In this document: positions 1 to 53,257 of the stretch, one piece after another
How positions within the stretch are numbered: position 1 is the first letter of the stretch
Layout of the letters: each line of letters opens with the position of its first letter
From: Candidatus Vogelbacteria bacterium
GTDB taxonomy: Bacteria > Patescibacteriota > Minisyncoccia > Phycocordibacterales > JACOZG01
Direction of reading: 5' to 3'
NCBI GenBank assembly: GCA_016181465.1
Contig: JACOZG010000021.1
Coordinates: 1 to 53,257 of the forward strand
Length of the DNA stretch: 53,257 bases
Program-made: the position numbers and the translations under genes
The notes under the pieces: model-generated
The model's database searches: none
Told to the model about the DNA's origin: nothing
Seen by the model: the letters and a program-made list of their open reading frames with translations, nothing else

Positions 1-245
1 AAACACTCCGTTACCAGAGTGCCAATGAGATAGCGAGAGAGTATGGTATTCTTAGAGGTCATTACTAACCGGGTTGCATTTCACCCCATAATTTACAAAC
101 TTGAAACTACTGATAACACTAGCGTGACAGACGCTACCTAGTCAACTGCACTGCCCCTCCTGAACAAAATCCGAACTTTTTACCAAACCAATCCGAGCGA
201 GGACTAATCTGTATGTGCTTGCCCCACCCGCCCTGTCCGCGCACA

Positions 246-289
246 AATCCCCGCCGTTTTTTATGAGATATTATAAAACGGCGGGGATT
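246..289. terminator. Hairpin with 15-bp perfect stem just 3' of the 297..833 gene
   Basis: 246-260 AATCCCCGCCGTTTT is the exact reverse complement of 275-289 AAAACGGCGGGGATT, with a 14-nt loop. Confidence 0.55.
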
Positions 290-296
290 ACTCCCT

Positions 297-833
297 TCAA
301 ACCAAATCTAGGGGCATAAATCTCCAATTCTGGTTTTGATTTGATTTCTCGCCATCCTTATTCACAAAATTCAAGACTGTTTCAAGATCAGAAACCGCAA
401 AAGGATATTTGAATCCTGGTTTATCAAAACATATATATTGGTCGCTTGGTTCTCTTTGAACAATAAATGAATGGGCCATCTCCTCAGTCTGTACATCAAG
501 AATTTGACCAACGTAATCTTTCCCGATTTCACAATTCTCATTAGCAAATAAAAAAAGAGACTCTAAGGTTTTTACAGGAGTAAACGGGATATTAGAAATA
601 CTTCGAGCTGTTTCGCCAAAAGTAAAGTCGGCACCGGCATCTTTTTGCATCCGTGCGTCTGAAATCATCTCTTCCAAAGATATTTTTCCGATTACATACA
701 AAACAAATTTATGGCAATTAACGTCTCCGACTTTATCGGCTGGTATTGGAGGGATAGTGTTCCAGTTACCCAACGAATCTTTTTTAAGAAATTTATCTAC
801 CCTGATTTCGATGTGTCCGTTTTTGATTTTCAT
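297..833 (-). CDS. Hypothetical protein (178 aa)
   Basis: Long ORF with a 4-nt overlap with the upstream same-strand ORF 830..1159. No family motif recognised by eye. AT-richer than the housekeeping genes. Confidence 0.55.
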   Translation of the reverse strand: MKIKNGHIEIRVDKFLKKDSLGNWNTIPPIPADKVGDVNCHKFVLYVIGKISLEEMISDARMQKDAGADFTFGETARSISNIPFTPVKTLESLFLFANENCEIGKDYVGQILDVQTEEMAHSFIVQREPSDQYICFDKPGFKYPFAVSDLETVLNFVNKDGEKSNQNQNWRFMPLDLV

Positions 834-1159
834 AAATCTTCGAGTGGGTAAATATCAAAAGCAACTTCTTCGTATGGGTGAACCGCTTTCACTTTCTCAA
901 TGACTTTCTTCAAAACCTCTCGCGGCACTATCGCCTCAATTCTTTCTTCCTCTACTGCTTCATATTTTCCCGCTTCACCAATAGCTGGATTTGTCTTTTC
1001 ATTTCCGCGAAAGCGACCGGTGCCACGAGAGGAAAATGAACAGAAATCATAGTTGCCGATTTTGCCTGCTCCGGCTTCGCCGAGCGCTTGGCGTACGGTA
1101 TCAGCATGAGAAAGCGGAACAAAGACGACAAATTTTACATTTTTTGTTGTCATATCCAT
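830..1159 (-). CDS. Stand-alone NIF3/YqfO-type insert (PII-like) domain protein
   Basis: 109 aa. The pattern VFVP.SH...V..AL.EAGAGKIGNY..CSF...GTG.F.....NP.IG......EE.RIE......HPYEEVA.D.Y matches the insert domain of NIF3/YqfO (DUF34) proteins. Confidence 0.65.
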   Translation of the reverse strand: MDMTTKNVKFVVFVPLSHADTVRQALGEAGAGKIGNYDFCSFSSRGTGRFRGNEKTNPAIGEAGKYEAVEEERIEAIVPREVLKKVIEKVKAVHPYEEVAFDIYPLEDL

Positions 1160-1749
1160 TTATTTTCTTCAAGAAAGTTTTTTACTTTATCAAAAATCTT
1201 TTTGTGTCCCGTAGTATTAGGATGGAGGCCATCTTCAAAATCTTCTTTATTTAGAAGGCCAAAAATATCTAAATATGGAATGTTATTTTCTTGGCAAACG
1301 CTTTTCATCACTTCATCGTACTTTTTTATTTCCGCATTAACATAGTAAATATCTTTCCATGACACTGGCATTGTTTTTGTCTCATCAACATTCTTAAACC
1401 CAATAAAAATTATATTCGGAGTGATATTTTTGGCCTTCCTGATTATTTCCTCCAGATTTTGTCGGAATTGGTCTATGGAAATTTGATTAGGGCCATTTTT
1501 GCCTTTCAAATAAGGATCGTTGCCACCTGACTGGAAGATAATCGCGTCCGCCTCACGAATTTTTGCTTCGGACTCAAATCTTTCGAGTATGGTTTCTGTC
1601 GTCCCACCGGAAATACTTAGGTTGTAAATCTCACACTCGCCGTCGGTTTTCTCTCCAGTATAAAGCCAGAGACGATTTACCCAACCGCCTTTTTCCATGT
1701 CCCAAGCGCCCCACGCAGTGCTATCTCCAAATACACAAATTGATTTCAT
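1150..1749 (-). CDS. SGNH/GDSL-family hydrolase
   Basis: Block I is VFGDST, block III is GGND and block V is DGLHPNTTGH. The ORF-track start at 1830 runs through tRNA-Gln, so the start was moved to ATG 1749 (MKSICVFGDS). Confidence 0.85.
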   Translation of the reverse strand: MKSICVFGDSTAWGAWDMEKGGWVNRLWLYTGEKTDGECEIYNLSISGGTTETILERFESEAKIREADAIIFQSGGNDPYLKGKNGPNQISIDQFRQNLEEIIRKAKNITPNIIFIGFKNVDETKTMPVSWKDIYYVNAEIKKYDEVMKSVCQENNIPYLDIFGLLNKEDFEDGLHPNTTGHKKIFDKVKNFLEENKWI

Positions 1750-1751
1750 AA

Positions 1752-1822
1752 CTGCCCGGCAGGGACTCGAACCCCAATTTCGACGTTCAGAGCGTCGCGT
1801 CCTACCTTTAGACGACCGGGCA
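1752..1822 (-). tRNA. tRNA-Gln (anticodon CUG)
   Basis: The reverse complement reads TGCCCGG..CGACG-CTCTGAA-CGTCG..TTCGAGT..CCGGGCA-G. It has U1:A72 and G73 as in bacterial tRNA-Gln, and anticodon loop CUCUGAA. Confidence 0.85.
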
Positions 1823-1826
1823 ATGA

Positions 1827-3437
1827 TCAATGGCTATTAGCCAAAGGATGCGGTGTAAGCGGCCGCGATTTGAATTCCGGATGGAATTGCGTGCCGAGGA
1901 AAAACGGGTGCGTCTCGGACGGCAATTCCATAATTTCCATCAGTCGTCCGTCCGGCGACCGGCCGGAAAAAATCATACCCTTTTCCTCAAACTTGGCAAT
2001 GTGAAGCGGATTAACCTCGTAGCGATGACGGTGGCGCTCGCTAACCCGTTGAACGCCGTAAGCCGCGGCGGCGATCGTCCCCTTTCTTAATTTCGCCGGA
2101 TAGGCCCCGAGCCGCATGGTCGCGCCGTAATTCTTGTCTTGCAAATTTTTTTTCTGCTCGGGCATCAGATCAATCACCGGGTGCTTGGACTCGGCATTGA
2201 TCTCGGTCGTATGCGCGTCTGGCCAGCCGAGCGCCTCGCGGGCGTACTCCACCACCGCCAACTGCATCCCATAACAGAGACCGAGATAAGGGATGAGTGA
2301 CTGACGAACAAAGCTGATAGCCTTGATCTTGCCCTCGACTCCGCGCCCGCCAAAACCGCCCGGAACCAGAATGCCGTCATAGGCCGCCAGTTCTTCGAGA
2401 CGCCCGGCGCTCTCTTCGTAATCAACGGCGTCCAGCCACTCAATAGAGAGACGTTTAGCCAGTGAGGCGGCGGCGTGCTTCAAGGCCTCAATGACCGAGA
2501 TGTAAACATCGGCCAAGACATAGTCGCCGGTCTTAAAATATTTTCCGACGATGCCGATCCGCACCGGCTCGACAGCTTTTTTATAGCCCTCAACCATCTT
2601 CCGCCAATCATTCAAGTTTCGCTGCCGGGCCTTAAGTTTCAGCAAACCGAGCAGAGTGTCGCTCAAACCGTCCTTTTCAAAATTTATGGGAATCTCGTAA
2701 ATATTATCCACATCCGGCGCGGAAATGATGCTCGCCGGGCGAACATTGCTGGCAAAAGCCAATTTCTCTTTCCGTTTAGCGTCAAGCGGACGATCGCTCC
2801 GAGCAATGATAATATCCGGATGAACGCCGTAAGAATTGAGCGTCCGCACCGCGTACTGGGTGGGTTTAGTCTTCATCTCTCCGACTTTATGCGGGATCGG
2901 CAAAAAACTGACGAGAACGAAAATGACATTGTCGGGATAACGTAATTTCAGAATCCGCGCCGCCTCGATAAAAATCATGTTCTGATACTCGCCGGCCGTG
3001 CCGCCGATCTCGATCACGGAAATATCAGCCCGGCTTCTGTCCGTCGCCCGCTTGATCCGCCGCAAAATCTCTTCGGAAATATACGGCACCGGATCCACGC
3101 ACTTGCCGCCGTAACCGAGCGCCCGCTCTTTATCAATCACATATTTATAAACCATGCCGCTCGTCATATAATTTTCCGGCGGGATGCTCTCGCCCAAAAA
3201 TCGTTCGTAATTGCCCATATCCTGATCACATTCAAGACCCGAATCAAGCACAAAAACTTCGCCGTGCTCAATCGGATTCATTGTGCCGGCGTCAACATTA
3301 AGATACGGATCAATTTTCATCAAGTTGAGTTTGAAACCGCGGGCCGCGAGGATCTTACCGACCGCCGAAACCGTCACCCCCTTGCCCACGCCAGACATCA
3401 CTCCGCCGATGACGAAAATGTATTTGTGCTTTTTCAC
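1827..3437 (-). CDS. pyrG: CTP synthase
   Basis: 536 aa. The N-terminus KYIFVIGGVMSGVGKG..KIDPYLNVDAGTMNP..HGEVFV..DG.E.D.D.G.YERF and the C-terminal glutamine amidotransferase motifs (GLCYGMQ, FHPEF) are present. Confidence 0.97.
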   Translation of the reverse strand: MKKHKYIFVIGGVMSGVGKGVTVSAVGKILAARGFKLNLMKIDPYLNVDAGTMNPIEHGEVFVLDSGLECDQDMGNYERFLGESIPPENYMTSGMVYKYVIDKERALGYGGKCVDPVPYISEEILRRIKRATDRSRADISVIEIGGTAGEYQNMIFIEAARILKLRYPDNVIFVLVSFLPIPHKVGEMKTKPTQYAVRTLNSYGVHPDIIIARSDRPLDAKRKEKLAFASNVRPASIISAPDVDNIYEIPINFEKDGLSDTLLGLLKLKARQRNLNDWRKMVEGYKKAVEPVRIGIVGKYFKTGDYVLADVYISVIEALKHAAASLAKRLSIEWLDAVDYEESAGRLEELAAYDGILVPGGFGGRGVEGKIKAISFVRQSLIPYLGLCYGMQLAVVEYAREALGWPDAHTTEINAESKHPVIDLMPEQKKNLQDKNYGATMRLGAYPAKLRKGTIAAAAYGVQRVSERHRHRYEVNPLHIAKFEEKGMIFSGRSPDGRLMEIMELPSETHPFFLGTQFHPEFKSRPLTPHPLANSH

Positions 3438-3446
3438 GATCGGGCG

Positions 3447-4364
3447 CTAAACCTTAAGATATTTGCGCACCGCCCAACTGCTGGCAATCACGCTCAAAAT
3501 CAGGCCAAAACCGAGGATGAGAAAAAAGAGGGTGGAAAAATGATTGAGGTAGTAACTCACCAGATCAAAACGATCGGGAAAAGCGGCCGTGGCCTGCCGC
3601 ACCCAAATCGTTGCCGGATAAAGAAACATGACCGCCAGAAGCGAAGCCAAGAGGCCGGCGATCGCCCCCTCAATAATGAATGGGCCGCGGATATAGCGGT
3701 TGTCGGCGCCGACGAGACGCATGACCGCGATCTCTTCGCGCGAGACATGGATGGCGAGCGAAACGGTGCTGAAAACGGCGAGAACGGCGATGAGAATCAA
3801 AACCAGAGCGATGGCTGAACCGATCCTTCTAACGGCGGCTGTAAAAGCAATAAAAAGATCGATGTCTAATTTTCGATAATTTATATCATAGATAAATTTA
3901 TCTTCCTCGGTCGCGCTTAACGCATTATCGGCTTTCAAAAAACTGGCGATATTTTCGTAATGACTCGGGTCAATGGCTTTAATGTTTAACCTGGCGCCTA
4001 AGGGATTGGGTATTTCCTCCAATGACTGTATAATGATTGAGTTATCGGCGTTGCGTTCCCGAAAATCGATTATTTCTGCCTCGCGTGAACTATAGCTGAC
4101 CTCTTTAACGCCCGATAAAGATTCGATTTGTTTTTTAAAAGTCAAAACTTCAGATTCCGCAACATCGGGGTAAAAAGAGACGCTAATATCCACTTTCTCT
4201 TTTAGAGTCTCGAGTGAAGAATTAAGGAGAGCCTGGCCCAAATAGAGTCCGCCGATCACAAATAAGGCGACGGTCAAGACCACTACCGACGAGAGCGCCA
4301 CCACGCCGCTCCGCCAGAAATTTATAAAGCCCGACTTGATGATGCGTTTGGTATTGACGAGCAT
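3447..4364 (-). CDS. ftsX: Cell division permease FtsX
   Basis: 305 aa with the FtsX layout: an N-terminal TM helix, an extracytoplasmic domain and three C-terminal TM helices (..MRLVGA....I..PF..EG). Its partner ftsE lies 1.5 kb upstream. Confidence 0.9.
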   Translation of the reverse strand: MLVNTKRIIKSGFINFWRSGVVALSSVVVLTVALFVIGGLYLGQALLNSSLETLKEKVDISVSFYPDVAESEVLTFKKQIESLSGVKEVSYSSREAEIIDFRERNADNSIIIQSLEEIPNPLGARLNIKAIDPSHYENIASFLKADNALSATEEDKFIYDINYRKLDIDLFIAFTAAVRRIGSAIALVLILIAVLAVFSTVSLAIHVSREEIAVMRLVGADNRYIRGPFIIEGAIAGLLASLLAVMFLYPATIWVRQATAAFPDRFDLVSYYLNHFSTLFFLILGFGLILSVIASSWAVRKYLKV

Positions 4365-4373
4365 GATGTTTAG

Positions 4374-4415
4374 ATTATAGATATTTATTATAGCACAAGT
4401 ATTGTGGATAAATAA
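4374..4415 (-). promoter_or_regulatory. Candidate ftsX promoter (two TATAAT boxes)
   Basis: On the minus strand, TATAAT occurs at 4379-4374 and 4392-4387, which is 9 and 22 nt upstream of the ftsX ATG. Only a weak -35 (TTATTT) is present. Confidence 0.35.
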
Positions 4416-4501
4416 CTTGACTTCTTACTAGACCCTTGATAACCTTAAGATACAAACGGCTTCGGCCTGCCCTCGCCTTAAAAAGCGGGGGAAAATTATT
4501 T

Positions 4502-4906
4502 TTATTTGTTCCTGGTAGGGAAACAGACCTCAGTGATCTGGACTGTTAACTTTTGAAAAGTAGACTCATTAAGTGTAGCGATTTTCTTAGCCAGTCGCTT
4601 GCGATCAATAAAACGAATCTGGGAGAGGACCGCCACGGCATCGCGACCGGTTATATTTCCGACTGGAAAGTAATACTTGCCTTTCTTTAATCGAGCCGTG
4701 AGCGGAACAACCAGGCAAACATCAAGATTGAATTTCGTGAGGATCAACACTGGTCGAGTAAATAACTCGCCGCTGCCATCCTGCTCAAAACCAACATTCG
4801 CTCCCAGTGCACACCACCAGATCTCTCGTTCTTGGAATAACGCTTGCCCCGACTTTTCATGAAGATCAGATTTTAATTGGTGCCACCTCTGAAAATCCTT
4901 TTTCAT
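4502..4906 (-). CDS. PemK/MazF-family toxin-like protein with no adjacent antitoxin ORF
   Basis: 134 aa. The segments EIWWCALGANVGFEQDG....RPVLIL and ..VLSQIRFIDRKRL resemble the MazF/PemK fold family. There is no small ORF directly upstream or downstream. Confidence 0.65.
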   Translation of the reverse strand: MKKDFQRWHQLKSDLHEKSGQALFQEREIWWCALGANVGFEQDGSGELFTRPVLILTKFNLDVCLVVPLTARLKKGKYYFPVGNITGRDAVAVLSQIRFIDRKRLAKKIATLNESTFQKLTVQITEVCFPTRNK

Positions 4907-4926
4907 AAATTAATACCTTTAGAGCA

Positions 4927-5478
4927 TTATTTCACAAACCGGAAGGTGGAGAGAACAGAATTTGAAACGTTATGACTAGATTCTTCAATTGTAAGACGGT
5001 AATTAGAAGGTGTTTCAACATAGAATGTTTTAGTTGTAGTGAATCTACCTTCCACTTTGTCTTCTATAAATTTAGCTTTGTAACCATTCAAAATAGTGTT
5101 TTGGAGATAAAAATCCTGTCTATAGTATTGCGCCTGATCGCCAAAAGAGATCATTAGCTGGTACTCTGGATTAGAGACGCTAACAAAACCGTTCATTGAG
5201 TTATCGAAGGTATAACCAATTGGGTATTTAAACTCAAACCCATACTCATCATTTCGGTAAGTTTTCCAGTCAGCGGTGGCGAGATCGGCAGTCGGGGCAG
5301 GAGCGGTGGTGAAAGAGTCAACATCTGGGGAAGTCGGACCCGCCTCGCCGTCGGGCAGGCTTCCCCCAATTGGTGTCGAGGCTTGATTTTTCCAAACGGT
5401 ATAACCGCCGAGAGCTAAAACGGCAAGAAGGATAAGGATAATGAGGGCAACGGCCGAGAAACCTTGATTTTTTGTCAT
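4927..5478 (-). CDS. Membrane-anchored or secreted hypothetical protein
   Basis: 183 aa with an N-terminal hydrophobic helix (AVALIILILLAVLALGG), then a Pro/Thr/Ala linker and a beta-rich domain (WKTYRNDEYGFEFKYP). Confidence 0.65.
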   Translation of the reverse strand: MTKNQGFSAVALIILILLAVLALGGYTVWKNQASTPIGGSLPDGEAGPTSPDVDSFTTAPAPTADLATADWKTYRNDEYGFEFKYPIGYTFDNSMNGFVSVSNPEYQLMISFGDQAQYYRQDFYLQNTILNGYKAKFIEDKVEGRFTTTKTFYVETPSNYRLTIEESSHNVSNSVLSTFRFVK

Positions 5479-5496
5479 AGTTATTGTTCTCTTATT

Positions 5497-5613
5497 TTAA
5501 GAAACCTGATCATGAGTTCCAACATCGGTGTAAAACACAGTGTTCCCGCCGAGAAACATGAAGGTAACCCGATATGAATAATCTACCCAGTACGCCCACT
5601 CATTTTCTAACAT
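5497..5613 (-). pseudogene. C-terminal fragment of a RelE/YafQ-type toxin (38 codons)
   Basis: My own translation gives MLENEWAYWVDYSYRVTFMFLGGNTVFYTDVGTHDQVS*. The ..YR(V/L)....G......VGTH(S/D).. end resembles RelE/YafQ C-termini. The N-terminal half of the fold is missing. Confidence 0.45.
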
Positions 5614-5614
5614 T

Positions 5615-5815
5615 CTACATTAAATCAGCCACGGATTTAATTTTTCTAGTTTTGCCAGCGAGATATTCTTTCAAACTTTGTTCCACTCGTCGGTCGAGCT
5701 TTCGAGCCGATTTCCCCTTCAAGTAATAATGAGGCAAACGGGTCATCGCTTCATAAGCCGAGGCCTTTTTCTTCAGTTCGCGGTATTCAAATTTTGGTAA
5801 AGTGATTGTGGACAT
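5615..5815 (-). CDS. Small antitoxin-like protein (66 aa)
   Basis: Small charged ORF directly upstream of the RelE-like fragment, with the two reading frames 1 nt apart. This position is typical of a type II antitoxin. No motif was recognised. Confidence 0.45.
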   Translation of the reverse strand: MSTITLPKFEYRELKKKASAYEAMTRLPHYYLKGKSARKLDRRVEQSLKEYLAGKTRKIKSVADLM

Positions 5816-5842
5816 ATTTTCATCTTATCACATCTTACTGAA

Positions 5843-6523
5843 TTATAGAACATACCGTCCCTGCTTGTCATCCCGCGTCAGGCGGCCGTTTTCAAGGGTG
5901 ATCACCCGCCGGCCGATAGAATCAACCACCGCCTTATTATGGGTGGTCAAAATCACGGTCGTGCCCAAATCATTGATTTTTTTGAAAATTTGCACGACCT
6001 CGAGGGTATTCACCGGATCCAAATTGCCGGTCGGTTCGTCGGCAATCAAGATGTCCGGCTGATTGACGATCGCCCGGGCGATCGCCACGCGCTGTTTCTC
6101 CCCGCCCGAAAGCTCGCGAGGAAAATTCCAGAGCTTGTCCGTGAGCCCCACCAGCTCCAGCACATGCGGCACATCAGAACTAATGTCCGCGTCGTCGCGG
6201 CCGGCGGCCTCCATAGTGAAAGCGATATTCTCAAAGACTGTCTTGTTCGGCAGGAGCCGATAATCCTGAAAGACCGAGCCGATTTTCCGCCGCAGACGAT
6301 GGAGATGCTGACGGCCGAGCGCCTGGAGGTCGGTGGAATCTAGATAAACCGCGCCCGAGGTCGGTTGCTCCTCGACCAGAATCATCTTGAGCACAGTCGT
6401 CTTGCCGGCGCCGGAATGACCGACTATAGACAAGAACTCGCCGCGTTCGACCGAGAAAGTTATCTGGTCAAGCGCCAGCGACCGATCCGGGTAAATTTTA
6501 GTCACTCGATCGAAGAAAATCAT
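5843..6523 (-). CDS. ftsE: Cell division ATP-binding protein FtsE
   Basis: 226 aa with Walker A GHSGAGKTT, ABC signature LSGGEKQR and Walker B ILIADEPTGNLD. It has a 4-nt overlap with prfB upstream. Confidence 0.95.
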   Translation of the reverse strand: MIFFDRVTKIYPDRSLALDQITFSVERGEFLSIVGHSGAGKTTVLKMILVEEQPTSGAVYLDSTDLQALGRQHLHRLRRKIGSVFQDYRLLPNKTVFENIAFTMEAAGRDDADISSDVPHVLELVGLTDKLWNFPRELSGGEKQRVAIARAIVNQPDILIADEPTGNLDPVNTLEVVQIFKKINDLGTTVILTTHNKAVVDSIGRRVITLENGRLTRDDKQGRYVL

Positions 6524-7419
6524 TTCAAATTTTTTTCCGCTTCAATAAAATTATCGAGATCGCCGGCCAAGACCTCATCAACCCGGCTGGTCTCGACCTC
6601 GGTTCGATGATCCTTCACTAATTTGTAAGGGTGGAAGACATAAGAACGGATCTGACTGCCCCATTCGATCTCCGTCGTTTTGCCGAGAGACAGGCCCGCG
6701 GCCTTGGCTTCTCGTTCGGCCTCTTGCCGTTTGTAAAGCTTACCTTTCAAGATCGCGATCGCTCGCTCCTTATTCCGTTCCTGCGACCGTTCGGACTCGG
6801 CGTGAGCGGCCAGACCGGTCGGCAAATGGACCACGCGCACGGCCGTTTCGCGCTTGTTGACATTCTGGCCGCCGGGACCCGAGGCGCGCGAAAATTCTAT
6901 TTTCAAATCACCGGGGCTGATCATGATGGCCTGATTTTTCTCAAATTTAGGAATGACCTCGACGAGCGAAAACGAAGTGTGGCGAAGTTTTTTCGCCGAG
7001 AACGGCGAAATCCGAACGAGCCGGTGCACGCCCGACTCGTTCTTTAATATACCATAACTACCCTGACCGCGCACTTCAAAAGTGATGTTGCGGAAACCGC
7101 CATGGTCATTCTCGTTCTGGTGGATCAAGAAAACGGGGAACTGGCGCCGGGCGGCAAACTTGAGATACATCTCGTATAAGATGCGCGACCAGTCCTCGGC
7201 GTCGTCGCCGCCGGCGCCGGAAAAAATCGTGATCACGGCATCGCTGGCATCGTATTCGGCCGCCGGCCCGCCGGCCAGAAGGGCTTTCAGCTGTTTGTGT
7301 TCTTCAATGATCGCTTGCGCCCGCATTTTATCGGACCAAAAATCCGGCGCCTGCATCTGACGTTCCAATTCGGTGATTTCCCCCTTGATTCCTCCATTCT
7401 TTATCTTCCCTCTTATCAT
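6520..7419 (-). CDS. prfB: Peptide chain release factor 2
   Basis: The RF2-specific SPF tripeptide (RISPFSAKK) and the GGQ motif (SGPGGQNVNK) are present. The ORF-track start at 7485 lies upstream of a TATAAT box, so ATG 7419 (MIRGK..) is preferred. The start is uncertain. Confidence 0.88.
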   Translation of the reverse strand: MIRGKIKNGGIKGEITELERQMQAPDFWSDKMRAQAIIEEHKQLKALLAGGPAAEYDASDAVITIFSGAGGDDAEDWSRILYEMYLKFAARRQFPVFLIHQNENDHGGFRNITFEVRGQGSYGILKNESGVHRLVRISPFSAKKLRHTSFSLVEVIPKFEKNQAIMISPGDLKIEFSRASGPGGQNVNKRETAVRVVHLPTGLAAHAESERSQERNKERAIAILKGKLYKRQEAEREAKAAGLSLGKTTEIEWGSQIRSYVFHPYKLVKDHRTEVETSRVDEVLAGDLDNFIEAEKNLK

Positions 7420-7530
7420 CCAAACATTATAGCGAAGGAAATGCGAATTGGTAAACCATAGAGGGCGTGGTAAAATTAAAAACATGAAAAATCATAAACA
7501 TGCGGATGGTTCACAAAAATACTACGGGTT

Positions 7531-7956
7531 GTGGCTTCTTTTGCCTTTCTTATAATTGGGGGTTTTTTATTACTAAATATAATTGTTGTTGGGTTTTTGC
7601 TTGCTTTTAGGATTAAACCGATTGCTAACTTTCTCGCTTTACTTCCTGAAACCTCATTCGATATTTTAAATACTTGGTTAGATGTGTTAATTGCGACTTT
7701 GTTACTTCCCTTGTTACCAGCAATAACTTCTCGATTACTATACCCCGTTCGCATTAGAAAAACATGGTTTTATTCTATAATCCCCGTGGCTATTTCCGTC
7801 ATTGCATATAATTTTTTTCCAAAGTCTTGGTGGTTAATGCTTTTATTGTCAACGACTGCGGTCGGATTTATTATTGGTAGATTGATTGACAAAAAAGAAC
7901 AAGGGAAAATTATCGCCGATACAAATTGGAATCTTGAAGCCGAGACCCGGGCTTGA
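7531..7956 (+). CDS. Hypothetical multi-pass membrane protein
   Basis: 141 aa with about 4 hydrophobic helices in an AT-rich segment. Its 3' end overlaps tRNA-Thr by 19 nt, so the true end and the reality of the gene are uncertain. Confidence 0.45.
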   Translation: MASFAFLIIGGFLLLNIIVVGFLLAFRIKPIANFLALLPETSFDILNTWLDVLIATLLLPLLPAITSRLLYPVRIRKTWFYSIIPVAISVIAYNFFPKSWWLMLLLSTTAVGFIIGRLIDKKEQGKIIADTNWNLEAETRA

Positions 7957-8010
7957 ACCGGGGACCTGCGGTTTACGATACCGCCGCTCTACCAGCTGAG
8001 CTATCTCGGC
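7938..8010 (-). tRNA. tRNA-Thr (anticodon CGU)
   Basis: The reverse complement reads GCCGAGA-TA-GCTCAGCTGGTAGAGC..GCGGT-ATCGTAA-ACCGC..GGTTCAAGCCC..TCTCGGC-T, a 73-nt cloverleaf. Confidence 0.9.
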
Positions 8011-8456
8011 CTACTAGCGAACAATAAACGACCCTCCTTTACCCTTTTACTCAAAACTCTATTCTTTCTACCATTTCCGCGGTTAAGCCCAGCGTATGTG
8101 GGAGTCAAAGCATCACAATTTGGACAAATTAAACGAAGGTTGGCTTCAATATTATTTCGCCAGTTACCATCAATGTGATCAGCAACCAATGGAACCTCAC
8201 CAGTCTTGAAATTGATCTTTGACCATCCGCACAAACAACACCTGTTTCCAAACTTTCCTCGTAAATACCGTTTGATGTAGGACGAGACCGTACCGATACT
8301 TTGCAACCCGCTCGTTTCCCCAGCTCTCCATTTTCTAATGTACAACCGATGTTGGAATTTAATCTGACATACATTACTGCAATATTTATATTGTGCACGC
8401 GCCGGTTCTTTACCACAAGTTAAACACCTTCTTCTAGACATCTTGGGTACTGGCAT
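8001..8456 (-). CDS. HNH endonuclease
   Basis: 151 aa. It has Cys-rich zinc-ribbon pairs (CLTCG, CCLCGW) and the HNH core ADHIDGNWRNNIEANLRLICPNCDA. Its 3' end overlaps tRNA-Thr(CGU) by 10 nt. Confidence 0.85.
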   Translation of the reverse strand: MPVPKMSRRRCLTCGKEPARAQYKYCSNVCQIKFQHRLYIRKWRAGETSGLQSIGTVSSYIKRYLRGKFGNRCCLCGWSKINFKTGEVPLVADHIDGNWRNNIEANLRLICPNCDALTPTYAGLNRGNGRKNRVLSKRVKEGRLLFASRPR

Positions 8457-8536
8457 ATGACTAACTAATTGTATGTCTTATGACGACCAGTGTCAAAGGT
8501 AAAAATGGTTGGGCGAAATAAGATTCTGGCGCCGAA

Positions 8537-8609
8537 AGCCGTTGGGCGGGATTGAACCGCCGACCTCGCGCTTACCATGCGCGTGCTCTACCAACTGAGC
8601 TACAACGGC
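8537..8609 (-). tRNA. tRNA-Thr (anticodon GGU)
   Basis: The reverse complement reads GCCGTTG-TA-GCTCAGTTGGTAGAGC..CGCGC-ATGGTAA-GCGCG..GGTTCAATCCC..CAACGGC-T, 73 nt. Confidence 0.9.
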
Positions 8610-8651
8610 TTCCTCCATAATTTAACACGATTGTTAGAACTAGACAAAAAC

Positions 8652-8680
8652 TTGACAAAAATAACTGGATATGCTAACCT
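8652..8680 (+). promoter_or_regulatory. Sigma70-type promoter with extended -10
   Basis: TTGACA at 8652-8657 is followed by a 17-nt spacer and then TGcTAACCT (TG at 8672-8673, -10 at 8675-8680). Confidence 0.55.
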
Positions 8681-8754
8681 ATAATAGACGCTGGATTGTC
8701 GGTTGATGGTCAATCAGCAAAACCAGCTAAGGTCCTCAAAATGGAGGAAAAGCC

Positions 8755-8871
8755 ATGATTCTGTCAGGACCCTTCGGAGATTGCACGCTGGACGAGATCA
8801 GTTGGGGCGGCCCCCGGGCCGAGCTCTATCTCGCGGACCTGCTCGGTCAGGACCCACCGACTGACGAGTAG
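8755..8871 (+). CDS. Candidate 38-aa small protein (may instead be part of a structured ncRNA)
   Basis: GGAGG sits 7 nt upstream of ATG 8755. My translation is MILSGPFGDCTLDEISWGGPRAELYLADLLGQDPPTDE*. The ORF is bracketed by its own promoter and terminator and is below the ORF-track size cutoff. Confidence 0.35.
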   Translation: MILSGPFGDCTLDEISWGGPRAELYLADLLGQDPPTDE

Positions 8872-8894
8872 CGAGGACGGGGGAAAGAAATTTA

Positions 8895-8934
8895 GGGCGG
8901 CGCCACACGGTGCCGCCTCTTTGCGTATTTTTTG
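8895..8934 (+). terminator. Intrinsic terminator
   Basis: GGCGGCGCC (8896-8904) pairs with GGTGCCGCC (8909-8917) around an ACAC loop. The tail is TCTTTGCGTATTTTTT. Confidence 0.75.
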
Positions 8935-8960
8935 AGCTTCTGGCACAATGTAAGATAGAT

Positions 8961-9032
8961 TGCGGGGTAGAGCAGTGGTAGCTCGTCGGGCTCATAACCC
9001 GGAGGCCGTTGGTTCGAATCCAACCCCCGCTA
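8961..9032 (+). tRNA. tRNA-Met (CAU), initiator type
   Basis: TGCGGGG-TA-GAGCAGTGGTAGCTC..TCGGG-CTCATAA-CCCGG..GGTTCGAATCC..CCCCGCT-A. It shows a 1:72 mismatch (U:U), an A11:U24 pair, and three G:C pairs closing the anticodon stem. Confidence 0.85.
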
Positions 9033-9056
9033 TTAGGAAGAGCAAGACGTTTTCTT

Positions 9057-9129
9057 GTCGGGGTAGCTCAGTTGGTAGAGCACGGGACTCATAAGCCCGC
9101 GGTCGTGGGTTCAAGCCCCACCCCCGACA
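9057..9129 (+). tRNA. tRNA with CAU anticodon, elongator type (Met, or Ile2 if lysidine-modified)
   Basis: GTCGGGG-TA-GCTCAGTTGGTAGAGC..CGGGA-CTCATAA-GCCCG..GGTTCAAGCCC..CCCCGAC-A. It has a C11:G24 pair and a paired 1:72. Confidence 0.85.
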
Positions 9130-9132
9130 TAG

Positions 9133-9207
9133 GCGGGCGTAGTGTAGCCTGGATAACACGTCTCCCTGTCACGGAGAAGACCGCCGGTTCAAATCCGGTC
9201 GCCCGCG
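9133..9207 (+). tRNA. tRNA-Asp (anticodon GUC)
   Basis: GCGGGCG-TA-GTGTAGCCTGGATAACAC..TCTCC-CTGTCAC-GGAGA..GGTTCAAATCC..CGCCCGC-G. Confidence 0.9.
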
Positions 9208-9242
9208 CCCCGAAGTAGAACGATGAAGAGTTAATCGGGAAA

Positions 9243-9707
9243 GTGAGTCAATTATCGAAAAAACTGATCCGGCTTGGCTTCGTGGCCTTGATCACGATCA
9301 TTCTCTTTACCCAAGTTTTTTCTCTGGTTGTCGTTCATGGAAAAAGTATGGAACCGACTTACCGCGAGAACGACCTTGTGCTAGTCAATCGCTTAAGCTA
9401 CTTCGCTGGACCACCCGAGCGCGGCGAGATCGTGGCGATTAAATTCGCCGGACGGAGCCTGATGTTGCTAAAAAGAATTATTGGTTTGCCCGGCGAGACC
9501 GTCATAATCAGCGATGGCCAGATTTCGATTAACGGCACGGCTCTCGCCGAACCATATCTTATTTCTCCCCTCCCCTGGAATCTGCCGGCTCGAGTTCTCG
9601 CCGCCGAAGAATATTTTGTGATCGGTGACAATCGGCGACAAGCGATAGAGGAACATTTCTTCGGCCGCGTTAAAGCCGAACAGATAGTCGGCCGAGCGCT
9701 ATGGTAA
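9243..9707 (+). CDS. lepB: Signal peptidase I
   Basis: 154 aa with an N-terminal TM helix. The catalytic Ser box is GKSMEPT, the Lys box is LKRIIGLPGE, and a GDNR box is present. The start codon is GTG. Confidence 0.85.
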   Translation: MSQLSKKLIRLGFVALITIILFTQVFSLVVVHGKSMEPTYRENDLVLVNRLSYFAGPPERGEIVAIKFAGRSLMLLKRIIGLPGETVIISDGQISINGTALAEPYLISPLPWNLPARVLAAEEYFVIGDNRRQAIEEHFFGRVKAEQIVGRALW

Positions 9708-9717
9708 GATTAAACCA

Positions 9718-10212
9718 ATGAACAAAACTTTAGCCATAATCATTTGTTCGCTTCTCGTCGTTGTCGGACTACTGACAATCTGGTATTGGCGAACTAACCC
9801 GGAGCGGCAAATTAGAAAAACTCTGACTACCATGGCTGAACTCGGCTCGTCGCCGGCCGGCGAATCGTCAATTGCTAAAGCCGTTAAGAGTCAGAAATTG
9901 GGGGAGTATTTTTCCGAAGACGGTTTTATCGAATGGCCGGGAGATGAAGTGATTCCGGCCGGACGCTGGACCGGACGCGAGCAGATCAACCAACAAGTGC
10001 TAGCGGCCAAAAACTCGGCCACTTACCAAGTATCAGTTGATGATCTAATTATTGAGACCCGGCGGTGGAACCGGTCAGCCGCCGCTGAATTTACCTTGGT
10101 CGTGCGGGAAGGGGTAAACACCTGGGCTTGGCTTGGCGCTACCCACCTCTTCAAAGATGGCCGGCGTTGGTCGGTAACTCAACTGATATTTGCGCCAATT
10201 TTAAGACGGTAA
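9718..10212 (+). CDS. Membrane-anchored hypothetical protein (possibly NTF2/SnoaL-like fold)
   Basis: 164 aa with an N-terminal TM helix (LAIIICSLLVVVGLLTIWYW). The fold guess rests only on size and an alpha+beta pattern. Confidence 0.55.
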   Translation: MNKTLAIIICSLLVVVGLLTIWYWRTNPERQIRKTLTTMAELGSSPAGESSIAKAVKSQKLGEYFSEDGFIEWPGDEVIPAGRWTGREQINQQVLAAKNSATYQVSVDDLIIETRRWNRSAAAEFTLVVREGVNTWAWLGATHLFKDGRRWSVTQLIFAPILRR

Positions 10213-10213
10213 T

Positions 10214-10780
10214 TCAGATAAAATTGAACTCCCGGAAGACGCGTTCGAAACGGTCAAGCGCCGCTCGCGCCTCGCGGCGCGTCAAGACAAACTGGCTGTC
10301 GTGGGCGATTTGATTTCTCGTCTTATGCGCCTCCCAAGCGTCTTGGAGCGAAAGGAAGTCGCTTGGCTCGATGGCCTTTAAGCGCTCGCCCAAATTTTCC
10401 CCGGGATAATTCATCGCTTGAACCATTTCATCGAGCATAATGTCAGCTTCAATGATCGCCTGTTTCCAGTCCGAGGGATTGTCCGAATCCATCACCTTAA
10501 TGAGTTTGGCCCAACGTTCGTCGCGGATAGTTTTGTCTGAACTGTCAGTCCGCACCAAATTCAGAAATCCACGCACCTCTTCTTTCCGCAAGTTGGTAAT
10601 TTTATAAATCAAAATCACAATGGCGGCGGCGAGAATGAGCGAGAGGGCAATCAACCAAACCTTGAGCGCCGTGAGTGATGAAAATAGCGCCACGAGAAAG
10701 GGCAAAATCCCAACCAGAAAACGATAAACCAGATTGAAAAAATACTCCAGATTGAGATAATTTGGTTCAAAGATTGGCAT
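10214..10780 (-). CDS. Hypothetical membrane protein
   Basis: The start was moved to ATG 10780 (MPIFEPNYL..), because the longer ORF overlaps the gatA 3' end. It has two TM helices and then a helical soluble domain, with a 14-nt overlap with gatA. Confidence 0.6.
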   Translation of the reverse strand: MPIFEPNYLNLEYFFNLVYRFLVGILPFLVALFSSLTALKVWLIALSLILAAAIVILIYKITNLRKEEVRGFLNLVRTDSSDKTIRDERWAKLIKVMDSDNPSDWKQAIIEADIMLDEMVQAMNYPGENLGERLKAIEPSDFLSLQDAWEAHKTRNQIAHDSQFVLTRREARAALDRFERVFREFNFI

Positions 10781-12212
10781 AGTGCTTGGCAATTTGGAAG
10801 AGCCGGCCTTCGCCGCCCGGCGGCGCCATAATCTGCAGGCCAAACGGCAAACCGCTCGCCGCTCGACCGGACGGAATCGAGATCGCCGGCAGACCGGCGA
10901 GATTGGCCGGGACAGTAAACAAATCTTCTAAGTACATCTGAACCGGATCGGCCAGACGCTCGCCGAGCTTAAAGGCCGGCGCCGGCGTGGTCGGCGTCAG
11001 AATAGCGTCCACCTGATTGAAGGCGGCGGCAAACTCACTCGCGATCGCCTGTTTAACGGCAAAGGCCTTAGCATAATAAGCGTCATAGTAACCAGCCGAG
11101 AGCGCGTAAGTGCCGAGGATCACTCGCCGTCTGACTTCCAAGCCGAAACCGTTGCCCCGCGTCGTCCGATAATCGTCAAACAGATCCTGCCCCGGAAAAT
11201 ACGAGCCGTAACGGATGCCGTCGTAACGAGCCAGATTGGATGAGGCCTCGGCCGGCATAATCACATAATAGGCGGCTAGGGCATAAGGAGCAGTCGGCAA
11301 ATCAATATCCATAATTTCATAACCGGCCGCGGCTAAACTGGCTGTCGCCACGGAAAAATTTTCGGCGCCGGCGCGGTTCAAACCCTGATCTAAGAAACGG
11401 CGCGGCACGCCAAGTTTAAATTTCTTAAATTTCTCAAGGTTCGACCTTGAGACTTTGGAAATTAAAGGTCGAACCTTTTCTGATAAAGAAGTAGAATCAT
11501 TCTCGTCTCGCCCCTTGATCACCTCAAAAATCCTTTCAACATCGTCCGCCGTCCGCGCTAACGGTCCAATCTGGTCAAACGACGGGGCCAGAGCGATCAA
11601 ACCAAAGCGCGACACCGCGCCGTAAGTCGGTTTCAAGCCAAGCACGCCGCAGAAAGCCGCTGGCTGACGCACCGAGCCGCCGGTATCCGATCCGAGGGCG
11701 GCGAGAGCGAGGCCGGCGGCGAGAGCCGCGGCCGAGCCGCCGGAAGAACCACCAGCCACGCGCTCGGGGTCATGAGGATTTTTGGTCGGACCAAAAGCCG
11801 AATTTTCGGTCGAAGCGCCCATCGCAAACTCGTCCATATTGGTCCGACCGAGGAAGACGGCGCCGGCGGCGCGCAGTTTCGCAATCACGGTGGCGTCGTA
11901 GGCCGCGGTGTAATTTTCCAGCATCTTCGACCCGGCGCTGGCGCGCCGGCCCTTGATCAAAATATTATCTTTGACGGCAATGGGCACGCCCTCAAGCGCC
12001 CGCAACGGTTCGCCCGAGGCCAAACGACGATCAATGGCCTCGGCGGCGGTTAAGGCATCGTCAAAAACTTCAAGGTAGGCATTGAGCCCGGGATTTATTT
12101 TCTCAATCTGTTTTAGATAATATTCGACGAGCTCGCTGGCGCGCCACGCGCCGCGAGCCAAACCCTCGAGCCACCGAGCAATCGTCAATTGCGAAAAATC
12201 ACGAACCGCCAT
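10767..12212 (-). CDS. gatA: Glu/Asp-tRNA amidotransferase subunit A
   Basis: Amidase signature GGSSGGSAAALAAG, and PIAVKDNI near the N-terminus. The start is set at ATG 12212 (MAVRDF..), because the longer ORF is out-of-frame read-through of gatC. It overlaps gatC by 14 nt. Confidence 0.95.
   Translation of the reverse strand: MAVRDFSQLTIARWLEGLARGAWRASELVEYYLKQIEKINPGLNAYLEVFDDALTAAEAIDRRLASGEPLRALEGVPIAVKDNILIKGRRASAGSKMLENYTAAYDATVIAKLRAAGAVFLGRTNMDEFAMGASTENSAFGPTKNPHDPERVAGGSSGGSAAALAAGLALAALGSDTGGSVRQPAAFCGVLGLKPTYGAVSRFGLIALAPSFDQIGPLARTADDVERIFEVIKGRDENDSTSLSEKVRPLISKVSRSNLEKFKKFKLGVPRRFLDQGLNRAGAENFSVATASLAAAGYEIMDIDLPTAPYALAAYYVIMPAEASSNLARYDGIRYGSYFPGQDLFDDYRTTRGNGFGLEVRRRVILGTYALSAGYYDAYYAKAFAVKQAIASEFAAAFNQVDAILTPTTPAPAFKLGERLADPVQMYLEDLFTVPANLAGLPAISIPSGRAASGLPFGLQIMAPPGGEGRLFQIAKHYANL
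11436..11477. repeat. REPIN-like inverted doublet inside gatA
   Basis: AAGGTTCGACCTT (11436-11448) and AAGGTCGAACCTT (11465-11477) are exact reverse complements with a 16-nt spacer. The doublet is translated in-frame as EKVRPLISKVSRSNLE. Confidence 0.8.
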
Positions 12213-12540
12213 TTTTGTCACCGAAGATCGCCTTGACCTTGAAGTAAGGGCCTTCGGTCGTCGGCGCGGCGGCGCGCAACTTCTCTGCCTCGGCGGCGGC
12301 CGCGCCGCCGGCAGACGGATTATCTTCCCGCAAAACATTAACTGGAACAGTTTTCCAAGATTCGACCTTAAGACTTTGGGTTTTAAAGGTCGAACCTTTT
12401 CCGGTCGGAGCGGCTTGTTTGAGCTGATCAACATAATCAAGAATCGCGCCGAGGTCATTGAGCAATCCGGCCTGCTCGGCCGTGGTCAAGTTAATCCGCG
12501 CCAGCGACGCTAATTGAGTCAGTTCTTTTTCTCCCATCAT
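12199..12540 (-). CDS. gatC: Glu/Asp-tRNA amidotransferase subunit C
   Basis: 113 aa. The N-terminal LASLARINLT..E......L..IL.YV..L and the later ..LRED.. segment fit GatC. It sits directly upstream of and overlapping gatA. Confidence 0.85.
   Translation of the reverse strand: MMGEKELTQLASLARINLTTAEQAGLLNDLGAILDYVDQLKQAAPTGKGSTFKTQSLKVESWKTVPVNVLREDNPSAGGAAAAEAEKLRAAAPTTEGPYFKVKAIFGDKNGGS
12357..12398. repeat. REPIN-like inverted doublet inside gatC (same family as the gatA copy)
   Basis: AAGATTCGACCTT (12357-12369) and AAGGTCGAACCTT (12386-12398). The spacer shares AGACTTTGG with the gatA copy. It is translated in a different frame as GKGSTFKTQSLKVESW. Confidence 0.8.
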
Positions 12541-12552
12541 TGTTTCAGTCTA

Positions 12553-14702
<2,150 letters not shown>

Positions 14703-14737
14703 ATAATAACCAGGTCAAATCACCCCGCGAGAAAATC

Positions 14738-16501
14738 CTACGGCCCGCCACCGCCGATATTGTAAATAAACCTTAACTCGCGCTGGCCGCTCAAACCATC
14801 ACCAAGAATAGACAAAGTTATGAAATAGGGACTGCCATCTCTAAGTGCGATTGACCTATCCGGTATCATTATCTGGAAGTGAGTTGAATAATTATTAGAA
14901 CTTGATAAGGTGCTGCACTGACTTCGTTGGCCGCAATAACCAGGATCATCATCAAAATCACAAAATGTTCTTTGGGTATCATCGTTGACTATATTATATA
15001 TGGACATTCCTCCGGAACTTGAAATGAATGAATCAATGCAGACTTTCGCATTCCTCTCTTCCAAAACACTATTATCTCCGCCATCGATCCGAGTCACGCT
15101 GATTGTGGCTGGCGGCGTATAAGCCGGCTGGCCAGAATTATGGGAATCAATTTTCAAAATCGCCGGAGTAGAATCTATAGTAACTTCTACCAAGTCTACC
15201 GCCGGATTCCTGAATTTAGCAGTCACAAATTTATCCCCAGTGCTCATATCCAAACCGCATGGCGAGGTTCCCGGACAAACAACATCAGATCCATTAACGA
15301 TCCAACCATCAAACACACAAGCAACTTCATCACCGGTATCTGGATCTAAACAGGCTCCAGAACCCAATGGGTCCGGTGTGCCAGTCAAAGTAACCGTGTC
15401 AGTAACGGAATATGTGTTTGAACAAATATCCCGACAACCGTTGCTTATCCAGTCAGACGGTAACGGATTGCTACCGGAATTATCAGCTGTCACTTTGCCA
15501 TAAGTGCCACCACTGACTGTAACGGAAAGTTGGGGCGTATTAGGATTTGAAACGGTTATCCGGCAAGTAGCAGTACCGTTTCCGCCATTGGTCACAGTGA
15601 CCGTCCCTTCTTTATTATTGTCAGCGGTACTATAAGTTTTAGTTACAGTGCGTCCCGAGGCGGTAGGTTGACCATCATTCCAAGACCAATTATAGGTATA
15701 ACTTGAGTCAGTAGGATTAGTTGTTTCCCAAGTAACATCCACTGTGCCAGTGATCGGATCAAGATCAAAATTTGTTTTCTGATTACCGTTAGCATCTGTG
15801 GTCTGGCATTGAACATTGAGTGTGTCCAGAGTTACGCAAGCGGCATCACCCAGAGTTGGATCGCTGTCCTTGGGACAAAAATCAATCCAACCGACCACAT
15901 CCGCGCCCCAGGCATAATCTCTCAACTGACCGGAATTAGTATCGTAAGTTACGCCATAAGGACTACCATCAACTGCGGTCCCCTCCATACTGATCCAACC
16001 GTCCCAGCCGCCGCGGTCGCTGTCTAATTTCAAACCATAATTATCGGCCGGGTCATTATTACCCTGGCAACCACTCTTGAAAACCGAACAAGCTCTGATC
16101 CAACCCGTCACTTGACCGGTGGCAGGATTCAGTTGGGCCGCCGCGCCAGATTGTCCGGACGGCAAAGCGTTTCCGCCGCTACCAATGATCGGATTAAAAC
16201 GAATCCAGCCGATGTTTGAACTCCAGGCGTACTTCTCAAATTCATTAACAGCAGACAAACTAACGCCATCATTAAATCCATTGAAACTGATCCAGCCAAT
16301 GTTAGAGCTCCAGGCATAACCAGACAAATCATGCGCTACGCCATTAGTTCCTTCAGCTACCGGCAAAGAGATAAAACCGGAGTAAAAACCAGCGACACTA
16401 AAAAAAAGAAACAGACCCAAAACTAAAATACGCCATGGAATTTTCATACTACTAAAATATTTTAGCATCCGAACAACCTTATCGCTACTAAACTTATCCA
16501 C
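14738..16501 (-). CDS. Large secreted pilus-locus protein with (Y)AW..N(I/V)GWI.F repeats and a PKD-like domain
   Basis: 587 aa with an N-terminal signal/anchor. The repeats are GYAWSSNIGWISFNG, KYAWSSNIGWIRFNP and DYAWGADVVGWIDFCP, plus partial GWI copies. A PKD-like stretch is present (TYNWSWNDG...TVTKTY). It is the last gene of the pseudopilin block. Confidence 0.7.
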   Translation of the reverse strand: MDKFSSDKVVRMLKYFSSMKIPWRILVLGLFLFFSVAGFYSGFISLPVAEGTNGVAHDLSGYAWSSNIGWISFNGFNDGVSLSAVNEFEKYAWSSNIGWIRFNPIIGSGGNALPSGQSGAAAQLNPATGQVTGWIRACSVFKSGCQGNNDPADNYGLKLDSDRGGWDGWISMEGTAVDGSPYGVTYDTNSGQLRDYAWGADVVGWIDFCPKDSDPTLGDAACVTLDTLNVQCQTTDANGNQKTNFDLDPITGTVDVTWETTNPTDSSYTYNWSWNDGQPTASGRTVTKTYSTADNNKEGTVTVTNGGNGTATCRITVSNPNTPQLSVTVSGGTYGKVTADNSGSNPLPSDWISNGCRDICSNTYSVTDTVTLTGTPDPLGSGACLDPDTGDEVACVFDGWIVNGSDVVCPGTSPCGLDMSTGDKFVTAKFRNPAVDLVEVTIDSTPAILKIDSHNSGQPAYTPPATISVTRIDGGDNSVLEERNAKVCIDSFISSSGGMSIYNIVNDDTQRTFCDFDDDPGYCGQRSQCSTLSSSNNYSTHFQIMIPDRSIALRDGSPYFITLSILGDGLSGQRELRFIYNIGGGGP

Positions 16502-16520
16502 AATTCTATCTTTATCAACA

Positions 16521-17207
16521 CTACCCGGCTAATGTCTTGATCCTGATCCTCCTCTCAACTTGACGCGAGCTTGTTTCTGGTGGATCAGCGCAAGGATGAA
16601 CACTGTTATAGCCCAGGGCGGAAACCATGATTGCCTTCTCATCAGTATCACCTTCATTTTCACCTGGGAAATTGTCATAATTTTCTTCGCTTCCAATCTT
16701 GGCCACAGTTACAATAGCGCAGCCACCATTCAATCCAGAACCAGTTAATTTATAATTACTCTCAATACCGTCAGCGCCAAAACCAATTCTGGCGATGTCG
16801 CCAGAAGGATCACCAACATTAATACTAATATCATTTCCACTGCCATTACCACAAGTATAGACCAAGGCACCGATTGACCAAGGAGGAGTAGATTTTTCGA
16901 GAGAATAAAAAGGAGGGGTGGAAAAAAATTTAAATACTCCAAATGGATTATTATCGGTATCGTCAGTAATGTAAGGATCCGGGTCATTAAAGGACTGATT
17001 GGCCATTAAAATACAATCCACCGCGCTCCAGGCGTTGAAATGCGCCACTTGGGATTCGCGGCTCACGGCGGTCAAAACGATCTGCTTAAAAGTGATGTTC
17101 AGTAAACTCAAACTGATGGTCAAGACAATGCTAACCAAGAGCACGGCGTAGAGCAGGGCGACGCCCCTATTTTTCACCTTATTATTCTGGGATTTTGTTA
17201 AATGCAT
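16521..17207 (-). CDS. PilX-like minor pilin / pilus assembly protein
   Basis: 228 aa. The N-terminal RGVALLYAVLLVSIVLTISLSLL segment resembles the PilX N-terminal helix. It lies in the pseudopilin block. Confidence 0.55.
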   Translation of the reverse strand: MHLTKSQNNKVKNRGVALLYAVLLVSIVLTISLSLLNITFKQIVLTAVSRESQVAHFNAWSAVDCILMANQSFNDPDPYITDDTDNNPFGVFKFFSTPPFYSLEKSTPPWSIGALVYTCGNGSGNDISINVGDPSGDIARIGFGADGIESNYKLTGSGLNGGCAIVTVAKIGSEENYDNFPGENEGDTDEKAIMVSALGYNSVHPCADPPETSSRQVERRIRIKTLAG

Positions 17208-17766
17208 AGCGGTACAAATTAATACTCTTATCTGTTACATCCGTTGCCTTATTTTTCCACTTAACTGTTGAGGTCAACAAAACCTCTTCGCCGGTAACCA
17301 ATTCTAACACTCGTAGAGTTCTGATGAACATCGGCCCGACCAAATTACAGCCAGAGCAATCTGCCAAGGGCCGATAAAAACCGGTACTAGAATCAAAAGC
17401 CAATGTGCATCTACCTTCATTCGGCACGACGCAAGAAAGGAAGGAAAAACCGGACAAATTTGGAGCAGTATAAGATTCAAAAACTACGGCGCAATCGTTA
17501 CCAAGACAATCCCCCAATCCGTCCAGAAAACCAGCCGGTGGGGGGCCAAAAGAAGTCATGCCTTCTTCCAACCTGGTGCTTAAAAGTTCCAATCCTTCTT
17601 GCGCCAGATAAGTGCCGATGAGCTGATTGCCGGCGTAGAGGCCGTCGGTGATGCCGCGGGTGGCGGCGGTCATCGGGCCCAAGACGCCTATTAGGAGCAC
17701 GGTAATCGCCACCAATGATTCGATCAGAGTGAATCCCTCAATAATTTTTTGCTTTTCGCTTTGCAT
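17182..17766 (-). CDS. Type IV minor pilin / pseudopilin
   Basis: Prepilin cleavage/methylation motif EG|FTLIESLVAITVLLIGVLG. Confidence 0.8.
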   Translation of the reverse strand: MQSEKQKIIEGFTLIESLVAITVLLIGVLGPMTAATRGITDGLYAGNQLIGTYLAQEGLELLSTRLEEGMTSFGPPPAGFLDGLGDCLGNDCAVVFESYTAPNLSGFSFLSCVVPNEGRCTLAFDSSTGFYRPLADCSGCNLVGPMFIRTLRVLELVTGEEVLLTSTVKWKNKATDVTDKSINLYRYAFNKIPE

Positions 17767-17775
17767 TTTACGCTT

Positions 17776-18300
17776 CTAATAATTGGCCTTGACGGTGGTT
17801 TGGAGATTAAACTCGGTCGTAGTTTTACCAGGTACTTGACCTTTAATAACTATGACGGCCTTCGTCTTTCTTCCTGCGGAACTAGGCACATAAAATCTGA
17901 CATCTTCAATATCCACTTCAGTAGAAGTGATATCTGTATAATCAGCAACACCACCGCGAGCAATCTGAATCTTGCCTAAACCGGTGCTATCTTCAAAACG
18001 ATAACGGATAATCTCATCGTTAGCATTATTACGCTTGGACCTAAAAACAAGATGATCGCCACCGTTACAATTATCTAGCAAATTCGCGCTACCTGTTCCG
18101 CAACCAAAGTCCCCACCTTCCCGCAGGTTGAAGACCATGCTGTCCATGGCAAAGCTGACATTGTCCATCGCGATTTTGATCGCCTGGGCCTTACGATTGA
18201 CTTCTGAAGCCGTCACCAAGGCGCCGGTGGTGATCACCGCCACAATGGCGAAAATAGACACCGCGACCATAATTTCAATTAAAGTAAAACCTCGCTTCAT
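17776..18300 (-). CDS. Type IV minor pilin / pseudopilin
   Basis: Prepilin motif MKRG|FTLIEIMVAVSIFAIVAV. Confidence 0.8.
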   Translation of the reverse strand: MKRGFTLIEIMVAVSIFAIVAVITTGALVTASEVNRKAQAIKIAMDNVSFAMDSMVFNLREGGDFGCGTGSANLLDNCNGGDHLVFRSKRNNANDEIIRYRFEDSTGLGKIQIARGGVADYTDITSTEVDIEDVRFYVPSSAGRKTKAVIVIKGQVPGKTTTEFNLQTTVKANY

Positions 18301-18917
18301 GTTGGGTTTTTAACCGAGATTTGGCCGGTGTTCCAAACCTCGACCCACTTTTGGTCACTAGTTCTCGTTGATTTTAACACTATTCGGACATAACTAGGAG
18401 CCGGGGCCAAACCGATGAAGGTCGCCTCAGGGTAAAAACGTTGGAACAGAATGTCTAGCTTTTGCGGACTAAGATTGGCACAAGAAGAACCGCAACCCTG
18501 CAAACTTTCTATTTCCGCCGCGCCGCGGATGGCGAATTTTTCAACAATCTGATCAGTCGCATCATAGCCTTGAGTTGAACCGGTTTTATCGGCGTACAAA
18601 ATAAAAGATTTTTTACCATCGGAAATGGACAAATCAAAATAAAGTCCGTAGGCCGGGAAAGAACTGGCCCCGGCCGCGCGCGTGCCGATGCCGTAGACCT
18701 GGGCCTGGCGGATGGTCGTGGCGATCTCCTGGGCGATCAGTTGGAGCGCGGTTTTGTCGCGGAACGCCGGGAAGTTAGCCATCACCACGCCGAGCATAAT
18801 AAGGAAAATGGTCAAGACCACCATGATCTCAATCAGGGTTAACCCCGACTGACGTCTAAACGGCAAACGATAAATTGGACAAGAGAGCAAAGACATCAAG
18901 GTGGAATAAATAAACAA
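18297..18917 (-). CDS. Type IV minor pilin (GspH/FimT-like)
   Basis: Prepilin motif RRQSG|LTLIEIMVVLTIFLIMLGV. The start is uncertain (alternative ATG at 18896). It overlaps the pilD 3' end. Confidence 0.75.
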   Translation of the reverse strand: MFIYSTLMSLLSCPIYRLPFRRQSGLTLIEIMVVLTIFLIMLGVVMANFPAFRDKTALQLIAQEIATTIRQAQVYGIGTRAAGASSFPAYGLYFDLSISDGKKSFILYADKTGSTQGYDATDQIVEKFAIRGAAEIESLQGCGSSCANLSPQKLDILFQRFYPEATFIGLAPAPSYVRIVLKSTRTSDQKWVEVWNTGQISVKNPT

Positions 18918-19617
18918 GCGCGGCGCCGAGGAAAAGAAAGGGCGCGAACGGCACCTCGCTCTTTAAATTATAACTTTTTAGCGCCACGAGCGCGAGGCCG
19001 ACCAGGGCGCCGGACCAAAACGCGAGCGCCGCGGCCGAGAAGGTCGCTGGCCAGCCGAGGAAAAGACCGAGGCCGAGCGCGAGTTTGGCGTCGCCAAGGC
19101 CGAGCCACCGGCCGCGCGAGACAAACCATAAAAGCCAAAGGGAGAGGCCGAAAGCGAGGCCGACGAGAGCGGCGTTGCCGGCCCAGCCCAGCCAAACCGA
19201 CCGCAGGAGAGCGACGACGATCAAGCCGTAGACAAAATGATCCGGAATAATCTTGTGTCGCCAGTCGTAGACCGTGATGACAATGAGCAGACTAAAAATA
19301 ATCCAGTCCACGACAAGGGTCCAAGCGAGGCCGTTGCCGCGCCAGAAACTGCCGAGGAAGAGTGCGGCCGTGAGCAATTCGACCACGGGATACTGCCAAG
19401 AAATTTTAGCTTGGCAGGTGCGGCAGCGGCCGAGCTGGATGAGAAAGCTCAAGACCGGAACGAGCTCAAACCACTTGAGCTCCTGACCGCAAATTAAACA
19501 GCCGGACCGGCCGAGCACCGTGTACCCGGTTTGGTAACGGTAAATCACGACATTCAAAAAACTGCCGACGATCAAACCGAAAATGAACACTGCCAACGGT
19601 ATTAACCAAATCATCAC
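18856..19617 (-). CDS. pilD: Prepilin peptidase (A24 family)
   Basis: 253 aa and polytopic. It has an N-terminal GSFLNVVIYR segment, the Cys pairs CLICGQ..CRTCQ and a GLGDAKL motif. Confidence 0.9.
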   Translation of the reverse strand: MMIWLIPLAVFIFGLIVGSFLNVVIYRYQTGYTVLGRSGCLICGQELKWFELVPVLSFLIQLGRCRTCQAKISWQYPVVELLTAALFLGSFWRGNGLAWTLVVDWIIFSLLIVITVYDWRHKIIPDHFVYGLIVVALLRSVWLGWAGNAALVGLAFGLSLWLLWFVSRGRWLGLGDAKLALGLGLFLGWPATFSAAALAFWSGALVGLALVALKSYNLKSEVPFAPFLFLGAALVYLFHLDVFALLSNLSFAV

Positions 19618-19689
19618 CTTAAATTATAACACGCGCCTAACACACCACCCCCTGACTTATCCACCACCAGAGTTACCGGCAAGACCGGC

Positions 19690-19702
19690 AAGGTTAAACC
19701 TC
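19690..19702 (-). repeat. REP-like hairpin overlapping the RAYT stop codon, inverted relative to the upstream copies
   Basis: The plus strand reads AAGGTTAAACCTC. The minus strand reads GAGGTTTAACCTTGCCGG, matching 17 of 18 positions of the TCAAGGTTTAACCTTGCCGG unit at 20473-20536. Confidence 0.7.
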
Positions 19703-20380
19703 GACAATAGCATCGTCAAAATTTATCCACAAGTTCAGAAAATCATCGAAATCTTTGCGACTTTGAAAATAATTTGGGAAATCATCTGGGGTAAGAATTT
19801 TATTGTGTGATCGCGGTAAACCAGTGTAATAGTGGTAACTTGAATACTCGTAACCGTTCAAAAATTCTTTTGCGGTCTCTTTATTTCTAATCGTCTTTCC
19901 TTCCCAATCTTTAGGGTCAACAGTTTTCACCGGATTGAGATGAATATATGCCAGAAGATAATTTAGATAACGATCATTGTCCACATGCTGGGCTTTGAAC
20001 GTACTTTCAAATAAACCGCCCGTCCGTTGGTATTTTTTATTAAAATACATCGAATAACCAGTTTGGAGCTTTTGCATCATGAGAGAAATACCCTTATCTT
20101 CTTTTTCTCTCACTAACAAGTGGAAGTGGTTTGGCATTAAGCAATAGGCGCCAACATCAACTAAACGTTCGTTCAAACTAATTGGAATCACGTTGAAAAT
20201 ATTTTCGACATTCTGTCCCGGCCAATCGCTGGGGTGAAATTGCTCTTTGCTGTTAGCGAGATAGAGCGATGCGAGAAATCTAATGTGATCACGATGATCA
20301 AGAAAGGTTTGGCGTTTGTCAAAACCGCGGTTGTAAAGATGATAATACTCACCCGGGGCAAAAGAGAATTTCCTGGTCAT
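19694..20380 (-). CDS. REP-associated tyrosine transposase (RAYT; IS200/IS605-type Y1 HUH transposase family)
   Basis: 228 aa. It has YHLYNRG near the N-terminus, the HUH motif LMPNHFHLL, and the catalytic Tyr region YLLAYIHLNPVK. It is a single gene flanked by inverted REP-like hairpins. Confidence 0.85.
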   Translation of the reverse strand: MTRKFSFAPGEYYHLYNRGFDKRQTFLDHRDHIRFLASLYLANSKEQFHPSDWPGQNVENIFNVIPISLNERLVDVGAYCLMPNHFHLLVREKEDKGISLMMQKLQTGYSMYFNKKYQRTGGLFESTFKAQHVDNDRYLNYLLAYIHLNPVKTVDPKDWEGKTIRNKETAKEFLNGYEYSSYHYYTGLPRSHNKILTPDDFPNYFQSRKDFDDFLNLWINFDDAIVEV

Positions 20381-20407
20381 TAAGTTTCAGTTTAATTCCA
20401 TTGCTAT

Positions 20408-20536
20408 CTTATGTCAAGGTTTAACCTTGCCAAAACCACGGTAAAGAAAAACCGGCATTTTTGCCGGAATCTCTTATGTCAAGGTTTAACCTTGCCGGAG
20501 GCTACTTATGTCAAGGTTTAACCTTGCCGGAGGCTA
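20408..20536 (+). repeat. Three REP-like units CTTATGTCAAGGTTTAACCTTGCC; the last two form an exact 32-bp tandem
   Basis: Units lie at 20408-20431, 20473-20496 and 20505-20528. Segments 20473-20504 and 20505-20536 are identical (CTTATGTCAAGGTTTAACCTTGCCGGAGGCTA). Confidence 0.85.
20443..20467 (-). terminator. Intrinsic terminator after pilA, embedded between REP units
   Basis: The minus strand reads CCGGCA-aaaa-TGCCGG followed by TTTTTCTTT. Confidence 0.6.
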
Positions 20537-20546
20537 GGGCTGAAAA

Positions 20547-21029
20547 CTAATCGCAGGCTTGATCAGTAATAGTCGGAGCTCCAGTCGTTTGTTTTGATGC
20601 TCCATTACTGTCAGCGCACCAATATTCACCAGTATCATTGACTAATTGAGCAGAAGCAGCCCACGCTGTCGCTGTACTATCACAAGCTACAGCGCCTGAA
20701 GGCACATCTATAGCATCTAATATGGCTTGAACTTGGGTATTCGCCCACAAACTGTCAGCAGTACCACCAGAGCAATCAGTAGAAGCTGTACCGTAATCAC
20801 TGTTATCATCGTAAAAAATCTCGGCTTGAGAACGAAGACTGGCCATTTCTGATTTAATTTGAGCGTCTCGAGCCTTATTTCTAGCAGTACTCAACGATGT
20901 CAACACAATACCGGACAAGATGCCGATGATGGCGATGACGACGAGGAGTTCGATCAGGGTGAAACCCGCCCCGCCTACGGCGGTTCGGGCAGGCCCTTTC
21001 TTAGCAACTTTCAAGAAATTCGAATTCAT
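20547..21029 (-). CDS. pilA: Type IV major pilin
   Basis: 160 aa with the motif GGAG|FTLIELLVVIAIIGILSGIVL and a C-terminal Cys pair (C..C). It has its own AT-rich upstream region. Confidence 0.85.
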   Translation of the reverse strand: MNSNFLKVAKKGPARTAVGGAGFTLIELLVVIAIIGILSGIVLTSLSTARNKARDAQIKSEMASLRSQAEIFYDDNSDYGTASTDCSGGTADSLWANTQVQAILDAIDVPSGAVACDSTATAWAASAQLVNDTGEYWCADSNGASKQTTGAPTITDQACD

Positions 21030-21088
21030 AATTTTGATAATTATTTAATAATTAAAAACATTTCGACTTTTGTTTATAATAACACTTA

Positions 21089-21448
21089 TTAGACCGCAAG
21101 ACCAACCACTTTTTCCACTTTCATCAACCGCTTCTCGTGGGTAACAAAAATGTCAAGGCGGTTATCAAGATTACTTAATTTTTGGTCAACGCCATCGAAC
21201 CTGGTCTCTACTTTCTCAAACTTATCACCTACCTCGTCAAAACCAAGTTTGGTGGCTTTAGCTAAACGACCAAGATCGTTCTGCAAACTTTCAATATCCG
21301 TCCGTAAACCAGCAATGTCGGCTTTATCGGCTTTTTTGGATAATTCGGCACGGACATCGGCAAAACCGCTCTCGACCATTTTTGTCAAACTCCTGACATC
21401 AGTGGCCAAACTATCTAAGGTCACCGGCTTTTCGGCTGATTTCGCCAT
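21089..21448 (-). CDS. Hypothetical coiled-coil protein
   Basis: 119 aa, highly charged and heptad-like (ADIAGLRTDIESLQNDLGRLAKA..). It is preferred over the antisense ORF 21150..21674. Confidence 0.55.
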   Translation of the reverse strand: MAKSAEKPVTLDSLATDVRSLTKMVESGFADVRAELSKKADKADIAGLRTDIESLQNDLGRLAKATKLGFDEVGDKFEKVETRFDGVDQKLSNLDNRLDIFVTHEKRLMKVEKVVGLAV

Positions 21449-21496
21449 AACCTATTATATCACCTGGCTGGAAAAGGCAAGTGTGGATAAGAAGGA

Positions 21497-21600
21497 AACG
21501 CAAAACGTAAAGAGAAAAGCTAAAAATAACAGTTTAAAACTTAAAACATTGTTAATTTTGAGCTGTTGTTTAAAACTTTGCGCTTTTAACTTTAAACTTC
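21497..21600. repeat. AT-rich imperfect long palindrome, copy A (between pilC and the coiled-coil gene)
   Basis: It shares roughly 70 nt of clear similarity with 22866-22969 (..AACAGTTTAAAACTTAAAACATTGTTAATTTTGAGCTGTTGTTTAAAAC..). The left and right halves are imperfect reverse complements. Confidence 0.7.
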
Positions 21601-21622
21601 CTAGATTCCCTGCGCCAGATTG

Positions 21623-21652
21623 CCCGCCCGACCGAACGGTCGTTCGGGCGGG
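21623..21652 (-). terminator. GC-rich hairpin immediately after the pilC stop
   Basis: CCCGCCCGA (21623-21631) pairs with TCGGGCGGG (21644-21652). There is no clean U tail, so it may be a processing or stability element rather than a terminator. Confidence 0.45.
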
Positions 21653-21661
21653 TAGATCGTA

Positions 21662-22864
21662 TCAAATACCCTGAGCTAAATTATAAATTGGTAAAAGAAC
21701 CGAAGTCAGGAGAATGCCGACCATCACGCCGAGGAGGACAATGAGCGCCGGCTCGATCAAGTCCACCAGGGTCTTGATTTCATTATCCACCTCGCGCCGG
21801 TAAAAGCGGGACAGGGTTTCCAACACAAACCCGAGCTTGCCGGTTTCCTCGCCGACCTTCATCATCTGAACCATAATGGTCGGGATCTCGCGGTACTTGT
21901 ACATCACGGTGGAGATCAGCGAGCCAGCTTTCAGATTGACGCCGGCTTCAACCAGGATCCCGCGATAAACCTCATTGTCCACCACATCAGCGGTGATCTC
22001 GATTGCCCGAACCATCGAAATACCCGAGGTCAGCATAGTCGAGAGATTGTCGGCGATGCGCGAGAGATAGATCTTGCGGTAGAGATTGCCGATGTAGGGC
22101 ACGGCCAGTTTAAAACGGGAGACGCTCACCTGGCCGACTGCGGTGTGGGCATAACGATTGACGAAAACCGTCAGAATCACGAGGAGGATAAACAAAAACA
22201 CGCCGTAATTGACGAAAAAATTAGACACGGCGATGACAATCTTGGTGTAAATCGGGATGTCTTGGCCGGTCTCGGTCAAAATGGCGGTCAAACGGGGAAT
22301 GACAAAAGTCAGCATCAGAATCATGACGCCGATAAAGGAGACGATAATGAAAATCGGATAAATCAGAGCGTTCCGGGCTTTGGAAGAAAGTTCGTAGGAC
22401 CGCTCCAGGTGATCAGCCAAATAATTAAAGTTGTCCGAAATGCGGCCCGATTCCTCGCCGGCTTCGACCATGTGAACATAGAAATTGGAGAAGACCTTCG
22501 GGTGTTTGCCGAGCGCCTCGGAAATGGTCACGCCGGCTTTAACATCGTCCGTAACCTCGGTTAGAATCCGGCGCAGAACCGGATTCTCGGCCTCGGTGGC
22601 GAGCATTCGGAAAGTGGACAAGGCCGAAACCTTGGCTTCAAACAGGGTGGCGATTTGGCGCGACAAGATCACCACATCCTTGTTTTTGATTCGACTGGCG
22701 GAAAGCAGGCGGGCAAACCAGGAACCGGCGCCTTCGGCCTTGACATCAATGACAATCAGTCCGCGGCGCTGGAGCGAGGCAATGGCGAGATTGGCGCTTG
22801 GCGCCTCCACCGTGCCGGCTTGCGCTTCGCCTTCTTTAGTGGTGGCTTGGTAGTTGAAAATCAT
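21662..22864 (-). CDS. pilC: Type IV pilus platform protein (GspF family)
   Basis: 400 aa with two GspF-type repeats and three TM segments. It lies downstream of pilT. Confidence 0.93.
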   Translation of the reverse strand: MIFNYQATTKEGEAQAGTVEAPSANLAIASLQRRGLIVIDVKAEGAGSWFARLLSASRIKNKDVVILSRQIATLFEAKVSALSTFRMLATEAENPVLRRILTEVTDDVKAGVTISEALGKHPKVFSNFYVHMVEAGEESGRISDNFNYLADHLERSYELSSKARNALIYPIFIIVSFIGVMILMLTFVIPRLTAILTETGQDIPIYTKIVIAVSNFFVNYGVFLFILLVILTVFVNRYAHTAVGQVSVSRFKLAVPYIGNLYRKIYLSRIADNLSTMLTSGISMVRAIEITADVVDNEVYRGILVEAGVNLKAGSLISTVMYKYREIPTIMVQMMKVGEETGKLGFVLETLSRFYRREVDNEIKTLVDLIEPALIVLLGVMVGILLTSVLLPIYNLAQGI

Positions 22865-22865
22865 G

Positions 22866-22969
22866 GAAACGTAAAGCTAAAAACGAAAAACTTAAAACAA
22901 CAATTTAAAACTTAAAATATTTTGAATTTTGAGTTGTTGCTTTAAACTTTTCACTTTAAATTTTACACT
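22866..22969. repeat. AT-rich imperfect long palindrome, copy B (fills the pilT-pilC intergenic region)
   Basis: It occupies essentially the whole 105-nt spacer. The two roughly 48-nt arms are imperfect reverse complements, and the unit is similar to copy A. Confidence 0.7.
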
Positions 22970-24034
22970 TTAGAGTAGGCGGTCGAGGCCTTTGGGATTG
23001 AGCGAATAGCGGTAGGCGTTCTCGGAAGTAATCTCGCCGCGCTGAACCAATTCAGACAATGAGTGATTCAAATCAACCATGCCCTGATCCGAACCGGTCT
23101 CAATCACCACATCAATTTCCGGCGTTCGACCCTCACGGACGAGATTGGCGACGGCGGTGTTGTTGAGCAGGAGTTCATAGGCCGGAATCAGACCGCCGGA
23201 GACACGGGCAATAAGCCGCTGGGAAAAGATGCCGATTAAGGAGCCCGCGAGCTGAACCCGAATTTGTCTTTGCTGATTGGCCGGGAACGAATCAATGATC
23301 CGATCAATGGTCTGGGAAGCGGAGTTGGTGTGGAGGGTGGAAAGAATCAAGTGGCCGGTTTCGGCGGCGGTAACGGCCGTACTAATCGTTTCGGGATTCC
23401 GCATCTCGCCGATCATCGCCACATTGACATCCTGCCGGAACATTGAACGCAAGGCGATGTGGAAACTCTTGGTGTCGAAACGAACTTCGCGCTGATCAAT
23501 GATTGACCGGTCGGAAACGAACATATACTCAATCGGATCCTCAATGGTGATAATGTGCTCGGAACGTTCTTGATTGATCAGCTGGACCATCGCGGCCAAA
23601 GTGGTGGATTTGCCCTGGCCGACCGGTCCGACCACCAGAAAAAAACCTTGTTTCCGGCGGGCGAAATCGGCCAAGCGGTCCGGCAGATTGAGTTCGACGA
23701 GCGACGGTATCTTAGTCGAGATCAGACGGAAAGCCGCGCCGACAAAGCCCTTCTGGTAAAAAGCGTTGCAGCGGAAACGGACACCGGCGGCGACCGAGTA
23801 AGAAAAGTCAATTTCCTTCTCGGCCAGAAAAAGCTTTTTGTTGACATCGCTTAAGGCCTCGGTGACGAGCCCCATTGTGTCTTCCGCCGTCAGAATATTT
23901 TTCTTGACCACCGGGATCAAGTCGCCCGCCACGCGAATCGTCGGGTGCCGGCCGACGGTTAAATGAAGGTCTGATCCCCCTTCTTTGGTAACAATCAAAA
24001 CCAGATCCTCCAATTCGCGTTTGTAATCACTCAT
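22970..24034 (-). CDS. pilT: Twitching-motility (retraction) ATPase
   Basis: Walker A is GPVGQGKST, with ITIEDPIEY, the Asp box and the His box TGHLILSTLHTN. The start is set at ATG 24034 (MSDYKRE..), giving an 8-nt overlap with the receiver gene. Confidence 0.93.
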   Translation of the reverse strand: MSDYKRELEDLVLIVTKEGGSDLHLTVGRHPTIRVAGDLIPVVKKNILTAEDTMGLVTEALSDVNKKLFLAEKEIDFSYSVAAGVRFRCNAFYQKGFVGAAFRLISTKIPSLVELNLPDRLADFARRKQGFFLVVGPVGQGKSTTLAAMVQLINQERSEHIITIEDPIEYMFVSDRSIIDQREVRFDTKSFHIALRSMFRQDVNVAMIGEMRNPETISTAVTAAETGHLILSTLHTNSASQTIDRIIDSFPANQQRQIRVQLAGSLIGIFSQRLIARVSGGLIPAYELLLNNTAVANLVREGRTPEIDVVIETGSDQGMVDLNHSLSELVQRGEITSENAYRYSLNPKGLDRLL

Positions 24035-24431
24035 TTTTGACTTTTGATTTTGACTCGGCGGCAATCGCGCTCACCTTATTGACCACTTCCGAGGGCGTGG
24101 CCGAGGCCTTGATGATGTAGCCGTCCACCCCCAAACCCAGACCTTTCTCAATGTCTTCTTTCTGACCGAGATTGGAAAGGATGATGATCGCCGCCTCCTT
24201 ATTCGCCCCCTGCTCGCGCAATTTCTCAATCAGCTGAAAGCCGTCCATACCGGGCATAATCAGATCCACCAGAAAAATAGCGGGCTGGAAACCGGCATTA
24301 AATTGAGCCAGGGCGTCGTCGGCCGAGAGCGCGGTGGCCACCTCAAAACCGCGCTCGCTGAACTTGAGCGCGTACATATCCAGCAAAAACTTATCGTCGT
24401 CAACAATCAAAATTTTAGATTTTTGGTCCAT
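24027..24431 (-). CDS. Single-domain response regulator (CheY/PilH-like receiver)
   Basis: 134 aa with KILIVDDD, the phospho-acceptor context FLVDLIMPGMDG, and K in GYIIKA. There is no output domain. Confidence 0.9.
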   Translation of the reverse strand: MDQKSKILIVDDDKFLLDMYALKFSERGFEVATALSADDALAQFNAGFQPAIFLVDLIMPGMDGFQLIEKLREQGANKEAAIIILSNLGQKEDIEKGLGLGVDGYIIKASATPSEVVNKVSAIAAESKSKVKNE

Positions 24432-24448
24432 AGTGTTTCTTAATTATA

Positions 24449-26014
24449 CTACAGCTTGCTCACCTCTTCAAAAGGCACCAGGCCGTCAAAGGCCTTCAAG
24501 AGGCAATCCTCGCGCATGGTTAAGAGGCCGTTCGCCCGGGCCACTTTGGTAATCTCTGACTCCACCGGATTAGTCAAAATCAGCTCCTCCAGCTCTTTAT
24601 TCATCGCCAGCACCTCAAAAACCGCGGTTCGACCCTTAGTGCCGCCGGAGCAGGTGGCCGAGCGCTTGGCCCGATAAACCGCCGGCGGCACCTTGATCTT
24701 GGACCGGAAACGGGGTGAGATGCCTTCCAGCTCTTTGTCAATCATGGCCTTAACCGAGCCCTCGACCGGCACTGGCTCTTTTGAGTCCGGACACAGAAGC
24801 GGCACCAAGCGCTGGGCAATGGCCAGGACTAAAGTGGCCGGAATGAGATAGGCGTCCACCCCCATATCAATGAGACGCGGCACCACGCCGGCGGTGTTGT
24901 TGGTGTGCAAGGTGGCAAACACCAGATGGCCGGTGAGCGAGGCCTGAACCGCCAGCTTGGCCGTTTCCGAATCGCGGATTTCCCCGACCATGATAATGTC
25001 CGGGTCCTGGCGGAGAATGGAGCGGAGACCGTTGGCAAAAGTATAATTGATTTCCGGCTGAACCTGCGATTGATTCATCCCCGCGATATTGTACTCAATC
25101 GGATCTTCCAGGGAAACGGCGTTATTTTTCTCCTTGTCTATTTCCTGAAGCATGGAATAGAGAGTGGTGGTTTTGCCAGAACCGGTCGGGCCGGTTAGGA
25201 GGATCAAACCGTACGGCCGTTTAATCATCTCGTCTATAATCTCCAGGTTGCCGGCCGACAAGCCGAGCGAGGGCAGAGTCAGAAGCGTGCGTTCCGGATC
25301 AAGAATCCGGATCACCACCTTCTCGCCGAAATAGGTCGGCATGGTGGAGACGCGGAAATCAATTTTCCGATTTTCAATCCGGGCGGAAAAGCGGCCGTCC
25401 TGTGGTTTGCGACGTTCATCCAGCTTCATATTCGTCAAAATCTTGATCCGCGCCACCACCGAATCATGAACCGCGTTAGGCAAAAACAACGAGGTGTAGA
25501 GAGCGCCGTCAACTCGAAAGCGCACCTTGACCCGATCGCCGGTGGGTTCAATATGGATGTCCGAGGCGTTGCCGCTCGTCGCATGCTGGAGAATCACGGC
25601 GACAATTTTCGTCACCGGCGCCTCTTCAATGATCTTGGCCGCGGCCGCCGGCTTAACCGCGGTCGCCGGTTCGTCGGCCTTGGCTTTTTCAATCTCCACA
25701 TCCAGATCGCTCAAGGCCTTGGACACTTGGCTGGTTAGTCCTTCGTAACTTTGCAAAACATTGTCAAAACTGACTTGAGAAATCCGAAAAATCTTGTACG
25801 GGAAACCGAGTTTGGAAGCGATGAATTGGAGGGCGTCGCGGGCCTCGAGGTTGCCCGGATCAAGCATGCCGACTTCCAAGACGCCGTCTTTCAACCCGAG
25901 CGGGACGAACTGGTAATGGACGACGGAATTTCGCGAAACATAATTCAAGACCTCCGGCGCGATCTGGTGATCCGGCGGCACTTCCCGAATTGGAATTTCG
26001 ACTTTATCGTCCAC
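24449..26014 (-). CDS. pilB: Type IV pilus assembly ATPase (GspE family)
   Basis: It has a T2SSE N-domain, Walker A LTGPTGSGKTTT, SLEDPIEY, TGHLVFATLHTN and a Cys cluster. No in-frame ATG is available, so the start is provisionally set at GTG 26014. The longer ORF overlaps the upstream gene out of frame. Confidence 0.9.
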   Translation of the reverse strand: MDDKVEIPIREVPPDHQIAPEVLNYVSRNSVVHYQFVPLGLKDGVLEVGMLDPGNLEARDALQFIASKLGFPYKIFRISQVSFDNVLQSYEGLTSQVSKALSDLDVEIEKAKADEPATAVKPAAAAKIIEEAPVTKIVAVILQHATSGNASDIHIEPTGDRVKVRFRVDGALYTSLFLPNAVHDSVVARIKILTNMKLDERRKPQDGRFSARIENRKIDFRVSTMPTYFGEKVVIRILDPERTLLTLPSLGLSAGNLEIIDEMIKRPYGLILLTGPTGSGKTTTLYSMLQEIDKEKNNAVSLEDPIEYNIAGMNQSQVQPEINYTFANGLRSILRQDPDIIMVGEIRDSETAKLAVQASLTGHLVFATLHTNNTAGVVPRLIDMGVDAYLIPATLVLAIAQRLVPLLCPDSKEPVPVEGSVKAMIDKELEGISPRFRSKIKVPPAVYRAKRSATCSGGTKGRTAVFEVLAMNKELEELILTNPVESEITKVARANGLLTMREDCLLKAFDGLVPFEEVSKL

Positions 26015-26369
26015 GGGTGGTGGTCGCGCTCGTACTCGTGGTGGCGGTTTCCCCGGCGTCAAAACCGGGCGGGGCGAAGGGGTTCTTCCGGCCGGCGGGT
26101 TCAGATACGAGCGCCCGGCGGAAATTAACCAAACTGTCCCAAACCGGGTGATTGAAAACCGCCTCGGCGTCAAGCTCAATGTCTTCCAGCCGATCGAGTA
26201 AACGCAAAAACTCGTCGTCAACCGGCGCGCCGGACGGCCGGGCGCTCGTCGCTTCGACCCCGGGCGGCTCGCTGGGCTCGCCGCTGACAAACAACGCCCG
26301 ATAAATAAACAGCGCGGCGGCGAAACCGACCGCCAGAATGATGATTTTAAAAATAACCCGTTTAGTCAT
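26004..26369 (-). CDS. Small membrane-anchored pilus-locus protein
   Basis: 121 aa with an N-terminal TM helix (FKIIILAVGFAAALFIY) and a Pro/Thr-rich tail. It occupies the position between pilO and pilB. Confidence 0.6.
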   Translation of the reverse strand: MTKRVIFKIIILAVGFAAALFIYRALFVSGEPSEPPGVEATSARPSGAPVDDEFLRLLDRLEDIELDAEAVFNHPVWDSLVNFRRALVSEPAGRKNPFAPPGFDAGETATTSTSATTTRGR

Positions 26370-26376
26370 AACTAAA

Positions 26377-26907
26377 TTATTTCAACCAGTAAGTCCGCAA
26401 GCTGATTTGATAATCGTAAAGATTGCGGTCGTTGGCGGTAAAAGACAGCGAGTCAAGATCAACGATCCGAAGACTCTTGGCCAGATCGTCTAAAAAGAGT
26501 TTCAGAATCTCGTAGGAACTGGAAACGGCAAAACTGATCACCGCGGAACTCTCCCCGGCCGCCGGCGCCGGCTTATCCTCTTTGGCCTCTTCTTTAACGA
26601 TATTTGGGTTCCGGATCGTCAGACCGTATTTTTTGGCGATGTCGTTGATGTCAATAATCAAACGAACATTATCAATGTTATTCGGCAAAAATTCTTCCAG
26701 ATTCTTTTCGTCCGCCGGGTCAATAGCGTTATAGATCGCCGCCAGTTCGTCCTGCCGCTCCTTAAGTTTATTGGCGTGGGCCAGCGCGACCGTTAATTCC
26801 GCCTGCTGGATTTTCAGGGCGTCAACCTGATCCAAAAGCGGCGCCGTGAAATAGAAAAAGACCGCCGCCGCCAATCCAAGAATCAGAAATGGTAAAATGA
26901 TTTTCAT
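26377..26907 (-). CDS. pilO: PilO-like pilus assembly protein
   Basis: 176 aa with an N-terminal TM helix, then a coiled coil (ALKIQQAELTVALAHANKLKERQDEL) and a C-terminal alpha/beta domain. It follows pilN. Confidence 0.65.
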   Translation of the reverse strand: MKIILPFLILGLAAAVFFYFTAPLLDQVDALKIQQAELTVALAHANKLKERQDELAAIYNAIDPADEKNLEEFLPNNIDNVRLIIDINDIAKKYGLTIRNPNIVKEEAKEDKPAPAAGESSAVISFAVSSSYEILKLFLDDLAKSLRIVDLDSLSFTANDRNLYDYQISLRTYWLK

Positions 26908-27524
26908 AGCGGTTCAGCGGTCAAATCACCAAAATAAGACAGGACCGCCGGCGCCAAATCAAGTTTCAGATTGAACGAAACGCGGCCGGCGCTGTCAATA
27001 TTCAAATCGGAAAAAATGAAATCGGCCACCCGTCGGTCCTCGGAGAAGATGATGGACTGCAGGGCAATCCCCTCGTAATTCTTCGCCGAGCCGCGCAGGG
27101 TCAAACCGGGTCCGGTCTGGCTGAAACTGGAGTAGCGGACCGTCTGCAATGTCTCCGCTTCCAGCAATCGGAAAACCGGCAGGAGGGTGCGGTGATTATT
27201 GAGGATGGCGACCGCCCGTTTCAACAATTTATCCAGCCGTTCAATCTTCAAAATCAAGGCCTGATCAAGCGACTGGCGCCGCACTTCAATCGAAGCCAGG
27301 AGCCCGCAACCCTCGATCGCTCCTGGATTAGCCGACGGGCAGTTACGATTGATCTCGCTGTCTAAGGTCGCTCGATAAACATAGACCCCGCCGAAAAAGA
27401 GAAGAGCGACCACTAAAACGACCAGGCTAAGGAGGAAGAAAAGACCAAGCGGCTCCCGCCGGGGGCGCGGCTCCTTAGTCAAGACCTGTTTGGGAATGAA
27501 TGATGATTGAATATCTGCGGCCAT
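26904..27524 (-). CDS. pilN: PilN-like pilus assembly protein
   Basis: 206 aa with a short cytoplasmic N-terminus, a single TM helix (LGLFFLLSLVVLVVALLFFGG) and a periplasmic-type domain. It has a 4-nt overlap with pilO. Confidence 0.6.
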   Translation of the reverse strand: MAADIQSSFIPKQVLTKEPRPRREPLGLFFLLSLVVLVVALLFFGGVYVYRATLDSEINRNCPSANPGAIEGCGLLASIEVRRQSLDQALILKIERLDKLLKRAVAILNNHRTLLPVFRLLEAETLQTVRYSSFSQTGPGLTLRGSAKNYEGIALQSIIFSEDRRVADFIFSDLNIDSAGRVSFNLKLDLAPAVLSYFGDLTAEPL

Positions 27525-27545
27525 AATCCACGATCAATTAAGCAA

Positions 27546-28661
27546 TTAAGCCAGGGCCTCCAGATGCCGAAGCGCCAGACCAACCGCCACGGCAAAACCA
27601 GGACCGGTTTTCGAGAGCACCCCTTCCAGGAACGCCGGGTACTCCACTTTGGCGAACGGCTGGCCGAGCATTACCGGCACTTCAAAACTCTGTTGAGCGA
27701 GCTCGACCAGACCCCGGAGGAGCGCGCCGCTACCGATCAAAATGACCTTCTCAATCGAGCGACGCTGCCGCGTCTCGTAAATTGTCAACACCTTATGGGC
27801 CTCGGCGAAAATGTATTCCACGATGGTGCTGGCGAGACCGGAAATGTTCTGTCCCTCGTAACGTTCCAAGAGTCCGACCGACCGCTTAATCTCTTCGGCC
27901 TTGGCAAACTCCAAACCGAGCGAACGGGAAATCGCCAAAGTGATGTCTTGCGCGCCCTTGCTGATGGTGTGCGAGATCCGGACAATGCCGTAATCCACGA
28001 TCGCCAACTTGGTGGTGCCGGCGCCGAGATCCAGAATCACCGTCGCCCCGCGCTCGCCGGAAAAAATTGACCGAATGGCGCTAAAGGTCTCAATCTCGAA
28101 AAAGGCCGGCGTCAGTTCCAGACGTTTCAAGTGGGCGGTGTCCTGATTGATCACTTCTTTGTGGATGGCGGCGAGGAGCACCTCAACTTTTTTCGGCTCC
28201 CCGGCCGCCGGAGCGCCGGCGGCCGGTTGAGGAATCACCCACCAATCAAGTTCCACTTCTGAAATCGGCACAGGAATGTATTTACGCGCCTCAATCGGGA
28301 TAACCTTGCCGAGTTGAGACGGACTAAGCGGCGGCAACTCAATGATCAAGAGGAGACTGGAACGGAGCGGAATAGCGACGGAAACCGCCCGGGCGGTAAT
28401 ATTGGCCTCGCGGAAGAGATCGCCGAGGAGTTCCGCCATCTGATCGCCCGAGAGATTAGACACCTGGCCAACAGCGAGGTGACCGTAAGGGCCGACGGCC
28501 ATCTCGCCGTAGGTCTCAAGAATCGCCCGCCCCTTGTCGCGCCGCAGCTGCACCGCCTTAACCGAGGAATGACCAAGGTCAAGACCGACGACTCGATTAT
28601 CTTTCGTTTGCCAAAGAGCCGACTGACCAAAATGAAAAAACTTTCCCAGAGAATTTGCCAT
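27546..28661 (-). CDS. pilM: PilM (actin-like ATPase of the type IV pilus alignment complex)
   Basis: 371 aa with VVGLDLGHSSVKAV and DLGAGTTKLAIV phosphate-binding motifs of the actin/FtsA fold. It is the first gene of the pil series. Confidence 0.9.
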   Translation of the reverse strand: MANSLGKFFHFGQSALWQTKDNRVVGLDLGHSSVKAVQLRRDKGRAILETYGEMAVGPYGHLAVGQVSNLSGDQMAELLGDLFREANITARAVSVAIPLRSSLLLIIELPPLSPSQLGKVIPIEARKYIPVPISEVELDWWVIPQPAAGAPAAGEPKKVEVLLAAIHKEVINQDTAHLKRLELTPAFFEIETFSAIRSIFSGERGATVILDLGAGTTKLAIVDYGIVRISHTISKGAQDITLAISRSLGLEFAKAEEIKRSVGLLERYEGQNISGLASTIVEYIFAEAHKVLTIYETRQRRSIEKVILIGSGALLRGLVELAQQSFEVPVMLGQPFAKVEYPAFLEGVLSKTGPGFAVAVGLALRHLEALA

Positions 28662-28682
28662 AATATTTCAATGAAATATTAT
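28660..28682. promoter_or_regulatory. 23-bp palindrome in the pilM / comF divergent region
   Basis: ATAATATTTCA-a-TGAAATATTAT has 11-bp perfect arms. It overlaps the pilM ATG and abuts a minus-strand TATAAT at 28683-28678. Confidence 0.45.
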
Positions 28683-28709
28683 AGCACGAGGTAATTATAC
28701 CACGATAGG

Positions 28710-29357
28710 ATGCTGACTTTTATCCACAGATACCTGCTCGACCTTTTCTTCCCCCAAAGCTGTCTTGGCTGCGGCCAACCGAAGGAACGACTCTGTGTTC
28801 GTTGCCTTGATGAGTTGCCGCCGCAGAATGCCCAAGAAAAAGGGGTTTTCAGCGTTTTTGACTACCAAACAGCTCTCATCAAAAGGGCGATCTGGCGTTT
28901 GAAATACAAGGGAGAAAAACCGATCGCTTTGAGACTCGGTCAGGAACTCTATCGGCGCGGCCGGGCGCGCCTTGATTTGCCGGCCAATCAGCATCAACCG
29001 CTAATAGTGATACCGATTCCGCTTAGCCGCCGGCGTCTGGCCGAACGCGGTTTTAATCAAGCCGCCCTGATCGCCAAAGCCCTCGTTGACTGTAACCCGA
29101 GCCAGCTACGATTTGCTGACGACGTTTTAGTCAAAATTAAAAACACGGCGGCGCAAGTGGCGATGAAGAGCCGCGCGGCGCGGCGCGCCAATCTCGCCGG
29201 CGCCTTTGCCGTTCGAAATTCAGCTCTCGTCGCTGGGCAAACGATCATCCTGATTGACGATGTGGCGACTACCGGCGCCACGATGGCCGAAGCCAAACGA
29301 ACGTTGATGAGCGTTGGCGCCAAACGAGTGATCAGCCTCACCGTGGCGCGTGGCTAG
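28710..29357 (+). CDS. comFC: ComF family protein (phosphoribosyltransferase-like, ComFC type)
   Basis: It has an N-terminal Cys4 motif (CLGCG..CVRC), RGFNQA, and the PRT motif IILIDDVATTGAT. Confidence 0.85.
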   Translation: MLTFIHRYLLDLFFPQSCLGCGQPKERLCVRCLDELPPQNAQEKGVFSVFDYQTALIKRAIWRLKYKGEKPIALRLGQELYRRGRARLDLPANQHQPLIVIPIPLSRRRLAERGFNQAALIAKALVDCNPSQLRFADDVLVKIKNTAAQVAMKSRAARRANLAGAFAVRNSALVAGQTIILIDDVATTGATMAEAKRTLMSVGAKRVISLTVARG

Positions 29358-29389
29358 AGATAAAAAATTGTGCTAGTTTAGAATTATCA

Positions 29390-29477
29390 GGAAGAGTGCC
29401 GGAGCGGTTAACGGAACGGTTTGCTAAACCGTGGGGATCTTAAAAGTCCCCCGTGGGTTCGAATCCCACCTCTTCCG
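29390..29477 (+). tRNA. tRNA-Ser (anticodon GCU)
   Basis: GGAAGAG-TG-CCGGAGCGGTTAACGG..ACGGT-TTGCTAA-ACCGT, with a long variable arm and ..GGTTCGAATCC..CTCTTCC-G. Length is 88 nt. Confidence 0.9.
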
Positions 29478-29495
29478 TTTTTGAAAATCCGCCCG

Positions 29496-30587
29496 CTAGG
29501 GCGCTAAAACAGACTTAGCCCGCCAGACATCGTTCCGCCAGCGCCAAGCGGCGTCCATACCGGCGAAAAGCCACAGCTCGCCGCGGAAAATGAGCGCCGC
29601 GTGATCCTCGCGTCCCGGCCACGGCGCCGGGGACGACGGTTTAAGCCAATTTTTTCCATCAGTCGTGAACCAGACATCGCTCACCCCTTCATTCCGATCC
29701 GTGTCCCAGCCGCTCGCGAGCCACAAACGATCGAGTTTACCCGACCCGGCTACCGGGGCGGGCCAATTTAAGAGCGCGTGGCCGTGGCGCGGCCCCCACG
29801 GCGCCTTCACCGTCACCAACTGCCACTTCTGGCCATCGCTTGAAACCCAGACCTCGCCATTTGCCCTGCCCTCGGCCAAACCGCCAGTCAGCCAGAGACG
29901 ATCTTGGAACACTTCCACCGCGTGGTCGTAGCGGCCGGACCACGGCGTGGAAGAAGCAACGAGCATCCAGTTAAGACCATCGAGTGATGACCAGACATCA
30001 TTGTAAACCAGTCGTTTGTCAAAATTGATTCCACCCATAAGCCAAAGTTTATTTTGGAAAACAGTCAGGGTCTGGCCCTCGCGCGGCGGAAAGGCCGCGC
30101 TCGAAGTGGCCAATTCCCAATTAACGCCGTCCGACGAAAGCCAGATGTCGCTTTGATAGCCGCCCACTGGACTCCAGCCGCCAAGCATCAACAGACGATC
30201 CTGCTCGCCCGGCGCCGAGGCGACGGGCCAAGGCACAACAGACAATGACCGCCGCGCCGGCCAGGCCGCCGCGCCGGTTTCTTGATTCCAGTTCGTACCG
30301 TCAACCGACGACCAAATATCATGATAGTGCGGCAGTTCCCAATATTTCACATTGTTAACCAAACCTTGACCGCCGTTCACACCGCCCATAAGCCATAACT
30401 TATCCTGCCAGACTAACGCCGCCGCGGCATCGCGCGCCGGCCACGGCGCCGTGCTTGTGGCTTCTTGCCATTGCAAATCAAGCGCCGGTTTTCTAATTTC
30501 CACTGGAGCAAACGCCGCCTGTTTAACAAACAAAAACGCGCCGATTACCGCGGCTAAAAAGACGATCATCATCACCTTTTTTAACAT
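29496..30587 (-). CDS. Secreted Kelch-like beta-propeller repeat protein
   Basis: 363 aa with an N-terminal anchor and about 6 repeats of the pattern ..LW(L/V).GG....(V/I)W.S.DG..W.......PW..R..H. Confidence 0.7.
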   Translation of the reverse strand: MLKKVMMIVFLAAVIGAFLFVKQAAFAPVEIRKPALDLQWQEATSTAPWPARDAAAALVWQDKLWLMGGVNGGQGLVNNVKYWELPHYHDIWSSVDGTNWNQETGAAAWPARRSLSVVPWPVASAPGEQDRLLMLGGWSPVGGYQSDIWLSSDGVNWELATSSAAFPPREGQTLTVFQNKLWLMGGINFDKRLVYNDVWSSLDGLNWMLVASSTPWSGRYDHAVEVFQDRLWLTGGLAEGRANGEVWVSSDGQKWQLVTVKAPWGPRHGHALLNWPAPVAGSGKLDRLWLASGWDTDRNEGVSDVWFTTDGKNWLKPSSPAPWPGREDHAALIFRGELWLFAGMDAAWRWRNDVWRAKSVLAP

Positions 30588-30610
30588 CGCCTTAATGCTA
30601 TAATGCGGCC

Positions 30611-32731
30611 GTGGAAAAAGCCATCACCGAACATTTTCGGCTAAAACCGGTCCAAATCCAAGGCCTGAATAAACTCGGATTAAAAACGCTCCGCGATCTC
30701 CTCTACCACTTCCCCGCCCGCTACGAGCGGCCGGCGCCGGAAAAACTAATTCGGGAACTCCGCGCCGGCGAGACCGCGGCGATCCACGGCCAGGTAATCA
30801 AAACCAAAATCAGTCTGGCTTTCCGCAAAAAAATCCCCTTGGCCGAAGTGATCATCGAAGACGCCACCGGGCGGATTAAGGCCGTCTGGTTCCATCAACC
30901 GTATCTGGCCAAAAAAATTCATGAGGGCGAGTGGTTGAGGGTCAGCGGCAAGGTCAGCGCCAGAAAAGAACAACTCTATTTTGCCAACCCGTCGTTTCAA
31001 GCGGCGGCCGAAACCTCGATTTTCCAAAACACCGCCGCGCCGAAGTCCTCGTCTCTAACGCCGGTCTACCCGGAAACGCGGGGCTTATCGAGCGTCTGGT
31101 TTGAGTACACGCTCAAGCAAACGTTCGCCAGCGGCGCCGCGAGCGAACTCGACGACCCTTTGCCTGAAATGATCCGCGCCCGCTACCACCTGCTGGCGCT
31201 CGGTCAGGCGCTCCTCCTCATCCATCAACCGCGGCTGGAAAAAGAGGCCTTGGCGGCGCGCAAACGTTTTGCCTTTGAAGAAGTTTTTTTTATCCAACTC
31301 AAACGACTTAAAGACAAACTTGAGTATGGGCGCGGCGGCGCGCGGCGGATCGAGACTACCGAAGAAATCCTGACTGAATTTTTAAAACGTTTGCCCTTCG
31401 CGCCGACCGCGGCCCAACGCCGGGCCATCGGGCAAATTCTCGCCGACTTAGATCAAGACCGGCCGATGATGCGACTGCTCGAAGGTGATGTCGGCTCGGG
31501 CAAAACCGCCGTCGCCGCGGCCGCGGCTTACGCCGCGGCACGCGCCGGCTTGGAAACGACGTTTATGGCGCCGACCGAGATTCTCGCTCGCCAGCATTTT
31601 GAATCGTTCATTAGCAACTTCGCCGGCGACAATATCAATATCGGTCTAATCACCTCAAGCGAATGCCGCAAATTCCCGTCCAAGCTAGACCCTAACAAAC
31701 ACACGCACATCTCGCGGGCCCAACTCTTAAAGTGGGTGAAGACGGGCGAAATTCCCATTGTCGTCGGCACGCATTCCTTAATCCAGAAAGCCGTCGCCTT
31801 CAAGAGTCTGGCTTTGGCGGTGATAGACGAGCAGCACCGCTTTGGTGTCAAACAGCGCGCCGCGTTGGTAAAAAAGGGCGGCGGCCGAGCGCCGCACCTC
31901 TTGTCGTTGACCGCCACGCCGATCCCGCGAACCTTGGCGCTCACGGCCTACGGCGATCTGGACCTGACGCTTTTGGATGAACTGCCGCCGGGCCGGAAAC
32001 CGATCATCACGGAAATCGTAATGGAAGAAAAAAGAAACGAGGCCTATCGGAAAATCAAAAAAGAGCTTGAACTGGGACGGCAAGCCTTTATCATCTGCCC
32101 GCGAATTGATCTGCCGGACCCGGCCAAAGCGCTCGCCCTTTACGCTAAATCAGCCAAACAAGAAGCGCGCCGGCTCCAAGAAAAAATTTTTCCCGAGTGG
32201 AAAATCGGTCTGCTCCACAGCAAACTGCGCCCGAAAGATAAAGAGCAGGTGATGGCCGACTTCCAGGGCGGCGCCGTCCAGATCCTCGTCGCCACCTCGG
32301 TGGTGGAAGTGGGCGTTAATGTGCCGAACGCCACGGTCATCGTCATCGAAGGCGCCGAGCGCTTCGGCTTGGCCCAACTGCATCAACTTCGCGGCCGCGT
32401 CTGGCGCAGTCACCATCAGGCCTACTGTTTTTTGTTCACTGACGCTACTTCGGCTAAGATCATTGAACGATTGAAGGCGATCCAAACCGCCAAAAACGGT
32501 TTCGAGCTGGCCGAGCTTGATTTGAGACTGCGCGGCGCCGGCTCCCTGGCCGGCCCTAAGCAGTGGGGTCTTTCCGATCTCGGCATGGAGGCCCTGCAAA
32601 ATCTGAAAATGGTCGAGGCGGCGCGGGCGGAAGCGCGAGCGATGCTCACTGAAGATCCGGAACTAAAAAAAAATCCGATAATCCGCGAACGTCTTGCCGC
32701 GACCGCTAATCAACCGATTCATTTCGAATAA
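30611..32731 (+). CDS. recG: ATP-dependent DNA helicase RecG
   Basis: 706 aa with a wedge/OB N-domain and helicase motifs GDVGSGKT, DEQHRFGV, SLTATPIPRT and QLHQLRGRV. The start codon is GTG. Confidence 0.95.
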   Translation: MEKAITEHFRLKPVQIQGLNKLGLKTLRDLLYHFPARYERPAPEKLIRELRAGETAAIHGQVIKTKISLAFRKKIPLAEVIIEDATGRIKAVWFHQPYLAKKIHEGEWLRVSGKVSARKEQLYFANPSFQAAAETSIFQNTAAPKSSSLTPVYPETRGLSSVWFEYTLKQTFASGAASELDDPLPEMIRARYHLLALGQALLLIHQPRLEKEALAARKRFAFEEVFFIQLKRLKDKLEYGRGGARRIETTEEILTEFLKRLPFAPTAAQRRAIGQILADLDQDRPMMRLLEGDVGSGKTAVAAAAAYAAARAGLETTFMAPTEILARQHFESFISNFAGDNINIGLITSSECRKFPSKLDPNKHTHISRAQLLKWVKTGEIPIVVGTHSLIQKAVAFKSLALAVIDEQHRFGVKQRAALVKKGGGRAPHLLSLTATPIPRTLALTAYGDLDLTLLDELPPGRKPIITEIVMEEKRNEAYRKIKKELELGRQAFIICPRIDLPDPAKALALYAKSAKQEARRLQEKIFPEWKIGLLHSKLRPKDKEQVMADFQGGAVQILVATSVVEVGVNVPNATVIVIEGAERFGLAQLHQLRGRVWRSHHQAYCFLFTDATSAKIIERLKAIQTAKNGFELAELDLRLRGAGSLAGPKQWGLSDLGMEALQNLKMVEAARAEARAMLTEDPELKKNPIIRERLAATANQPIHFE

Positions 32732-32740
32732 ATTCATGGC

Positions 32741-32775
32741 AAGGCGAGACCTTGCCACGGGCAAGGTCTCGCCTT
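32741..32775. repeat. REPIN-like doublet (class AAGGCGAGACCTT) between convergent genes
   Basis: 32741-32753 AAGGCGAGACCTT and 32763-32775 AAGGTCTCGCCTT are the same arms as the ligA copy at 13854-13889. The doublet probably doubles as a bidirectional terminator. Confidence 0.8.
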
Positions 32776-32779
32776 GATA

Positions 32780-33874
32780 TTAAAAAACGGAAAAAGCACT
32801 GTCGCTCAAATCACCGAGCGGCAGTTGCAAACTGGTGATTTTAATTAGGTAATCACCGCCAGCGAGAAGTGCGGTCGGCACAACCCAGTTGTAGGCGCCG
32901 GCCGCGGCCGGAAGAGAAACCGCGATCGTCCGCACCGGCAGATTGGGATAGGCGGCGCGGACAAGGAAGATTGAGACGGTCTCGACGCCGACGGCGCGCC
33001 AGGTAATTGCCAGATTCGCGCCGCGCGCCGCGCGCTCGCCGCCGTTCGGCGAAAGGACAACCAGAGATGGCGTTTGCCCGGCCGGCGAAACAATTTTAAT
33101 CGCGCCGCTTTTGGCGCAAACCGCCGAGCCAAAATAACAAATCTGCAAGCGATAATCGCCGTTTGGCGGGATCAGGTCGTAAGCGGTCTGGCCAACAGTC
33201 CAACTGAAGGAGCCGGTATTCGGCGCCTGGGCCGCGAGCAAATACGGCCAGTTGTTCGCCGTATTAATTAGATTGATCGCTAGGGAGCCGTTGCCGTTCC
33301 CCTGCCATTCGATCGCGCGTTCCTGGCCGCGGGTTAAAGTCTCGCCGCCGGCCGGACTTAAAATTTTCAACTCACTGGTTGGCGCGCCGACCGTCAAGGT
33401 GAACACGGCGTCGCTCTCGTCACACAGATTGAACGGGTAAAAATAGCAGACGCGGAGACGATACGAACCGGCCGGCGCGTTGGCGCCGGAAAGCAATTTA
33501 CCGGCCGGCCAAACATAAAGACCGGTGTTGGGCGCGCCGGAAAATACGGCGTAAGCCGGAATCGATCCCGTCACAACACTCGGGACAAGCCAGAGATTGA
33601 CCGCAGTGTTGGTGTAATCCGTTTGCCAGCGGATCAAACGAGAAGTGCCAATTGTCCAACTCTCGCCGCCGTTGGGAGAGATGACCGCGGGCGGCTGGCC
33701 AGAAAGAGTAGGTAAAGGCGGCCGCGATTGCAAAAGGAGCAGTTGGGCTTGCAATTTCTGGACCAGTTGCTGCAAAAGCAGAATTAGAGTCTCTTGGTTA
33801 GCCGGAGCCGCGGCTCGCGCCGCGGCCGGCAAAATTAAACCAATGAATAAAATAATGACTAAAAACTTTTTCAT
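32780..33874 (-). CDS. Secreted repeat protein (three SPxGGE..W..G....I.W modules)
   Basis: The start is set at ATG 33874 (MKKFLVIILFIGLILPAAARA signal peptide). It has a Leu/Gln coiled segment and then three Kre9/KNH-like repeats, each ending in ..Y.L.(V/I)C. Confidence 0.7.
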   Translation of the reverse strand: MKKFLVIILFIGLILPAAARAAAPANQETLILLLQQLVQKLQAQLLLLQSRPPLPTLSGQPPAVISPNGGESWTIGTSRLIRWQTDYTNTAVNLWLVPSVVTGSIPAYAVFSGAPNTGLYVWPAGKLLSGANAPAGSYRLRVCYFYPFNLCDESDAVFTLTVGAPTSELKILSPAGGETLTRGQERAIEWQGNGNGSLAINLINTANNWPYLLAAQAPNTGSFSWTVGQTAYDLIPPNGDYRLQICYFGSAVCAKSGAIKIVSPAGQTPSLVVLSPNGGERAARGANLAITWRAVGVETVSIFLVRAAYPNLPVRTIAVSLPAAAGAYNWVVPTALLAGGDYLIKITSLQLPLGDLSDSAFSVF

Positions 33875-33908
33875 TACCCAATCATACCTCCGAGCCGTCA
33901 CCGAATGC

Positions 33909-33931
33909 AAACCCCGCCAGAGGCGGGGTTT
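33909..33931 (-). terminator. Hairpin terminator after the large surface-protein gene
   Basis: AAACCCCGCC-agag-GGCGGGGTTT, a 10-bp stem. Confidence 0.6.
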
Positions 33932-33934
33932 GCC

Positions 33935-33947
33935 AAGGGCTGCCCTT
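33935..33947. repeat. Single REP-like hairpin AAGGGCTGCCCTT
   Basis: It has the AAGGG-N3-CCCTT architecture, as in the arms at 14263-14296. It is intergenic. Confidence 0.5.
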
Positions 33948-33973
33948 GGTAAATGAGTGGTGGGGTGTAATTT

Positions 33974-36036
33974 TTACGGGGCGGAGACTGGTTTAACATC
34001 CACGGTCACGGAAGCCTCCCGGCCGGCCTCAACGACGAAAATCGCGGAGCCGCCGTCGGTATAGCCCACGGCCGAGGCCTTAACATAATACTTGCCGGAT
34101 TTCAGATCGCCGAAATAAACTGACGGCACATTGTCGCTACCGTAAGGCACGGTAACGCCACTCTTCAGTAATTGGTTGTTATCGGCCGAGTAAAGCCAAA
34201 CTTTGGCGTCCTTAATTTTGTAAGTGTTGTAACCATCCACCCACCAGACCCAAACCCGCGCGCCACCGTAAACAGGTTGCGGCTGTTCCACCTTATAATA
34301 GGCCGTGGCTTTATTGTTATTCTCATTAGTTTCGGCGTAAAGATTTTCTGGGTCAACTATTACCTCTCCGCTGTAGCCGGTGCTCGGCATCGCGTTGAAA
34401 CCCCAAGTGGCATAATACCACTGATGAGCAAGGCCGCAATTCACCATCGGTTCCCAATGGCCATGCATGTTGAATCCCTTAATCACGACGCCATTCACAG
34501 TAATCCAAACCGGAAAACTATTGACACTGTAAGTGCCGCGATTACAGAAACGCACGAAAGGTCCGTCTTTATTCAACTCAAACGACATCACTTCGAAATC
34601 CAAGCCGGGCTGATTGGGTGGATTAACGGTAGTCGAATCATAAATCTTGAAGGAGGAGTCGCTCCAATCATTCCAATAACAATCATTGTCAGAACGACAG
34701 AGAGAAACACTCATCCAGTAGGTTCCAGATTTTATAGTCGAGGGGATAGTCCAATACTCCACTCCGTCGTTTTCAGTCTTTGAATAAACCGGGTACCAAT
34801 TACCAGAAAAATTAGAGATGCTTATTCTGATAAACACGTCGGTGGCGTTAGTTTTCCATTGAATTGGATAGGAGAAACCCTTCTGCCACGACTCCCCTCC
34901 ATTGGGGCTAAATATTTGAACTGGAGATGGAACAGGGGGATTAACTCCGCCACCCCCCACCACGACGCTCAAACTCGTGCTGTTGGATTGCCCGGCGTTG
35001 TCCGTGACTCTGAATTTCGGATAATAAGTGCCGGCTTGGGCGTAGGAGTGAGTGAAGGTGGCGGTTTGCTGGATTTTTTCAACCGTAGGCGCATAAGCCA
35101 CACCGCCGGAAACCATTGTCTCGTCACCCCAGATCACGCTGTAACTAAGCGTCCCATTCTCCGGATCACTCGCCTGCACGCTCCAAGTGCCAGTCTCGCC
35201 GATTTTCAATGCAGTCGGACCTTCAACACCGGAGATTGTCGGCGGCTTGTTGCCAGTGTAATCACTGGTAACGATTTTGAAGTATGAATCGCTAGCATCG
35301 CAAGTCCGAGTAGCATAATTAACTGAATCCCAGACGCAAACCTCAATCCAATAACCTTGATCTGTACTCAATGGGAAACCGCCAAGAGTTTGTCCTACCG
35401 TCCATTCGTAACTGCCAGTGTTAGGTATGCGACTGGCAATACCATAGGAACTGTTAGGACCATTTTTCTCGTAATTCCAAGAAGTTACCAAATGGATATC
35501 TATTAAATCAGATGCGGTCCCCCTCCAGGCCCAATTTATATTTATCTTTTTTCCTACAGTTAAGTATTCGCCCCCATTGGGTGAAAGAACTCTTACAACA
35601 CCGTCAGGTGGAATCGGCTTCGGCGGGACAGTGCTACCGCACCCATACAAGCGATTAAGCACCTTGCGCGTGGACGGACCGACATAGCCGGTCGGGTTGG
35701 CGAGGCCGAGCGGCGCTAAAATTTCTTTGGCATATTTCAACTGAAAAGCCGAGACCGCCGCGGCTGTGGCTTCGGTGAAGGTCACCTGGCTCTTCTTTTT
35801 TTCCACTTCGAAATAATGCCGCCCGAACCCACGCCGAGATTCTTCTCAAAAGTGAAGCACCAGGATTGCTGACCTGGCTGACCCTGCAACTGGGCCAGTT
35901 GTTGTTTGAGGTAAGCAATTTGCTGCTCAAGTTGAGCAATCAACTTGGCAATGTCATCGGCTGATTGGGCCTTGAGCGCCAAGGGCGCGACCAAAAACGA
36001 CAAAACCAACAAGCTAAATAACGCTTTTTTAATCAT
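33974..36036 (-). pseudogene. Large multidomain surface protein split by a frameshift at an A7 tract (pseudogene, phase-variable gene or sequencing error)
   Basis: The N-fragment 35782-36036 carries a signal peptide, a coiled coil and the start of a PG-binding-like module (FEKNLGVGSGG). The C-fragment 33974-35806 carries the rest of that module, SPNGGE modules, a PKD-like domain and a C-terminal beta-sandwich. One extra A in the run at 35796-35802 would join the two frames. Confidence 0.7.
35796..35802 (-). repeat. A7 homopolymer (T7 on the plus strand) at the frameshift point
   Basis: The minus strand reads ..TGG AAA AAA AGA AGA GCC AGG TGA. With A8 it would read TGG AAA AAA AAG AAG AGC CAG.., which continues in the long downstream frame. 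Confidence 0.8.
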
Positions 36037-36099
36037 AAGTTTCGTCTTTATTAAAGTGATTAATAATTTAGGAAGATTGCCAATATGACGGGTATTGGA

Positions 36100-36107
36100 C
36101 CCCCCCC
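36100..36107 (-). repeat. G8 homopolymer (C8 on the plus strand) 64-71 nt upstream of the surface-protein start codon
   Basis: Counted directly: GGAC CCCCCCC ACC. Confidence 0.8.
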
Positions 36108-36121
36108 ACCTTACCACAGAC

Positions 36122-36150
36122 AAAAAAGGGACGCAAGTGGATTGCGTCCC
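36122..36150 (-). terminator. Intrinsic terminator after the PRTase-like gene
   Basis: The minus strand reads GGGACGCAA-tccac-TTGCGTCCC followed by TTTTTTG. Confidence 0.8.
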
Positions 36151-36156
36151 GATGTC

Positions 36157-36711
36157 TCACCAAACATTGACCGGCGTCGGCGCTCGGCACAATGGGCAAT
36201 CAGATTCAGCATGGCTCTCGAGGTCCAACGAAACGAGGCTGAAAAGAGGAGCGCCGATCATCTCGGCCGTGACGTCGCCGCAATTGCAGATGACGGCGGC
36301 CGCCGTCGCCTTGCCCTGCGCTGACTGCACGACGCGAATCACATCCCGTAAAGTATCGCCAGTGACTGTTTCGTCAGCCACCACCGCGACGTTCTGGTTC
36401 GCCACGAGCTCGCCATGACCCCGTTGCCATTCAAAAGTGCCGCCAACCTTAGTGACGATGGCCGACCTGACTTTTCGCCGATTCAAGAGAGACAAATCAG
36501 CGGCCACAAATACGGCTAAGATCGCCCCATAGGTTCCCGGCCCAACCACCACATCAATCTGATTATCCATCAGTCGTCCGGCCAGATTGATACTGATGGT
36601 TCTGATTAAGGCAGGGTCGGTGTAAATCACATTCCGGTTGAAAGAATTATCTTCCTGCAAAACTCTGGCCGCCAGCAAGGTGTCCCTGATTTCTCTTTCG
36701 GCCGCACTCAT
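36157..36711 (-). CDS. Phosphoribosyltransferase-family protein (orotate-PRT-like)
   Basis: The PRPP-binding loop is VAVVADETVTGDT. The start is uncertain: ATG 36711 (MSAAERE..) is preferred over the ORF-track start at 36810. Confidence 0.7.
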   Translation of the reverse strand: MSAAEREIRDTLLAARVLQEDNSFNRNVIYTDPALIRTISINLAGRLMDNQIDVVVGPGTYGAILAVFVAADLSLLNRRKVRSAIVTKVGGTFEWQRGHGELVANQNVAVVADETVTGDTLRDVIRVVQSAQGKATAAAVICNCGDVTAEMIGAPLFSLVSLDLESHAESDCPLCRAPTPVNVW

Positions 36712-36931
36712 AATCCAACTCCCTTCTGCCACTCGCAAGGTCCAAATCCGATCAGAACCGCTCTGACCGTTTCTGTCTCCCAGCTTAGCGAAGGAGGGCT
36801 CAAAAAGCAAGTGGATACCGGATTTAATTAATGAAGAATGAGTCGAGGTTCAAAATTAAAATTGTACCAAAATTAGACGATCGTCTGATTGTGGAACAAT
36901 TACAAAATTAATTAATGTTGGATTGTCGAAT

Positions 36932-37046
36932 GGAACACTGTGGAGCCTGTCCGCCTCTGGTGGGGATGTGGGAACTATGCTGGAGGGGATTTATGTACCA
37001 GTTCTAGTGTAAAGAAACCCGCCGAGTTTAGATCAACGACGGGTTC
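36932..37046. repeat. Conserved module R1, copy 1 (includes a minus-strand terminator hairpin)
   Basis: GGAACACTGTGG..GGATGTGGGAACTATGCTGGAGGGG.TTTA....CC.GTTCT.GT.T.AA.AAACCCGC..loop..CGGGTTC aligns with 39792-39883. Copy 1 carries an 18-nt insertion. Confidence 0.7.
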
Positions 37047-37073
37047 ATATGAGATAGATACGCTACGCACAGT

Positions 37074-37604
37074 TTATGGTGAAGAATTGTCATGCACGAT
37101 CAATTCTATGCCGCCCGTGGTCAAAACGACGAAGTTGTCGTGCGGCTGGATCACGAAGGAGTACACGGCCCTACCCCATTCTTTGGTCTCGATCTTAAGA
37201 ATCTTGAATTCGCCAACCGCTGATCTGGCCTTGACCTTACCGGTCCGAATCCACCCCTTCTCTGAACCGCCATAGAGACGTTGGCTGGGCGAGCAAGTAA
37301 TGCTGCCGCCGCGGAGAAAAGTGATTATCCTCAACTCTGGTTCTGATCCGACATCGACACGGGTGATTTGGCCAACGACCAGTTGTTTGGCCCCATAGTC
37401 ATAACAGTAAACATGGTCATTTGTTTTGAGACCCTCAATCGCTACGCGACCAGCCGGAGTATGAACCAAAGTACCAACCGGGAAACAATTATGACCACCA
37501 CTGCTGTGGAAAGAATCAAACTTAGATCCTCCACCACCCCCAAACAACGACCCCAGAATCCACAACACAACCACTATTCCGATAATCCACCACCACATAG
37601 GCAT
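37074..37604 (-). CDS. Membrane-anchored stand-alone Hint (intein/BIL-like) domain protein
   Basis: The start is set at ATG 37604 because a TTGACA-N17-TAATCT promoter lies inside the longer ORF. It has one TM helix (WWWIIGIVVVLWILGSLF) and a Gly-rich linker. The Hint block A is CFPVGTLVHTPAGRVAIEGL, and the C-terminal blocks are NFVVLTTGGIELIVHDN|SSP. Confidence 0.7.
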   Translation of the reverse strand: MPMWWWIIGIVVVLWILGSLFGGGGGSKFDSFHSSGGHNCFPVGTLVHTPAGRVAIEGLKTNDHVYCYDYGAKQLVVGQITRVDVGSEPELRIITFLRGGSITCSPSQRLYGGSEKGWIRTGKVKARSAVGEFKILKIETKEWGRAVYSFVIQPHDNFVVLTTGGIELIVHDNSSP

Positions 37605-37650
37605 CTCCCTTTCAAAAAACCAGTAGACCGTATGTCCTAAACTACTTTTT

Positions 37651-37679
37651 AGATTACTCGCAAAGTAGCGTGGTGTCAA
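37651..37679 (-). promoter_or_regulatory. Sigma70-type promoter of the Hint-domain gene
   Basis: On the minus strand, TTGACA (37679-37674) is followed by a 17-nt spacer and TAATCT (37656-37651). Confidence 0.6.
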
Positions 37680-37886
37680 ACCAATATGACCCTAGCATCG
37701 AAAACAAAAAACTCCCCATTAGAGAAGTTCTTTGCTTGCCTCGCGTTGCCTAACGCAAAGTCGGGCAGATCGCCTGTGGATAAACTTGATTCCCATTTTC
37801 TTTTATGTATACTTAGAATGTCTTTCGGTTTTTTCGACCGGAAGGGCATAACATCCAAGAGCAACCCTCCGCGAGGAGGGTTGCTT

Positions 37887-38486
37887 TTATTTGTTTCCCC
37901 TTTCCTTGTCTAATTCTGCTCTGTGTTTCAATTCTTTTCCCCAAATCCCATCAACATTAAGAATGTCAGTGTATCCATCCGCCCCGGTCCTTAGTTCCTC
38001 AGACACATTATTCCTGGAAGAAAAAACAAAAACTCTTTTACCATGTTTCCTTAAATAAGTAATCAATGGAAGAAAATCGGAATCCCCCGTAAAGAAAACC
38101 GCCGTCCCGTATTTCTTTAGATGATGAAGTGAATCAATAGTAATTTCCACATCCATATTTCCTTTTTCTTCTACAATATTTCCTCGCTCGGTTAAGACGT
38201 TGATTCTCTTCAATTCCTTTTTTACAACAAAAATCCCCAGTCCCTTCTTAAGAAAAGTAAAGAATTTATGTTTACCATCTAAGCTGTACTTTCTTGTACC
38301 TTCTGCCGGATACGCAGTATAGTAAAACACTTTAATTGAAGTTCCATTAAACTTTTGCTTGATATATTCAGTTGTCTTAGCGTAATCCAAAAATTTACTT
38401 TTCGTTTTCTGCGCCGCCCATAAATTAGAGGCATCTATAAAAACATAAATCATACCCGCCTTTTGCTCGACCGGAGATTGTTCCAT
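37887..38486 (-). CDS. NYN-domain (LabA-like) protein, putative RNase
   Basis: Matching segments are ..VFIDASNLW.., ..KGNMDVEITIDSL.. and ..AVFFTGDSDFLPLITYLRKHGKRVFVFS... The alternative start is M12 (ATG 38453). Confidence 0.75.
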   Translation of the reverse strand: MEQSPVEQKAGMIYVFIDASNLWAAQKTKSKFLDYAKTTEYIKQKFNGTSIKVFYYTAYPAEGTRKYSLDGKHKFFTFLKKGLGIFVVKKELKRINVLTERGNIVEEKGNMDVEITIDSLHHLKKYGTAVFFTGDSDFLPLITYLRKHGKRVFVFSSRNNVSEELRTGADGYTDILNVDGIWGKELKHRAELDKERGNK

Positions 38487-38528
38487 AACATTATTAAATC
38501 ATCCAATAGGACCCAAGTCTAATTTGGT

Positions 38529-38540
38529 GGGAATCGGTCA
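38529..38540. repeat. att-like 12-mer GGGAATCGGTCA (copy c)
   Basis: Identical to 39643-39654 and 11 of 12 identical to 40941-40952. GGGAATCG is part of the tmRNA 3' end. Confidence 0.6.
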
Positions 38541-38585
38541 GGTGTTCTCCACTTGCACAATTTGGATACCGGATTTGGTTGGGAA
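38538..38585 (-). pseudogene. Remnant of a GIY-YIG gene 3' end
   Basis: The minus strand ..AAATTGTGCAAGTGGAGAACACCTGA (..QIVQVENT*) parallels the intact gene end ..AAATTGTTCGAATGGCGACGAGTGGAGAACGTCTGA (..KLFEWRRVENV*). The same att-like 12-mer follows both. Confidence 0.45.
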
Positions 38586-38620
38586 ATAAAAGAAAGACCG
38601 CCGGGCGAACCATGCGGTCT
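38584..38620 (-). terminator. Intrinsic terminator
   Basis: The minus strand reads AGACCGC-atggttcgcccg-GCGGTCT followed by TTCTTTTATTT. Confidence 0.65.
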
Positions 38621-38852
38621 TGATTAACAAAAAGGATCGGGGGTAGGACAGAGGCTTCCGCTCTAACTGGCCCGTCGGTCGAACGAGACTATGATCACTT
38701 GTCTCACGGCTCCCCGTTCTCAACTCTCCATTTTTGCCAGTCATTTCTGTGTCCTCACGCGCTGGCGCTTGTGAGTAGACGCCGAACGCCGAGCTTCTAG
38801 GAACATTAGTGTGCCCGCCCCCGACCATGGGAGATGATAACATTAAAAATGG

Positions 38853-38891
38853 CAAAAGAAAAAAGCCCCGTTGATACGATCGCTGGGGCTT
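38853..38891 (-). terminator. Intrinsic terminator after the 176-aa gene
   Basis: The minus strand reads AAGCCCC-agcgatcgtatcaac-GGGGCTT followed by TTTTTCTTTTG. Confidence 0.7.
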
Positions 38892-38957
38892 GGGATAATG
38901 AGGATTGAACGCGTTACTTCGTCTCGTTCAACTCCTTCCTCATTTGTTTTTTTCCTT

Positions 38958-39488
38958 TCACTTTCGTGCCTTGAGTTCTCTCAAGATCTCTTGCACTATT
39001 TTCTCGCTCTCGGCGCGGCGGATTTTCTCCGCTAACTCGTGGAGCTTCATCATCTCATTTAGTTTTTCGGTGATGAAAAGCGATCGGTCTAGGGGAGTAG
39101 ACATCATGACGGGCGATTCAAATCTCTCACCGATAGCAATGAGTTTTTCGATCACCAGCCAGAGCCCAAGCAGTCTGTCTTCCGCTGGCGCAATCTTTTC
39201 CAACCGCCCGCGCCGTCTTTGGACATTGTACATTGCCCGCAGGCGCCCCAACTGACCGCCATCGAGATAGAGGATGTAATCCACATCAGCCGTCTCGGTA
39301 TCCACAATCCCATTGACCACGAAGGGTAATTTGACTCCCTCCTCCTGGCCGTCCAAGGAAGCCACCAAAGTAAATTCGGTGGTGCGGGGGTTAAGGGGCC
39401 CTCGTTCACTGCGGAGACGAAGGGTATCAAACAGTTCCTCACGACTCGGTCCATTGATGATGTCGTACGACATCGGTTTGGTAGCCAT
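38958..39488 (-). CDS. Hypothetical protein (176 aa)
   Basis: A strong SD (AAGGAGGTGGCCG ATG) is present, with its own promoter, a leader of about 100 nt and two downstream hairpins. No family was recognised. It is preferred over the overlapping ORF 39152..39655. Confidence 0.65.
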   Translation of the reverse strand: MATKPMSYDIINGPSREELFDTLRLRSERGPLNPRTTEFTLVASLDGQEEGVKLPFVVNGIVDTETADVDYILYLDGGQLGRLRAMYNVQRRRGRLEKIAPAEDRLLGLWLVIEKLIAIGERFESPVMMSTPLDRSLFITEKLNEMMKLHELAEKIRRAESEKIVQEILRELKARK

Positions 39489-39596
39489 CGGCCACCTCCT
39501 TTTGAAAGAACATTCTCTTGATTAGCGGAAAAGAATCCAAACCGCGTTGCTCTGACGAGCCACCCACCCGTACAGGCAGGAATTAACACCAACTTG

Positions 39597-39625
39597 ATGC
39601 TAGCATACCAATATAAATCTGTCAA
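39597..39625 (-). promoter_or_regulatory. Sigma70-type promoter of the 176-aa gene
   Basis: On the minus strand, TTGACA (39625-39620) is followed by a 17-nt spacer and TAGCAT (39602-39597). Confidence 0.6.
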
Positions 39626-39630
39626 ATAAA

Positions 39631-39650
39631 AATGGAGATGCCGGGAATCG
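39631..39650. repeat. Exact 20-nt duplicate of the tmRNA 3' end (distal att copy)
   Basis: AATGGAGATGCCGGGAATCG is identical to 41421-41440, which covers the last 18 nt of tmRNA plus 2 nt. Confidence 0.85.
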
Positions 39651-39754
39651 GTCACACATAATTTTCTGCTGAAAATTTGCGCGACCCCGCCTCACTCGCC
39701 TCCGCTCGTTCCGGCTTTCAATTCCCGCCGACATTCCATATCCCAAACGCGCAC

Positions 39755-39782
39755 AAAAAACTACCCATTAGGGTAGTTTTTT
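39755..39782. terminator. Bidirectional terminator hairpin
   Basis: AAAAAACTACCC-atta-GGGTAGTTTTTT. Confidence 0.7.
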
Positions 39783-39791
39783 GGTGGCGTT

Positions 39792-39883
39792 GGAGCACTG
39801 TGAAGGATGTGGGAACTATGCTGGAGGGGGTTTACATCCCGGTTCTGGTATGAAAAACCCGCACCCTGTGAGTGTGCGGGTTC
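39792..39883. repeat. Conserved module R1, copy 2 (includes a minus-strand terminator hairpin)
   Basis: It aligns with 36932-37046. The minus-strand hairpin ACCCGCAC..GTGCGGGT plus TTTTTC lies directly after the 158-aa gene. Confidence 0.7.
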
Positions 39884-39908
39884 GCAAGGCGAACCATGCG
39901 GTCTAGGA

Positions 39909-40385
39909 TCAATTTTCGGATCTAGATAGAACCCGGATAATCTCGATCAAGCGGCTTTGCAAATCCTTGAAGTGTTCAATCTGCCAGTGTTGATAAAGGC
40001 CTAAGACTTGGCCAACGTTCATCGAGTCGGCGTCTACTTCAAGTCCTAAACCCTTAAAGTAGCCGCAGAAGAAATCACGCAATCTGACCCACTGCTTAGC
40101 TGCCTCGATACGATCAAGGGCATCACGGAAGCTAATCTTTCGACGCGCTGCTAATCTCGTCTCTAGACTAGTCAACTCTTCGACTCGCGCCATGATCTCC
40201 GGTTCATATCTGATAATGATCTGACCGATAGCCTCGTTAGTTCGTTCCAGAGTTTCCAAAAGTCTGATGGAAATCTCACCCTTTGCCCGGACGAACTTGC
40301 TTAATTCCTTTCTGTAGGTCCCCGGTAATTGAGAAACGATAGCCGGTAAGTTTTGCAACAGAATCTGGCGACTTGTTCTACTCAC
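39909..40385 (-). CDS. Hypothetical helical protein (158 aa)
   Basis: It has a 4-nt overlap with the upstream membrane-protein gene. No motif was recognised. Confidence 0.6.
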   Translation of the reverse strand: MSRTSRQILLQNLPAIVSQLPGTYRKELSKFVRAKGEISIRLLETLERTNEAIGQIIIRYEPEIMARVEELTSLETRLAARRKISFRDALDRIEAAKQWVRLRDFFCGYFKGLGLEVDADSMNVGQVLGLYQHWQIEHFKDLQSRLIEIIRVLSRSEN

Positions 40386-40801
40386 GGTTTCACCTCCTTA
40401 CTTTTAAGAATTTTCTCCTCCGTCTTCCACAAGAATGGAATGGAACTGAACTTAAGGGTTGTTAGAATCAACCATATCACAGCGTAAAGAGGGCAGAAGA
40501 TCGGACCTAAAATCAGAATCCAAAACCATTCGCCCCAATCGCTGCTTAACCCAATCGAAATGAAAAACCAGATCACGCCAATCACAATCAGTCCTCGCTC
40601 TGACGCGATTAGAAGTGTACACGCGTAAAGAACGATCAAAAACCAACCGGTGATTATAATTGGCGCACGGCCGGTATTCGTTTTTAGGGATGAAATGCCT
40701 TGACCGAGGATGACGAATAGACCACCTAACGCCCATAGTCCAAAAAAGTAAAGAACATACCTCAATTCCCACAGTAATTCCATCAGTTTGTCCATATCCA
40801 C
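40382..40801 (-). CDS. Hypothetical 4-TM membrane protein (139 aa)
   Basis: It has four hydrophobic helices and its own TTGACA-N17-TAGCTT promoter. It is preferred over the overlapping frame 40452..40823. Confidence 0.6.
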   Translation of the reverse strand: MDMDKLMELLWELRYVLYFFGLWALGGLFVILGQGISSLKTNTGRAPIIITGWFLIVLYACTLLIASERGLIVIGVIWFFISIGLSSDWGEWFWILILGPIFCPLYAVIWLILTTLKFSSIPFLWKTEEKILKSKEVKP

Positions 40802-40866
40802 GAGTGTTTCCTTTCTTTTCCATTCTTCCCCTTGTTTACTGATTTTTAAAGATCTGAACCTTATTC

Positions 40867-40895
40867 AAGCTATTACTCATAGTATAGGTTGTCAA
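40867..40895 (-). promoter_or_regulatory. Sigma70-type promoter of the membrane/helical gene pair
   Basis: On the minus strand, TTGACA (40895-40890) is followed by a 17-nt spacer and TAGCTT (40872-40867). Confidence 0.55.
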
Positions 40896-40940
40896 TGGCC
40901 TGGGCCGGCAAGGGAAACTTAAGCATTATAATTGTGCATC

Positions 40941-40952
40941 GGGGATCGGTCA
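40941..40952. repeat. att-like 12-mer GGGGATCGGTCA (copy d) at the GIY-YIG stop codon
   Basis: 11 of 12 positions are identical to copies at 38529 and 39643. The TCA is the reverse complement of the GIY-YIG stop codon. Confidence 0.55.
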
Positions 40953-41261
40953 GACGTTCTCCACTCGTCGCCATTCGAACAATTTGGTAACTAGACCTTT
41001 TTGGTATTTATTAATCAAGTTTTCTTTCTTTTCCCGTCGCCATTTTTTGATTTGAATTTCTCTTTGGCGGGCTTCGGTTAATGTTGAATATTCCTCCAGA
41101 AATACGATTTTGAAATCCGGTTTGGATTTGGTGAACCTCGCGCCCCGTCTAGAGTTGTGGAAACCAACACGCTCTTCTGGATTCTCACTTATGCCAACAT
41201 ACAATTTGTTGGCGGAATTTTTAATCATGTAGACGAAGGGCATGAATAAATTATCTCTCAA
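40950..41261 (-). CDS. Short GIY-YIG nuclease family protein (YhbQ/URI-only type)
   Basis: About 100 aa with ..FVYMIKNSANKLYVGIS.NPEERV..HN......FT.......IV..E.......A...E.QIK.W.R.KK..LI. The alternative start is ATG 41243. Confidence 0.8.
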   Translation of the reverse strand: MRDNLFMPFVYMIKNSANKLYVGISENPEERVGFHNSRRGARFTKSKPDFKIVFLEEYSTLTEARQREIQIKKWRREKKENLINKYQKGLVTKLFEWRRVENV

Positions 41262-41422
41262 TTTTCATTCAAGACAAATAGCCCCTCGACTCTCGCCTGC
41301 GGTGAGCGCAGTCGAACCGCTCGGGACATTCGCCTCGTTCGCACGACAAAAACTCGATCCCTTGGTTTTGGTCGAGTGGTTTACCATGAGCGAGTCCCGA
41401 GTTTATCGAGGGGCGAGTCGAA

Positions 41423-41801
41423 TGGAGATGCCGGGAATCGAACCCGGGTGCAAGGAGGAAACAAAGGTGAGTCTACCGATCTAGCCGATTTTGAATTTTG
41501 ACCGAGAACCGTCGAAAACGGCAAAATCGCTTCTCGGCGAGTCTCTTGAGTTTCGGTTACTTAGTGAGACGCTAAATTCCCTATCCCGAAGATTATGACA
41601 CCCGTTATCCCCTATCGGAAGTCAGGAAAACGGACGCCGGTTTAAGCGTAAGCGAAAACCGGAGCAAAAGCGCGGGCGAACCCGTCCTTTACTTTAGAGA
41701 ATAAGTTGGCACTTATTCGATGGCTCGTTAGATTAGCGAGTTACGAGCGCGCTCGACCGGCACACATTTTTTTAAACTCCTTGTCTAGGCCGATCATCCC
41801 C
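41423..41801 (-). ncRNA. ssrA: tmRNA (SsrA)
   Basis: The 5' end is GGGGATGATCGGCCTAGACAAGG and the 3' end is ..GGGTTCGATTCCCGGCATCTCCA. The acceptor stem has G3:U70. An internal tag frame GCC AAC TTA ..GCT TAC GCT TAA (41710-41642) ends ..FAYA*. It lies next to smpB. Confidence 0.9.
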
Positions 41802-41828
41802 ATAAAATAGCTTGTAGCTGTTAGCTTC

Positions 41829-42272
41829 TTAGCTTTTCAAAGACCTCGCCATTTCGCGTTCGGTATCGCGCCGTTTAATCGCTTCCCGTTTATCATACTT
41901 CTTTTTGCCTCGGGCCAAAGCGATTTCTACCTTGATTCGCCGCCCCTGACTATACACCCTGACCGGGATGATTGTCAATCGTTTTTCGTTGCCGGCCGCG
42001 GCTAGTTTGACAATCTCTTTTTTGGTCAGGAGTAGCCGCCGCGTTCGGCGGGAATCATAATCAGCCGGCGTATTGGCCGACTGATAAGGCGCGATGTCGG
42101 CATTGACGAGGTAAACCTCTTGACCGCGGACAATCACATAAGCGCCGGCGAGGTTGACCCGTCCGGCTTTGATTGACTTAACCTCCAGCCCGATCAATTC
42201 CAGACCGGCTTCGAATTTATCCAGCAGTTCGTAACGGAAACCGGCCTGACGATTGTCCGCAAAAATCAGCAT
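41829..42272 (-). CDS. smpB: SsrA-binding protein
   Basis: Matching segments are ..NRQAGFRYEL...FEAGLEL.G.EVKS...G...L..AY......E.YL....I.PY and the basic C-tail. The start is set at ATG 42272 (MLIFADNRQ..). Confidence 0.92.
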   Translation of the reverse strand: MLIFADNRQAGFRYELLDKFEAGLELIGLEVKSIKAGRVNLAGAYVIVRGQEVYLVNADIAPYQSANTPADYDSRRTRRLLLTKKEIVKLAAAGNEKRLTIIPVRVYSQGRRIKVEIALARGKKKYDKREAIKRRDTEREMARSLKS

Positions 42273-42330
42273 CCAGTTAATTCTAACACACTTCCTTTTT
42301 TGCCCAATTTCTGTATATTGATCAATAATT

Positions 42331-44229
42331 ATGGAATCGCCGCGTGGTAAAATCATCAACCAATTCAGCCGCCAGATCCTGGGGACGGTTTTTATCCTGA
42401 TGCTCCTCGTCAGTCTCTACGCTTTCTGGAGCGAAGAAGCGAACAAAACGTCGGAGATTTCGCTTTCGCAGTTGGCCGGCGAGATTAAGTCAGGCGCGGT
42501 CAAAGAAGTAACGGTGCAGGGCGACAGTTTAGAAATTAGCTACCAAGACGGGACGAACAGCCGATCACAGAAAGAAGTCGAAACATCGTTGTCCGAAACC
42601 CTGACTAATTACGGCGTTACCGCTGAAGAATTGAAGACCGTCAAACTCATGATTGAGAATCCCGGCGGCCTCGGCTTCTGGTTGCTCAATCTCCTACCCT
42701 TTGCCTTGCCGATTCTTCTCATCTTGTTCTTTGTCTGGATGATCTCGCGGCAAGTCCGGGGCGCCTCGATGCAGGCCTTTTCTTTCGGCCAATCCAAAGC
42801 CAGGATCATTGATCCCAATAACCAGCAGCAGAAAATCACTTTCAAGGATGTGGCCGGGGTCAAAGAAGCCAAGGAAGAACTGTTGGAGATCGTTGATTTC
42901 TTAAAAAATCCGAAAAAGTTTCTTGACATCGGGGCCAAAATCCCGAAAGGCGTGCTCTTGATGGGCGCGCCGGGGACGGGCAAAACTTTGTTGGCCCGAG
43001 CCGTGGCCGGCGAGGCCCAGGTGCCCTTCTTTTACCTCTCGGGTTCGGAATTCGTGGAAATGTTTGTCGGCGTCGGCGCCTCGCGCGTCCGCGATCTCTT
43101 CAAACTGGCGAAGAAGGCGGCGCCGTCAATCGTCTTCATTGACGAGATTGACGCCATCGGCCGGCACCGCGGTTCCGGGCTTGGCGGCGGCAACGACGAA
43201 CGGGAACAGACTCTGAACCAGATTTTGGTTGAGCTGGACGGTTTTGAACCGAATGAAAAATTAATCGTCATGGCGGCGACCAACCGGCCGGATGTGCTCG
43301 ATCCGGCCTTGCTCCGGCCCGGACGCTTTGATCGGCGAGTGGTGCTGGATAAGCCGGACATTAAGGACCGGGAAGAGATCCTGACGATTTACGCCAAGAA
43401 AAAACCCCTGGCCGAGGATGTCAATCTTCGCACCATCGCCGAACGGACCCCGGGCTTCTCCGGCGCCGATCTGGCCAATGTGATGAACGAGGCCGCGATT
43501 TTGGCGGCCCGCGAGAATCGTCAGCGCGTCAGCCAATACGACCTCATCCGGTCGGTGGAAAAGGTGATGCTGGGGCCCGAACGGCGAAGCCATATCCTCT
43601 CGGACAAAGAAAAGAAAATCACGGCTTACCACGAGATCGGCCACGCCCTTACGGCCTCGGTCCTGCCGCATTCTGACCCGGTGCATAAAGTCTCAATCAT
43701 TTCTCGCGGTCACGCCGCCGGCTACACCTTGAAGTTGCCGACCGAGGACCGGAAGCTTCAGTCGCGAAAAGAATTTTTGGACGATATCGCGGTTTCGCTG
43801 GCCGGCTACACGGCCGAGGAAATGATCTTCGGCGACATCACCACCGGCGCCGCGAGCGATATTGCCGTGGCTACAGCCCTCGCCCGCGATATGGTGACGA
43901 AGTACGGCATGAGCGACAAACTCGGTCCGGTGGCGCTTGACCTCGGCAGCCAGAAATTCTGGGGCGGTTACGGCACTTTGGCCGAGAAGTACTCATCCGA
44001 GGCCGTGTCAGCGGCGGTGGATCAAGAGGTAAGCCAAATAATGAACGAGGCTCGGGCGCGGGCCAAACAAATTTTGACTAACCAACGGGCGGCCCTTGAT
44101 GGTTTAGCCGCCGAACTGGTGCGTCTGGAAACGATCGAGCGCGAGGAGTTTGAAAAACTGCTGCTACTCCACGGCATCCAGCCGAAACTAAAGACCGAGG
44201 AGGCAAAGATCACGCCGCCGGGCATGTAG
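42331..44229 (+). CDS. ftsH: ATP-dependent zinc metalloprotease FtsH
   Basis: It has two N-terminal TM helices, AAA+ Walker A GAPGTGKT, Walker [10 protein letters not shown], an SRH segment and the zinc site HEIGHAL. Confidence 0.97.
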
Positions 44230-44291
44230 CTCAACGGCAGAGCAAGCGTCTTATACACGCTAGGTTCTTGGTTCAAATCCAAGCATGCCCA
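44220..44291 (+). tRNA. tRNA-Ile (anticodon UAU)
   Basis: GGGCATG-TA-GCTCAACGGCAGAGC-A-AGCGT-CTTATAC-ACGCT-AGGTT-CTTGG-TTCAAAT-CCAAG-CATGCCC-A. Loop positions 34-36 are TAT. The gene begins within the last codons of ftsH. Confidence 0.8.
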
Positions 44292-44353
44292 TTGTTGTTT
44301 AATTTATGTTACAATTGAGAAATAGGGTTTATTAGAATTAGAAAAAATGAATT

Positions 44354-44740
44354 ATGAATAAAAACAAAACCATTGAGTGGATCTTGCGGATCGCCGTGGC
44401 CGGTGAATTCTTGGGCCACGGCGTTTTCGCTTTGCAAGGTAAAACGCAATGGGTCGGCTGGTTTGCCAATTTCGGCGTGAGTGACATCAATTTGGCGACG
44501 CAACTGTTATTTTTAGTCGGCGTAATGGATCTTCTCGTCGCCCTGATCGTTCTTATCAAACCGCTGAAACCGATACTGCTCTGGGCCGCGTTCTGGGGTT
44601 TCTGGACCGCGCTCGTCCGGCCGCTGGTCGGCGAGCCGATCTGGGACTTCATTGAGCGCTTCGCCAACTGGGGCGCGCCGCTCGCGCTGTACTATCTGTT
44701 GAAAAACAAAACCGCGGTTGACCAAACGCCGAATCATTAA
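44354..44740 (+). CDS. Small multi-pass membrane protein (DoxX-like)
   Basis: 128 aa with 4 hydrophobic helices. The family guess is from topology and size only. Confidence 0.55.
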   Translation: MNKNKTIEWILRIAVAGEFLGHGVFALQGKTQWVGWFANFGVSDINLATQLLFLVGVMDLLVALIVLIKPLKPILLWAAFWGFWTALVRPLVGEPIWDFIERFANWGAPLALYYLLKNKTAVDQTPNH

Positions 44741-44750
44741 ATCAATAAAA

Positions 44751-44781
44751 AAGGCGCCGTACCCGCTAGGTCGTGCGCCTT
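44751..44781. terminator. Bidirectional hairpin between convergent genes
   Basis: AAGGCGC (44751-44757) pairs with GCGCCTT (44775-44781), and an A run precedes it. Confidence 0.5.
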
Positions 44782-44806
44782 GCTGTCAACACTCGGTATT
44801 GATAGT

Positions 44807-45280
44807 TCACTTCAGATCGGCAATGGCGATCTTGAAATCCCGTTCGTTTTTGGACGAATAGATTTTCTTGGCCGTCTCAAACAGCTTGCAGGTTTCAGTA
44901 ACCTTATCTCTCGCTTGGGGACTCGGTTGCCGCCAGTTTTGAATGAGGCCGATAATCTTTTCAATCACAATCATCAGCACCCGCTCCTTGCCGCCAAAAT
45001 GGAAACTCTGACGCAAATCATCCGCCGCCTTCTCGGCCGCTTGCTTCTGGGCAAGGAGGTTGGCCGGCACGCCACGATCCTCGTGTTTGCCACAACCCAT
45101 CCCTTGCAATCGTTGATCCCACGCCATCACGATCTCATCGTGACCTTTTGGAATCTTCGTCGCCTTGATGAGATTCGCTATCGAGTTCAGCTCATCATAG
45201 CTATTCACTCGGGCGATCGCTTCCACCACCGTCTCGTGGAACGGCCGCAACTCGGTTTGCTCTGTCTGTTCTGTCGTCAT
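44807..45280 (-). CDS. Hypothetical protein (157 aa)
   Basis: SD AAAGGAGAAAACCAG precedes ATG 45280. It has its own TTGACA-N17-TAGTAA promoter and a leader of about 115 nt with a GC-rich hairpin. It is preferred over the antisense ORF 44780..45457. Confidence 0.65.
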   Translation of the reverse strand: MTTEQTEQTELRPFHETVVEAIARVNSYDELNSIANLIKATKIPKGHDEIVMAWDQRLQGMGCGKHEDRGVPANLLAQKQAAEKAADDLRQSFHFGGKERVLMIVIEKIIGLIQNWRQPSPQARDKVTETCKLFETAKKIYSSKNERDFKIAIADLK

Positions 45281-45397
45281 CTGGTTTTCTCCTTTCAAGG
45301 AATGCCGCCGCCCTGCCTACCGGCAGGCAGGCGTCAGGCAGGGCTCACTACGGCCGATTTCAAAGATCAAGCGACACATTGCCGCTTTCCGAGTTTA

Positions 45398-45426
45398 TTA
45401 CTACAGGAAGGTCGGGGTCTTGTCAA
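45398..45426 (-). promoter_or_regulatory. Sigma70-type promoter of the 157-aa gene
   Basis: On the minus strand, TTGACA (45426-45421) is followed by a 17-nt spacer and TAGTAA (45403-45398). Confidence 0.55.
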
Positions 45427-45512
45427 TCTTGCAAATTTTATCAAGACGAATTGTTAGACACCGAGTGTTTAACAACTGCTGGAATTACCGAAGTGTCCGG
45501 CAAGCACATTGT

Positions 45513-45542
45513 TTGACATCAACTAACTATGGGCAGTAAGAT
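45513..45542 (+). promoter_or_regulatory. Sigma70-type promoter; transcript likely leaderless
   Basis: TTGACA (45513-45518) is followed by an 18-nt spacer and TAAGAT (45537-45542). The ATG lies at 45550. Confidence 0.5.
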
Positions 45543-45549
45543 AGAGGAT

Positions 45550-45963
45550 ATGAAAACGTTTCTGGCCACAATCCTTCTCATCGGTTTCGTTAGTTTGGCG
45601 GTTTTTGGTTTTGCGGAAATGACGATGTCGAACGGGCACAGTAATCTTACTCATAAAACTTGTCTGGCCTCGGCGGTGCAAAACACCGACTGCCCGAATG
45701 AGTTCGGCAATTTCGGCTCGGCTTTTTTCCACATCGCGGCGTTCAAATTCTTCTCGACCCTGACTTTAGAAACCATGCTTTGGCTTCTGGCCATTCTGGC
45801 GCTCGTGGCGACAATCTTCCGGCGCCGCGCTCTCACCTCCCGCCAGCTTCAACTTTCAATTTCCAATTTCCAATCTCTAATCTCTAATCTCTCACCTCTC
45901 ACTTCCCACCTCCAACTTCTACGCCGTTGGCTGGCGCTTAAAGAATTGAGCCCGACTCGCTAA
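45550..45963 (+). CDS. Small membrane protein with Cys/His motifs and a repeat-encoded tail
   Basis: The start is set at ATG 45550 (MKTFLATILLIGFVSLAVFG). It has two TM helices, C..C/H residues in between, and a C-terminal third encoded by the heptanucleotide array. Confidence 0.6.
   Translation: MKTFLATILLIGFVSLAVFGFAEMTMSNGHSNLTHKTCLASAVQNTDCPNEFGNFGSAFFHIAAFKFFSTLTLETMLWLLAILALVATIFRRRALTSRQLQLSISNFQSLISNLSPLTSHLQLLRRWLALKELSPTR
45851..45920 (+). repeat. About 10 tandem heptanucleotide units (AAYYTCY / CACYTCY) inside a CDS
   Basis: The units read AACTTTC AATTTCC AATTTCC AATCTCT AATCTCT AATCTCT CACCTCT CACTTCC CACCTCC AACTTCT. Confidence 0.8.
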
Positions 45964-46014
45964 TTTTCTCTACCCCGTCACCTCGGGGATTATCAGAAAA
46001 TTAAGCGAATCGTA

Positions 46015-46515
46015 ATGAACTCAAAAACCTTATTTAGTTTAATCGTCATCATTCTCGTGCTCGTCGGGCTCACGGCTTGGTCTAGACAGAGCGCTCCTTC
46101 AAACAATAGTCAAAATAGCAAACAGGGCAAAGCTGAACTTGCCGCCGCCGAAACCAGTTTTGACTTCGGCGCGATCAAGATTAACGGCGGTCTAGTCAGC
46201 CACGGCTTCGCCGTCAGAAACAGCGGCGCGGCGCCGCTCGCAATCAAAAAAATCTACACTTCCTGCATGTGCACCACGGCGGTCTGGACCGGCCCGGACG
46301 GCCAGACGGCCGGGCCTTTCGGCATGCCCGGCCACGGTTCAATACCGACCATCAACGAAATACTCGCTCCCGATCAGGAAGCGACGGTGGCCGTCACTTT
46401 TGATCCGGCGGCCCACGGACCGTCCGGCATCGGCCGAGTCGAGCGCTTGATCTATCTGGAAACTGACGACGCCGAACCGTTAATTCTTAAATTCACCGTC
46501 AATGTCACGCCGTGA
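46015..46515 (+). CDS. DUF1573-domain protein
   Basis: It has an N-terminal anchor and then FDFGAIK.NGG.VSH.F.VRN.G.APL.I..IYTSCMCTT. Confidence 0.75.
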   Translation: MNSKTLFSLIVIILVLVGLTAWSRQSAPSNNSQNSKQGKAELAAAETSFDFGAIKINGGLVSHGFAVRNSGAAPLAIKKIYTSCMCTTAVWTGPDGQTAGPFGMPGHGSIPTINEILAPDQEATVAVTFDPAAHGPSGIGRVERLIYLETDDAEPLILKFTVNVTP

Positions 46516-47128
46516 TAAATTCTTTTGGCTTCTGGCTGTCGGCGCTGGCCTCATCGCGATCGCCATCTTTTTCCGCTACAACCAGAGCGCCGCCGGACTC
46601 CTCTGGAACTGGAGCCAGGGCGGCGTTTGGCTCCTGCCGCTCGTCCTGGTCGCGGCGCTCGTCGACAGCATCAATCCCTGCGCTTTCTCCATCCTCTTGA
46701 TCACCATCGCTTTTCTCGTCAGTCTCGGCCGGACCAGAGGAAAAATTGCCGCGATCGGCGCCAGCTACATTGCCGGCATTTTCGTCGTCTATCTCCTGAT
46801 TGGTCTCGGCATCCTAAAAACTCTCCATCTCTTCAACACGCCGCACTTCATGGCCAAGGCCGGCGCCTGGGCGATCATCGCCTTCGGGCTGATCGGGCTC
46901 ATCAATCATTTCTTCCCCCGCTTTCCGTTGAAACTCAAAATTCCCCAATCAGCTCACGGCTGGATGGCGAAATTGATGGAACAGAGTTCGTTGCCGGCGG
47001 CTTTCACGCTCGGGGCCCTCGTCGGCGTCTGCGAATTTCCCTGCACCGGCGGGCCGTATCTCCTTGTCCTCGGCCTCTTGCACGACCAAAATCCTGGCGG
47101 CAGTCGCGCTCGGCCTGATTATTCTTAG
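46502..47128 (+). CDS. CcdA/DsbD-type thiol-disulfide transporter membrane protein, possibly C-terminally truncated
   Basis: INPCAF lies in TM1 and CEFPCTGGPY lies later. The last 12 residues (NPGGSRARPDYS) are non-hydrophobic, whereas another frame encodes a TM-like tail. Confidence 0.7.
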   Translation: MSRRDKFFWLLAVGAGLIAIAIFFRYNQSAAGLLWNWSQGGVWLLPLVLVAALVDSINPCAFSILLITIAFLVSLGRTRGKIAAIGASYIAGIFVVYLLIGLGILKTLHLFNTPHFMAKAGAWAIIAFGLIGLINHFFPRFPLKLKIPQSAHGWMAKLMEQSSLPAAFTLGALVGVCEFPCTGGPYLLVLGLLHDQNPGGSRARPDYS

Positions 47129-47142
47129 TCTTTAATCACCAG

Positions 47143-47658
47143 ATGAACACAAACGTCGTTGGAAAAAATGAAATTGATATTCAGGAACTGATCAAGCGAG
47201 TGGAAAAAATGAAGCAATCCGGCACGGCCGATCTCTCAACCGAAGAAGATCTGTCTATCGCCATAATGAACTTAATCAGTCTGGAAGAACATTTCTTTTT
47301 CACCGCCGCTAAAACCGGCAAACCGGATTACTTTGATCTGCTCGGCCGCACCCGCGCCATTCGCAAAAAACTCTTGGCCAAACTGCTGGACAAAAACGAA
47401 GGCGAAACTTGGTGCATCGGCAAACACCTCTTGGCCACCACCATGCGCCTGATGGAAGTCGGCACCAAACTTTGGAGCGACAACAGACGCTCGGAAGCCG
47501 AGGCGGTCTTCGGGCAGGCCGAGGAAACCTACGCTCTCTTCTGGGCCGTGCGCTTGAAAGTGGTCGACGCCGCGGCCTTCAAGACAATGGCGGCGGCGGA
47601 ACAGCCCTGGACCCTGAAAGATATCGTTAACAAATTAGTTGATTGCTGTGATGAGTAA
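47143..47658 (+). CDS. Hypothetical helical protein ending in CCDE
   Basis: 171 aa with no motif recognised apart from the vicinal Cys pair at the C-terminus. Confidence 0.6.
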   Translation: MNTNVVGKNEIDIQELIKRVEKMKQSGTADLSTEEDLSIAIMNLISLEEHFFFTAAKTGKPDYFDLLGRTRAIRKKLLAKLLDKNEGETWCIGKHLLATTMRLMEVGTKLWSDNRRSEAEAVFGQAEETYALFWAVRLKVVDAAAFKTMAAAEQPWTLKDIVNKLVDCCDE

Positions 47659-48025
47659 AAAAATTTTACTGCTTTTCGTTGTAATTTTGAGCTTTGCGCT
47701 TTTAGCTTTACGTTTGGCATCTCGAGAGGGCCAGGACGCGGCCGCGCTCGCCGATTTCGCTCAATGCTTGGCCGCGCGCGGCGCCGTGATGTATGGCGCC
47801 AACTGGTGCCCGCACTGCCAGGAGGAAAAGACGGCCTTCGGCGCCGCCTTCCGGTTCATCAATTATGTCGAATGTCCGGATGAACCAAAGCGGTGCCTCG
47901 CGGCCGGAATCGAGAATTATCCGACCTGGATTTTTTCGGACGGCCGGAAGTTTGTCGGCCGGCAAGGTCTGGAACGGTTGGCCGAAGCCAGTGGTTGCAT
48001 TTTACCAACCCCGCTTGAATCATGA
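47651..48025 (+). CDS. Secreted thioredoxin-fold protein (CPHC active site)
   Basis: It has the signal/anchor MSKKILLLFVVILSFALLAL and then ..YGANWCPHCQEEK...YPTW... The ATGAGTAA overlap links it to the upstream stop. Confidence 0.8.
   Translation: MSKKILLLFVVILSFALLALRLASREGQDAAALADFAQCLAARGAVMYGANWCPHCQEEKTAFGAAFRFINYVECPDEPKRCLAAGIENYPTWIFSDGRKFVGRQGLERLAEASGCILPTPLES
47672..47716. repeat. Partial copy (C) of the AT-rich pil-operon repeat, inside the signal-peptide coding region
   Basis: TTGTAATTTTGAGC..TTTGCGCTTTTAGCTTTACGTTT matches TTGTTAATTTTGAGC..TTTGCGCTTTTAACTTTAAAC in copy A at 21550-21597. Confidence 0.6.
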
Positions 48026-48921
48026 CGATCAATTGGTCCAGACTGAACGCCGGCAGTCTCAAAAAAATCGGCCGGACGCCGCTCGTCCGAATCGGTCAGA
48101 TCTTGGCTAAATTAGAATCCGCAAATCCCACCGGCAGCATCAAAGACCGCATTGCCCTGGCGATGATCGCCGGCGCAGAACAAGAAGGCAAACTCAGGCC
48201 GGGCGACACCATTATTGAACCAACGAGCGGCAACACCGGTATCGCTCTCGCTTTCATCGCCATGGTCAAACATTATCACCTCACCGTGGTCATGCCGGAA
48301 CATATGAGCGAGGAGCGCAAAACGATTATTCGCCGGCTGGGCGGCGCTTTGGTCCTGACACCGCGCTCGCTTGGTTTCCCCGAGGCCGTGCGCTTAGCCC
48401 GTCAATTGGCCAGACGACCGCACTGCTTTATGCCCAACCAGTTCGCCAATCCCCATAATCTGAAAGCCCAAGAAGCCACGGGACGGGAAATCCTCGCGGC
48501 CCGACCGGAAACGGAAATTGACGCCGTGGTCGCCGGTGTCGGCACCGGCGGGACGCTGATGGGCATCGCGCGGGCAATTAAAGAGCGCTGTCCTAAAGCA
48601 AAGGTGTTCGCGGTTGAACCGGCGGAGGCACCGATTATTTCGCAAGGCCGCCGGGCCACCGTCAACGAGCATCAGATTCAGGGCATTGGCGATGGATTTA
48701 TTCCTGATCTGCTGGACTTAAAACAAGTTGACGATTGCCTGACTGTCGGGAGTCAAGAAGCCATTGCCCGAGCGCGGCGGCTCCAGGAGGAAAACGGCCT
48801 CGATGTCGGCGTCAGTTCCGGCGCCAACATCGCCGCCGCCGAGCGTCTGGCCAAACATTTCCGCACCATTGTCACGGTCCTGCCTGATGGCGGCGAGAAA
48901 TATCGCAGTCTAGGATTATAA
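48022..48921 (+). CDS. cysK: Cysteine synthase (PLP-dependent, CysK/CysM type)
   Basis: The PLP-Lys context is NPTGSIKDR, with TSGNTGI and GVGTGGT loops. It has a 4-nt overlap with the upstream gene. Confidence 0.92.
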   Translation: MTINWSRLNAGSLKKIGRTPLVRIGQILAKLESANPTGSIKDRIALAMIAGAEQEGKLRPGDTIIEPTSGNTGIALAFIAMVKHYHLTVVMPEHMSEERKTIIRRLGGALVLTPRSLGFPEAVRLARQLARRPHCFMPNQFANPHNLKAQEATGREILAARPETEIDAVVAGVGTGGTLMGIARAIKERCPKAKVFAVEPAEAPIISQGRRATVNEHQIQGIGDGFIPDLLDLKQVDDCLTVGSQEAIARARRLQEENGLDVGVSSGANIAAAERLAKHFRTIVTVLPDGGEKYRSLGL

Positions 48922-48927
48922 GGTAAA

Positions 48928-49719
48928 ATGAAAAACATGCCATCAAACAATTTAAAGATTGTAATATTCATCGTCGCGCTCGTCGGCTTGCTCCAAATTC
49001 TGCCTGACCCAAAACCGAGCAACGCCCCGCCGGCCGGGGCACCGCTACTGAACTCAACGCCGATCGAATTGGAAAAAACCGAAACCGAAATTGCCTTGCC
49101 GATTCCCCGCGAGGAGATCATAAACATGCTCATCACAGCCGGCGTTGTTGATCCTGACAAAATCGATGTTGAAAGATTAACTGACTTGCATCTCTTATGG
49201 GCTTTTGGGCTGGCCAACAAAAATCCGATTTTGGAAACCGGACCGATGATGGACCAGCGCTACGGCGGCGCGGGACGATTTGCCTCCACCGGCGGCTGGA
49301 CGCTGGCCAAAGGAAATGCGATGGATCATTACGGCGCGCATCAATTTGTCATTCTCACCGCCGAACAGCAAACTCTGGTCGAAAAACTGGCGAAAAACAT
49401 TTACCGGCCGTGTTGCGATAACGCCACTTATTTTCCGGATTGCAATCACGGCATGGCCATGCTCGGACTCCTTGAGTTGCTAGCGGCCAATGGCGCGAGC
49501 GAGGAGGAAATGTGGCAAACGGCGCTCACCGCCAACCGGCTCTGGTTCCCGGATGCCTACGCGACGATTGATGAATACTTGAGCAAGAACGGGAAAAATC
49601 CTGCAACGGTTCCGCCTCAAGAAATTCTCGGCGTGGCCTACTCCAGCGCTTCCGGTTACCAACGCGTTTTAGCAGCGGTCAAACCGCCAACCAGCGGCGG
49701 CGCCAGTTGCGGCGTATGA
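48928..49719 (+). CDS. Secreted hypothetical protein with CC..(7)..C.H motif
   Basis: 263 aa with an N-terminal anchor. The motifs are YRPCCDNATYFPDCNHGMAMLGLLE and a C-terminal ..GGASCGV. Confidence 0.65.
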   Translation: MKNMPSNNLKIVIFIVALVGLLQILPDPKPSNAPPAGAPLLNSTPIELEKTETEIALPIPREEIINMLITAGVVDPDKIDVERLTDLHLLWAFGLANKNPILETGPMMDQRYGGAGRFASTGGWTLAKGNAMDHYGAHQFVILTAEQQTLVEKLAKNIYRPCCDNATYFPDCNHGMAMLGLLELLAANGASEEEMWQTALTANRLWFPDAYATIDEYLSKNGKNPATVPPQEILGVAYSSASGYQRVLAAVKPPTSGGASCGV

Positions 49720-50138
49720 TAAAATACCTTTACGGAATCAGCGCGGGCGGAGCTCTGTTCGGACTCTACTGGCTAATCGTCAGTTTAATTTCCGGCTGGG
49801 AGTTCGCTGTGATCCAATTCAGCGCTTACTGGTACTTCATCGTTGCTCTCGCCGCCGGCTTCGGTCTCCAGATCGGATTATACCGCCATTTGCAGGCACT
49901 GATCGCCGGCCGAAAAGCAACGGGCCGGGTCGTCGCCGTCTCCGGCGCCACCTCGACTGTCGCCATGCTTTCTTGTTGCGCTCACTACCTAACGAATGTC
50001 CTACCGGTAATCGCGACTGCTGGCGTTATCAGCTTAATCGGCCAATACCAAATTGAACTGTTCTGGCTCGGTCTGGCCCTTAATCTCGCCGGACTTGGCT
50101 ACATTATCAGACAAATAATTAAATTTCGCCGTTCATGA
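49716..50138 (+). CDS. Membrane protein with intramembrane CCAH motif
   Basis: The start is set at ATG 49716 (ATGA overlap with the upstream stop). It has 4 TM helices, and AMLSCCAHYL lies in a helix. Confidence 0.65.
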   Translation: MIKYLYGISAGGALFGLYWLIVSLISGWEFAVIQFSAYWYFIVALAAGFGLQIGLYRHLQALIAGRKATGRVVAVSGATSTVAMLSCCAHYLTNVLPVIATAGVISLIGQYQIELFWLGLALNLAGLGYIIRQIIKFRRS

Positions 50139-50545
50139 AGTACTTAATCATTATTTTAGCGCTTATCGCCGTTCTGTCGTTCTTCTGGCTGAAACAAGAG
50201 GCGATAACGCCTACAAACCTCGAGACGAAAACGACGAGCGAAGGCGGGGTTACGATTGCTGTCACGCCGCAAATGCTCGACGAGACCAAATTTCGTTTTC
50301 GTATTACCCTTGATACTCACGCCGGAGAACTTGACACTGATCTGACGCAAGTCTCGACTCTCATTGACGACCAGGGTCGGATCTATAAACCAACCGGTTG
50401 GGAGGGTGACCCGCCGGGCGGACATCATCGCGAGGGAGTGCTCGCCTTTGGTCCAATTGCATCGGTCTCGCAGACTCTGCAGCTGACCATCCGGCAAATC
50501 GAGGGTGTGCCCGAGCGGCAGTTTGTGTGGATAACGAATCCTTGA
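50135..50545 (+). CDS. Secreted hypothetical protein with GGHH motif
   Basis: 136 aa with an N-terminal anchor, ..TLDTHAGELD.. and ..W.GDPPGGHHREG... It has a 4-nt overlap with the upstream gene. Confidence 0.65.
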   Translation: MKYLIIILALIAVLSFFWLKQEAITPTNLETKTTSEGGVTIAVTPQMLDETKFRFRITLDTHAGELDTDLTQVSTLIDDQGRIYKPTGWEGDPPGGHHREGVLAFGPIASVSQTLQLTIRQIEGVPERQFVWITNP

Positions 50546-50677
50546 TACTTGAAAATCAATCAAAAATCTAACCACTCTCTCACGGTCGGAAATAGTTGGT
50601 TACATTTATTATTCAAGGTCAATATCGTAAGAGGTCGATTATTTGGAACTATTACGGTCGCTTTACCCTTAAGTTAG

Positions 50678-51454
50678 TTGATGCTAAAGTCAAAATACGA
50701 AAAAAGTAATAGTAATAATTGCGCTTACATGAAGTCAGTAGTAGATGTCGTTGGAGAAATTCGAAAATCACAATCAGCGAATTTTCATCGCGGTAAATCT
50801 TGGGAATATTGTTATGCTTTTTTTAGAAATCATGAAAAATTTAGTGATAATGAGAAACTTCTAGATTTTGCTGCTCTACATCTAGGTTTTTTCCTTGCCA
50901 GTTGGGGAATGTTTCGAGGTTCAAGTTTCTTACTACAAAAAGATTATAAATTTTATATTTCAATTGTTGAAATTCTTACAGATTCAGAATATAACAGACT
51001 GTGGGATATTGATTTTTTGAACAAATCGAAAGAGCAAAATCAAGATGTTGATTTGCTATTTCGACTTAAAGAAGAACTGGAAAATAAAATTATCGAAAAT
51101 AATACAAAAGATAAAGACGGAGGACATGAAATGAATTTGATCATAACGAAAATAATAATGGCGACTATGGGATGTGTCCCTGGATACGACAAATATTTCA
51201 AAGGTGGATTAAAAAATTGGTTAAATGAAAAAGAAAAATTTCAAAAAGAAGAAATTAGGAGATACCTTAATTTTAAAAAAGATTCGTTTAAAAATTTATT
51301 AAATCTAGTAAATGAAAATAATAAACTCAAAAATATATGCGACTCGAAACAATATCTTAAAAAAACAAGAGTTGAATACCCACCAATGAAATTACTAGAT
51401 TTGTTTTTTTGGCTTATAGGACGTGAAATGGTTATTAGCAAGGTGTCGCCTTGA
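50678..51454 (+). CDS. Hypothetical protein in a strongly AT-rich insert
   Basis: 258-aa ORF, Lys/Asn/Glu-rich. No motif was recognised and the start is uncertain (alternative M18). Confidence 0.5.
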   Translation: MMLKSKYEKSNSNNCAYMKSVVDVVGEIRKSQSANFHRGKSWEYCYAFFRNHEKFSDNEKLLDFAALHLGFFLASWGMFRGSSFLLQKDYKFYISIVEILTDSEYNRLWDIDFLNKSKEQNQDVDLLFRLKEELENKIIENNTKDKDGGHEMNLIITKIIMATMGCVPGYDKYFKGGLKNWLNEKEKFQKEEIRRYLNFKKDSFKNLLNLVNENNKLKNICDSKQYLKKTRVEYPPMKLLDLFFWLIGREMVISKVSP

Positions 51455-51466
51455 CATGAAAAAATT

Positions 51467-52113
51467 ATGGAAAGGAATCACCACTCGTTAGCTATTTTTG
51501 AGAATTTCAGAATTCGTCGCCACTATGATGAGAAACAGGAAACTTGGTATTTTTCTGTGATTGATATTATTGCGGCCTTGACGGAACAGTTGGACTATAA
51601 TCGTGCTAAAACTTATTGGACAACACTCAAAAATCGCTTAAAAAATGAGGGGAGTGAAGTGGTCACAAAATGTGACCGGTTGAAAATGTTGGCTCAAGAT
51701 GGAAAAAAGCGCGAAACCGATGTGGCAAATGTAGAAACAAACTGACGGATTATTGGAGCGAACACAACGTGAAAAAAGGAGAAGAATTTGCCATCCTCAC
51801 AAATATCATTCACGAAGAGTGGAGCGAATTATCGGTAAAAAATCACAAAAATCTGAAAGGTTTGAAAACGCAGAATCTTCGTGACCATATGAGTGAAGAA
51901 GAATTGATTTTCACTGCCTTGGCGGAACTTTCTACCAGAAGAATTGCGGAGACGGACAAAACGGAAGGGTTGGAGGAAAATAAAATTCCGGCAAAGAAAG
52001 GCGGAGAAATTGCCAAAAATGCGCGGCTAGCGCTTGAAGAAAAAACCGGAAAATCTGTTATAACAGGAGAAAATTACTTGCCAAAGAAGAAAATCGCCAA
52101 AATCCTTCAGTGA
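51467..52113 (+). pseudogene. Bro-N / DinD-like (phage antirepressor-type) gene with an internal deletion and frameshift
   Basis: ORF 51467-51745 carries the Bro-N-like N-part (..FENF.IRR.YDEKQETWYFSVIDII..DGKKRETDVA..). The second frame is open from 51676 and reads ..LTDYWSEHNVKKGEEFAILTN..NLKGLKTQNLRDHMS..AKKGGEIAKNAR... The central segment expected between them is missing. Confidence 0.6.
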
Positions 52114-52130
52114 TTATCCACAGCCAGTGT

Positions 52131-52157
52131 TTGACAGATAGGATATAGGGGTATATG
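52131..52157 (+). promoter_or_regulatory. csoR promoter with a G4-centred inverted repeat (candidate CsoR operator)
   Basis: TTGACA lies at 52131-52136. ATATAGGGGTATAT (52144-52157) has outer arms ATATA/TATAT around GGGG and overlaps the -10. The ATG is at 52166. Confidence 0.4.
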
Positions 52158-52165
52158 GTTCACTT

Positions 52166-52438
52166 ATGGTAGACCAAAAGATAAAGAAGCGGGCGATCCA
52201 TCGCGCGAAGATCATTCGCGGTCAGTTAGGCGGTCTGATCAAAGCGATTGAGAAAGAGGACTATTGTCCCGAACTCTTGGGGCAGTCCCTCTCCATTCAA
52301 AGGTCACTCAAGAGTCTTGACGCTTTCCTGCTCGAGAATCATTTGCGAACGCATGTTAAGCACCAAATGCGACATTCGGGAGAGGAAGAGAAAGCGATCA
52401 AAGAATTAATCAAGGTGTACACATTGTCAAATAAATAA
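52166..52438 (+). CDS. csoR: CsoR/RcnR-family metal-sensing repressor
   Basis: 90 aa with ..RAKIIRGQLGGLIKAIEKEDYC.ELL.Q..SIQ..LK.....L.NHL..HV, the family C-H-C-type layout. Confidence 0.85.
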   Translation: MVDQKIKKRAIHRAKIIRGQLGGLIKAIEKEDYCPELLGQSLSIQRSLKSLDAFLLENHLRTHVKHQMRHSGEEEKAIKELIKVYTLSNK

Positions 52439-52446
52439 AGGTAATT

Positions 52447-52620
52447 ATGTTTAACTTTTTGAAGAAAAAATGCCCGGTCTGTAAAATGGGGTTGGAAAAA
52501 GGAAAAGTTTACCCCGAAGGGTTCGGCAAAAAGTTTTGTTCGGAAAATTGCAAAGAGGACTTTCGGAAGCAGTTAGCCAAAGAACAATCACGGCCGGCTC
52601 GCGGCGGTTGTTGTCATTAA
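52447..52620 (+). CDS. Small TRASH/YHS-like metal-binding protein with C-terminal GGCCH
   Basis: This is my own translation, because the ORF is below the track cutoff: MFNFLKKKCPVCKMGLEKGKVYPEGFGKKFCSENCKEDFRKQLAKEQSRPARGGCCH*. The pattern is C-x2-C..C-x3-C. Confidence 0.6.
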   Translation: MFNFLKKKCPVCKMGLEKGKVYPEGFGKKFCSENCKEDFRKQLAKEQSRPARGGCCH

Positions 52621-52694
52621 AAGCGAAGCCCCGTACCGAACTTTGTTCTGGTGCGGGGGTTGAAAATTAATAATTAACTTTGATTAAAAATCAA

Positions 52695-52892
52695 ATGAAT
52701 CAAAATCTAAACAATCTGGACAGGACTTTGCGGTTTGCGCTGGCCGTATGGTGGCTTGGCCCGTTGGCTCCGACCTTTGACGTCGAATGGGGCAACTGGC
52801 TCATTGCGGCCATAGGTTGGATTGCGCTCGTTGAAAGTTTCTTTAGTTGGTGCGGGCTCCATAGTCTATTCGGCATTAACAACAAAAATTAA
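52695..52892 (+). CDS. DUF2892 (YgaP-like) small membrane protein
   Basis: The pattern is ..LDRTLRFALAVWWLG........W..IAAIGWIALVESFFSWCGLHSLFGI. ATG 52695 is preferred over the TTG at 52680. Confidence 0.65.
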   Translation: MNQNLNNLDRTLRFALAVWWLGPLAPTFDVEWGNWLIAAIGWIALVESFFSWCGLHSLFGINNKN

Positions 52893-52941
52893 AAATTACT
52901 ACTATGCTTTCACTAAAACGATACAGCTGGCTCTGCGTGGT

Positions 52942-53257
52942 ATGAAAAAAGATTTTTTGGCGCTGAAAGTCATCGGCCTGGGTTCTCCCCACTGCGCCAT
53001 GATTGTGGAAAAGGCAATAAAGACCCTGCCGGGAATTGAAAAAGTGGAGATTGATTACAGCAACAGTCGGACCAGGGTGGTTTTTGATTCGGGAAAAGTC
53101 AGCGAGCGGGAAATTGAAAAAGTCATTGACGACGCCGGCTACGAAGCGATCCGGGAGACCTCCGAAGCCGGAAACCTTCTGGAGCGGGAAAAACAGGAAA
53201 GAGAAAATGAATTGTCGGTCTTGAAAAAACAAATACTGGTTGGCGCGATTCTCTCGG
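52942..53257 (+). CDS. copA: Heavy-metal P-type ATPase, N-terminal HMA domain (partial; runs off the window)
   Basis: My own translation from ATG 52942 is MKKDFLALKVIGLGSPHCAMIVEKAIKTLPGIEKVEIDYSNSRTRVVFD..IEKVIDDAGYEA, which is the HMA ferredoxin-fold pattern. The frame is open to the window end. The metal motif reads SPHC instead of CxxC. Confidence 0.65.
   Translation, partial: MKKDFLALKVIGLGSPHCAMIVEKAIKTLPGIEKVEIDYSNSRTRVVFDSGKVSEREIEKVIDDAGYEAIRETSEAGNLLEREKQERENELSVLKKQILVGAILS

Follow-up and report, generated by a model that had tools for sequence, protein, structure and literature searches.

The palindromic segments located in frame inside both gatA and gatC of a Candidatus Vogelbacteria metagenome-assembled genome (MAG) are probably copies of a REP/REPIN-type repeat system of Patescibacteria that includes a Y1/HUH RAYT-like transposase, and have survived in these genes as in-frame passengers. 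The comparisons presented here demonstrate a repeat family that is associated with a transposase gene, is polymorphic for insertion and is placed in frame in many housekeeping genes. The analysed stretch of DNA (53,257 nucleotides; hereinafter, the window) contains five inverted doublets, four of which are in frame within neighboring genes, namely ligA (two doublets), gatC and gatA; the fifth is found between convergent genes, which is the classical REP position (Table 1).

Table 1. Positions of the doublets, single hairpins and genes in the window
Feature	Positions	Strand	Comment
gatA, host gene	10767..12221	-	product P0001, 484 aa
Inverted REP doublet (REPIN-like) in gatA	11430..11480	none	arms AAGGTTCGACCTT (11436-11448) and AAGGTCGAACCTT (11465-11477)
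gatC, host gene	12199..12540	-	113 aa
Second doublet copy, in gatC	12351..12401	none	arms AAGATTCGACCTT (12357-12369, one mismatch) and AAGGTCGAACCTT (12386-12398)
ligA (NAD-dependent DNA ligase), host of two doublets	12553..14667	-	start codon uncertain: 14622 or 14667
ligA doublet AAGGCGAGACCTT…AAGGTCTCGCCTT	13853..13890	none	14-letter peptide
ligA doublet AAGGGCGACCCTT…AAGGGTCGCCCTT	14261..14298	none	just before the KxDG adenylation motif; 11-letter peptide
REP hairpin CAAGGT-TAA-ACCT	19685..19705	none	3' end of the transposase gene
Y1/HUH transposase, RAYT-like	19694..20380	-	228 aa; HUH = H85-F-H87; catalytic Tyr in YIHLNP
Three REP hairpins (ATGT)CAAGGT-TTA-ACCTTG(CC)	20408..20536	none	20412-20432, 20477-20497 and 20509-20529, 5' of the transposase gene; repeat families D4 and I7
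Extragenic doublet, arms as in the 13853 copy	32739..32777	none	between convergent recG (end 32731) and ORF 32780-33910
Single intergenic hairpin CCAAGGGCTGCCCTTGG, same design	33929..33953	none	

The doublets of gatA and gatC

The arms of the gatA doublet are exact reverse complements separated by 16 nt, and the single mismatch between the gatC arms corresponds to a G·U pair on the sense strand. Both doublets contain the spacer core AGACTTTGG, and a repeat search (family D12) aligned the two 51-nt segments, spacer included, with 86% identity. When up to 2 mismatches are allowed, the motif has 12 matches in the window compared to 1.71 expected, a number that was reached in none of 100 shuffles. 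When folded as RNA, each doublet forms a hairpin of 13 bp, with -18.8 kcal/mol in gatA (z = -4.2) and -17.1 kcal/mol in gatC (z = -2.55). Two inverted REP-type hairpins thus form a single long hairpin, as expected of the REPIN-like inverted doublet that had been predicted originally from this DNA.

Both genes are encoded on the minus strand, where the gatA doublet is translated as EKVRPLISKVSRSNLE, in phase 0 and in the context (E)KVRPLISKVSRSNL(E), and the gatC doublet is translated as GKGSTFKTQSLKVESW, in phase 1 (AAG GTT CGA in gatA versus (A)AA GGT TCG in gatC). The different translations indicate that the same DNA is read in two phases. The coordinates, arms, spacer core and translations given in the original prediction were all reproduced, as was its claim that the element is open in two different frames of the two genes. 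The gatC site of the relative L005 is read in phase 0; because the element thus occurs in phase 0 in gatA, in phase 1 in gatC of the window and again in phase 0 in gatC of this relative, the conserved unit is the DNA and not the peptide. Conservation of the frame and of stop codons suggests that the segments are translated.

Compared to distant solved GatA structures, the gatA segment has a net gain of only 4 residues because the element takes the place of an existing variable linker; compared to close relatives without the element, the gain is 9 residues, and the gatC segment gains about 9 residues. In the AF2 model of GatA that was built from a 111-sequence alignment (pLDDT 92.6), the sole internal weak blocks are residues 251-260 (pLDDT 54) and 261-270 (72), and the peptide encoded by the element, residues 249-262 of P0001, coincides with this internal stretch of low pLDDT. 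The model thus shows the gatA element encoding a predicted, low-confidence internal loop of GatA, in agreement with the earlier assignment of the segments to variable linkers. A model from a 17-sequence alignment was discarded (mean pLDDT 57.9).

The signature peptide is present in 5 of the 120 GatA homologues compared, which are the closest ones, and in none of 4,920 shuffles. The possibility that the segments arose in assembly, or that they are an old linker of the protein whose DNA is palindromic by chance, merits next to no credence: the origin of the contig from a MAG is the one point in its favor, the peptide is limited to the closest homologues, the phase in which the DNA is read varies, and assemblies produced independently (NCBI, Logan, JGI and ENA) have the same elements at the same sites.

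Presence and absence of the elements in relatives

Alignment of orthologues revealed presence-absence polymorphism at both sites. At gatA, the window, L001, L005 and L016 have a filled site, L064 and L065 retain a half-deleted one, and the site of L003 is empty. At gatC, the element is present in the window, L003, L064 and L005, and in L001 it has collapsed to AAGGTTC|TTGG. The filled, half-deleted, collapsed and empty sites in close relatives identify these segments as derived insertions. The original prediction of an inserted segment is supported by this polymorphism, but the gatA segment is more a linker replacement than a pure insertion of 16 residues. In relatives, the presence of the gatA copy does not depend on that of the gatC copy, and the gatA-site element persists down to 67% protein identity; in L005, three element types are stacked in gatA.

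In ligA, the doublet at 13853 is a clean 36-nt in-frame insertion that is common only to the window and its closest relative, L064. At the site of the doublet at 14261 (fold of -31.2 kcal/mol, z = -7.9), the orthologues of L001, L005, L064 and L065 also carry the element, the arms of which co-vary, and the site of L003 is nearly empty. Vertical inheritance appears to account for most orthologous sites, and no recent transposition event was caught among those compared. No target-site duplication was detected at the clean 36-nt ligA insertion or in the other filled/empty pairs.

A divergent Y1/HUH transposase flanked by the same hairpins

The RAYT-like transposase is encoded 7 kb from the doublets. 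The protein scores above the cut-off against PF01797 (39.6 bits, cut-off 23), and its sole match in NCBIfam, NF047646 (REP_Tyr_transpos), is below the cut-off (50 bits, cut-off 80). A single-sequence query of PDB sequences produced no significant match, sequence and profile searches did not reach the solved RAYT 4ER8, and the profile aligned with ISDra2 TnpA in the HUH region only (E = 0.12). Judging from these sequence comparisons, the enzyme belongs to a divergent clade, for which neither the curated model nor structure establishes orthology with RAYT. At least 7,700 homologues were identified, in which the HUH and Tyr residues are invariant. The synteny of the gene within a type IV pilus operon is maintained at about 53% identity, and the gene is apparently inherited vertically.

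The transposase gene and its flanking hairpins comprise a REPtron-like unit, in which the loop of the 3' hairpin provides the TAA stop codon of the gene. Hairpins with the same stem, CAAGGT…ACCTTG, are located on both sides of the transposase gene in the window, L001, L003, L005, L064, L032, L013, L082 and L083, and every transposase homologue examined is flanked by hairpins of the same design; in L032, a doublet directly adjoins the gene. The flanks in L013/L017 are ACAAGGTTCGACCTTGT, identical to the gatA/gatC arm, and those in L083 are CAAGGCGAGACCTTG, identical to the arm of the ligA and intergenic doublets of the window. Both the hairpins around the nearby gene and the matching flanks of homologues elsewhere are consistent with the family membership proposed in the original prediction. 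None of the copies has a GTAG or CGTC tag beside it; the transposase-flanking copies have (T)GTCAAGG…CCTTGAC(A/T) in common.

Within the window, the transposase flanks carry TTA/TAA loops whereas the doublet cores are TCG/CGA, GCGAG or GGCGACC, so that several loop sequences coexist in one genome. Given that the flank loops differ from the doublet cores, the cognate enzyme of the doublets was not found in the window, which covers 53 kb of the genome.

Distribution in Patescibacteria

A scan of 596 Gb (185,579 species genomes) with the pattern AAGGTNNNACCTT-N16-AAGGTNNNACCTT yielded 58 loci compared to about 1 expected, nearly all from Patescibacteria. The register is fixed at 29 nt in every locus and, although the pattern left the loops free, 40 of 61 doublets have loop triplets that are exact reverse complements of each other, versus 1 in 64 expected. 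There are 2-4 exact-stem doublets per species genome, with copies on 3 contigs in several genomes; three further 20-kb transposase loci contain no doublets apart from the flanks. Records titled 'Saccharibacteria', 'Gammaproteobacteria' and others appear among the loci. Because L060 and the Vogelbacteria-like L004 are one and the same contig, and the doublet of L019 occupies the same RecJ site as in the Patescibacteria loci L009 and L059, these odd labels are unreliable, and therefore spread beyond Patescibacteria is not established. Within the phylum, the repeat family is widespread and transposase-associated.

The TCG/CGA variant was detected in exact form, together with a related spacer, at 10 or more other host sites in metagenomes. 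On unrelated contigs and genomes, the variant is found, likewise with a related spacer, in RuvC, TsaD, RecR, a class II aaRS and near PilC. These loci bear on the possibility that no mobile family is involved and that the two copies result from local duplication or conversion from gatA to gatC, which are 921 nt apart, or from independent formation of palindromes by template switching. The restriction of the TCG/CGA variant in the window to the adjacent gatA and gatC fits such a scenario, which we nevertheless consider highly improbable: the dispersal of the variant across other loci already contradicts local copying, the variant flanks the L013/L017 transposase, and the two copies come and go independently in relatives.

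Host genes and reading phases

About 52% of the scanned loci (52-54%) are deep inside long ORFs, compared to 75-78% of random positions, and in some genomes every copy found is intragenic. Doublets located at the first few codons of stop-to-stop frames (DnaG L034, L026, L044, L052, PilC L076/L079) were not counted as intragenic because they might lie upstream of the true start codon. The intragenic doublets are mostly contained within Pfam domain spans of known proteins, and the hosts include RecJ, UvrD, RecR, RecG, RuvC, PolA, GatB, TsaD, TGT, Dus, KsgA, a class II aaRS, an IscS-like protein and others. Depending on the phase, of which all three occur, the peptides take the form KVRPL…RSNL, KGxTL…KVxPW or LRSDL…QGRTL. 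The idea that the element is built to be stop-free was rejected: on average, 2.5 of the 6 frames are open per doublet versus 3.3 at random positions of the same loci.

Enzymes acting on DNA, tRNA or rRNA account for 15 of 21 hosts versus 4 of 20 control ORFs (p = 0.0016; p = 0.008 without the window's own genes), in a small sample with classes assigned by hand and three host ORFs unclassified. For DNA replication and repair genes alone, the enrichment is not significant (p = 0.13).

In Neisseria and Pasteurellaceae, uptake sequences likewise come in inverted pairs, are found in frame within genes and favor those for genome maintenance. By analogy, the motif might serve a naturally competent lineage as a signal for DNA uptake: its hosts lean toward genome-maintenance and nucleic-acid enzymes, type IV pilus genes adjoin the locus in the window and in relatives, and a biased placement of uptake sequences has been documented (for example, PMC2817400). 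We find this very unlikely, however. The density of the motif, 7 AGGTNNNACCT hairpins in the 53-kb window, is far too low against the hundreds to thousands of copies per genome reported for uptake sequences; the conserved unit is a doublet of 42-51 nt with a fixed register and a conserved spacer rather than a word of 9-12 nt; the loop sequences vary inside one genome; and the motif is in tight physical association with a Y1 transposase gene.

Passengers or maintained hairpins

Under the preferred explanation, that the doublets are repeat copies carried as passengers, the element consists of two short inverted hairpins (stem CAAGGT/ACCTTG, 3-nt loop) in a fixed 29-nt register, a pair that can form the 13-bp hairpin. 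The transposase would recognise the hairpin on single-stranded DNA, cut and rejoin it, and doublets would now and then be copied to new sites, many of which would be coding in very compact genomes. Only those copies would survive that keep the frame, are free of stop codons and lie in tolerant surface loops or linkers; these would be translated as a passenger peptide, pass down vertically and decay through in-frame deletion. Catalysis and mobilisation by this transposase are presumed by analogy with IS200/IS608 TnpA and the E. coli RAYT, and the encoded peptide is presumably neutral.

Alternatively, the intragenic hairpins might be kept for a function of their own, either as RNA (stability, pausing or processing) in the ligA-gatC-gatA and other mRNAs or as single-stranded DNA at the replication fork. 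We regard this as rather unlikely, although the pattern of substitutions speaks for it: orthologous arms remain complementary while the sequence changes between genomes (143 of 143 cells paired), with changes on both sides in 5 of 13 pairs, a covariation score of 0.515 versus 0.135 for shuffled data (reached in 0 of 500) and at most 0.06 in slid registers, and with G·U on the sense strand as the only two departures from pairing. The persistence of the gatA-site element and the skew of the hosts, which resembles a bias reported for other REPs (Di Nocera et al., 2013; PMC3733652), point in the same direction. However, inverted repeats also come to covary when they are copied, when the hairpin undergoes internal conversion or when a hot spot receives another insertion, and gatA of L005 carries three stacked types; the two G·U cases are not significant. 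Furthermore, close relatives have lost, halved or collapsed the sites without apparent harm, and the host sample is small and lacks significant enrichment when confined to replication and repair. In a search of the window at gathering thresholds, Rfam reported only tRNAs and tmRNA, and no family matches the hairpins. A function of the hairpins is compatible with a REPIN origin.

A further proposal, which we put forward tentatively and hold to be improbable, is that a domesticated Y1 transposase and the doublets make up a long-lived Patescibacteria system in which the intragenic hairpins are not decaying but are kept by selection or enzyme-dependent homogenisation, and act as RNA, single-stranded DNA or basic surface loops, preferentially in DNA, tRNA and rRNA enzymes. 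Example hosts are all three GatCAB subunits, LigA, PolA, RecJ, UvrD, RecR, RecG, TsaD and TGT. If this were true, the kept hairpins would constitute a layer that modifies proteins and transcripts in minimal genomes throughout the phylum, and would not be merely selfish passengers.

Comparison with known repeat systems

REP-RAYT systems and REPtrons were reportedly described by Nunvar in 2010 and by Ton-Hoang in 2012, respectively. Like REP/REPIN-RAYT systems, the Patescibacteria elements are short palindromic units whose inverted pairs form a long hairpin, the same units bracket a syntenic, apparently vertically inherited gene for a PF01797 Y1/HUH protein, and the sequence variants differ by genome, each matching the flanks of some transposase homologue. 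The differences include the foot of the hairpin, which lacks the GTAG/GT[AG]G or CGTC tag of classical REPs and has a (T)GTC…GAC(A/T) extension near the transposase gene instead; the stems of 5-7 bp, loops of 3-5 nt and rigid 29-nt register; and the transposase, which is below the NCBIfam RAYT cut-off and unreachable by sequence from 4ER8. The copy number is low here, with about half of the doublets intragenic, whereas classical REPIN populations consist of tens to hundreds of copies. REP/REPIN elements have been analysed by Bertels and Rainey (2011; PMC3116915) and surveyed by Quentin et al. (2018; PMC6006769); Patescibacteria do not occur in this survey of REPs and RAYTs.

In-frame REPs and REP dimers that encode about 20-30 residues within ORFs have been catalogued previously (Di Nocera, De Gregorio and Rocco, 2013; PMC3733652). 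The hosts are often enzymes of replication and repair, such as UvrD, Pol I and DNA ligase, or else tRNA synthetases and enzymes that modify tRNA, and orthologues have the insertion at the same or a near site; intragenic copies were found in several species only, and the families are predominantly located between ORFs. As in that catalogue, the copies described here are contained wholly within the ORF, keep the frame and are missing from shorter orthologues. Some of the catalogued REPs supply the stop codon of a flanking ORF, as does the loop TAA at the transposase gene of the window. The tags and sequences are unrelated, and the share of intragenic doublets, about half, sets the Patescibacteria elements apart. 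Rickettsia RPEs (Ogata et al., 2000, 2002; reviewed in PMC10969869), which are believed to yield segments that are exposed on the protein surface and do not interfere with its function, are likewise palindromic repeats that have entered unrelated housekeeping genes of a reduced genome while keeping the frame. RPE-1, however, is about 100-150 bp long, encodes a conserved peptide in one frame and is Rickettsia-specific, in contrast to the 42-51 nt, all three phases and Patescibacteria hosts here; unlike RPEs, moreover, the Patescibacteria elements are accompanied by a candidate transposase. Similarly to MITEs, the elements are small, non-autonomous, dispersed and at times fused in frame to host ORFs, but there is no target-site duplication, the arms are hairpin-forming REP units rather than IS terminal repeats, and the enzyme is a Y1 HUH protein. 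The original notion that coding REPs are unusual was therefore overstated: intragenic palindromes have precedents, from which the present case differs in the phylum, the untagged REP type, the divergent clade of the transposase and the large intragenic share.

One would expect repeats to be purged from the genomes of Patescibacteria, which are among the smallest and most compact of all bacteria. Here, a transposase-linked hairpin repeat endures in such genomes largely inside essential genes, read in any phase. Protein-coding palindromes, most of the known examples of which come from Rickettsia and from a small number of REP-rich Proteobacteria and Verrucomicrobia, are thereby extended to a huge uncultivated phylum, along with a candidate enzyme from a Y1 clade whose members are annotated only as 'transposase'. 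The bias of the 2013 REPs toward genes for nucleic-acid enzymes recurs with unrelated repeats and thus becomes testable in a second, independent system. Inserts of 14-18 residues and strong hairpins also have consequences for CPR genomes in sequence alignment, the use of phylogenetic markers, gene calling and assembly; an example for gene calling is a frame-shifted ORF extension in the window, a 563-codon gatA frame that runs through gatC.

The doublets and their host genes

A family of REPIN-like doublets, each composed of two short inverted REP-type hairpins, lies within the gatA and gatC genes of the window, a contig from a Candidatus Vogelbacteria MAG, and represents a small visible part of a pattern extending across the phylum. 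The original prediction of this family is real and was rightly interpreted: its arms, coordinates, 16-nt spacing, single gatC arm mismatch and common spacer core all match the sequence, its translations of both copies are exact, and the different reading phases in gatA and gatC are borne out. The repeat finder unites 11430-11480 and 12351-12401 in one repeat family (D12, 51 nt, 86% identical), and the motif is matched 12 times in the window when up to two mismatches are allowed, against 1.7 expected (0 of 100 shuffles reach 12). Folded as RNA, the doublets each give one 13-bp hairpin (gatA: -18.8 kcal/mol, z = -4.2; gatC: -17.1 kcal/mol, z = -2.55). The gatA frame extends about 80 codons beyond its start on the upstream side without a stop, through gatC and its doublet (10767-12458). 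Two frames of one strand are thus open simultaneously across the gatC doublet, and this 563-codon ORF could mislead gene callers.

An inverted-repeat scan of the window (arms of at least 11 nt, at most one mismatch, spacer of at most 30 nt) detected 42 sites, compared with 7-14 in shuffled sequences, and brought to light three more doublets of the same design (see Table). Four of the five doublets in the 53 kb fall in three adjacent essential genes (ligA, gatC and gatA); the position of the fifth is a classical extragenic REP location.

Table. Doublets, hairpins and associated genes (window coordinates unless a locus is named)
Feature	Coordinates	Strand	Description
gatA doublet	11436-11448; 11465-11477	plus-strand reading	Arms AAGGTTCGACCTT and AAGGTCGAACCTT; exact reverse complements, 16 nt apart
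gatC doublet	12357-12398		Same arrangement; single arm mismatch (AAGATTCGACCTT); spacer core AGACTTTGG common to gatA copy
ligA doublet, site 2	13853-13890		AAGGCGAGACCTT…AAGGTCTCGCCTT, 14-residue peptide; clean 36-nt in-frame insertion common only to closest relative L064
ligA doublet, site 2	14261-14298		Directly before KxDG adenylation motif; -31.2 kcal/mol, z = -7.9; arms co-vary among five genomes
Intergenic doublet	32739-32777		Between convergent recG and next gene; arms those of 13853 copy
gatA	10767-12221	minus	Host gene; copy on coding strand
gatC	12199-12540	minus	Host gene; copy on coding strand
Y1/HUH transposase ORF	19694-20380	minus	228 aa; PF01797 Y1_Tnp above cut-off
Flanking REP hairpins (three)	20408-20536		(ATGT)CAAGGT-TTA-ACCTTG; 5' of transposase gene
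Flanking REP hairpin (one)	19685-19705		3' end; loop supplies the gene's TAA stop codon
gatA stack of L005	L005 8860-8990		AAGGGTTACCCTT/AAGGGTAACCCTT doublet, single AAGGTTCGACCTT hairpin, AAGGTTAAACCTT/AAGGTTTAACCTT doublet

Several other elements were noted in the window. Partly palindromic AT-rich repeats of about 100 nt (D3/D6 and I3/I4; 21494-21599, 22865-22970 and 47659-47715), with no sequence relationship to the CAAGG hairpins, lie between genes of the type IV pilus/T2SS cluster and occur once more at 47.7 kb. Two direct-repeat pairs (36964-37019 with 39805-39860, and 37704-37739 with 39753-39788), 82-83% identical and 2.0-2.8 kb apart, both adjoin terminator-like hairpins (37857-37888 and 39753-39784) and may represent a duplicated gene or cassette. 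The tmRNA gene (41420-41801) and five clustered tRNA genes (7938-9207) are ordinary.

Insertion status in relatives

Both copies had been proposed to be insertions in variable linkers. This holds in that some close relatives lack the element and that the GatC segment gains approximately nine residues, but in gatA an existing variable linker was replaced, which makes the segment just four residues longer, on balance, than in solved GatA structures. Alignment of orthologues confines the signature peptide to 5 of 120 GatA homologues, all with at least 67% identity (0 of 4,920 shuffled proteins), and reveals both filled and empty sites among close relatives. The gatA element is present in the window, in the related loci L001, L005 and L016 and, judging by the peptide, in the homologues P0003 and P0007; L064 and L065 have only the second hairpin left, and L003 carries an unrelated 30-nt linker instead. 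The gatC element is found in the window, L003, L064/L072 and L005, and the site in L001 is collapsed to AAGGTTC|TTGG, 27 nt shorter. The sites are therefore independent, L001 having the gatA copy without the gatC copy and L003 the opposite. Arm fragments survive at the nominally "empty" sites of L001 gatC and L003 ligA, so these are deletions and not virgin sites. The gatC copy occupies one and the same site in L005 and the window but is read in phase 0 in the former (QKVRPFPPKVLRLNL) and in phase 1 in the latter; thus, the conserved object is the DNA and not the peptide. The gatA gene of L064 is called as two ORFs, 9637-9942 (101 aa) and 10001-11191 (396 aa), owing to an assembly error or else to a frameshift or stop in the portion encoding the N terminus.

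An AlphaFold2 model of GatA built on a 111-sequence alignment (pLDDT 92.6, pTM 0.93) contains only two weak internal blocks, residues 251-260 (54) and 261-270 (72); the doublet encodes residues 249-262. The model is consistent with a flexible surface loop replacing the normal linker, the inserts being presumably translated.

Concerted evolution of the arms

The arms of orthologous doublets evolve in concert. At the orthologous gatA site the arms are TCG/CGA (window, L001), TAG/CTA (L016) or TAA/TTA (L005); at ligA site 1 they are GGGCGACCC, GGGCTACCC, GGCCTACCC and GGACTGTCC, each paired with its exact complement, and at ligA site 2 GCGAG/CTCGC (window) versus GTGAG/CTCAC (L064). In a formal count at orthologous sites, 143 of 143 cells pair and 5 of 13 pairs changed on both sides, with a covariation score of 0.515 versus 0.135 in shuffles (0 of 500 reach 0.515) and at most 0.06 for slid registers. 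Arm pairing deviates only twice, in both cases to G·U on the sense strand. Such co-change is compatible with selection for the hairpin, with conversion inside it and with renewed insertion at a hot spot. In L005, three stacked element types at the gatA site add about 30 residues and suggest a hot spot for insertion.

A Y1/HUH transposase flanked by hairpins with the same stem

The hairpins that flank the Y1/HUH transposase gene have a stem identical to that of the gat doublets and differ in the loop alone. The only NCBIfam match of this protein is the REP-associated tyrosine transposase model, below its cut-off (50 vs 80 bits). Homologues with 43-84% identity in L001, L003, L005, L064/L072, L032, L013/L017, L082 and L083 likewise all have flanking hairpins of the same design: those of L013/L017 (ACAAGGTTCGACCTTGT) equal the gatA/gatC arm, those of L083 (CAAGGTCTCGCCTTG and TGTCAAGGCGAGACCTTGACA) equal the arm of the ligA and intergenic doublets of the window, and in L032 a complete doublet immediately precedes the gene on its 5' side. 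This family has at least 7,700 members, with invariant HUH histidines and an invariant Tyr in YIHLNP. The gene is syntenic within the type IV pilus operon even at ~53% identity, and the slot pilin - Y1 - prepilin peptidase is kept in the window, L001, L083 and L084. RAYTs have been described as single-copy, vertically inherited and bracketed by REPs (PMC6006769). Sequence and profile searches gave no match to the solved RAYT structure 4ER8, and the profile reached ISDra2 TnpA at E = 0.12 only. Judging by sequence, the transposase forms a divergent clade; the Y1 protein presumably has a catalytic role.

Relation to known REP/REPIN systems

The REPIN-like reading is correct, and functionally and architecturally the system is of the REP/REPIN-RAYT type. 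Unlike classical systems, its doublets lack a GTAG or CGTC tag, its copy number is low, its copies are not extragenic and its transposase scores under the curated RAYT cut-off. It is a variant within known REP/REPIN-type phenomena, not a separate category. Coding insertions in core genes were regarded as unusual in the original prediction; in-frame intragenic REPs are already documented. Single and dimeric REPs, 20-30 codons long and in frame, were reported in Opitutus, Thauera, Xanthomonas, Rickettsia and others, within UvrA/B/D, RecB, Pol I, DnaE, DNA ligase, tRNA synthetases and TruB, and their bias to replication/repair genes was remarked upon (Di Nocera et al., 2013; PMC3733652); REPs also occur in frame inside RAYT genes themselves (Quentin et al., 2018; PMC6006769), and Rickettsia RPEs are the classic case of coding palindromes (PMC10969869). 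No paper in the literature searched connects CPR/Patescibacteria with RAYTs, REPs or coding palindromes, which is not proof of absence.

Spread and host genes

The AAGGTNNNACCTT-N16-AAGGTNNNACCTT architecture, searched with the loops left free, was found at 58 loci in 185,579 species genomes (~1 expected), nearly all of them in Patescibacteria. Of the 61 scan doublets, 40 have loops that are perfectly reverse-complementary and 12 have loops that are direct repeats. The exact TCG/CGA variant is present, with related spacers, in 16 more metagenome contigs at no fewer than 10 distinct host sites.

Among doublets at least 300 nt from the locus end, 52-54% are intragenic (20 codons or more inside an ORF of at least 150 codons), compared with 75-78% of random positions in the same loci. 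All three phases are used (KVRPL…RSNL; (K/Q)GxTL…KVxP(W/L/C); xRSDL…QGRTL). Besides GatA, GatC and LigA, the hosts identified by Pfam include RecJ (two sites, five genomes), UvrD/PcrA (two sites), RecR (four), class II aaRS (four), GatB (two), TsaD, TGT, PolA, RecG, RuvC, Dus, KsgA and NUDIX; an IscS-like aminotransferase and a giant surface protein each contain two copies. Proteins acting on DNA, tRNA or rRNA account for 15 of 21 intragenic host families versus 4 of 20 random long ORFs from the same loci (Fisher p = 0.0016; 0.008 without the window's own genes), in a small, hand-classified sample. An element stop-free by design is ruled out, as the doublets are not unusually stop-free (2.5 open frames vs 3.3); in-frame survival thus looks like a filter on insertions and not a built-in property of the element.

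The patescibacterial genome JBBUBJ01 contains four doublets of the GCC/GGC (GTC/GAC) variant (L055 35-76 and 761-802, L054 5111, L020 7081), all intragenic, in an IscS-like aminotransferase (two), UvrD and DNA polymerase I; the UvrD copy has an identical position in another genome, L057. One RecJ site, in the OB domain, carries a doublet in three genomes (L009 1716, L019 4070, L059 2716), with direct loops in two (CCG/CCG, CGG/CGG) and inverted loops in the third (CCG/CGG), so that single hairpin loops can apparently flip.

Follow-up and report, generated by a model that had tools for sequence, protein, structure and literature searches.

The question raised by this locus is what a small transposase-like gene and the palindromes that bracket it are doing among type IV pilus genes, and whether the two belong together. 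In the window (the whole stretch of DNA that was analysed, 53,257 nucleotides), an ORF on the minus strand (19694-20380) encoding a product of 228 aa lies between an upstream pilin gene (pilA-like; 20547-21029, minus strand, Pfam N_methyl) and a downstream prepilin peptidase gene (pilD; 18856-19617, minus strand, Pfam A24_N_bact and Peptidase_A24). An initial annotation had described it as a single-copy RAYT transposase gene with Y1/HUH hallmarks, inserted together with its cognate REP hairpins inside the pilus operon, with three copies of the hairpin unit on one side, two of them as an exact 32-bp tandem, and one inverted copy overlapping the stop codon on the other. The hallmarks, the position between pilA and pilD and the arrangement of the copies were all recovered, and a tblastn search found one Y1 gene in the window; the RAYT/REP reading held for the most part, and the insertion as an event did not.

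As judged from its sequence and from a structural model, the protein belongs to the Y1/HUH class of tyrosine nucleases that contains the RAYTs. Both LMPNHFHLL and AYIHLNPVK are present in the product, the HuH motif NHFH occupying residues 84-87 (His85 and His87), a catalytic-type tyrosine (Tyr145) standing within YIHLNP and an SS motif within EYSSYHYY. A search with family models, which the annotation had proposed as a check, gave a divided answer, since the Pfam Y1_Tnp model matched well above its cut-off (39.6 bits against 23), whereas the NCBIfam model REP_Tyr_transpos (NF047646), the sole NCBIfam match, reached 50 bits, under its equivalog cut-off of 80. The latter model matched 29 of 29 family members (best E = 2.6e-14). 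The NCBIfam model transpos_IS200, on the other hand, did not match the window protein and matched one of the 29 relatives, weakly (E = 0.0094). Residues H85, H87, Y145, N149 and P150 are unchanged across 29 homologues, and the invariance of the histidines and the tyrosine suggests that catalysis is under selection. The protein carries the Y---NP signature of TnpAY1 class 2, as defined by Quentin et al. (2018, PMC6006769), and not the Y---Q of IS200.

A direct sequence search of the PDB returned nothing relevant, and a profile search gave a marginal ISDra2 match only (E = 0.15), so that structure prediction was needed to place the fold. The confident AF2 model (pLDDT 88.8) found as its top PDB match in Foldseek chain A of 4ER8 (E = 3.9e-6, TM-score (target) 0.62), which is E. 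coli TnpA_REP (RAYT) bound to a REP hairpin and which ranked ahead of 2xm3 and 2a6o, the TnpA proteins of IS608 and ISDra2 following it; sequence identity in the fold alignment was 12%. Against the single E. coli RayT sequence, hhalign paired LPEHMH..YIYINPVK with MPNHFH..YIHLNPVK, a sensible alignment of low probability. Beyond the core, the window protein extends into a conserved C-terminal domain some 80 aa long. Database searches returned more than 7,900 homologues, and the best 120 were nearly all from Patescibacteria or without an organism name; their sources label them 'transposase' and, among these best 120, one 'RayT'. In the literature searched, we found no description of REP or RAYT in Patescibacteria/CPR. 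The annotation was not aware of well-described systems in small-genome uncultivated lineages; the family itself is not rare in small-genome lineages. One preprint mentions a KEGG K07491 match in an archaeon. To our knowledge, nearly all work on RAYT/REP systems concerns Proteobacteria, in which their role is under debate.

Within the class, the motifs come nearest to TnpAY1 subclass 2.1 (PMC6006769), which corresponds to RAYT Group 1 of Bertels et al. (2017, PMC5581495) and includes the TIRYTs. Table 1 of the former study gives for this subclass an HuH motif NH[YF]H, a Y motif Y[IV]HLNP, an SS motif located in the proximal tail and proteins with a median of 238 aa, to which NHFH, YIHLNP, YSSY and 228 aa correspond; the gene is likewise of low copy number, and the likeness is one of motifs only, not of a tree. 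The HTH-like or DnaA_C-type distal domain of subclass 2.1 was not detected in the window protein (Bac_DnaA_C, HTH_23 and HTH_28; no Pfam match at E up to 1). A further difference concerns the DNA, as no REP-like sequences near the gene are reported for subclass 2.1, for which other roles have been proposed (PMC6006769), whereas the Y1 family described here always has palindromes near the gene.

Upstream of the gene, the exact tandem of two 32-nt units (CTTATGTCAAGGTTTAACCTTGCCGGAGGCTA at 20473-20504 and again at 20505-20536) reads TAGCCTCCGGCAAGGTTAAACCTTGACATAAG on the gene (minus) strand and carries the conserved TAGCCTCC as a 5' extension. A third, proximal unit (20408-20439, minus strand; GGCAAGGTTAAACCTTGACATAAG on the gene strand, direct repeat family D1) is 81% identical to the tandem unit and folds as single-stranded DNA with -6.3 kcal/mol (z = -3.95). 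On the downstream side, the inverted copy CCGGCAAGGTTAAACCTCGACA (19685-19706, minus strand; TGTCGAGGTTTAACCTTGCCGG on the gene strand, inverted repeat I3) pairs with 20477-20498 at 95% complementarity, and the stop codon TAA (19694-19696, minus strand) falls in the centre of this palindrome. It is adjoined by a directly duplicated half-arm, CTTGCCGG, read from the sequence at 19677-19692 (minus strand; gene strand CTTGCCGGTCTTGCCGG), and partial-arm duplications of like kind stand beside units in the homologous loci L004, L018 and L001. The consensus unit is K-G-Y-CAAGG-N5-CCTTG-R-C-M, with TTTAA as N5 in the window; units are 15-21 nt long, with a conserved foot CAAGG/CCTTG preceded by TAGCCTCCGG or (T)TGT. 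The canonical 5' GT[AG]G guide of REPs is absent at the hairpin foot, GTAG occurring 6 nt further out in some loci only; in place of W94 and Q95, with which the E. coli protein reads GTAG, the window protein has F-E; subclasses 2.6 and 3 also lack the guide (PMC6006769). The RAYT/REP reading of the annotation is largely upheld by the inverted palindromes, the Y---NP signature, the 4ER8-like fold and the recurrence of the layout in other genomes; the score below the NCBIfam cut-off and the foot of the hairpin depart from it. Outside 19685-20536 the exact TTTAA unit has no further copy in the window. Elsewhere, an identical 32-mer stands upstream of the L001 orthologue, a scan of JGI metagenomes for a 27-mer including GGAGGCTA returned four contigs, each at the locus of a Y1 homologue, and two short Logan contigs carry the protein, both breaking at the repeats.

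Could these hairpins be ordinary terminators, or chance palindromes unconnected to the gene? The units are intergenic, single ones are weak hairpins (-4 to -6 kcal/mol) and they lie beside a true intrinsic terminator, that of the pilin gene, which a terminator scan placed between the palindromic units (20452-20467, minus strand; CCGGCAAAAATGCCGG followed by TTTTTCTTT), with an equivalent between the units in L001, L006, L007 and L018. The units themselves, however, have no T-run after them, and a 15-mer search allowing up to two mismatches gave 10 matches where 0.12 were expected by chance. No Rfam family was found in 19400-20700, and a known structured RNA at the locus was ruled out on this basis. 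In all 15 Y1 loci compared (the window and 14 others), one palindrome lies about 30-45 nt before the ATG and another coincides with the stop or follows it. The palindrome encodes the stop codon and, in many homologues, also the last residues of the protein (..VKV, ..VKVEP or ..GKDGP). The reading as terminators or chance is already contradicted by these comparative sequence data, and we consider it hardly credible.

The comparison of loci also bears on the bond between gene and palindrome. The centre of the unit is uniform within a locus and different between loci (TTTAA, TCGAA, ACGGT, GTTAC, TCCGA, ATAGT, CAACG), while the stems switch between CAAGG/CCTTG and CGAGG/CCTCG. Changes occurred on both sides in 7 of the 11 pairs of the palindrome, and none of 500 shuffles reached the covariation score. 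The palindromic symmetry extends through the centre with a free choice of sequence, which is typical of hairpins and less so of half-site operators. The number of units beside the gene varies even among close relatives, from 3+1 in the window to 6+2 in L126. On these sequence comparisons, the palindromes are most likely the cognate partners of the Y1 protein.

The position of the module between pilA and pilD raises the question of when it arrived. The annotation had spoken of an insertion inside the operon, and had proposed pilA-pilD synteny in related genomes as a check. The same slot holds the Y1 gene in L001 (84% amino acid identity) and in L006 (67%), values within the range of the neighbouring genes (78-91% for pilB/T/C, 51-74% for pilD). 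The GC content of the Y1 gene, 38.6% against 50.3% for the window, suggested a recent horizontal arrival, but the conserved gene order contradicts this, and GC3 is low in pilA and the minor pilin genes, too. The module is flanked by the terminator of pilA and by pilD's own promoter, for which a -10 element (TGTTATAAT) was read from the sequence, and the Y1 gene has a promoter of its own, so that no disruption of pilus gene expression is to be expected. By synteny and divergence, the module is an old, vertically inherited resident of the pilA-pilD intergenic space and not a recent insertion. Among the closest relatives, the gene also occurs beside a pilin gene (L018) or upstream of pilB (L004, L007), and in distant ones between yebC and ruvC, between rplS and a pseudouridine synthase gene (a slot common to L074 and L099), beside gatB or after gyrA; given these non-pilus positions, a functional link of the family as a whole to type IV pili was rejected.

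These data weigh likewise on the idea that 19685-20439 is an autonomous insertion sequence, of IS200/IS605 or TIRYT type, that transposed into the pilus operon. In its favour, the module spans about 750 bp and carries a 22-nt inverted repeat at each end, the gene is poor in GC relative to the window, the TIR-associated TIRYTs fall in subclass 2.1, and the IS608 and ISDra2 TnpA proteins (subclass 1.1) share the HUH fold. Hairpins recognised to the left and right of the gene and, presumably, a single-strand cut-and-rejoin chemistry are further features in common with these proteins. However, the hairpins flanking the gene here are inverted whereas the ends of IS200/IS605 are direct, and IS200 TnpA is a core-only protein of about 150 aa whereas the window protein has an additional C-terminal domain. 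The gene occurs once in the window, database clusters of its homologues hold one to few members without sign of many identical copies, there is no tnpB-like neighbour at the locus, and the TIRYT terminal repeat GGGG[AT][CG]A[CG] is absent within 19-21 kb of the window. Together with the Y---NP signature, the unmatched IS200 model and a position unchanged in genomes whose copies have diverged like their neighbours, these features make an autonomous insertion sequence improbable.

Units of the same family are not confined to the gene. The window contains 10 other (sister) units with five other centres, and no second Y1 gene is present there to account for them. Two doublets lie in frame within ligA, one with centres GCGAC/GTCGC just before the KxDG motif (14263-14297; folding energy -15.5 kcal/mol), the other, of 36 nt and encoding a 14-letter peptide, with centres CGAGA/TCTCG (13854-13890). 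The former is missing in the orthologue L127 and present in L129 with a compensatory change; the latter is present in the window and in L129 (compensatory C:G to T:A) and missing in L127 and L128. Presence and absence were compared across orthologues for these two ligA doublets only, and among orthologues of 64-83% identity the pattern of the 36-nt ligA doublets does not follow relatedness. A doublet with centre TCGAA lies inside the gatC-like ORF 12199-12540 on the minus strand (12357-12398) and recurs in gatC of both L127 and L129, another with centre TTCGA/TCGAA lies within gatA (11435-11478; Amidase domain), and an intergenic one, CGAGA/TCTCG with a 7-nt spacer, forms a 17-bp hairpin between convergent genes (32740-32776; -22.3 kcal/mol, z = -10). 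In L004, nusA contains a doublet whose centre is that of the Y1 locus, 2.7 kb from the Y1 gene, and nusA of L007 also carries an in-gene doublet. Short palindromic repeats lying in frame in housekeeping genes without destroying them are known from the Rickettsia palindromic elements (RPE), which the doublets in ligA, gatC, gatA and nusA resemble. Unlike RPEs, the inserts here measure only about 36-45 nt (12-15 aa), consist of two inverted units of 13-15 nt and share their sequence family with the palindromes around a Y1 gene; we know of no transposase tied to RPEs.

Like units are also dispersed in related genomes. A scan of genome contigs for the TTWAA-centre unit returned at least 111 stretches, with no contig of the window's own MAG among the matches listed, and at least 13 Patescibacteria assemblies have 3 to 11 or more dispersed sites each, as lower bounds; these copy numbers are far under those of classical REPs. 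The flanks of dispersed copies match the sub-variants beside the Y1 gene of the same genome, JAUSIO01 having GTAGGC tails and MHLM01 AAAAAAGG tails. The unit contains TTGACA, by which many dispersed copies resemble promoter elements, and in the Lloydbacteria-type assemblies MHLM01 and JAYUQG01 several copies have behind them a conserved A-rich stretch that closes with TTAAAT-like boxes.

Promoter likeness extends to the Y1 gene itself. A promoter scan (10/12) predicted for it a sigma-70-type promoter (20389-20417, minus strand) consisting of TTGACA, 17 nt, TAAACT, 8 nt and ATG, whose -35 hexamer sits within the proximal palindrome 20408-20439; a -10 element only 8 nt before the ATG implies a leaderless or nearly leaderless mRNA. 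The same geometry, with the -35 hexamer in the palindrome, 16-17 nt to the -10 and 6-8 nt to the ATG, was found in L001, L004, L006, L007, L018, L060, L074 and L091. Its maintenance in at least nine loci is an argument for a different reading, by which the protein would be a domesticated DNA-binding or ssDNA-processing factor that moves nothing, the palindromes would be operators or promoter elements with a symmetric -35 TTGACA, bound as duplex by this protein or another factor, and the scattered copies would be regulatory sites. The A-rich stretches behind copies in MHLM01 and JAYUQG01 and the likeness to subclass 2.1, without REPs and with other proposed roles, point the same way, as does the conservation of the unit between distantly related classes of the phylum, an unusual trait for REPs. 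Moreover, symmetric co-variation is expected from a dimeric protein binding double-stranded DNA as well as from a hairpin, a counterpoint to the RAYT/REP reading as a whole. Against such regulation stand the doublets in frame within ligA, gatC, gatA and nusA, positions that make no sense for an operator, the presence/absence polymorphism of the two ligA doublets, the symmetry through the very centre of the unit and the invariant HuH histidines and tyrosine; in the Lloydbacteria repeats, the distance from TTGACA to the -10-like box (about 21-22 nt) is too long for a promoter. We therefore regard a purely regulatory role as unlikely, though less so than an insertion sequence.

The account that we consider probable is that of a REPtron-like module, in which a Y1/HUH tyrosine nuclease gene of the RAYT (TnpA_REP) class, present in one copy and inherited vertically, has its cognate palindromic units on either side. 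By homology with E. coli TnpA_REP and with the IS608 and ISDra2 TnpA proteins, the protein would bind the unit folded into a small hairpin of single-stranded DNA, with a metal ion held by His85 and His87, and Tyr145 would cut near the hairpin foot to form a 5'-phosphotyrosine link, after which the strands would be rejoined. On the same grounds, single units and REPIN-like inverted doublets may be copied or moved around the genome by the protein. The presence of a -35 box in the proximal palindrome and of the stop codon in the distal one suggests that the enzyme probably controls its own expression by binding the palindromes at its gene.

Such a module shares with the E. coli REPtron (TnpA_REP/RayT, YafM; 4ER8; TnpAY1 subclass 2.2, Bertels Group 2) the Y1/HUH core with Y---NP, a single-copy and vertically inherited gene, bracketing inverted palindromes with like copies dispersed, and inverted doublets comparable to REPINs; REP insertions within genes are mentioned as well (PMC6006769). 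It differs in that E. coli TnpA_REP has 165 aa, against 228 aa with the C-terminal domain of about 80 aa here, and in that the units here, of 15-21 nt with a CAAGG/CCTTG foot and without a GTAG guide, number tens at most and not hundreds. Embedding of the gene's -35 box and stop codon in palindromes, and a host from Patescibacteria, further set it apart.

A wider proposal, possible rather than probable in our view, is that Patescibacteria harbour a phylum-wide, vertically inherited and hitherto undescribed Y1-nuclease/palindrome system. In this proposal, a self-regulating, subclass-2.1-like RAYT, with promoter and stop codon in its own palindromes, would drive short inverted doublets into intergenic DNA and in frame into essential genes (ligA, gatCAB, nusA), where they would be kept as hairpins by compensatory evolution or repeatedly gained and lost. 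Ultra-small genomes would in this way acquire variation in protein loops as well as plasticity, and each genome would hold several paralogues, every one with its own palindrome centre.

If the protein is only a regulator, the locus offers a case of a transposase turned transcription factor. On the RAYT/REP reading, the logic of these systems extends to streamlined genomes within the Candidate Phyla Radiation, with a protein type, subclass-2.1-like, for which no cognate repeats were known before, and with gene and palindromes wired very regularly, the -35 box standing in one palindrome and the stop codon in a second. Should the enzyme be active, the small protein and its 21-nt hairpin would be a tractable pair for testing how RAYTs choose their targets, and there would be a warning that palindromes of this kind interrupt metagenome assemblies and make proteins look more divergent than they are. 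An active enzyme would likewise explain a class of short repeats and of 12-aa inserts in essential proteins of these organisms.

The motifs LMPNHFHLL and AYIHLNPVK, taken in the initial annotation as Y1/HUH hallmarks, are indeed encoded by a 228-aa ORF on the reverse strand of the window (19694–20380). Its product passed the Pfam Y1_Tnp model (39.6 bits, cut-off 23), and its sole NCBIfam match was REP_Tyr_transpos at 50 bits, below the cut-off of 80. Among aligned relatives the latter model was matched by 29 of 29 proteins and the IS200 model by one of 29 (E = 0.0094), while H85, H87, Y145, N149 and P150 were invariant across the family alignment. The AlphaFold2 model derived from that alignment was confident (pLDDT 88.8, pTM 0.88), and its top solved-structure match was 4ER8 (E = 3.9e-6), the E. 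coli REP-associated tyrosine transposase with bound REP hairpin, followed by ISDra2 and IS608 TnpA. Class, fold and invariant catalytic residues are thereby established. A database entry, 'MAG: transposase [Candidatus Vogelbacteria bacterium]', matches the protein at 100% identity and places the window in Patescibacteria (CPR); annotation pipelines label such proteins 'transposase' or 'RayT'. According to Quentin et al. 2018 (PMC6006769), class 2, that of the RAYTs, is recognized by the signature Y---NP and IS200 by Y---Q; members of subclass 2.1 (Bertels Group 1) combine NH[YF]H and Y[IV]HLNP with an SS motif in the tail and a length near 238 aa. With NHFH, YIHLNP, YSSY and 228 aa, the window protein appears nearest to subclass 2.1, an assignment by motif only. 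However, this subclass was explicitly reported without REP-like sequences near the gene (PMC6006769), whereas the window gene is flanked by palindromes.

As initially annotated, the gene lies between pilA and pilD, its neighbours being a pilin gene (N_methyl, 20547–21029) and a prepilin peptidase gene (18856–19617). The orthologue occupies the same interval in the related loci L001 and L006, and the Y1 gene of L018 (59% identity) likewise adjoins a pilin gene. Y1 identity to L001 and L006 (84% and 67%) falls between the values of PilB/T/C (78–91%) and PilD (74% and 51%), and therefore the gene diverged in place together with its neighbours; the insertion into the pilus operon first proposed is thus not a recent event. 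The Y1 gene has 38.6% GC against 50.3%, but low GC was rejected as a sign of recent transfer because it is common to pilA and the minor pilin genes. More distant homologues occupy other slots, upstream of pilB (L004, L007), between yebC and ruvC (L060), between rplS and a pseudouridine synthase gene (L074, L099), adjoining gatB (L091) or after gyrA (L008). Such conserved, housekeeping-like slots, a behaviour described for RAYTs by Bertels et al. 2017 (PMC5581495), argue against an IS, and it seems very improbable that the gene is an autonomous IS or TIRYT.

The flanking repeats of the initial annotation were recovered in full. Three copies of one unit lie upstream, two forming an exact 32-nt tandem (20473–20504 and 20505–20536) and the third being an 81% copy (20408–20439), while an inverted, 95% complementary copy lies downstream (19685–19706), its central TAA providing the Y1 stop codon. 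The core 15-mer, allowing up to two mismatches, gave 10 matches against 0.12 expected. The GGAGGCTA tail of the tandem units is conserved across genomes. On the forward strand, opposite the Y1 gene (20494–20546), each tandem unit reads GGAGG, 6 nt and ATG, the GGAGG forming a Shine-Dalgarno-like box ahead of a 24-codon ORF (MSRFNLAGGYLCQGLTLPEARAEN). The identical gene also occurs on two Logan contigs, L010 and L011, which come from independent assemblies of short reads from this organism; they end within the palindrome cluster, 23 and 122 nt ahead of the ATG, and the repeats evidently fragment assemblies.

Homologues picked at first by protein similarity alone (L001, 84%; L004, 70%; L006, 67%; L007, 57%; L008, 55%) and loci added later (L018, L022, L027, L042, L060, L074, L087, L091, L099 and L126) share this organization. 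Each locus examined contains a palindrome, (T)GTCAAGG-N5-CCTTGACA(T), about 30–45 nt before the ATG and a second one at or just past the stop. In most, extra upstream units, extended 5' by a conserved TAGCCTCCGG, are interspersed with the terminator of the gene that comes before. The N5 centre is uniform among the units of one locus and differs from locus to locus: TTTAA in the window and L001, TCGAA in L004, ACGGT in L006, GTTAC in L007, TCCGA in L008 and ATAGT in L018. In some loci the foot CAAGG/CCTTG is replaced by CGAGG/CCTCG. Pairing holds in 90% of cells over 29 distinct flanking units, and in seven of the 11 pairs both sides have changed; none of 500 shuffles reached the covariation score, and slid registers dropped to 22–42% paired. 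Many homologues end in ..VKV, ..VKVEP, ..GKDGP or ..VKVGP, and therefore their last codons are the palindrome itself. Gene and palindromes thus form a conserved, co-varying module and a fixed partnership rather than chance neighbours, so that palindromes unrelated to the gene are scarcely credible. Symmetric co-variation is also expected for the duplex site of a dimeric protein, but a symmetry that extends into the centre itself, where the sequence is free to vary, is more usual in hairpins.

Further loci offer related observations. Inside the Y1 coding sequence of L006, a unit with the centre of its own locus (5161–5173, GGCAAGGACCGTCCTT) encodes WQGPSL in the variable loop ahead of the HuH motif, where many homologues have W/Y-Q-G-x-S-L; the situation is reminiscent of subclass 2.4, whose tnpA_REP genes contain REP insertions. 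L123 (2045–2310) retains a Y1 remnant, residues 181–228 only, cut off exactly at a palindrome beside a 778-aa ORF, which suggests a palindrome-mediated deletion. In L001 (11632–11840), three GTAAC-centred units, two with the GGCCTCTGG extension and one symmetric, are arranged upstream of an AAA_14/DUF4143 ATPase gene as they are upstream of Y1 genes, with no Y1 gene there.

A promoter scoring 10/12 in the promoter scan is predicted for the Y1 gene: read on its strand, TTGACA closes the proximal palindrome, a 17-nt spacer leads to TAAACT, and the ATG comes 8 nt later. A like geometry, with the −35 in the palindrome, 16–17 nt, a −10 and 6–8 nt before the ATG, occurs in L001, L004, L006, L007, L018, L060, L074 and L091, which points to a leaderless Y1 transcript whose −35 box would be part of the recognition element. 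A good intrinsic terminator of pilA is predicted between the palindromic units (20467–20452), and pilD is preceded, within a few bases of its start, by a separate TGTTATAAT box; together with the Y1 promoter, these define three putative transcription units. Hence the gene, initially described as separating the major pilin from the peptidase and minor-pilin genes, would split no operon in the functional sense. In pilD and the Y1 gene alike (19617–19640 and 20380–20417) the −10 box lies just 5–8 nt before the start codon, which suggests that this organism commonly uses leaderless mRNAs. Palindromes bearing the −35 box and covering the stop codon probably allow autoregulation. A domesticated regulator or processing factor acting on non-mobile sites, which the −35 box in the palindrome would also suit, we consider unlikely.

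Within the 53-kb window, no TTTAA unit was found away from the Y1 gene. A contig scan with the pattern GKCAAGGTTWAACCTTGMC nevertheless gave at least 111 stretches, mostly from Patescibacteria MAGs; among the matches listed, at least 13 assemblies have three or more sites, the minimum counts being 11 in the Lloydbacteria MAG JAYSZV01, eight in MHLM01, six each in JAUSIO01 and JAYUQG01 and five in JBBUAW01. The symmetric unit is a dispersed repeat in these relatives. In MHLM01, JAYUQG01, JAUSIO01, MFVN01, SIBV01 and CAYWTW01 the loci retrieved include a Y1 gene with this unit at its flanks, and dispersed copies carry the flank variant of their own genome (GTAGGC tails in JAUSIO01, AAAAAAGG tails in MHLM01). 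About three quarters of the copies among the matches listed lie in stretches without a long ORF, the remainder within long ORFs. In JGI metagenomes the 27-mer including the GGAGGCTA tail occurred at Y1 loci only; therefore the tailed unit is a marker of the cluster at the gene, and it is the symmetric unit that is dispersed. Copy numbers, as lower bounds, are low compared with classical REPs and of the order of the 12 reported for Group 1 flanking 16-mers (Bertels et al. 2017, PMC5581495).

Sister palindromes with other centres are abundant in the window, where AAGG-N5-CCTT occurs 14 times against 0.7 expected, with five other centres besides the four units at the Y1 gene. Most are inverted doublets with predicted hairpins of −12 to −22 kcal/mol, single units reaching only −4 to −6. 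Four doublets lie in frame in consecutive essential genes: two in ligA (ORF 12553–14667, reverse strand), of 36 nt (13854–13890) and about 36 nt (14263–14297, just before the KxDG adenylation motif), and two TCGAA-centred ones in a gatC-like ORF (12357–12398 in 12199–12540, reverse) and in gatA (11435–11478 in 10767–12458, reverse), the latter pair encoding similar peptides (EKVRPL..KV.RSNL). The window and orthologues of 83%, 66%, 65% and 64% identity carry the ligA doublet at 13854–13890, whereas four of 79–81% lack it, so that its presence does not track relatedness. Among the ligA-region relatives, the doublet is retained in L129, where a C:G to T:A replacement in the two arms is compensatory, while L127 and L128 cleanly lack it; the gatC doublet is kept in L127 and L129. 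At the site before KxDG many orthologues have doublets of varied centres and others none, and a compensatory pair distinguishes the window from L129. Doublets also occur in nusA of L004, with the centre of its own Y1 locus, and of L007. Insertion polymorphism of sister doublets is thus shown, and they bear the marks of elements that are mobile or have at least undergone repeated gain and loss, with pairing maintained; such in-gene doublets fit poorly with a role of the family in regulation only.

Intergenic units comprise a perfect hairpin of 17 bp where two genes converge (32740–32776) and a copy after a terminator-like hairpin (33934–33948), while a unit at 51439–51453 holds the stop codon of ORF 50678–51454 (258 aa, no Pfam match), as at Y1 genes. 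A second Y1_Tnp gene, ending in a CAACG-centred palindrome (ATGTCAAGGCAACGCCTTGACA), lies directly upstream of ligA in L127 (1–300) and L129 (1–330), and thus two or more paralogues that differ in centre exist in relatives; upstream of the window ligA there is no Y1 gene, and a 587-aa ORF without Pfam match (14738–16501) lies there. Several RAYTs per genome with different repeats have been described (PMC6006769), and such paralogues may account for the other centres. The window tmRNA gene (41420–41801, 107 bits) and five-tRNA cluster (7938–9207), both found with Rfam, are ordinary and unrelated.

Overall, the window probably encodes a RAYT-class nuclease that copies or moves units and doublets of its cognate palindromes. 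By analogy with solved homologues, the unit would be recognized as a hairpin in single-stranded DNA, Tyr145 would perform a metal-dependent cleavage through a covalent intermediate, and rejoining would copy or move units and doublets. The RAYT/REP architecture first proposed stands in most structural respects, and the system works like RAYT/REP, but the protein falls under the NCBIfam cut-off of the curated family and the unit lacks the GTAG foot of canonical REPs. The literature searched contained no description of REPs or RAYT systems in Patescibacteria. This is an unusually clean and apparently undescribed system in an important lineage, though no surprise in principle. By its motifs, the protein is nearest to the one large RAYT subclass without known repeats. 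The doublets found in frame within essential genes are also notable.

Follow-up and report, generated by a model that had tools for sequence, protein, structure and literature searches.

A structured non-coding element, probably mobile, associated with a duplicated tmRNA 3' end in Candidatus Vogelbacteria and other Patescibacteria

Free-standing GIY-YIG homing endonuclease genes are known to adjoin tRNA genes, for example segB of phage T4. Genomic islands in tRNA and tmRNA genes are defined, in the Islander description (PMC4383910), by a regenerated target gene and a displaced 3' fragment of the original. The locus described below lies in a contig of Candidatus Vogelbacteria (the window, meaning the whole 53,257-nt stretch analysed) and has features in common with both systems. 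A sequence-only reading had seen in it the footprint of site-specific integration at the 3' end of ssrA. Our analysis supports an insertion into the T-loop but places at its centre a short, folded element, which we call X.

The tmRNA gene (ssrA; 41423–41801, minus strand) was found intact by ARAGORN and was matched over its full length by Rfam RF00023 (41420–41801, 107.4 bits). It specifies the tag peptide ANLFSKVKDGFARAFAPVFAYA, has no encoded CCA, and smpB lies directly upstream (41829–42272/42359, minus strand; Pfam SmpB, E 4e-51). The final 18 nt of the gene, from T-loop C56 to discriminator A73, together with two trailer nucleotides, make up the 20-mer AATGGAGATGCCGGGAATCG. An exact repeat search located this sequence at just two places in the contig, 41421–41440 and 39631–39650 (plus-strand coordinates, both copies being on the minus strand), as the sequence-only reading had noted. 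No further match was present in the window with up to three mismatches allowed, the count expected by chance is 0.03, and two or more copies occurred in none of 100 shuffles. Copy 1 is the functional one within ssrA; copy 2, recognised both by the exact repeat and by a covariance model, is a displaced ssrA 3' end that begins directly after GTGAC and serves as the 3' strand of helix P1 of X. The segment from 41452 to 37863 is 100% identical in six independent Logan assemblies, and therefore the arrangement downstream of ssrA is not an assembly artefact. These data support the duplication being an insertion footprint in the T-loop and not a chance match, but the distal copy is the 3' arm of a structured element and not the bare att scar that had been proposed. 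Gene conversion could also keep the two copies identical.

Element X itself (about 39745–39651, minus strand; ~90–115 nt, non-coding) was matched by covariance model R1 at 39639–39727 on the minus strand (85.3 bits, E 3e-21), the sole copy in the window; the model is dominated by 48 sequences of other genomes, its seed having also included the window's own X and that of locus L050. X belongs to a large family within Patescibacteria, to which no Rfam entry corresponds. From 5' to 3' it consists of a 5' arm, P2a (GCC/GGC), the P2 hairpin, a conserved GAGGCGGGGUCGCG, a long P3 hairpin and a terminal GUGAC. The 5' arm is antisense to T-loop and T-stem, and in the window (TGGAATG..CGGGAATTGAAA) it is antisense to a tmRNA 3' end, the best match being an L046-type end and not its own ssrA. 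The window X is homologous to those of L050 and L079, and a scan for the X core recovered homologues at no fewer than 120 metagenome loci. In the alignment of the family 88% of cells are paired and four helices covary, with a covariation score of 0.36 vs 0.14 in shuffles (0 of 500 reach 0.36) and ~0.1 in slid controls; a G.U at 62:97 is invariant, and GYC/GRC covariation is seen.

X was found 3' of, and co-oriented with, tmRNA genes and tRNA genes specific for 15 amino acids. Among the matches listed, a same-strand tRNA or tmRNA lies within 260 nt upstream of 68 of 121 copies and an opposite-strand tRNA in the equivalent position for only two, proportions that are biased because the metagenome sample was chosen by exact core pattern. 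An ssrA 3' duplication starting in the T-loop is present at 10 of 58 ssrA loci (the window and nine related loci), six of the ten having the copy only 174–230 nt downstream with no ORF between. In relatives the distance from ssrA downstream to X is 170–230 nt, the duplication is the same and cargo is absent; a terminator separates gene and element, as one precedes X in the window. When related ssrA downstream regions and population assemblies were compared, as the sequence-only reading had suggested, the duplication was found repeatedly and no empty-site allele of X-bearing loci was recovered, so that insertion is deduced from anatomy, not observed. Logan contigs of this population all have the same arrangement, and their break points at 41449 and 41452 are inconsistent with a filled/empty polymorphism. 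Copies of X inside one genome are divergent (e.g., L221 vs L254), giving no sign of a recent burst. Two tandem arrays show that inner insertions push older 3' ends outward: in L297 the order is X, copy, X, copy, leader, GIY-YIG, and the displaced copy keeps the canonical downstream neighbour of ssrA; in L277 an intact inner copy is followed by a decayed outer one.

A direct repeat of the host gene 3' part, 12–36 nt long, flanks ~45 of 106 X copies (~40%). The first nucleotide of the downstream copy is T-loop C56, immediately following the conserved GTGAC, and the upstream copy ends 13–112 nt ahead of the X core; the C56 junction is fixed, the other variable. The repeats often run into non-functional trailer (32 nt in L228, 24 nt in L213). 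The 5' arm fits the host T-loop and T-stem for ~10–12 nt, then often continues as the 3' end of another tRNA (L213, L256), such that it may carry the sequence of another tRNA or tmRNA where the two repeat copies are of host type. Judged from these junctions, a variable repeat with host-type copies around a foreign 5' arm would fit target duplication better than attP × attB recombination.

The most probable explanation is that X is a non-autonomous, T-loop-targeting mobile element and that the distal ssrA 3' copy is its target-derived flank. X would insert between T55 and C56 of a tRNA or tmRNA T-loop, always in the orientation of the gene, and would duplicate the 3' part of that gene from C56 to a variable point at or beyond its 3' end, leaving the host gene intact (copy 1) and placing the original 3' end beyond X (copy 2). 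The 5' arm, antisense to T54 through the T-stem, would span the insertion point and pair with the downstream copy to form P1; X also has a conserved core of three helices with GUGAC at its end. One such insertion in the window would have made the 20-nt repeat. We infer from this anatomy that X is mobile, that it moves by target duplication rather than by att recombination, and that recognition may occur at the RNA level or on a single strand, with the 5' arm helping target choice. Its mobilising enzyme would have to act in trans. No protein family was recurrently linked to X among the 121 copies examined, and no reverse transcriptase, nuclease or transposase tied to it was found.

Several features of X could also be read in another way: no mobilising protein is linked to it, its copies diverge within genomes, its orientation is strictly that of the RNA gene upstream, and its highly conserved core shows covariation between lineages that are very distant from each other. 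X occurs in the 23S-5S spacers of several unrelated contigs, without a repeat, and this placement together with the depth of conservation means that it could have a host function in stable-RNA processing. According to this alternative, X would be a host-beneficial, cis-acting RNA of stable-RNA 3' trailers (acting in processing, stability or as a decoy), the 3' strand of P1 would mimic a tRNA or tmRNA end, and the duplication would be kept by selection or gene conversion and not made by insertion. We regard this as doubtful, since the repeats take in trailer nucleotides without function, and the portion of the downstream copy that the 5' arm leaves unpaired is still identical in some cases and completely decayed in the remainder, an uneven state that looks like neutral decay. 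The arrays with an intact inner and a decayed outer copy speak against it as well, as do an X flanked by a 17-nt repeat at a non-tRNA site, a protein-gene 3' end (L216/L269), and the number of genes that lack the element: of the nine tRNA/tmRNA genes of the window only one has it, and it is missing from 48 of 58 ssrA loci.

Integrase-mediated integration is, in our estimation, quite unlikely. It would make the 1.8-kb segment of the window and the 170–230-nt segments of its relatives CIME-like island remnants, with X as a conserved attP arm. A large serine recombinase gene does abut the ssrA 3' end in four relatives (L002 and L003, the nearest, and L035 and L067), the DNA downstream of ssrA is a GC mosaic, which suggests that it was acquired, and a fixed crossover boundary with a variable extent of identity would likewise be expected of attL and attR. 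The regenerated target with its displaced fragment is also as in Islander islands (PMC4383910). About 50 ORFs of the 53-kb contig were scanned against Pfam, among them all those of at least 300 aa except the FtsH ORF (42331–44229, identified from its sequence), and no tyrosine or serine recombinase was found, in line with the earlier statement; nor is an integrase recurrent near the 121 X copies listed. The compensatory stem changes and the invariant G.U point to a single strand that folds and not to protein-binding arm sites, repeat identity reaches into species-specific trailers, with both copies host-type and the 5' arm foreign, and six independent remnants of ~200 nt with one architecture are unlikely to arise by random deletion. 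To our knowledge, serine integrases do not create repeats of 12–36 nt.

The 1.6 kb between ssrA and X holds a GIY-YIG cassette with its leader and two ORFans. The GIY-YIG gene (40950–41243, minus strand; 97 aa; PF01541, E 1e-18) has 576 homologues, typically of 88 aa with a query coverage of ~91%, and its final ~9 codons extend it atypically into a TGAC-CGATCCCC junction. Between it and the ssrA 3' end is a conserved structured leader of 177 nt (41244–41420, minus strand; ~140 nt elsewhere), which opens with TCGACTC 1–2 nt past the discriminator, takes part in a long-range helix together with the end of the tmRNA and its trailer, and includes a domain CCCGAGCG...GAGTCGAGGGGC. It has no Rfam match. 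Leader homologues occupy the matching position in L024, L043, L048, L296 (compared with the window by blastn) and L302, and lie behind tRNA-Val in L299/L301. The gene and its leader are an independent, widespread cassette, separate from X. For it to lie between ssrA and X, either there was a second event or the element is composite; the segment may have been inserted later at the ssrA 3' end, where the cassette usually sits, or may be cargo that moved with X. The possible cargo also includes a membrane protein of 133–139 aa (40382–40801, minus strand; a gene is called there in L081–L086) and a protein of 158 aa (39909–40385, minus strand), both found in the ORF list and neither having a Pfam, PHROG or NCBIfam match.

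The short junction GGGRATCGGTCA was found by sequence search and alignment at all three places noted earlier (38529, 39643 and 40941; 0.6 expected in the contig with one mismatch allowed), two of them adjoining a GIY-YIG stop codon or remnant. Junction J1 (40941–40952, minus strand) is the GIY-YIG stop TGA followed by C and CGATCCCC, and is T-loop/T-stem-like but decayed beyond 9 nt; a comparable TCGATTCCCC lies ~75 nt past the GIY-YIG stop of L296. Junction J3 (TGAC and CGATTCCC) ends a 3' remnant, ~50–70 nt long, of a second, paralogous GIY-YIG gene (38529–38588, minus strand), detected by alignment, a 12-mer match and the 25-nt repeat D10, which the two 3' ends share at 88% identity. For both of these short copies, paralogy of the two 3' ends is a better first explanation than att sites delimiting cassettes. 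Outward displacement by serial insertion, while seen in this lineage in the L297 and L277 arrays, is not the pattern of the window, where J1, the copy nearest ssrA, is decayed and the outer 20-mer perfect, the opposite of what simple outward ageing predicts.

It is very unlikely that the GIY-YIG nuclease mobilises cassettes by homing and so made the 20-mer duplication. The protein has a PHROG homing-endonuclease match (E 4.6e-5), the gene and leader sit at a fixed site 1–2 nt past the 3' end of tmRNA in many genomes and of tRNA-Val in L299–L301, the cassette is missing from the nearest relative L002, and TGAC and CGATYCCC adjoin the 3' end of each GIY-YIG sequence in the window, as they do X. 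Elsewhere, however, such cassettes are usually without a flanking repeat of the gene 3' end, few of the 121 X copies listed have a GIY-YIG gene nearby, with no general linkage, and the 88–97-aa protein is by Pfam scan a catalytic domain (~80 aa) with no recognisable DNA-binding domain. As far as we know, no duplication of the target results when homing proceeds by double-strand-break repair. A chance match or assembly chimera, considered since the contig comes from a MAG, is ruled out by the shuffles, the six identical assemblies and the recurrence of the architecture in many genomes.

Around X, a spacer (39753–39904, minus strand), delineated by repeat families D1, D2 and D11, inverted repeat I6 and alignment, carries the orf158 terminator hairpin (39857–39881), D11b, D1b (39805–39860) and a bidirectional terminator hairpin, D2b (39753–39788), directly preceding X. 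Outside the repeat-bounded segment are an ORFan of 176 aa (38958–39488, minus strand; ORF list and Pfam, PHROG and NCBIfam scans) and a NYN-domain gene (37887–38486, minus strand; Pfam NYN, E 1e-22), the latter a compositionally foreign neighbour of low GC (0.34–0.40 in the composition profile). A RAYT/IS200-like Y1 protein 20 kb away is the only transposase-like match in the window, and is flanked by its own REP-like hairpins, unrelated to X.

Compared with known systems, the GIY-YIG cassette resembles segB-type genes of T4 in being a small gene, sporadic among relatives, at a fixed place beside a tRNA-like gene and preceded by a conserved leader. It differs in having just the ~80-aa catalytic domain and in being cellular, not phage-borne, and segB-type homing leaves the 20-mer duplication unexplained. 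X shares with Islander-type islands and prophages a gene split in its 3' part (T-loop sublocation) and regenerated, a displaced fragment forming the far-end direct repeat, tandem arrays by repeated use of a site, and ssrA as a target (as for the serine recombinases of L002 and L003). Unlike those islands, it is ~90–115 nt, non-coding and without an integrase in cis, folds as a covarying single strand, has repeat identity that extends into local trailers with both copies host-type, and targets many tRNA species with one conserved core.

MITEs and further non-autonomous transposons, among them PATEs and the REP/BIME elements mobilised by Y1 HUH enzymes, are, like X, short, non-coding, multi-copy and hairpin-rich, with target duplication and an enzyme acting in trans, and the window does hold a RAYT-like gene. 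The duplication made by X, however, is long and variable (12–36 nt) with one junction fixed, its 'terminal inverted repeat' is half element (the 5' arm) and half target, and its copies are old and divergent, not near-identical. We know of no target duplication made by IS200/IS605 elements. From target-primed retroelements (SINE/LINE-type insertion, group II intron retrohoming) X differs in several respects. Nothing shows an RNA intermediate, X has no reverse transcriptase or endonuclease partner that we could find, and it lacks both a 3' tail and a clear series of 5' truncations; we know of no description of such retro-mobility in bacteria other than for group II introns, DGRs and retrons. It is nevertheless with these retroelements that X shares a fixed 3' and a variable 5' junction, a target duplication of variable length, element sequence whose complementarity to the target spans the insertion point (cf. 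EBS/IBS), and a structured, RNA-like unit inserted in a specific orientation.

The exact duplication of the ssrA 3' end that the sequence-only reading had pointed out was confirmed, and its distal copy belongs to X, a structured non-coding element. The 20-mer AATGGAGATGCCGGGAATCG occurs at two sites in the window, 39631–39650 and 41421–41440, against a chance expectation of 0.03; no further copies were found in the window, even with three mismatches allowed, and six independent Logan assemblies are 100% identical to the window across 41452–37863. The ssrA gene (41423–41801, minus strand; found by ARAGORN and matched over its full length by Rfam with 107 bits) is intact although its 3' end is duplicated, with smpB directly upstream and a divergent ftsH adjacent. 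On the ssrA strand, the proximal copy reads CGATTCCCGGCATCTCCA followed by TT, running from C56 in the T-loop to the discriminator and then for two nucleotides into the trailer. The hallmark of an island, a regenerated target whose original 3' fragment has been displaced and forms a direct repeat, is thus present at ssrA, the Islander definition (PMC4383910) being the only literature definition used for this comparison. The 18-mer had 89 matches in viral contigs and is itself of too low specificity to inform. The shorter junction sequence, GGGRATCGGTCA, is found at three sites in the window as had been read, two of them at stop codons, namely those of a GIY-YIG gene (40950–41243) and of a remnant of about 50–70 nt of a paralogous GIY-YIG gene (38529–38588); the two GIY-YIG 3' ends have 25 nt in common at 88% identity.

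Eighty SmpB-anchored loci of Patescibacteria were compared (comparison loci carry L numbers) with the window, itself part of a Candidatus Vogelbacteria MAG, and a tmRNA gene was detectable in 57 of them, or 58 with the window. A second, downstream copy of the tmRNA 3' end is present in 10 of these 58 ssrA loci, window counted, and its start always lies in the T-loop. In six loci (L008, L011, L016, L027, L053 and L079) the copy is only 174–230 nt away with no ORF between, and in L050 it lies at about 140 nt with one mismatch. The DNA between the copies has a shared order: a terminator, a 5' arm antisense to the tmRNA 3' end, a conserved core, and last the repeated tmRNA end in direct orientation. 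The window unit (about 39745–39631, minus strand) has the same architecture and clear homology to the units of L050 and L079. Variants behind ssrA in L008, L027, L053, L011, L016 and L065 are built in the same way and fall below the threshold of R1, the covariance model of X; judging by architecture and partial alignment only, they may be homologous to the core family. In L028 (10998–11120) the downstream repeat copy belonging to the X behind ssrA is split by a 23-nt insertion right after CGAT, and its T-stem reads CCCAC against CCCAG in the host gene. A tRNA-Ile gene (anticodon TAT; window 44220–44291) is kept beside ftsH, smpB and ssrA in many related loci (L001–L025 and others).

A scan of metagenome contigs with the exact core pattern AAAATTTN{0,3}CGCGAYCCCGYCTC returned at least 120 loci. 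X is short (about 90–115 nt), non-coding and multi-copy, with up to two copies per contig. R1 finds exactly one X in the window (39639–39727, minus strand, 85 bits); among the SmpB loci it also detects X after genes for tRNA-Ser, tRNA-Ile and tmRNA. The consensus consists of the 5' arm, an A, GYCGGA, the P2 hairpin, GAGRCGGGGUCGCG, the long P3 hairpin, GUGAC and the 3' arm. An alignment of 50 sequences supports four helices, with standard pairs in 88% of cells and a covariation score of 0.36, compared with 0.14 for shuffles (0 of 500 reach 0.36) and about 0.1 for slid controls. Double changes occur in 19 of 31 pairs; GYC and GRC covary (CG 38, UA 10), pair 62:97 is an invariant G.U in 50 of 50 sequences, and the alignment holds 145 G.U pairs against 43 A.C mismatches. 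The compensatory changes and strand-specific G.U pairs indicate that X folds as a single strand with the same sense as the RNA gene upstream of it; the strand could be RNA or single-stranded DNA. Over X in the window, Rfam 15 at E ≤ 5 gave only two weak, sub-threshold, unrelated matches (RNAI, E 0.29 and 2.2); seven canonical X loci had no Rfam match at E ≤ 1, self-cleaving ribozymes, Y RNA and tRNA-like elements included, and the literature search found no description of an element like X. X is a widespread structured marker of tRNA and tmRNA 3' ends that was not found in Rfam or in the literature searched.

The orientation and the junctions of X follow a rule. Among 121 metagenome copies, 68 have a tRNA gene (15 amino-acid types) or tmRNA gene on the same strand within 260 nt upstream, only two have an opposite-strand tRNA gene in that position, and 20 have upstream sequence too short to judge. 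A direct repeat of 12–36 nt flanks about 45 of the 106 copies that were parsed. Its downstream copy begins directly after GTGAC and corresponds to C56 onward, while its upstream copy is the functional gene 3' end, often extending into the trailer (repeats of 32 nt in L228, 24 nt in L213 and 22 nt in L207), and stops 13–112 nt before the X core, so that the right junction, T55|C56, is fixed and the left one variable. L216 and L269 have X at the 3' end of a protein gene, also with a 17-nt repeat. About 10–12 nt of the 5' arm are complementary to T54 through the T-stem, and since this stretch takes in the two T residues that precede the insertion point, the arm covers the target as it would be before interruption. 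Past this stretch, the arm often continues as the 3' end of another tRNA (L213, L256), and the complement of the window arm, TTCAATTCCCGCCGACATTCCA, is closer to an L046-type tmRNA end than to the window's own. Both repeat copies are of the host type, trailer included, even where the arm is that of another tRNA or tmRNA. This is the outcome that would be expected if an element that came from a different locus had duplicated its target, and it argues, indirectly, against a replacement end borne by the element in the manner of attP. X cores were also seen in 23S–5S spacers of metagenome contigs (L178, L187, L192, L214, L217, L273 and L278; rRNA ends judged by eye), with no obvious direct repeat; these copies may be old insertions that became fixed, or X may take part in the processing of rRNA.

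Tandem arrays bear on whether one site is used serially. In L297 the order is X, CGACCCCGCCATCTCCAC, terminator, X, CGACCCCGCCATCTCCAC, TCGACTTG...leader and GIY-YIG, and the outermost displaced tmRNA end is still attached to sequence found after intact ssrA in many genomes; because this end keeps its canonical flank, insertions in the T-loop would have moved the older end outward together with its flank. In L277 two X stand in tandem, the repeat copy on the inside being intact and that on the outside decayed, and L053 and L050 have longer duplicated units that include the terminator. In the window, the GGGRATCGGTCA-type copy nearest ssrA is decayed and the outer 20-mer is perfect, so the three window junctions do not form a simple age series. 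The sequence-only reading of serial insertion at one att site therefore stands in part: its observations hold and the principle is borne out by L297 and L277, with the qualification that the unit is X and that the window junctions do not fit a simple ageing order. No empty site was recovered: SmpB, searched as an exact protein from each of three alternative starts, gave no matches, and the GIY-YIG protein and orf176 matched no contigs other than ones identical to the window. Among six Logan contigs (L081–L086), the first base of five is 41449 or 41452, within the T-arm of ssrA, and L082 ends at 39664 inside the conserved X core. A branch between filled and empty alleles was rejected as the source of these starts because it would start at 41450; the breaks look like assembly-graph branches arising from sequence shared with other community members, that is, the tmRNA end and X.

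From these features we infer that X is a non-autonomous mobile element that keeps its target gene by duplicating the 3' end of that gene. A more specific scheme is tentative. The 5' arm would base-pair across T54–T55|C56 of tRNA and tmRNA genes and so choose the insertion site; X would enter via a single-stranded intermediate, probably RNA-templated and target-primed; entry would duplicate the gene 3' end, leaving the gene functional; and X might occasionally carry cargo, such as a GIY-YIG cassette. Taken as a whole, this picture of a guide-bearing, non-autonomous element is one that we consider rather unlikely to be right in full, and if true it would mean an integrase-free, nucleic-acid-guided use of tRNA genes as safe harbours. 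The main rival, which is possible, is that X has a host function in stable-RNA processing, as the deep conservation of its core and its copies in 23S–5S spacers might lead one to expect; however, such a function leaves unexplained the repeats that contain trailer, the decayed outer copies, and a patchy distribution in which X accompanies one of nine tRNA/tmRNA genes in the window and 10 of 58 ssrA loci.

The GIY-YIG nuclease, whose involvement the sequence-only reading had considered, is encoded with two ORFans between the window repeat copies, and ORFs lie between the repeat copies of L065 and L033 too. It has 576 homologues at E ≤ 1e-10, typically of 88 aa, and is itself 97 aa long, with an atypical 9-aa extension reaching into TGAC+CGATCCCC. 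These proteins of 88–97 aa have the catalytic domain only (PF01541, E 1e-18), with no separate DNA-binding domain. In the window, L024, L043, L048, L296 (81% identity) and L302–307, the gene with its leader starts 1–2 nt past the end of the tmRNA gene; it follows tRNA-Val in L299–301 and is absent from L002, L003 and L019, a sporadic presence at one conserved site. The leader (window 41244–41420, minus strand; L024 4669–4810; L043 1736–1875; L296 2811–3000; L299 2581–2757) is conserved and about 140 nt long, 177 nt in the window. It forms a covarying long-range helix, in which the last nucleotides of the RNA gene and the TCGACTY trailer pair with a stretch immediately ahead of CCCUGAGCG. The leader also carries a conserved motif, CUCGCUCGUGGYAARCCAC. 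It has no match in Rfam and is possibly a new RNA with a role in cis regulation or in processing. Around the cassettes elsewhere there is no flanking repeat of the gene 3' end. The nuclease was rejected as a general partner of X because the two co-occur only a few times among 121 X copies, and an X-like pair of arms bracketing the cassette, weak in L296 and the window and not seen in L302, L024, L043, L048 or L299, is not general. Either the window cassette and the two ORFans were inserted at the usual site after X arrived, or all 1.77 kb travelled together as one composite unit. TGACCGATYCCC is common to both window GIY-YIG ends and the X junction, and L296 has a similar TCGATTCCCC 75 nt past the GIY-YIG stop codon, which the other cassettes lack. 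Between smpB and ssrA, L001 (6386–6565) and L049 (3272–3508) have another small GIY-YIG gene, only distantly related to the first and followed by tandem repeats of about 80 nt upstream of the tmRNA gene.

The absence of an integrase, as originally read, holds for the window: some 50 of its ORFs were scanned, including all of at least 300 aa except the FtsH ORF, which was identified from sequence, and no tyrosine or serine recombinase was among them. No recombinase recurs near the 121 X copies, no reverse transcriptase was found in the scanned ORFs or near X copies, and no protein recurs within 2.5 kb on either side of X, so no cognate transposase lies there. A large serine recombinase (Resolvase, Recombinase and Zn_ribbon_recom domains) abuts the ssrA 3' end convergently in L002 (10765–12336) and L003 (4470–5534), the nearest relatives by SmpB and tmRNA, and in L035 (10030–11094) and L067 (6937–7275), and hence integrase-bearing elements use this site in the lineage, if not in this contig. 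The recombinase frame enters the antisense of the tmRNA T-arm, sometimes overlapping the ssrA 3' end, and the contigs stop before the far ends of these elements are reached. Serine integrases are not known to leave repeats of 12–36 nt.

The window also carries a RAYT/IS200-like Y1 transposase gene (19694–20380, minus strand; Pfam Y1_Tnp, E 6.5e-10; NCBIfam REP_Tyr_transpos, E 2.8e-13, below cutoff), which sits inside a type IV pilus gene cluster. Its flanks (19687–20528) have four REP-like hairpins, GGCAAGGTTAAACCTTGAC, three upstream at 20413–20528 and one inverted at 19687, the classic RAYT/REP arrangement. As a mobiliser of X it was rejected, since its own hairpins are unrelated to X and its homologues occur in only three loci. 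Other repeats and genes lie close to the cassettes. D1, a repeat of about 60 nt with 82–84% identity (window 36964–37019 and 39805–39860; L001 8475–8536), comes immediately after terminators, the genes concerned being unrelated (Hint, orf158 and, in L001, a PALP gene), and D2 is a terminator hairpin (37704–37739 and 39753–39788); the order is D1–D2 at one site and D2–Hint gene–D1 at the other. The idea that D1 is a decayed tmRNA 3' end was dropped because the similarity is not significant: its best alignment scores 22, and the 95th percentile of the null is 23. Just beyond the cassettes are genes for a Hint-domain protein (37074–37679; intein-like fold, weak Pfam match) and a NYN-domain protein (37887–38486; low GC, 0.34–0.40), and in L296 a NYN gene is likewise near ssrA and GIY-YIG.

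A mobile X would imply a way of inserting that has so far gone unrecognised, dependent on an enzyme acting in trans and perhaps guided by nucleic acid, and would be a source of plasticity in the tiny genomes of Patescibacteria; if it is a host RNA, it is a new and abundant part of stable-RNA operons. Either way, tools for finding islands would miscall short displaced tRNA and tmRNA 3' fragments as island ends, and the conservation of the X core breaks metagenome assemblies beside tRNA genes.

Genes for tRNA and tmRNA are the classic landing sites of integrase-bearing islands, and X is taken to be a variant of that known strategy, in which a tRNA gene is entered and then restored; there is a substantial chance that its mechanism is new. 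The same gene-preserving strategy is met here in a folded, protein-less element of about 100 nt, widespread in Patescibacteria and with no Rfam match. Integrase islands have an integrase between the repeats, next to att, whereas the X segment does not. Free-standing GIY-YIG homing cassettes resemble the window cassette in their catalytic domain and sporadic presence at one site, but have a separate DNA-binding domain that the window-type proteins lack. REP/RAYT and IS200/IS605-derived hairpins flank Y1 transposase genes, or share sequence with hairpins that do, and are not accompanied by target duplication, while X is unrelated to them in sequence and has direct repeats. MITEs, like X, are short, non-coding and multi-copy; however, they have target duplications of fixed length and terminal inverted repeats of their own, compared with 12–36 nt, a variable left junction and a target-derived 3' arm in X. 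The 5' arm of X resembles a guide, and the element's pattern of a fixed 3' junction, a variable 5' junction and a variable duplication resembles target-primed insertion, the variable target duplication and fixed 3' junction being features that it has in common with target-primed retroelements.

Follow-up and report, generated by a model that had tools for sequence, protein, structure and literature searches.

In bacteria, TilS is regarded as essential and nearly universal, and it has been considered as an antibacterial target. A 2024 paper states that lysidine is found in almost all bacterial tRNA-Ile2 (PMC11938285). Other ways of reading AUA have been described. Bifidobacterium and Neorickettsia, which lack TilS, combine a tRNA-Ile(UAU) with an eukaryote-type IleRS (Taniguchi et al. 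2013, PMC3575796). In Mycoplasma mobile, a type-1 IleRS is adapted through a Trp-to-Arg865 change in its zinc-binding domain, and U34 of the tRNA was measured to be unmodified (PMC3575796). In the model of Taniguchi et al., coexistence of both AUA routes is an intermediate stage (PMC3575796). A UAU tRNA-Ile can also replace TilS in the laboratory, as in a suppressor of a Bacillus subtilis tilS deletion, where the tRNA is a mutant derived from tRNA-Ile1(GAU) (Fabret 2011; Koehrer 2014, PMC3919564).

Here we analyse a 53,257-nucleotide stretch of DNA (the window) from the genome of Candidatus Vogelbacteria, an ultra-small bacterium of the Patescibacteria (CPR), in which a tRNA-Ile(UAU) gene follows ftsH. 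The host assembly is 644 kb long in 48 contigs, with 51% GC and 91% completeness, and the closest named relatives of its FtsH are those of Patescibacteria/Paceibacteria MAGs (Nomurabacteria, Taylorbacteria, Kaiserbacteria and Paceibacterota). We consider it highly probable that this tRNA, charged by a type-2 IleRS, is the only AUA-reading tRNA of the cell and that TilS and tRNA-Ile2(CAU) have been lost.

From its gene content, the mechanism is predicted to be the known TilS-independent UAU route, in the Bifidobacterium/Neorickettsia subtype. As in those bacteria, there is no tilS, the UAU anticodon is encoded, and the IleRS is of type 2, with an ARD3/DUF5915 domain and without a zinc-binding domain. 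Unlike them, the host belongs to a phylum in which about 55% of the sampled species share the trait, with strict exclusion of TilS. A single UAU tRNA serving AUA without lysidine, in a reduced genome, recalls M. mobile, and the lack of xm5U machinery here fits the unmodified U34 measured there. However, since the IleRS lacks the zinc-binding domain, it has no equivalent of Arg865, and the M. mobile subtype does not apply. M. mobile moreover stands alone within its clade; here, the UAU trait is common to whole orders. In contrast to the B. subtilis suppressor, the gene is natural, ancient and conserved, and occupies the position that Ile2(CAU) has in relatives. With the canonical tRNA-Ile2(CAU)/TilS system, the locus has in common that AUA, and not AUG, is predicted to be read as isoleucine, and that the neighbourhood is that of TilS-type Patescibacteria, where tilS-ftsH has Ile2(CAU) nearby; it differs in having neither TilS nor an Ile2(CAU) tRNA, the anticodon being encoded directly.

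A tRNA-Ile(UAU) gene overlaps the end of ftsH

The genes around the 3' end of ftsH and upstream of it are as follows.

41420..41801, minus strand: tmRNA gene ssrA (Rfam RF00023, 107 bits; ARAGORN)
41829..42359, minus strand: smpB, the divergent neighbour upstream of ftsH (Pfam SmpB, 173 bits)
42331..44229, plus strand: ftsH, with AAA and Peptidase_M41 domains (ORF list, Pfam)
44220..44291, plus strand: tRNA-Ile, anticodon UAU, no encoded CCA (ARAGORN, Rfam, conservation in relatives)

ARAGORN called the segment 44220-44291 on the plus strand as a 72-nt tRNA-Ile(tat). Folding with the covariance model Rfam RF00005 gave a match from end to end (72.2 bits, E 6.5e-14) without any non-canonical pair being flagged, and this was the top tRNA score of the window. 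The stems (acceptor GGGCATG/CATGCCC, D stem GCTC/GAGC, anticodon stem AGCGT/ACGCT) and the loops (anticodon loop C-U-U-A-U-A-C, T loop TTCAAAT) are those of the regular cloverleaf with a UAU anticodon that a first-pass annotation had described from the letters, and its placing of the gene start within the last ftsH codons also holds, GGC ATG TAG falling in tRNA positions 1-10. The encoded 3' end lacks CCA. Orthologs with a UAU anticodon were found in nine of 11 relative loci, and about 30 of 80 FtsH loci have such a gene after ftsH. Across 28 sequences, compensatory changes are seen in 17 of the 21 stem pairs, and the CUUAUA loop does not vary; within the order, positions 30-40 are strongly conserved (GUCUUAUACAC). 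These results confirm 44220-44291 as a genuine tRNA-Ile(UAU) gene.

The TAG stop codon of ftsH, at 44227-44229, corresponds to tRNA positions 8-10, so that the two genes overlap by 10 nt. Since the Peptidase_M41 domain ends at residue 610 of 632 (Pfam), only the non-domain C-terminal tail of FtsH is involved. The overlap is shared with a single relative (G004), and ftsH of the other relatives stops 2-61 nt before the tRNA, which argues that a variable tail has probably run on recently. No promoter-like or terminator-like site was found within 520 bp upstream or 210 bp downstream of the tRNA gene, which weakly suggests that it is co-transcribed with ftsH.

Because the stop codon of ftsH falls within the tRNA, cleavage by RNase P at 44220 would yield an ftsH mRNA that has none. 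Two genes of non-stop rescue, smpB and ssrA, are located, divergently oriented, just upstream of ftsH; a functional link between a stop-less ftsH message and these neighbours is speculation.

No TilS match, and two CAU tRNAs of the methionine classes

Neither TIGR02432 nor PF01171 gave a match over cutoff in the 91% complete genome, although both exceeded their cutoffs in every one of ten bacterial control genomes. The single weak PP-loop match is a 355-aa MnmA. By the same search, TilS was not over cutoff in any of 41 genomes from the order (the host and 40 relatives), many of which are 100% complete. The site upstream of ftsH at which TilS-type relatives carry tilS is occupied by smpB in the window.

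The assembly holds 36 tRNAs, among them Ile-GAU and Ile-UAU. Only two have a CAU anticodon, and both lie in the window.

8961..9032, plus strand: initiator tRNA-fMet (CAU), with U1xU72, GGG/CCC and a GAGCAG D arm; clusters with initiator tRNAs from 10 other Patescibacteria
9057..9129, plus strand: elongator tRNA-Met (CAU), not tRNA-Ile2; belongs to the CAU class that all genomes have, whether TilS-type or not

These assignments use CAU classes defined from five complete TilS-type and five complete UAU-type Patescibacteria. Together with those of the window, the CAU tRNAs of the 10 genomes fall into three classes. Initiators have a GAGCAG D arm, an anticodon stem that ends next to the loop in two or three consecutive G-C pairs (GG or GGG), and mostly a mismatch at 1:72; the tRNA at 8961-9032 shows all three features, with U1xU72 and three such pairs (GGG/CCC). 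Elongator tRNA-Met is present in every genome and has A31 opposite a non-pairing base at position 39, a signature carried by 9057-9129 as A31/G39 in its anticodon stem CGGGA/GCCCG. The third class occurs in TilS-type genomes only and therefore presumably represents Ile2(CAU). Up to three CAU tRNAs were counted per TilS-type genome and up to two per UAU-type genome.

The first-pass annotation had pointed to a second, elongator-type CAU tRNA at 9057-9129, Met or Ile2, as the gene on which coexistence of the two AUA-decoding routes depends. The gene is present, and its class and A31/G39 place it with Met. With no TilS to act on it, and being of the elongator-Met class, this tRNA does not belong to a lysidine system. 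Since TilS is missing and both CAU tRNAs are accounted for as initiator and elongator Met, the lysidine and UAU routes appear not to coexist in this genome, and tRNA-Ile(UAU) is apparently the sole AUA decoder of the cell.

With 48 contigs and 91% completeness, the assembly leaves about 9% of the genome in which tilS and tRNA-Ile2(CAU) might lie, the UAU tRNA then being a redundant second AUA decoder, and some bacteria do carry both systems (PMC3575796). We judge this to be very unlikely. The syntenic tilS site upstream of ftsH is part of the assembly and is taken by smpB, TilS was over cutoff in no genome among 41 from the order although many are complete, complete UAU-type genomes have no more than two CAU tRNAs as against three in TilS-type genomes, and none of 401 genomes across the phylum has both systems.

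The CAU tRNAs show two further peculiarities. In the Patescibacteria compared, elongator tRNA-Met conserves A31 opposite a non-pairing G, A or C at position 39, and this mismatch at the base of the anticodon stem sets the class apart from both Ile2(CAU) and the initiator. The canonical mismatch of bacterial initiators is C1xA72; the initiator at 8961-9032 has U1xU72 instead, relatives have A1xA72 or A1xG72, and one genome (G025) has U1-A72, which would be a Watson-Crick pair.

AUA is in use and is predicted to mean isoleucine

ATA is a used codon in this genome: among crude ORFs it amounts to 6.2 per 1000 codons and 9.4% of isoleucine codons, and it is present in 363 of 539 ORFs. It is scarce in core genes (three codons in IleRS, one in FtsH), so the demand these place on tRNA-Ile(UAU) would be modest. 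Elsewhere ATA is concentrated in a few genes, with 28 codons in a 968-aa ORF (G000 C14:4992-7898), 24 in a PEP-utilising enzyme (C30:17306-20845), 22 in a 514-aa ORF (C2:36922-38466) and 13 in an 892-aa ORF (C25:5568-8246) whose N-terminus resembles that of the 968-aa one. This concentration, set against near avoidance in core genes, suggests that most of the demand for the tRNA comes from acquired AT-rich genes.

The rarity of ATA in core genes would also fit a UAU gene that is a non-functional relic, with AUA read in another way, either through tRNA-Ile(GAU) or through a CAU tRNA that an unknown enzyme modifies. Such a relic is hard to reconcile with the gene itself, which has the top tRNA score of the window and has been kept in several orders, with 17 of 21 stem pairs covarying and an invariant anticodon loop, or with the occurrence of ATA in two-thirds of the ORFs (363/539). 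Furthermore, G34 does not pair with A under standard wobble rules. We regard this explanation as highly improbable, and the tRNA as a probable functional AUA decoder.

The meaning of the codon was assessed in the PEP-utilising enzyme (1179 aa, 24 ATA codons) by comparison with 119 homologs. At ATA sites the homologs have I 45%, V 13% and L 12%, with an isoleucine majority at 18 of 23 sites, and methionine is not among the top six residues. At ATT/ATC sites the homologs have I 58%, with an isoleucine majority at 53 of 68 sites; at ATG sites they have M 47%, with a methionine majority at eight of 17. FtsH was dropped as a test in its own right because it contains one ATA codon only, at which homologs have I 35, L 26, F 15 and M 2. 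The profile of ATA sites thus resembles that of ATT/ATC sites and not that of ATG sites, which indicates that AUA is read as isoleucine. Reassignment of AUA, for instance to methionine as in many mitochondria, would make the UAU tRNA something other than an isoleucine tRNA; the match between ATA and ATT/ATC profiles, the low rank of methionine and the composition of the FtsH site all speak against it, and we give it practically no credence.

A type-2 IleRS and the wobble base of the tRNA

The IleRS gene lies outside the window (G000 contig C39:248-3784, locus L025) and encodes 1178 aa. Its C-terminus is a DUF5915/ARD3 domain (PF19302, 40.3 bits), NCBIfam places it with MupA/MupB-like enzymes, and a search for the zinc-binding domain gave no zf-FPG_IleRS match. 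Taken together, these features identify it as a predicted type-2, eukaryote/archaeal-like IleRS. We considered IleRS type as a discriminator between the UAU and TilS states and rejected it, since DUF5915-type IleRS is found in 389 of 401 genomes of the phylum, TilS-type and UAU-type alike. IleRS2 is thus best read as a permissive background and not as a marker of the switch, a point of difference from the Bifidobacterium and Neorickettsia case.

Although DUF5915 occurs in both types, its Pfam scores are higher in TilS-type genomes: the top 55 are all TilS-type, and the top 149 include 123 TilS-type as against 21 UAU-type. ARD3/DUF5915 is the IleRS domain that reads the wobble base. A same-genus pair, G370 (UAU) and G078 (TilS), has similar DUF5915 scores, so that the split may reflect phylogeny rather than co-adaptation.

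The enzyme has a further domain that sets this order apart from Bifidobacterium and Neorickettsia, a histidine-phosphatase domain (His_Phos_1, PF00300) that interrupts the synthetase body near its middle, at residues 514-678. Of 40 relatives in the order, 39 have the insertion as well, in an ORF of a size expected for IleRS (about 1100-1230 aa), and it goes unmentioned in a 2026 paper on IleRS architecture.

MnmE and MnmG were not found in the genome; MnmA is present. An xm5-type modification of U34 is therefore unlikely to be made, and by analogy with M. mobile it is plausible that U34 is unmodified. An unmodified U34 can in principle read G, so a safeguard against AUG is needed. Within the same overall mechanism, that safeguard could be a modification of U34 by an unrecognised enzyme, either to pseudouridine as in eukaryotic PsiAPsi or to something novel, with the modification, and not the ribosome or the tRNA body, restricting reading to AUA. 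The strong conservation of positions 30-40 in the order would fit a modifying enzyme. However, MnmE and MnmG are missing, MnmA normally requires U35, and no candidate enzyme was identified in this analysis. Modification was raised as a possibility for M. suis, but M. mobile manages with an unmodified U34 (PMC3575796), and we regard a modified U34 as possible but rather unlikely.

We propose that the tRNA, most likely transcribed with ftsH, would be freed by RNase P and receive its CCA post-transcriptionally. The type-2 IleRS would charge it with isoleucine. U34, probably without an xm5-type modification and possibly unmodified as in M. mobile, would pair with the third-position A of AUA, and misreading of AUG would be avoided. 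TilS and its substrate tRNA-Ile2(CAU) would have been lost, leaving the initiator and elongator Met as the remaining CAU tRNAs.

TilS and tRNA-Ile(UAU) are alternatives across Patescibacteria

We surveyed 401 Patescibacteria species genomes with a pattern consisting of the 3' strand of the D stem, followed by CTTATA and then the T arm. The pattern matched 216 genomes and its reversed control none; TilS was over cutoff in 147-148. ARAGORN found a UAU tRNA in six genomes in which neither had been detected. The final counts, which are descriptive because related genomes are not independent of one another, are 221 of 401 genomes with the UAU tRNA only, 147 with TilS only, none with both and 33 with neither detected. 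One genome (G205) that had seemed to carry both systems was rejected, as its match was not tRNA-like and disappeared once the T arm was included in the pattern.

Based on these genomes, the UAU route is the predicted majority state in the phylum, at about 55% of sampled species. The view that a UAU tRNA-Ile is confined to a minority of lineages, also taken in the first-pass annotation, thus stands for bacteria at large in the literature but fails within Patescibacteria. In the open-access literature we found no paper that links CPR, Patescibacteria or Parcubacteria to TilS or lysidine, or that gives the phylum-wide pattern. Over half of the species sampled manage without TilS, in a phylum that accounts for a large share of bacterial diversity, and the either/or split (221 versus 147, none with both) is a natural setting in which to study why TilS can be dispensed with. 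In annotation, CAU tRNAs in UAU-type genomes should not be called Ile2, and a missing tilS should not be taken as a sign of an incomplete genome.

The split is also seen at closer range. In family f42, 10 of 11 genomes are TilS-type; the sole exception, G370, has a UAU tRNA and neither TilS nor an Ile2(CAU) homolog.

A separate case is G196 (locus L037), in which a UAU tRNA occurs together with two TilS-like N-terminal fragments, both just below cutoff (86.8 and 62.7 bits) and located on the small contigs C120 and C105. The fragments may come from a tilS gene in decay, which would make G196 a rare intermediate, or they may be contamination.

Gene order and the origin of the UAU gene

None of the roughly 30 FtsH loci (of 80) in which tRNA-Ile(UAU) follows ftsH carries tilS. 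Conversely, tilS lies immediately upstream of ftsH in 11 of the 80 loci, none of which has a UAU tRNA. In two tilS-ftsH loci, L095 and L110, an Ile2-type CAU tRNA is found downstream of ftsH, in the place that tRNA-Ile(UAU) takes in UAU-type lineages. This shared position suggests that the UAU gene succeeded Ile2(CAU) in an ancestral tilS-ftsH-tRNA cluster, a succession read from gene position. The tRNA bodies do not discriminate between possible sources: with the anticodon masked, identity of the UAU tRNAs was 0.61 to Ile2, 0.61 to GAU and 0.58 to Met.

In G370, an in-situ C34U origin is not supported, since its UAU tRNA (C16:13766-13795, locus L149) differs along its whole length from the Ile2(CAU) of its genus-mate G078 (locus L147). 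Its anticodon arm, GCGUCUUAUACACGC, is nevertheless identical to that of the tRNA in the window, which would be compatible with transfer: this genome may have acquired the UAU tRNA gene horizontally, or the gene may be mis-binned.

A broader proposal, which we put forward tentatively and with some doubt, is that tilS-ftsH-tRNA-Ile2(CAU) and ftsH-tRNA-Ile(UAU) are strictly alternative states of one cluster. The switch would have occurred more than once, at least sometimes through a ready-made UAU tRNA and not through C34U, as in G370, and the intermediate with both systems would be very short-lived. If this is true, the absence of the intermediate from 401 species would mean either that the systems are mutually incompatible or that loss of TilS follows almost immediately.
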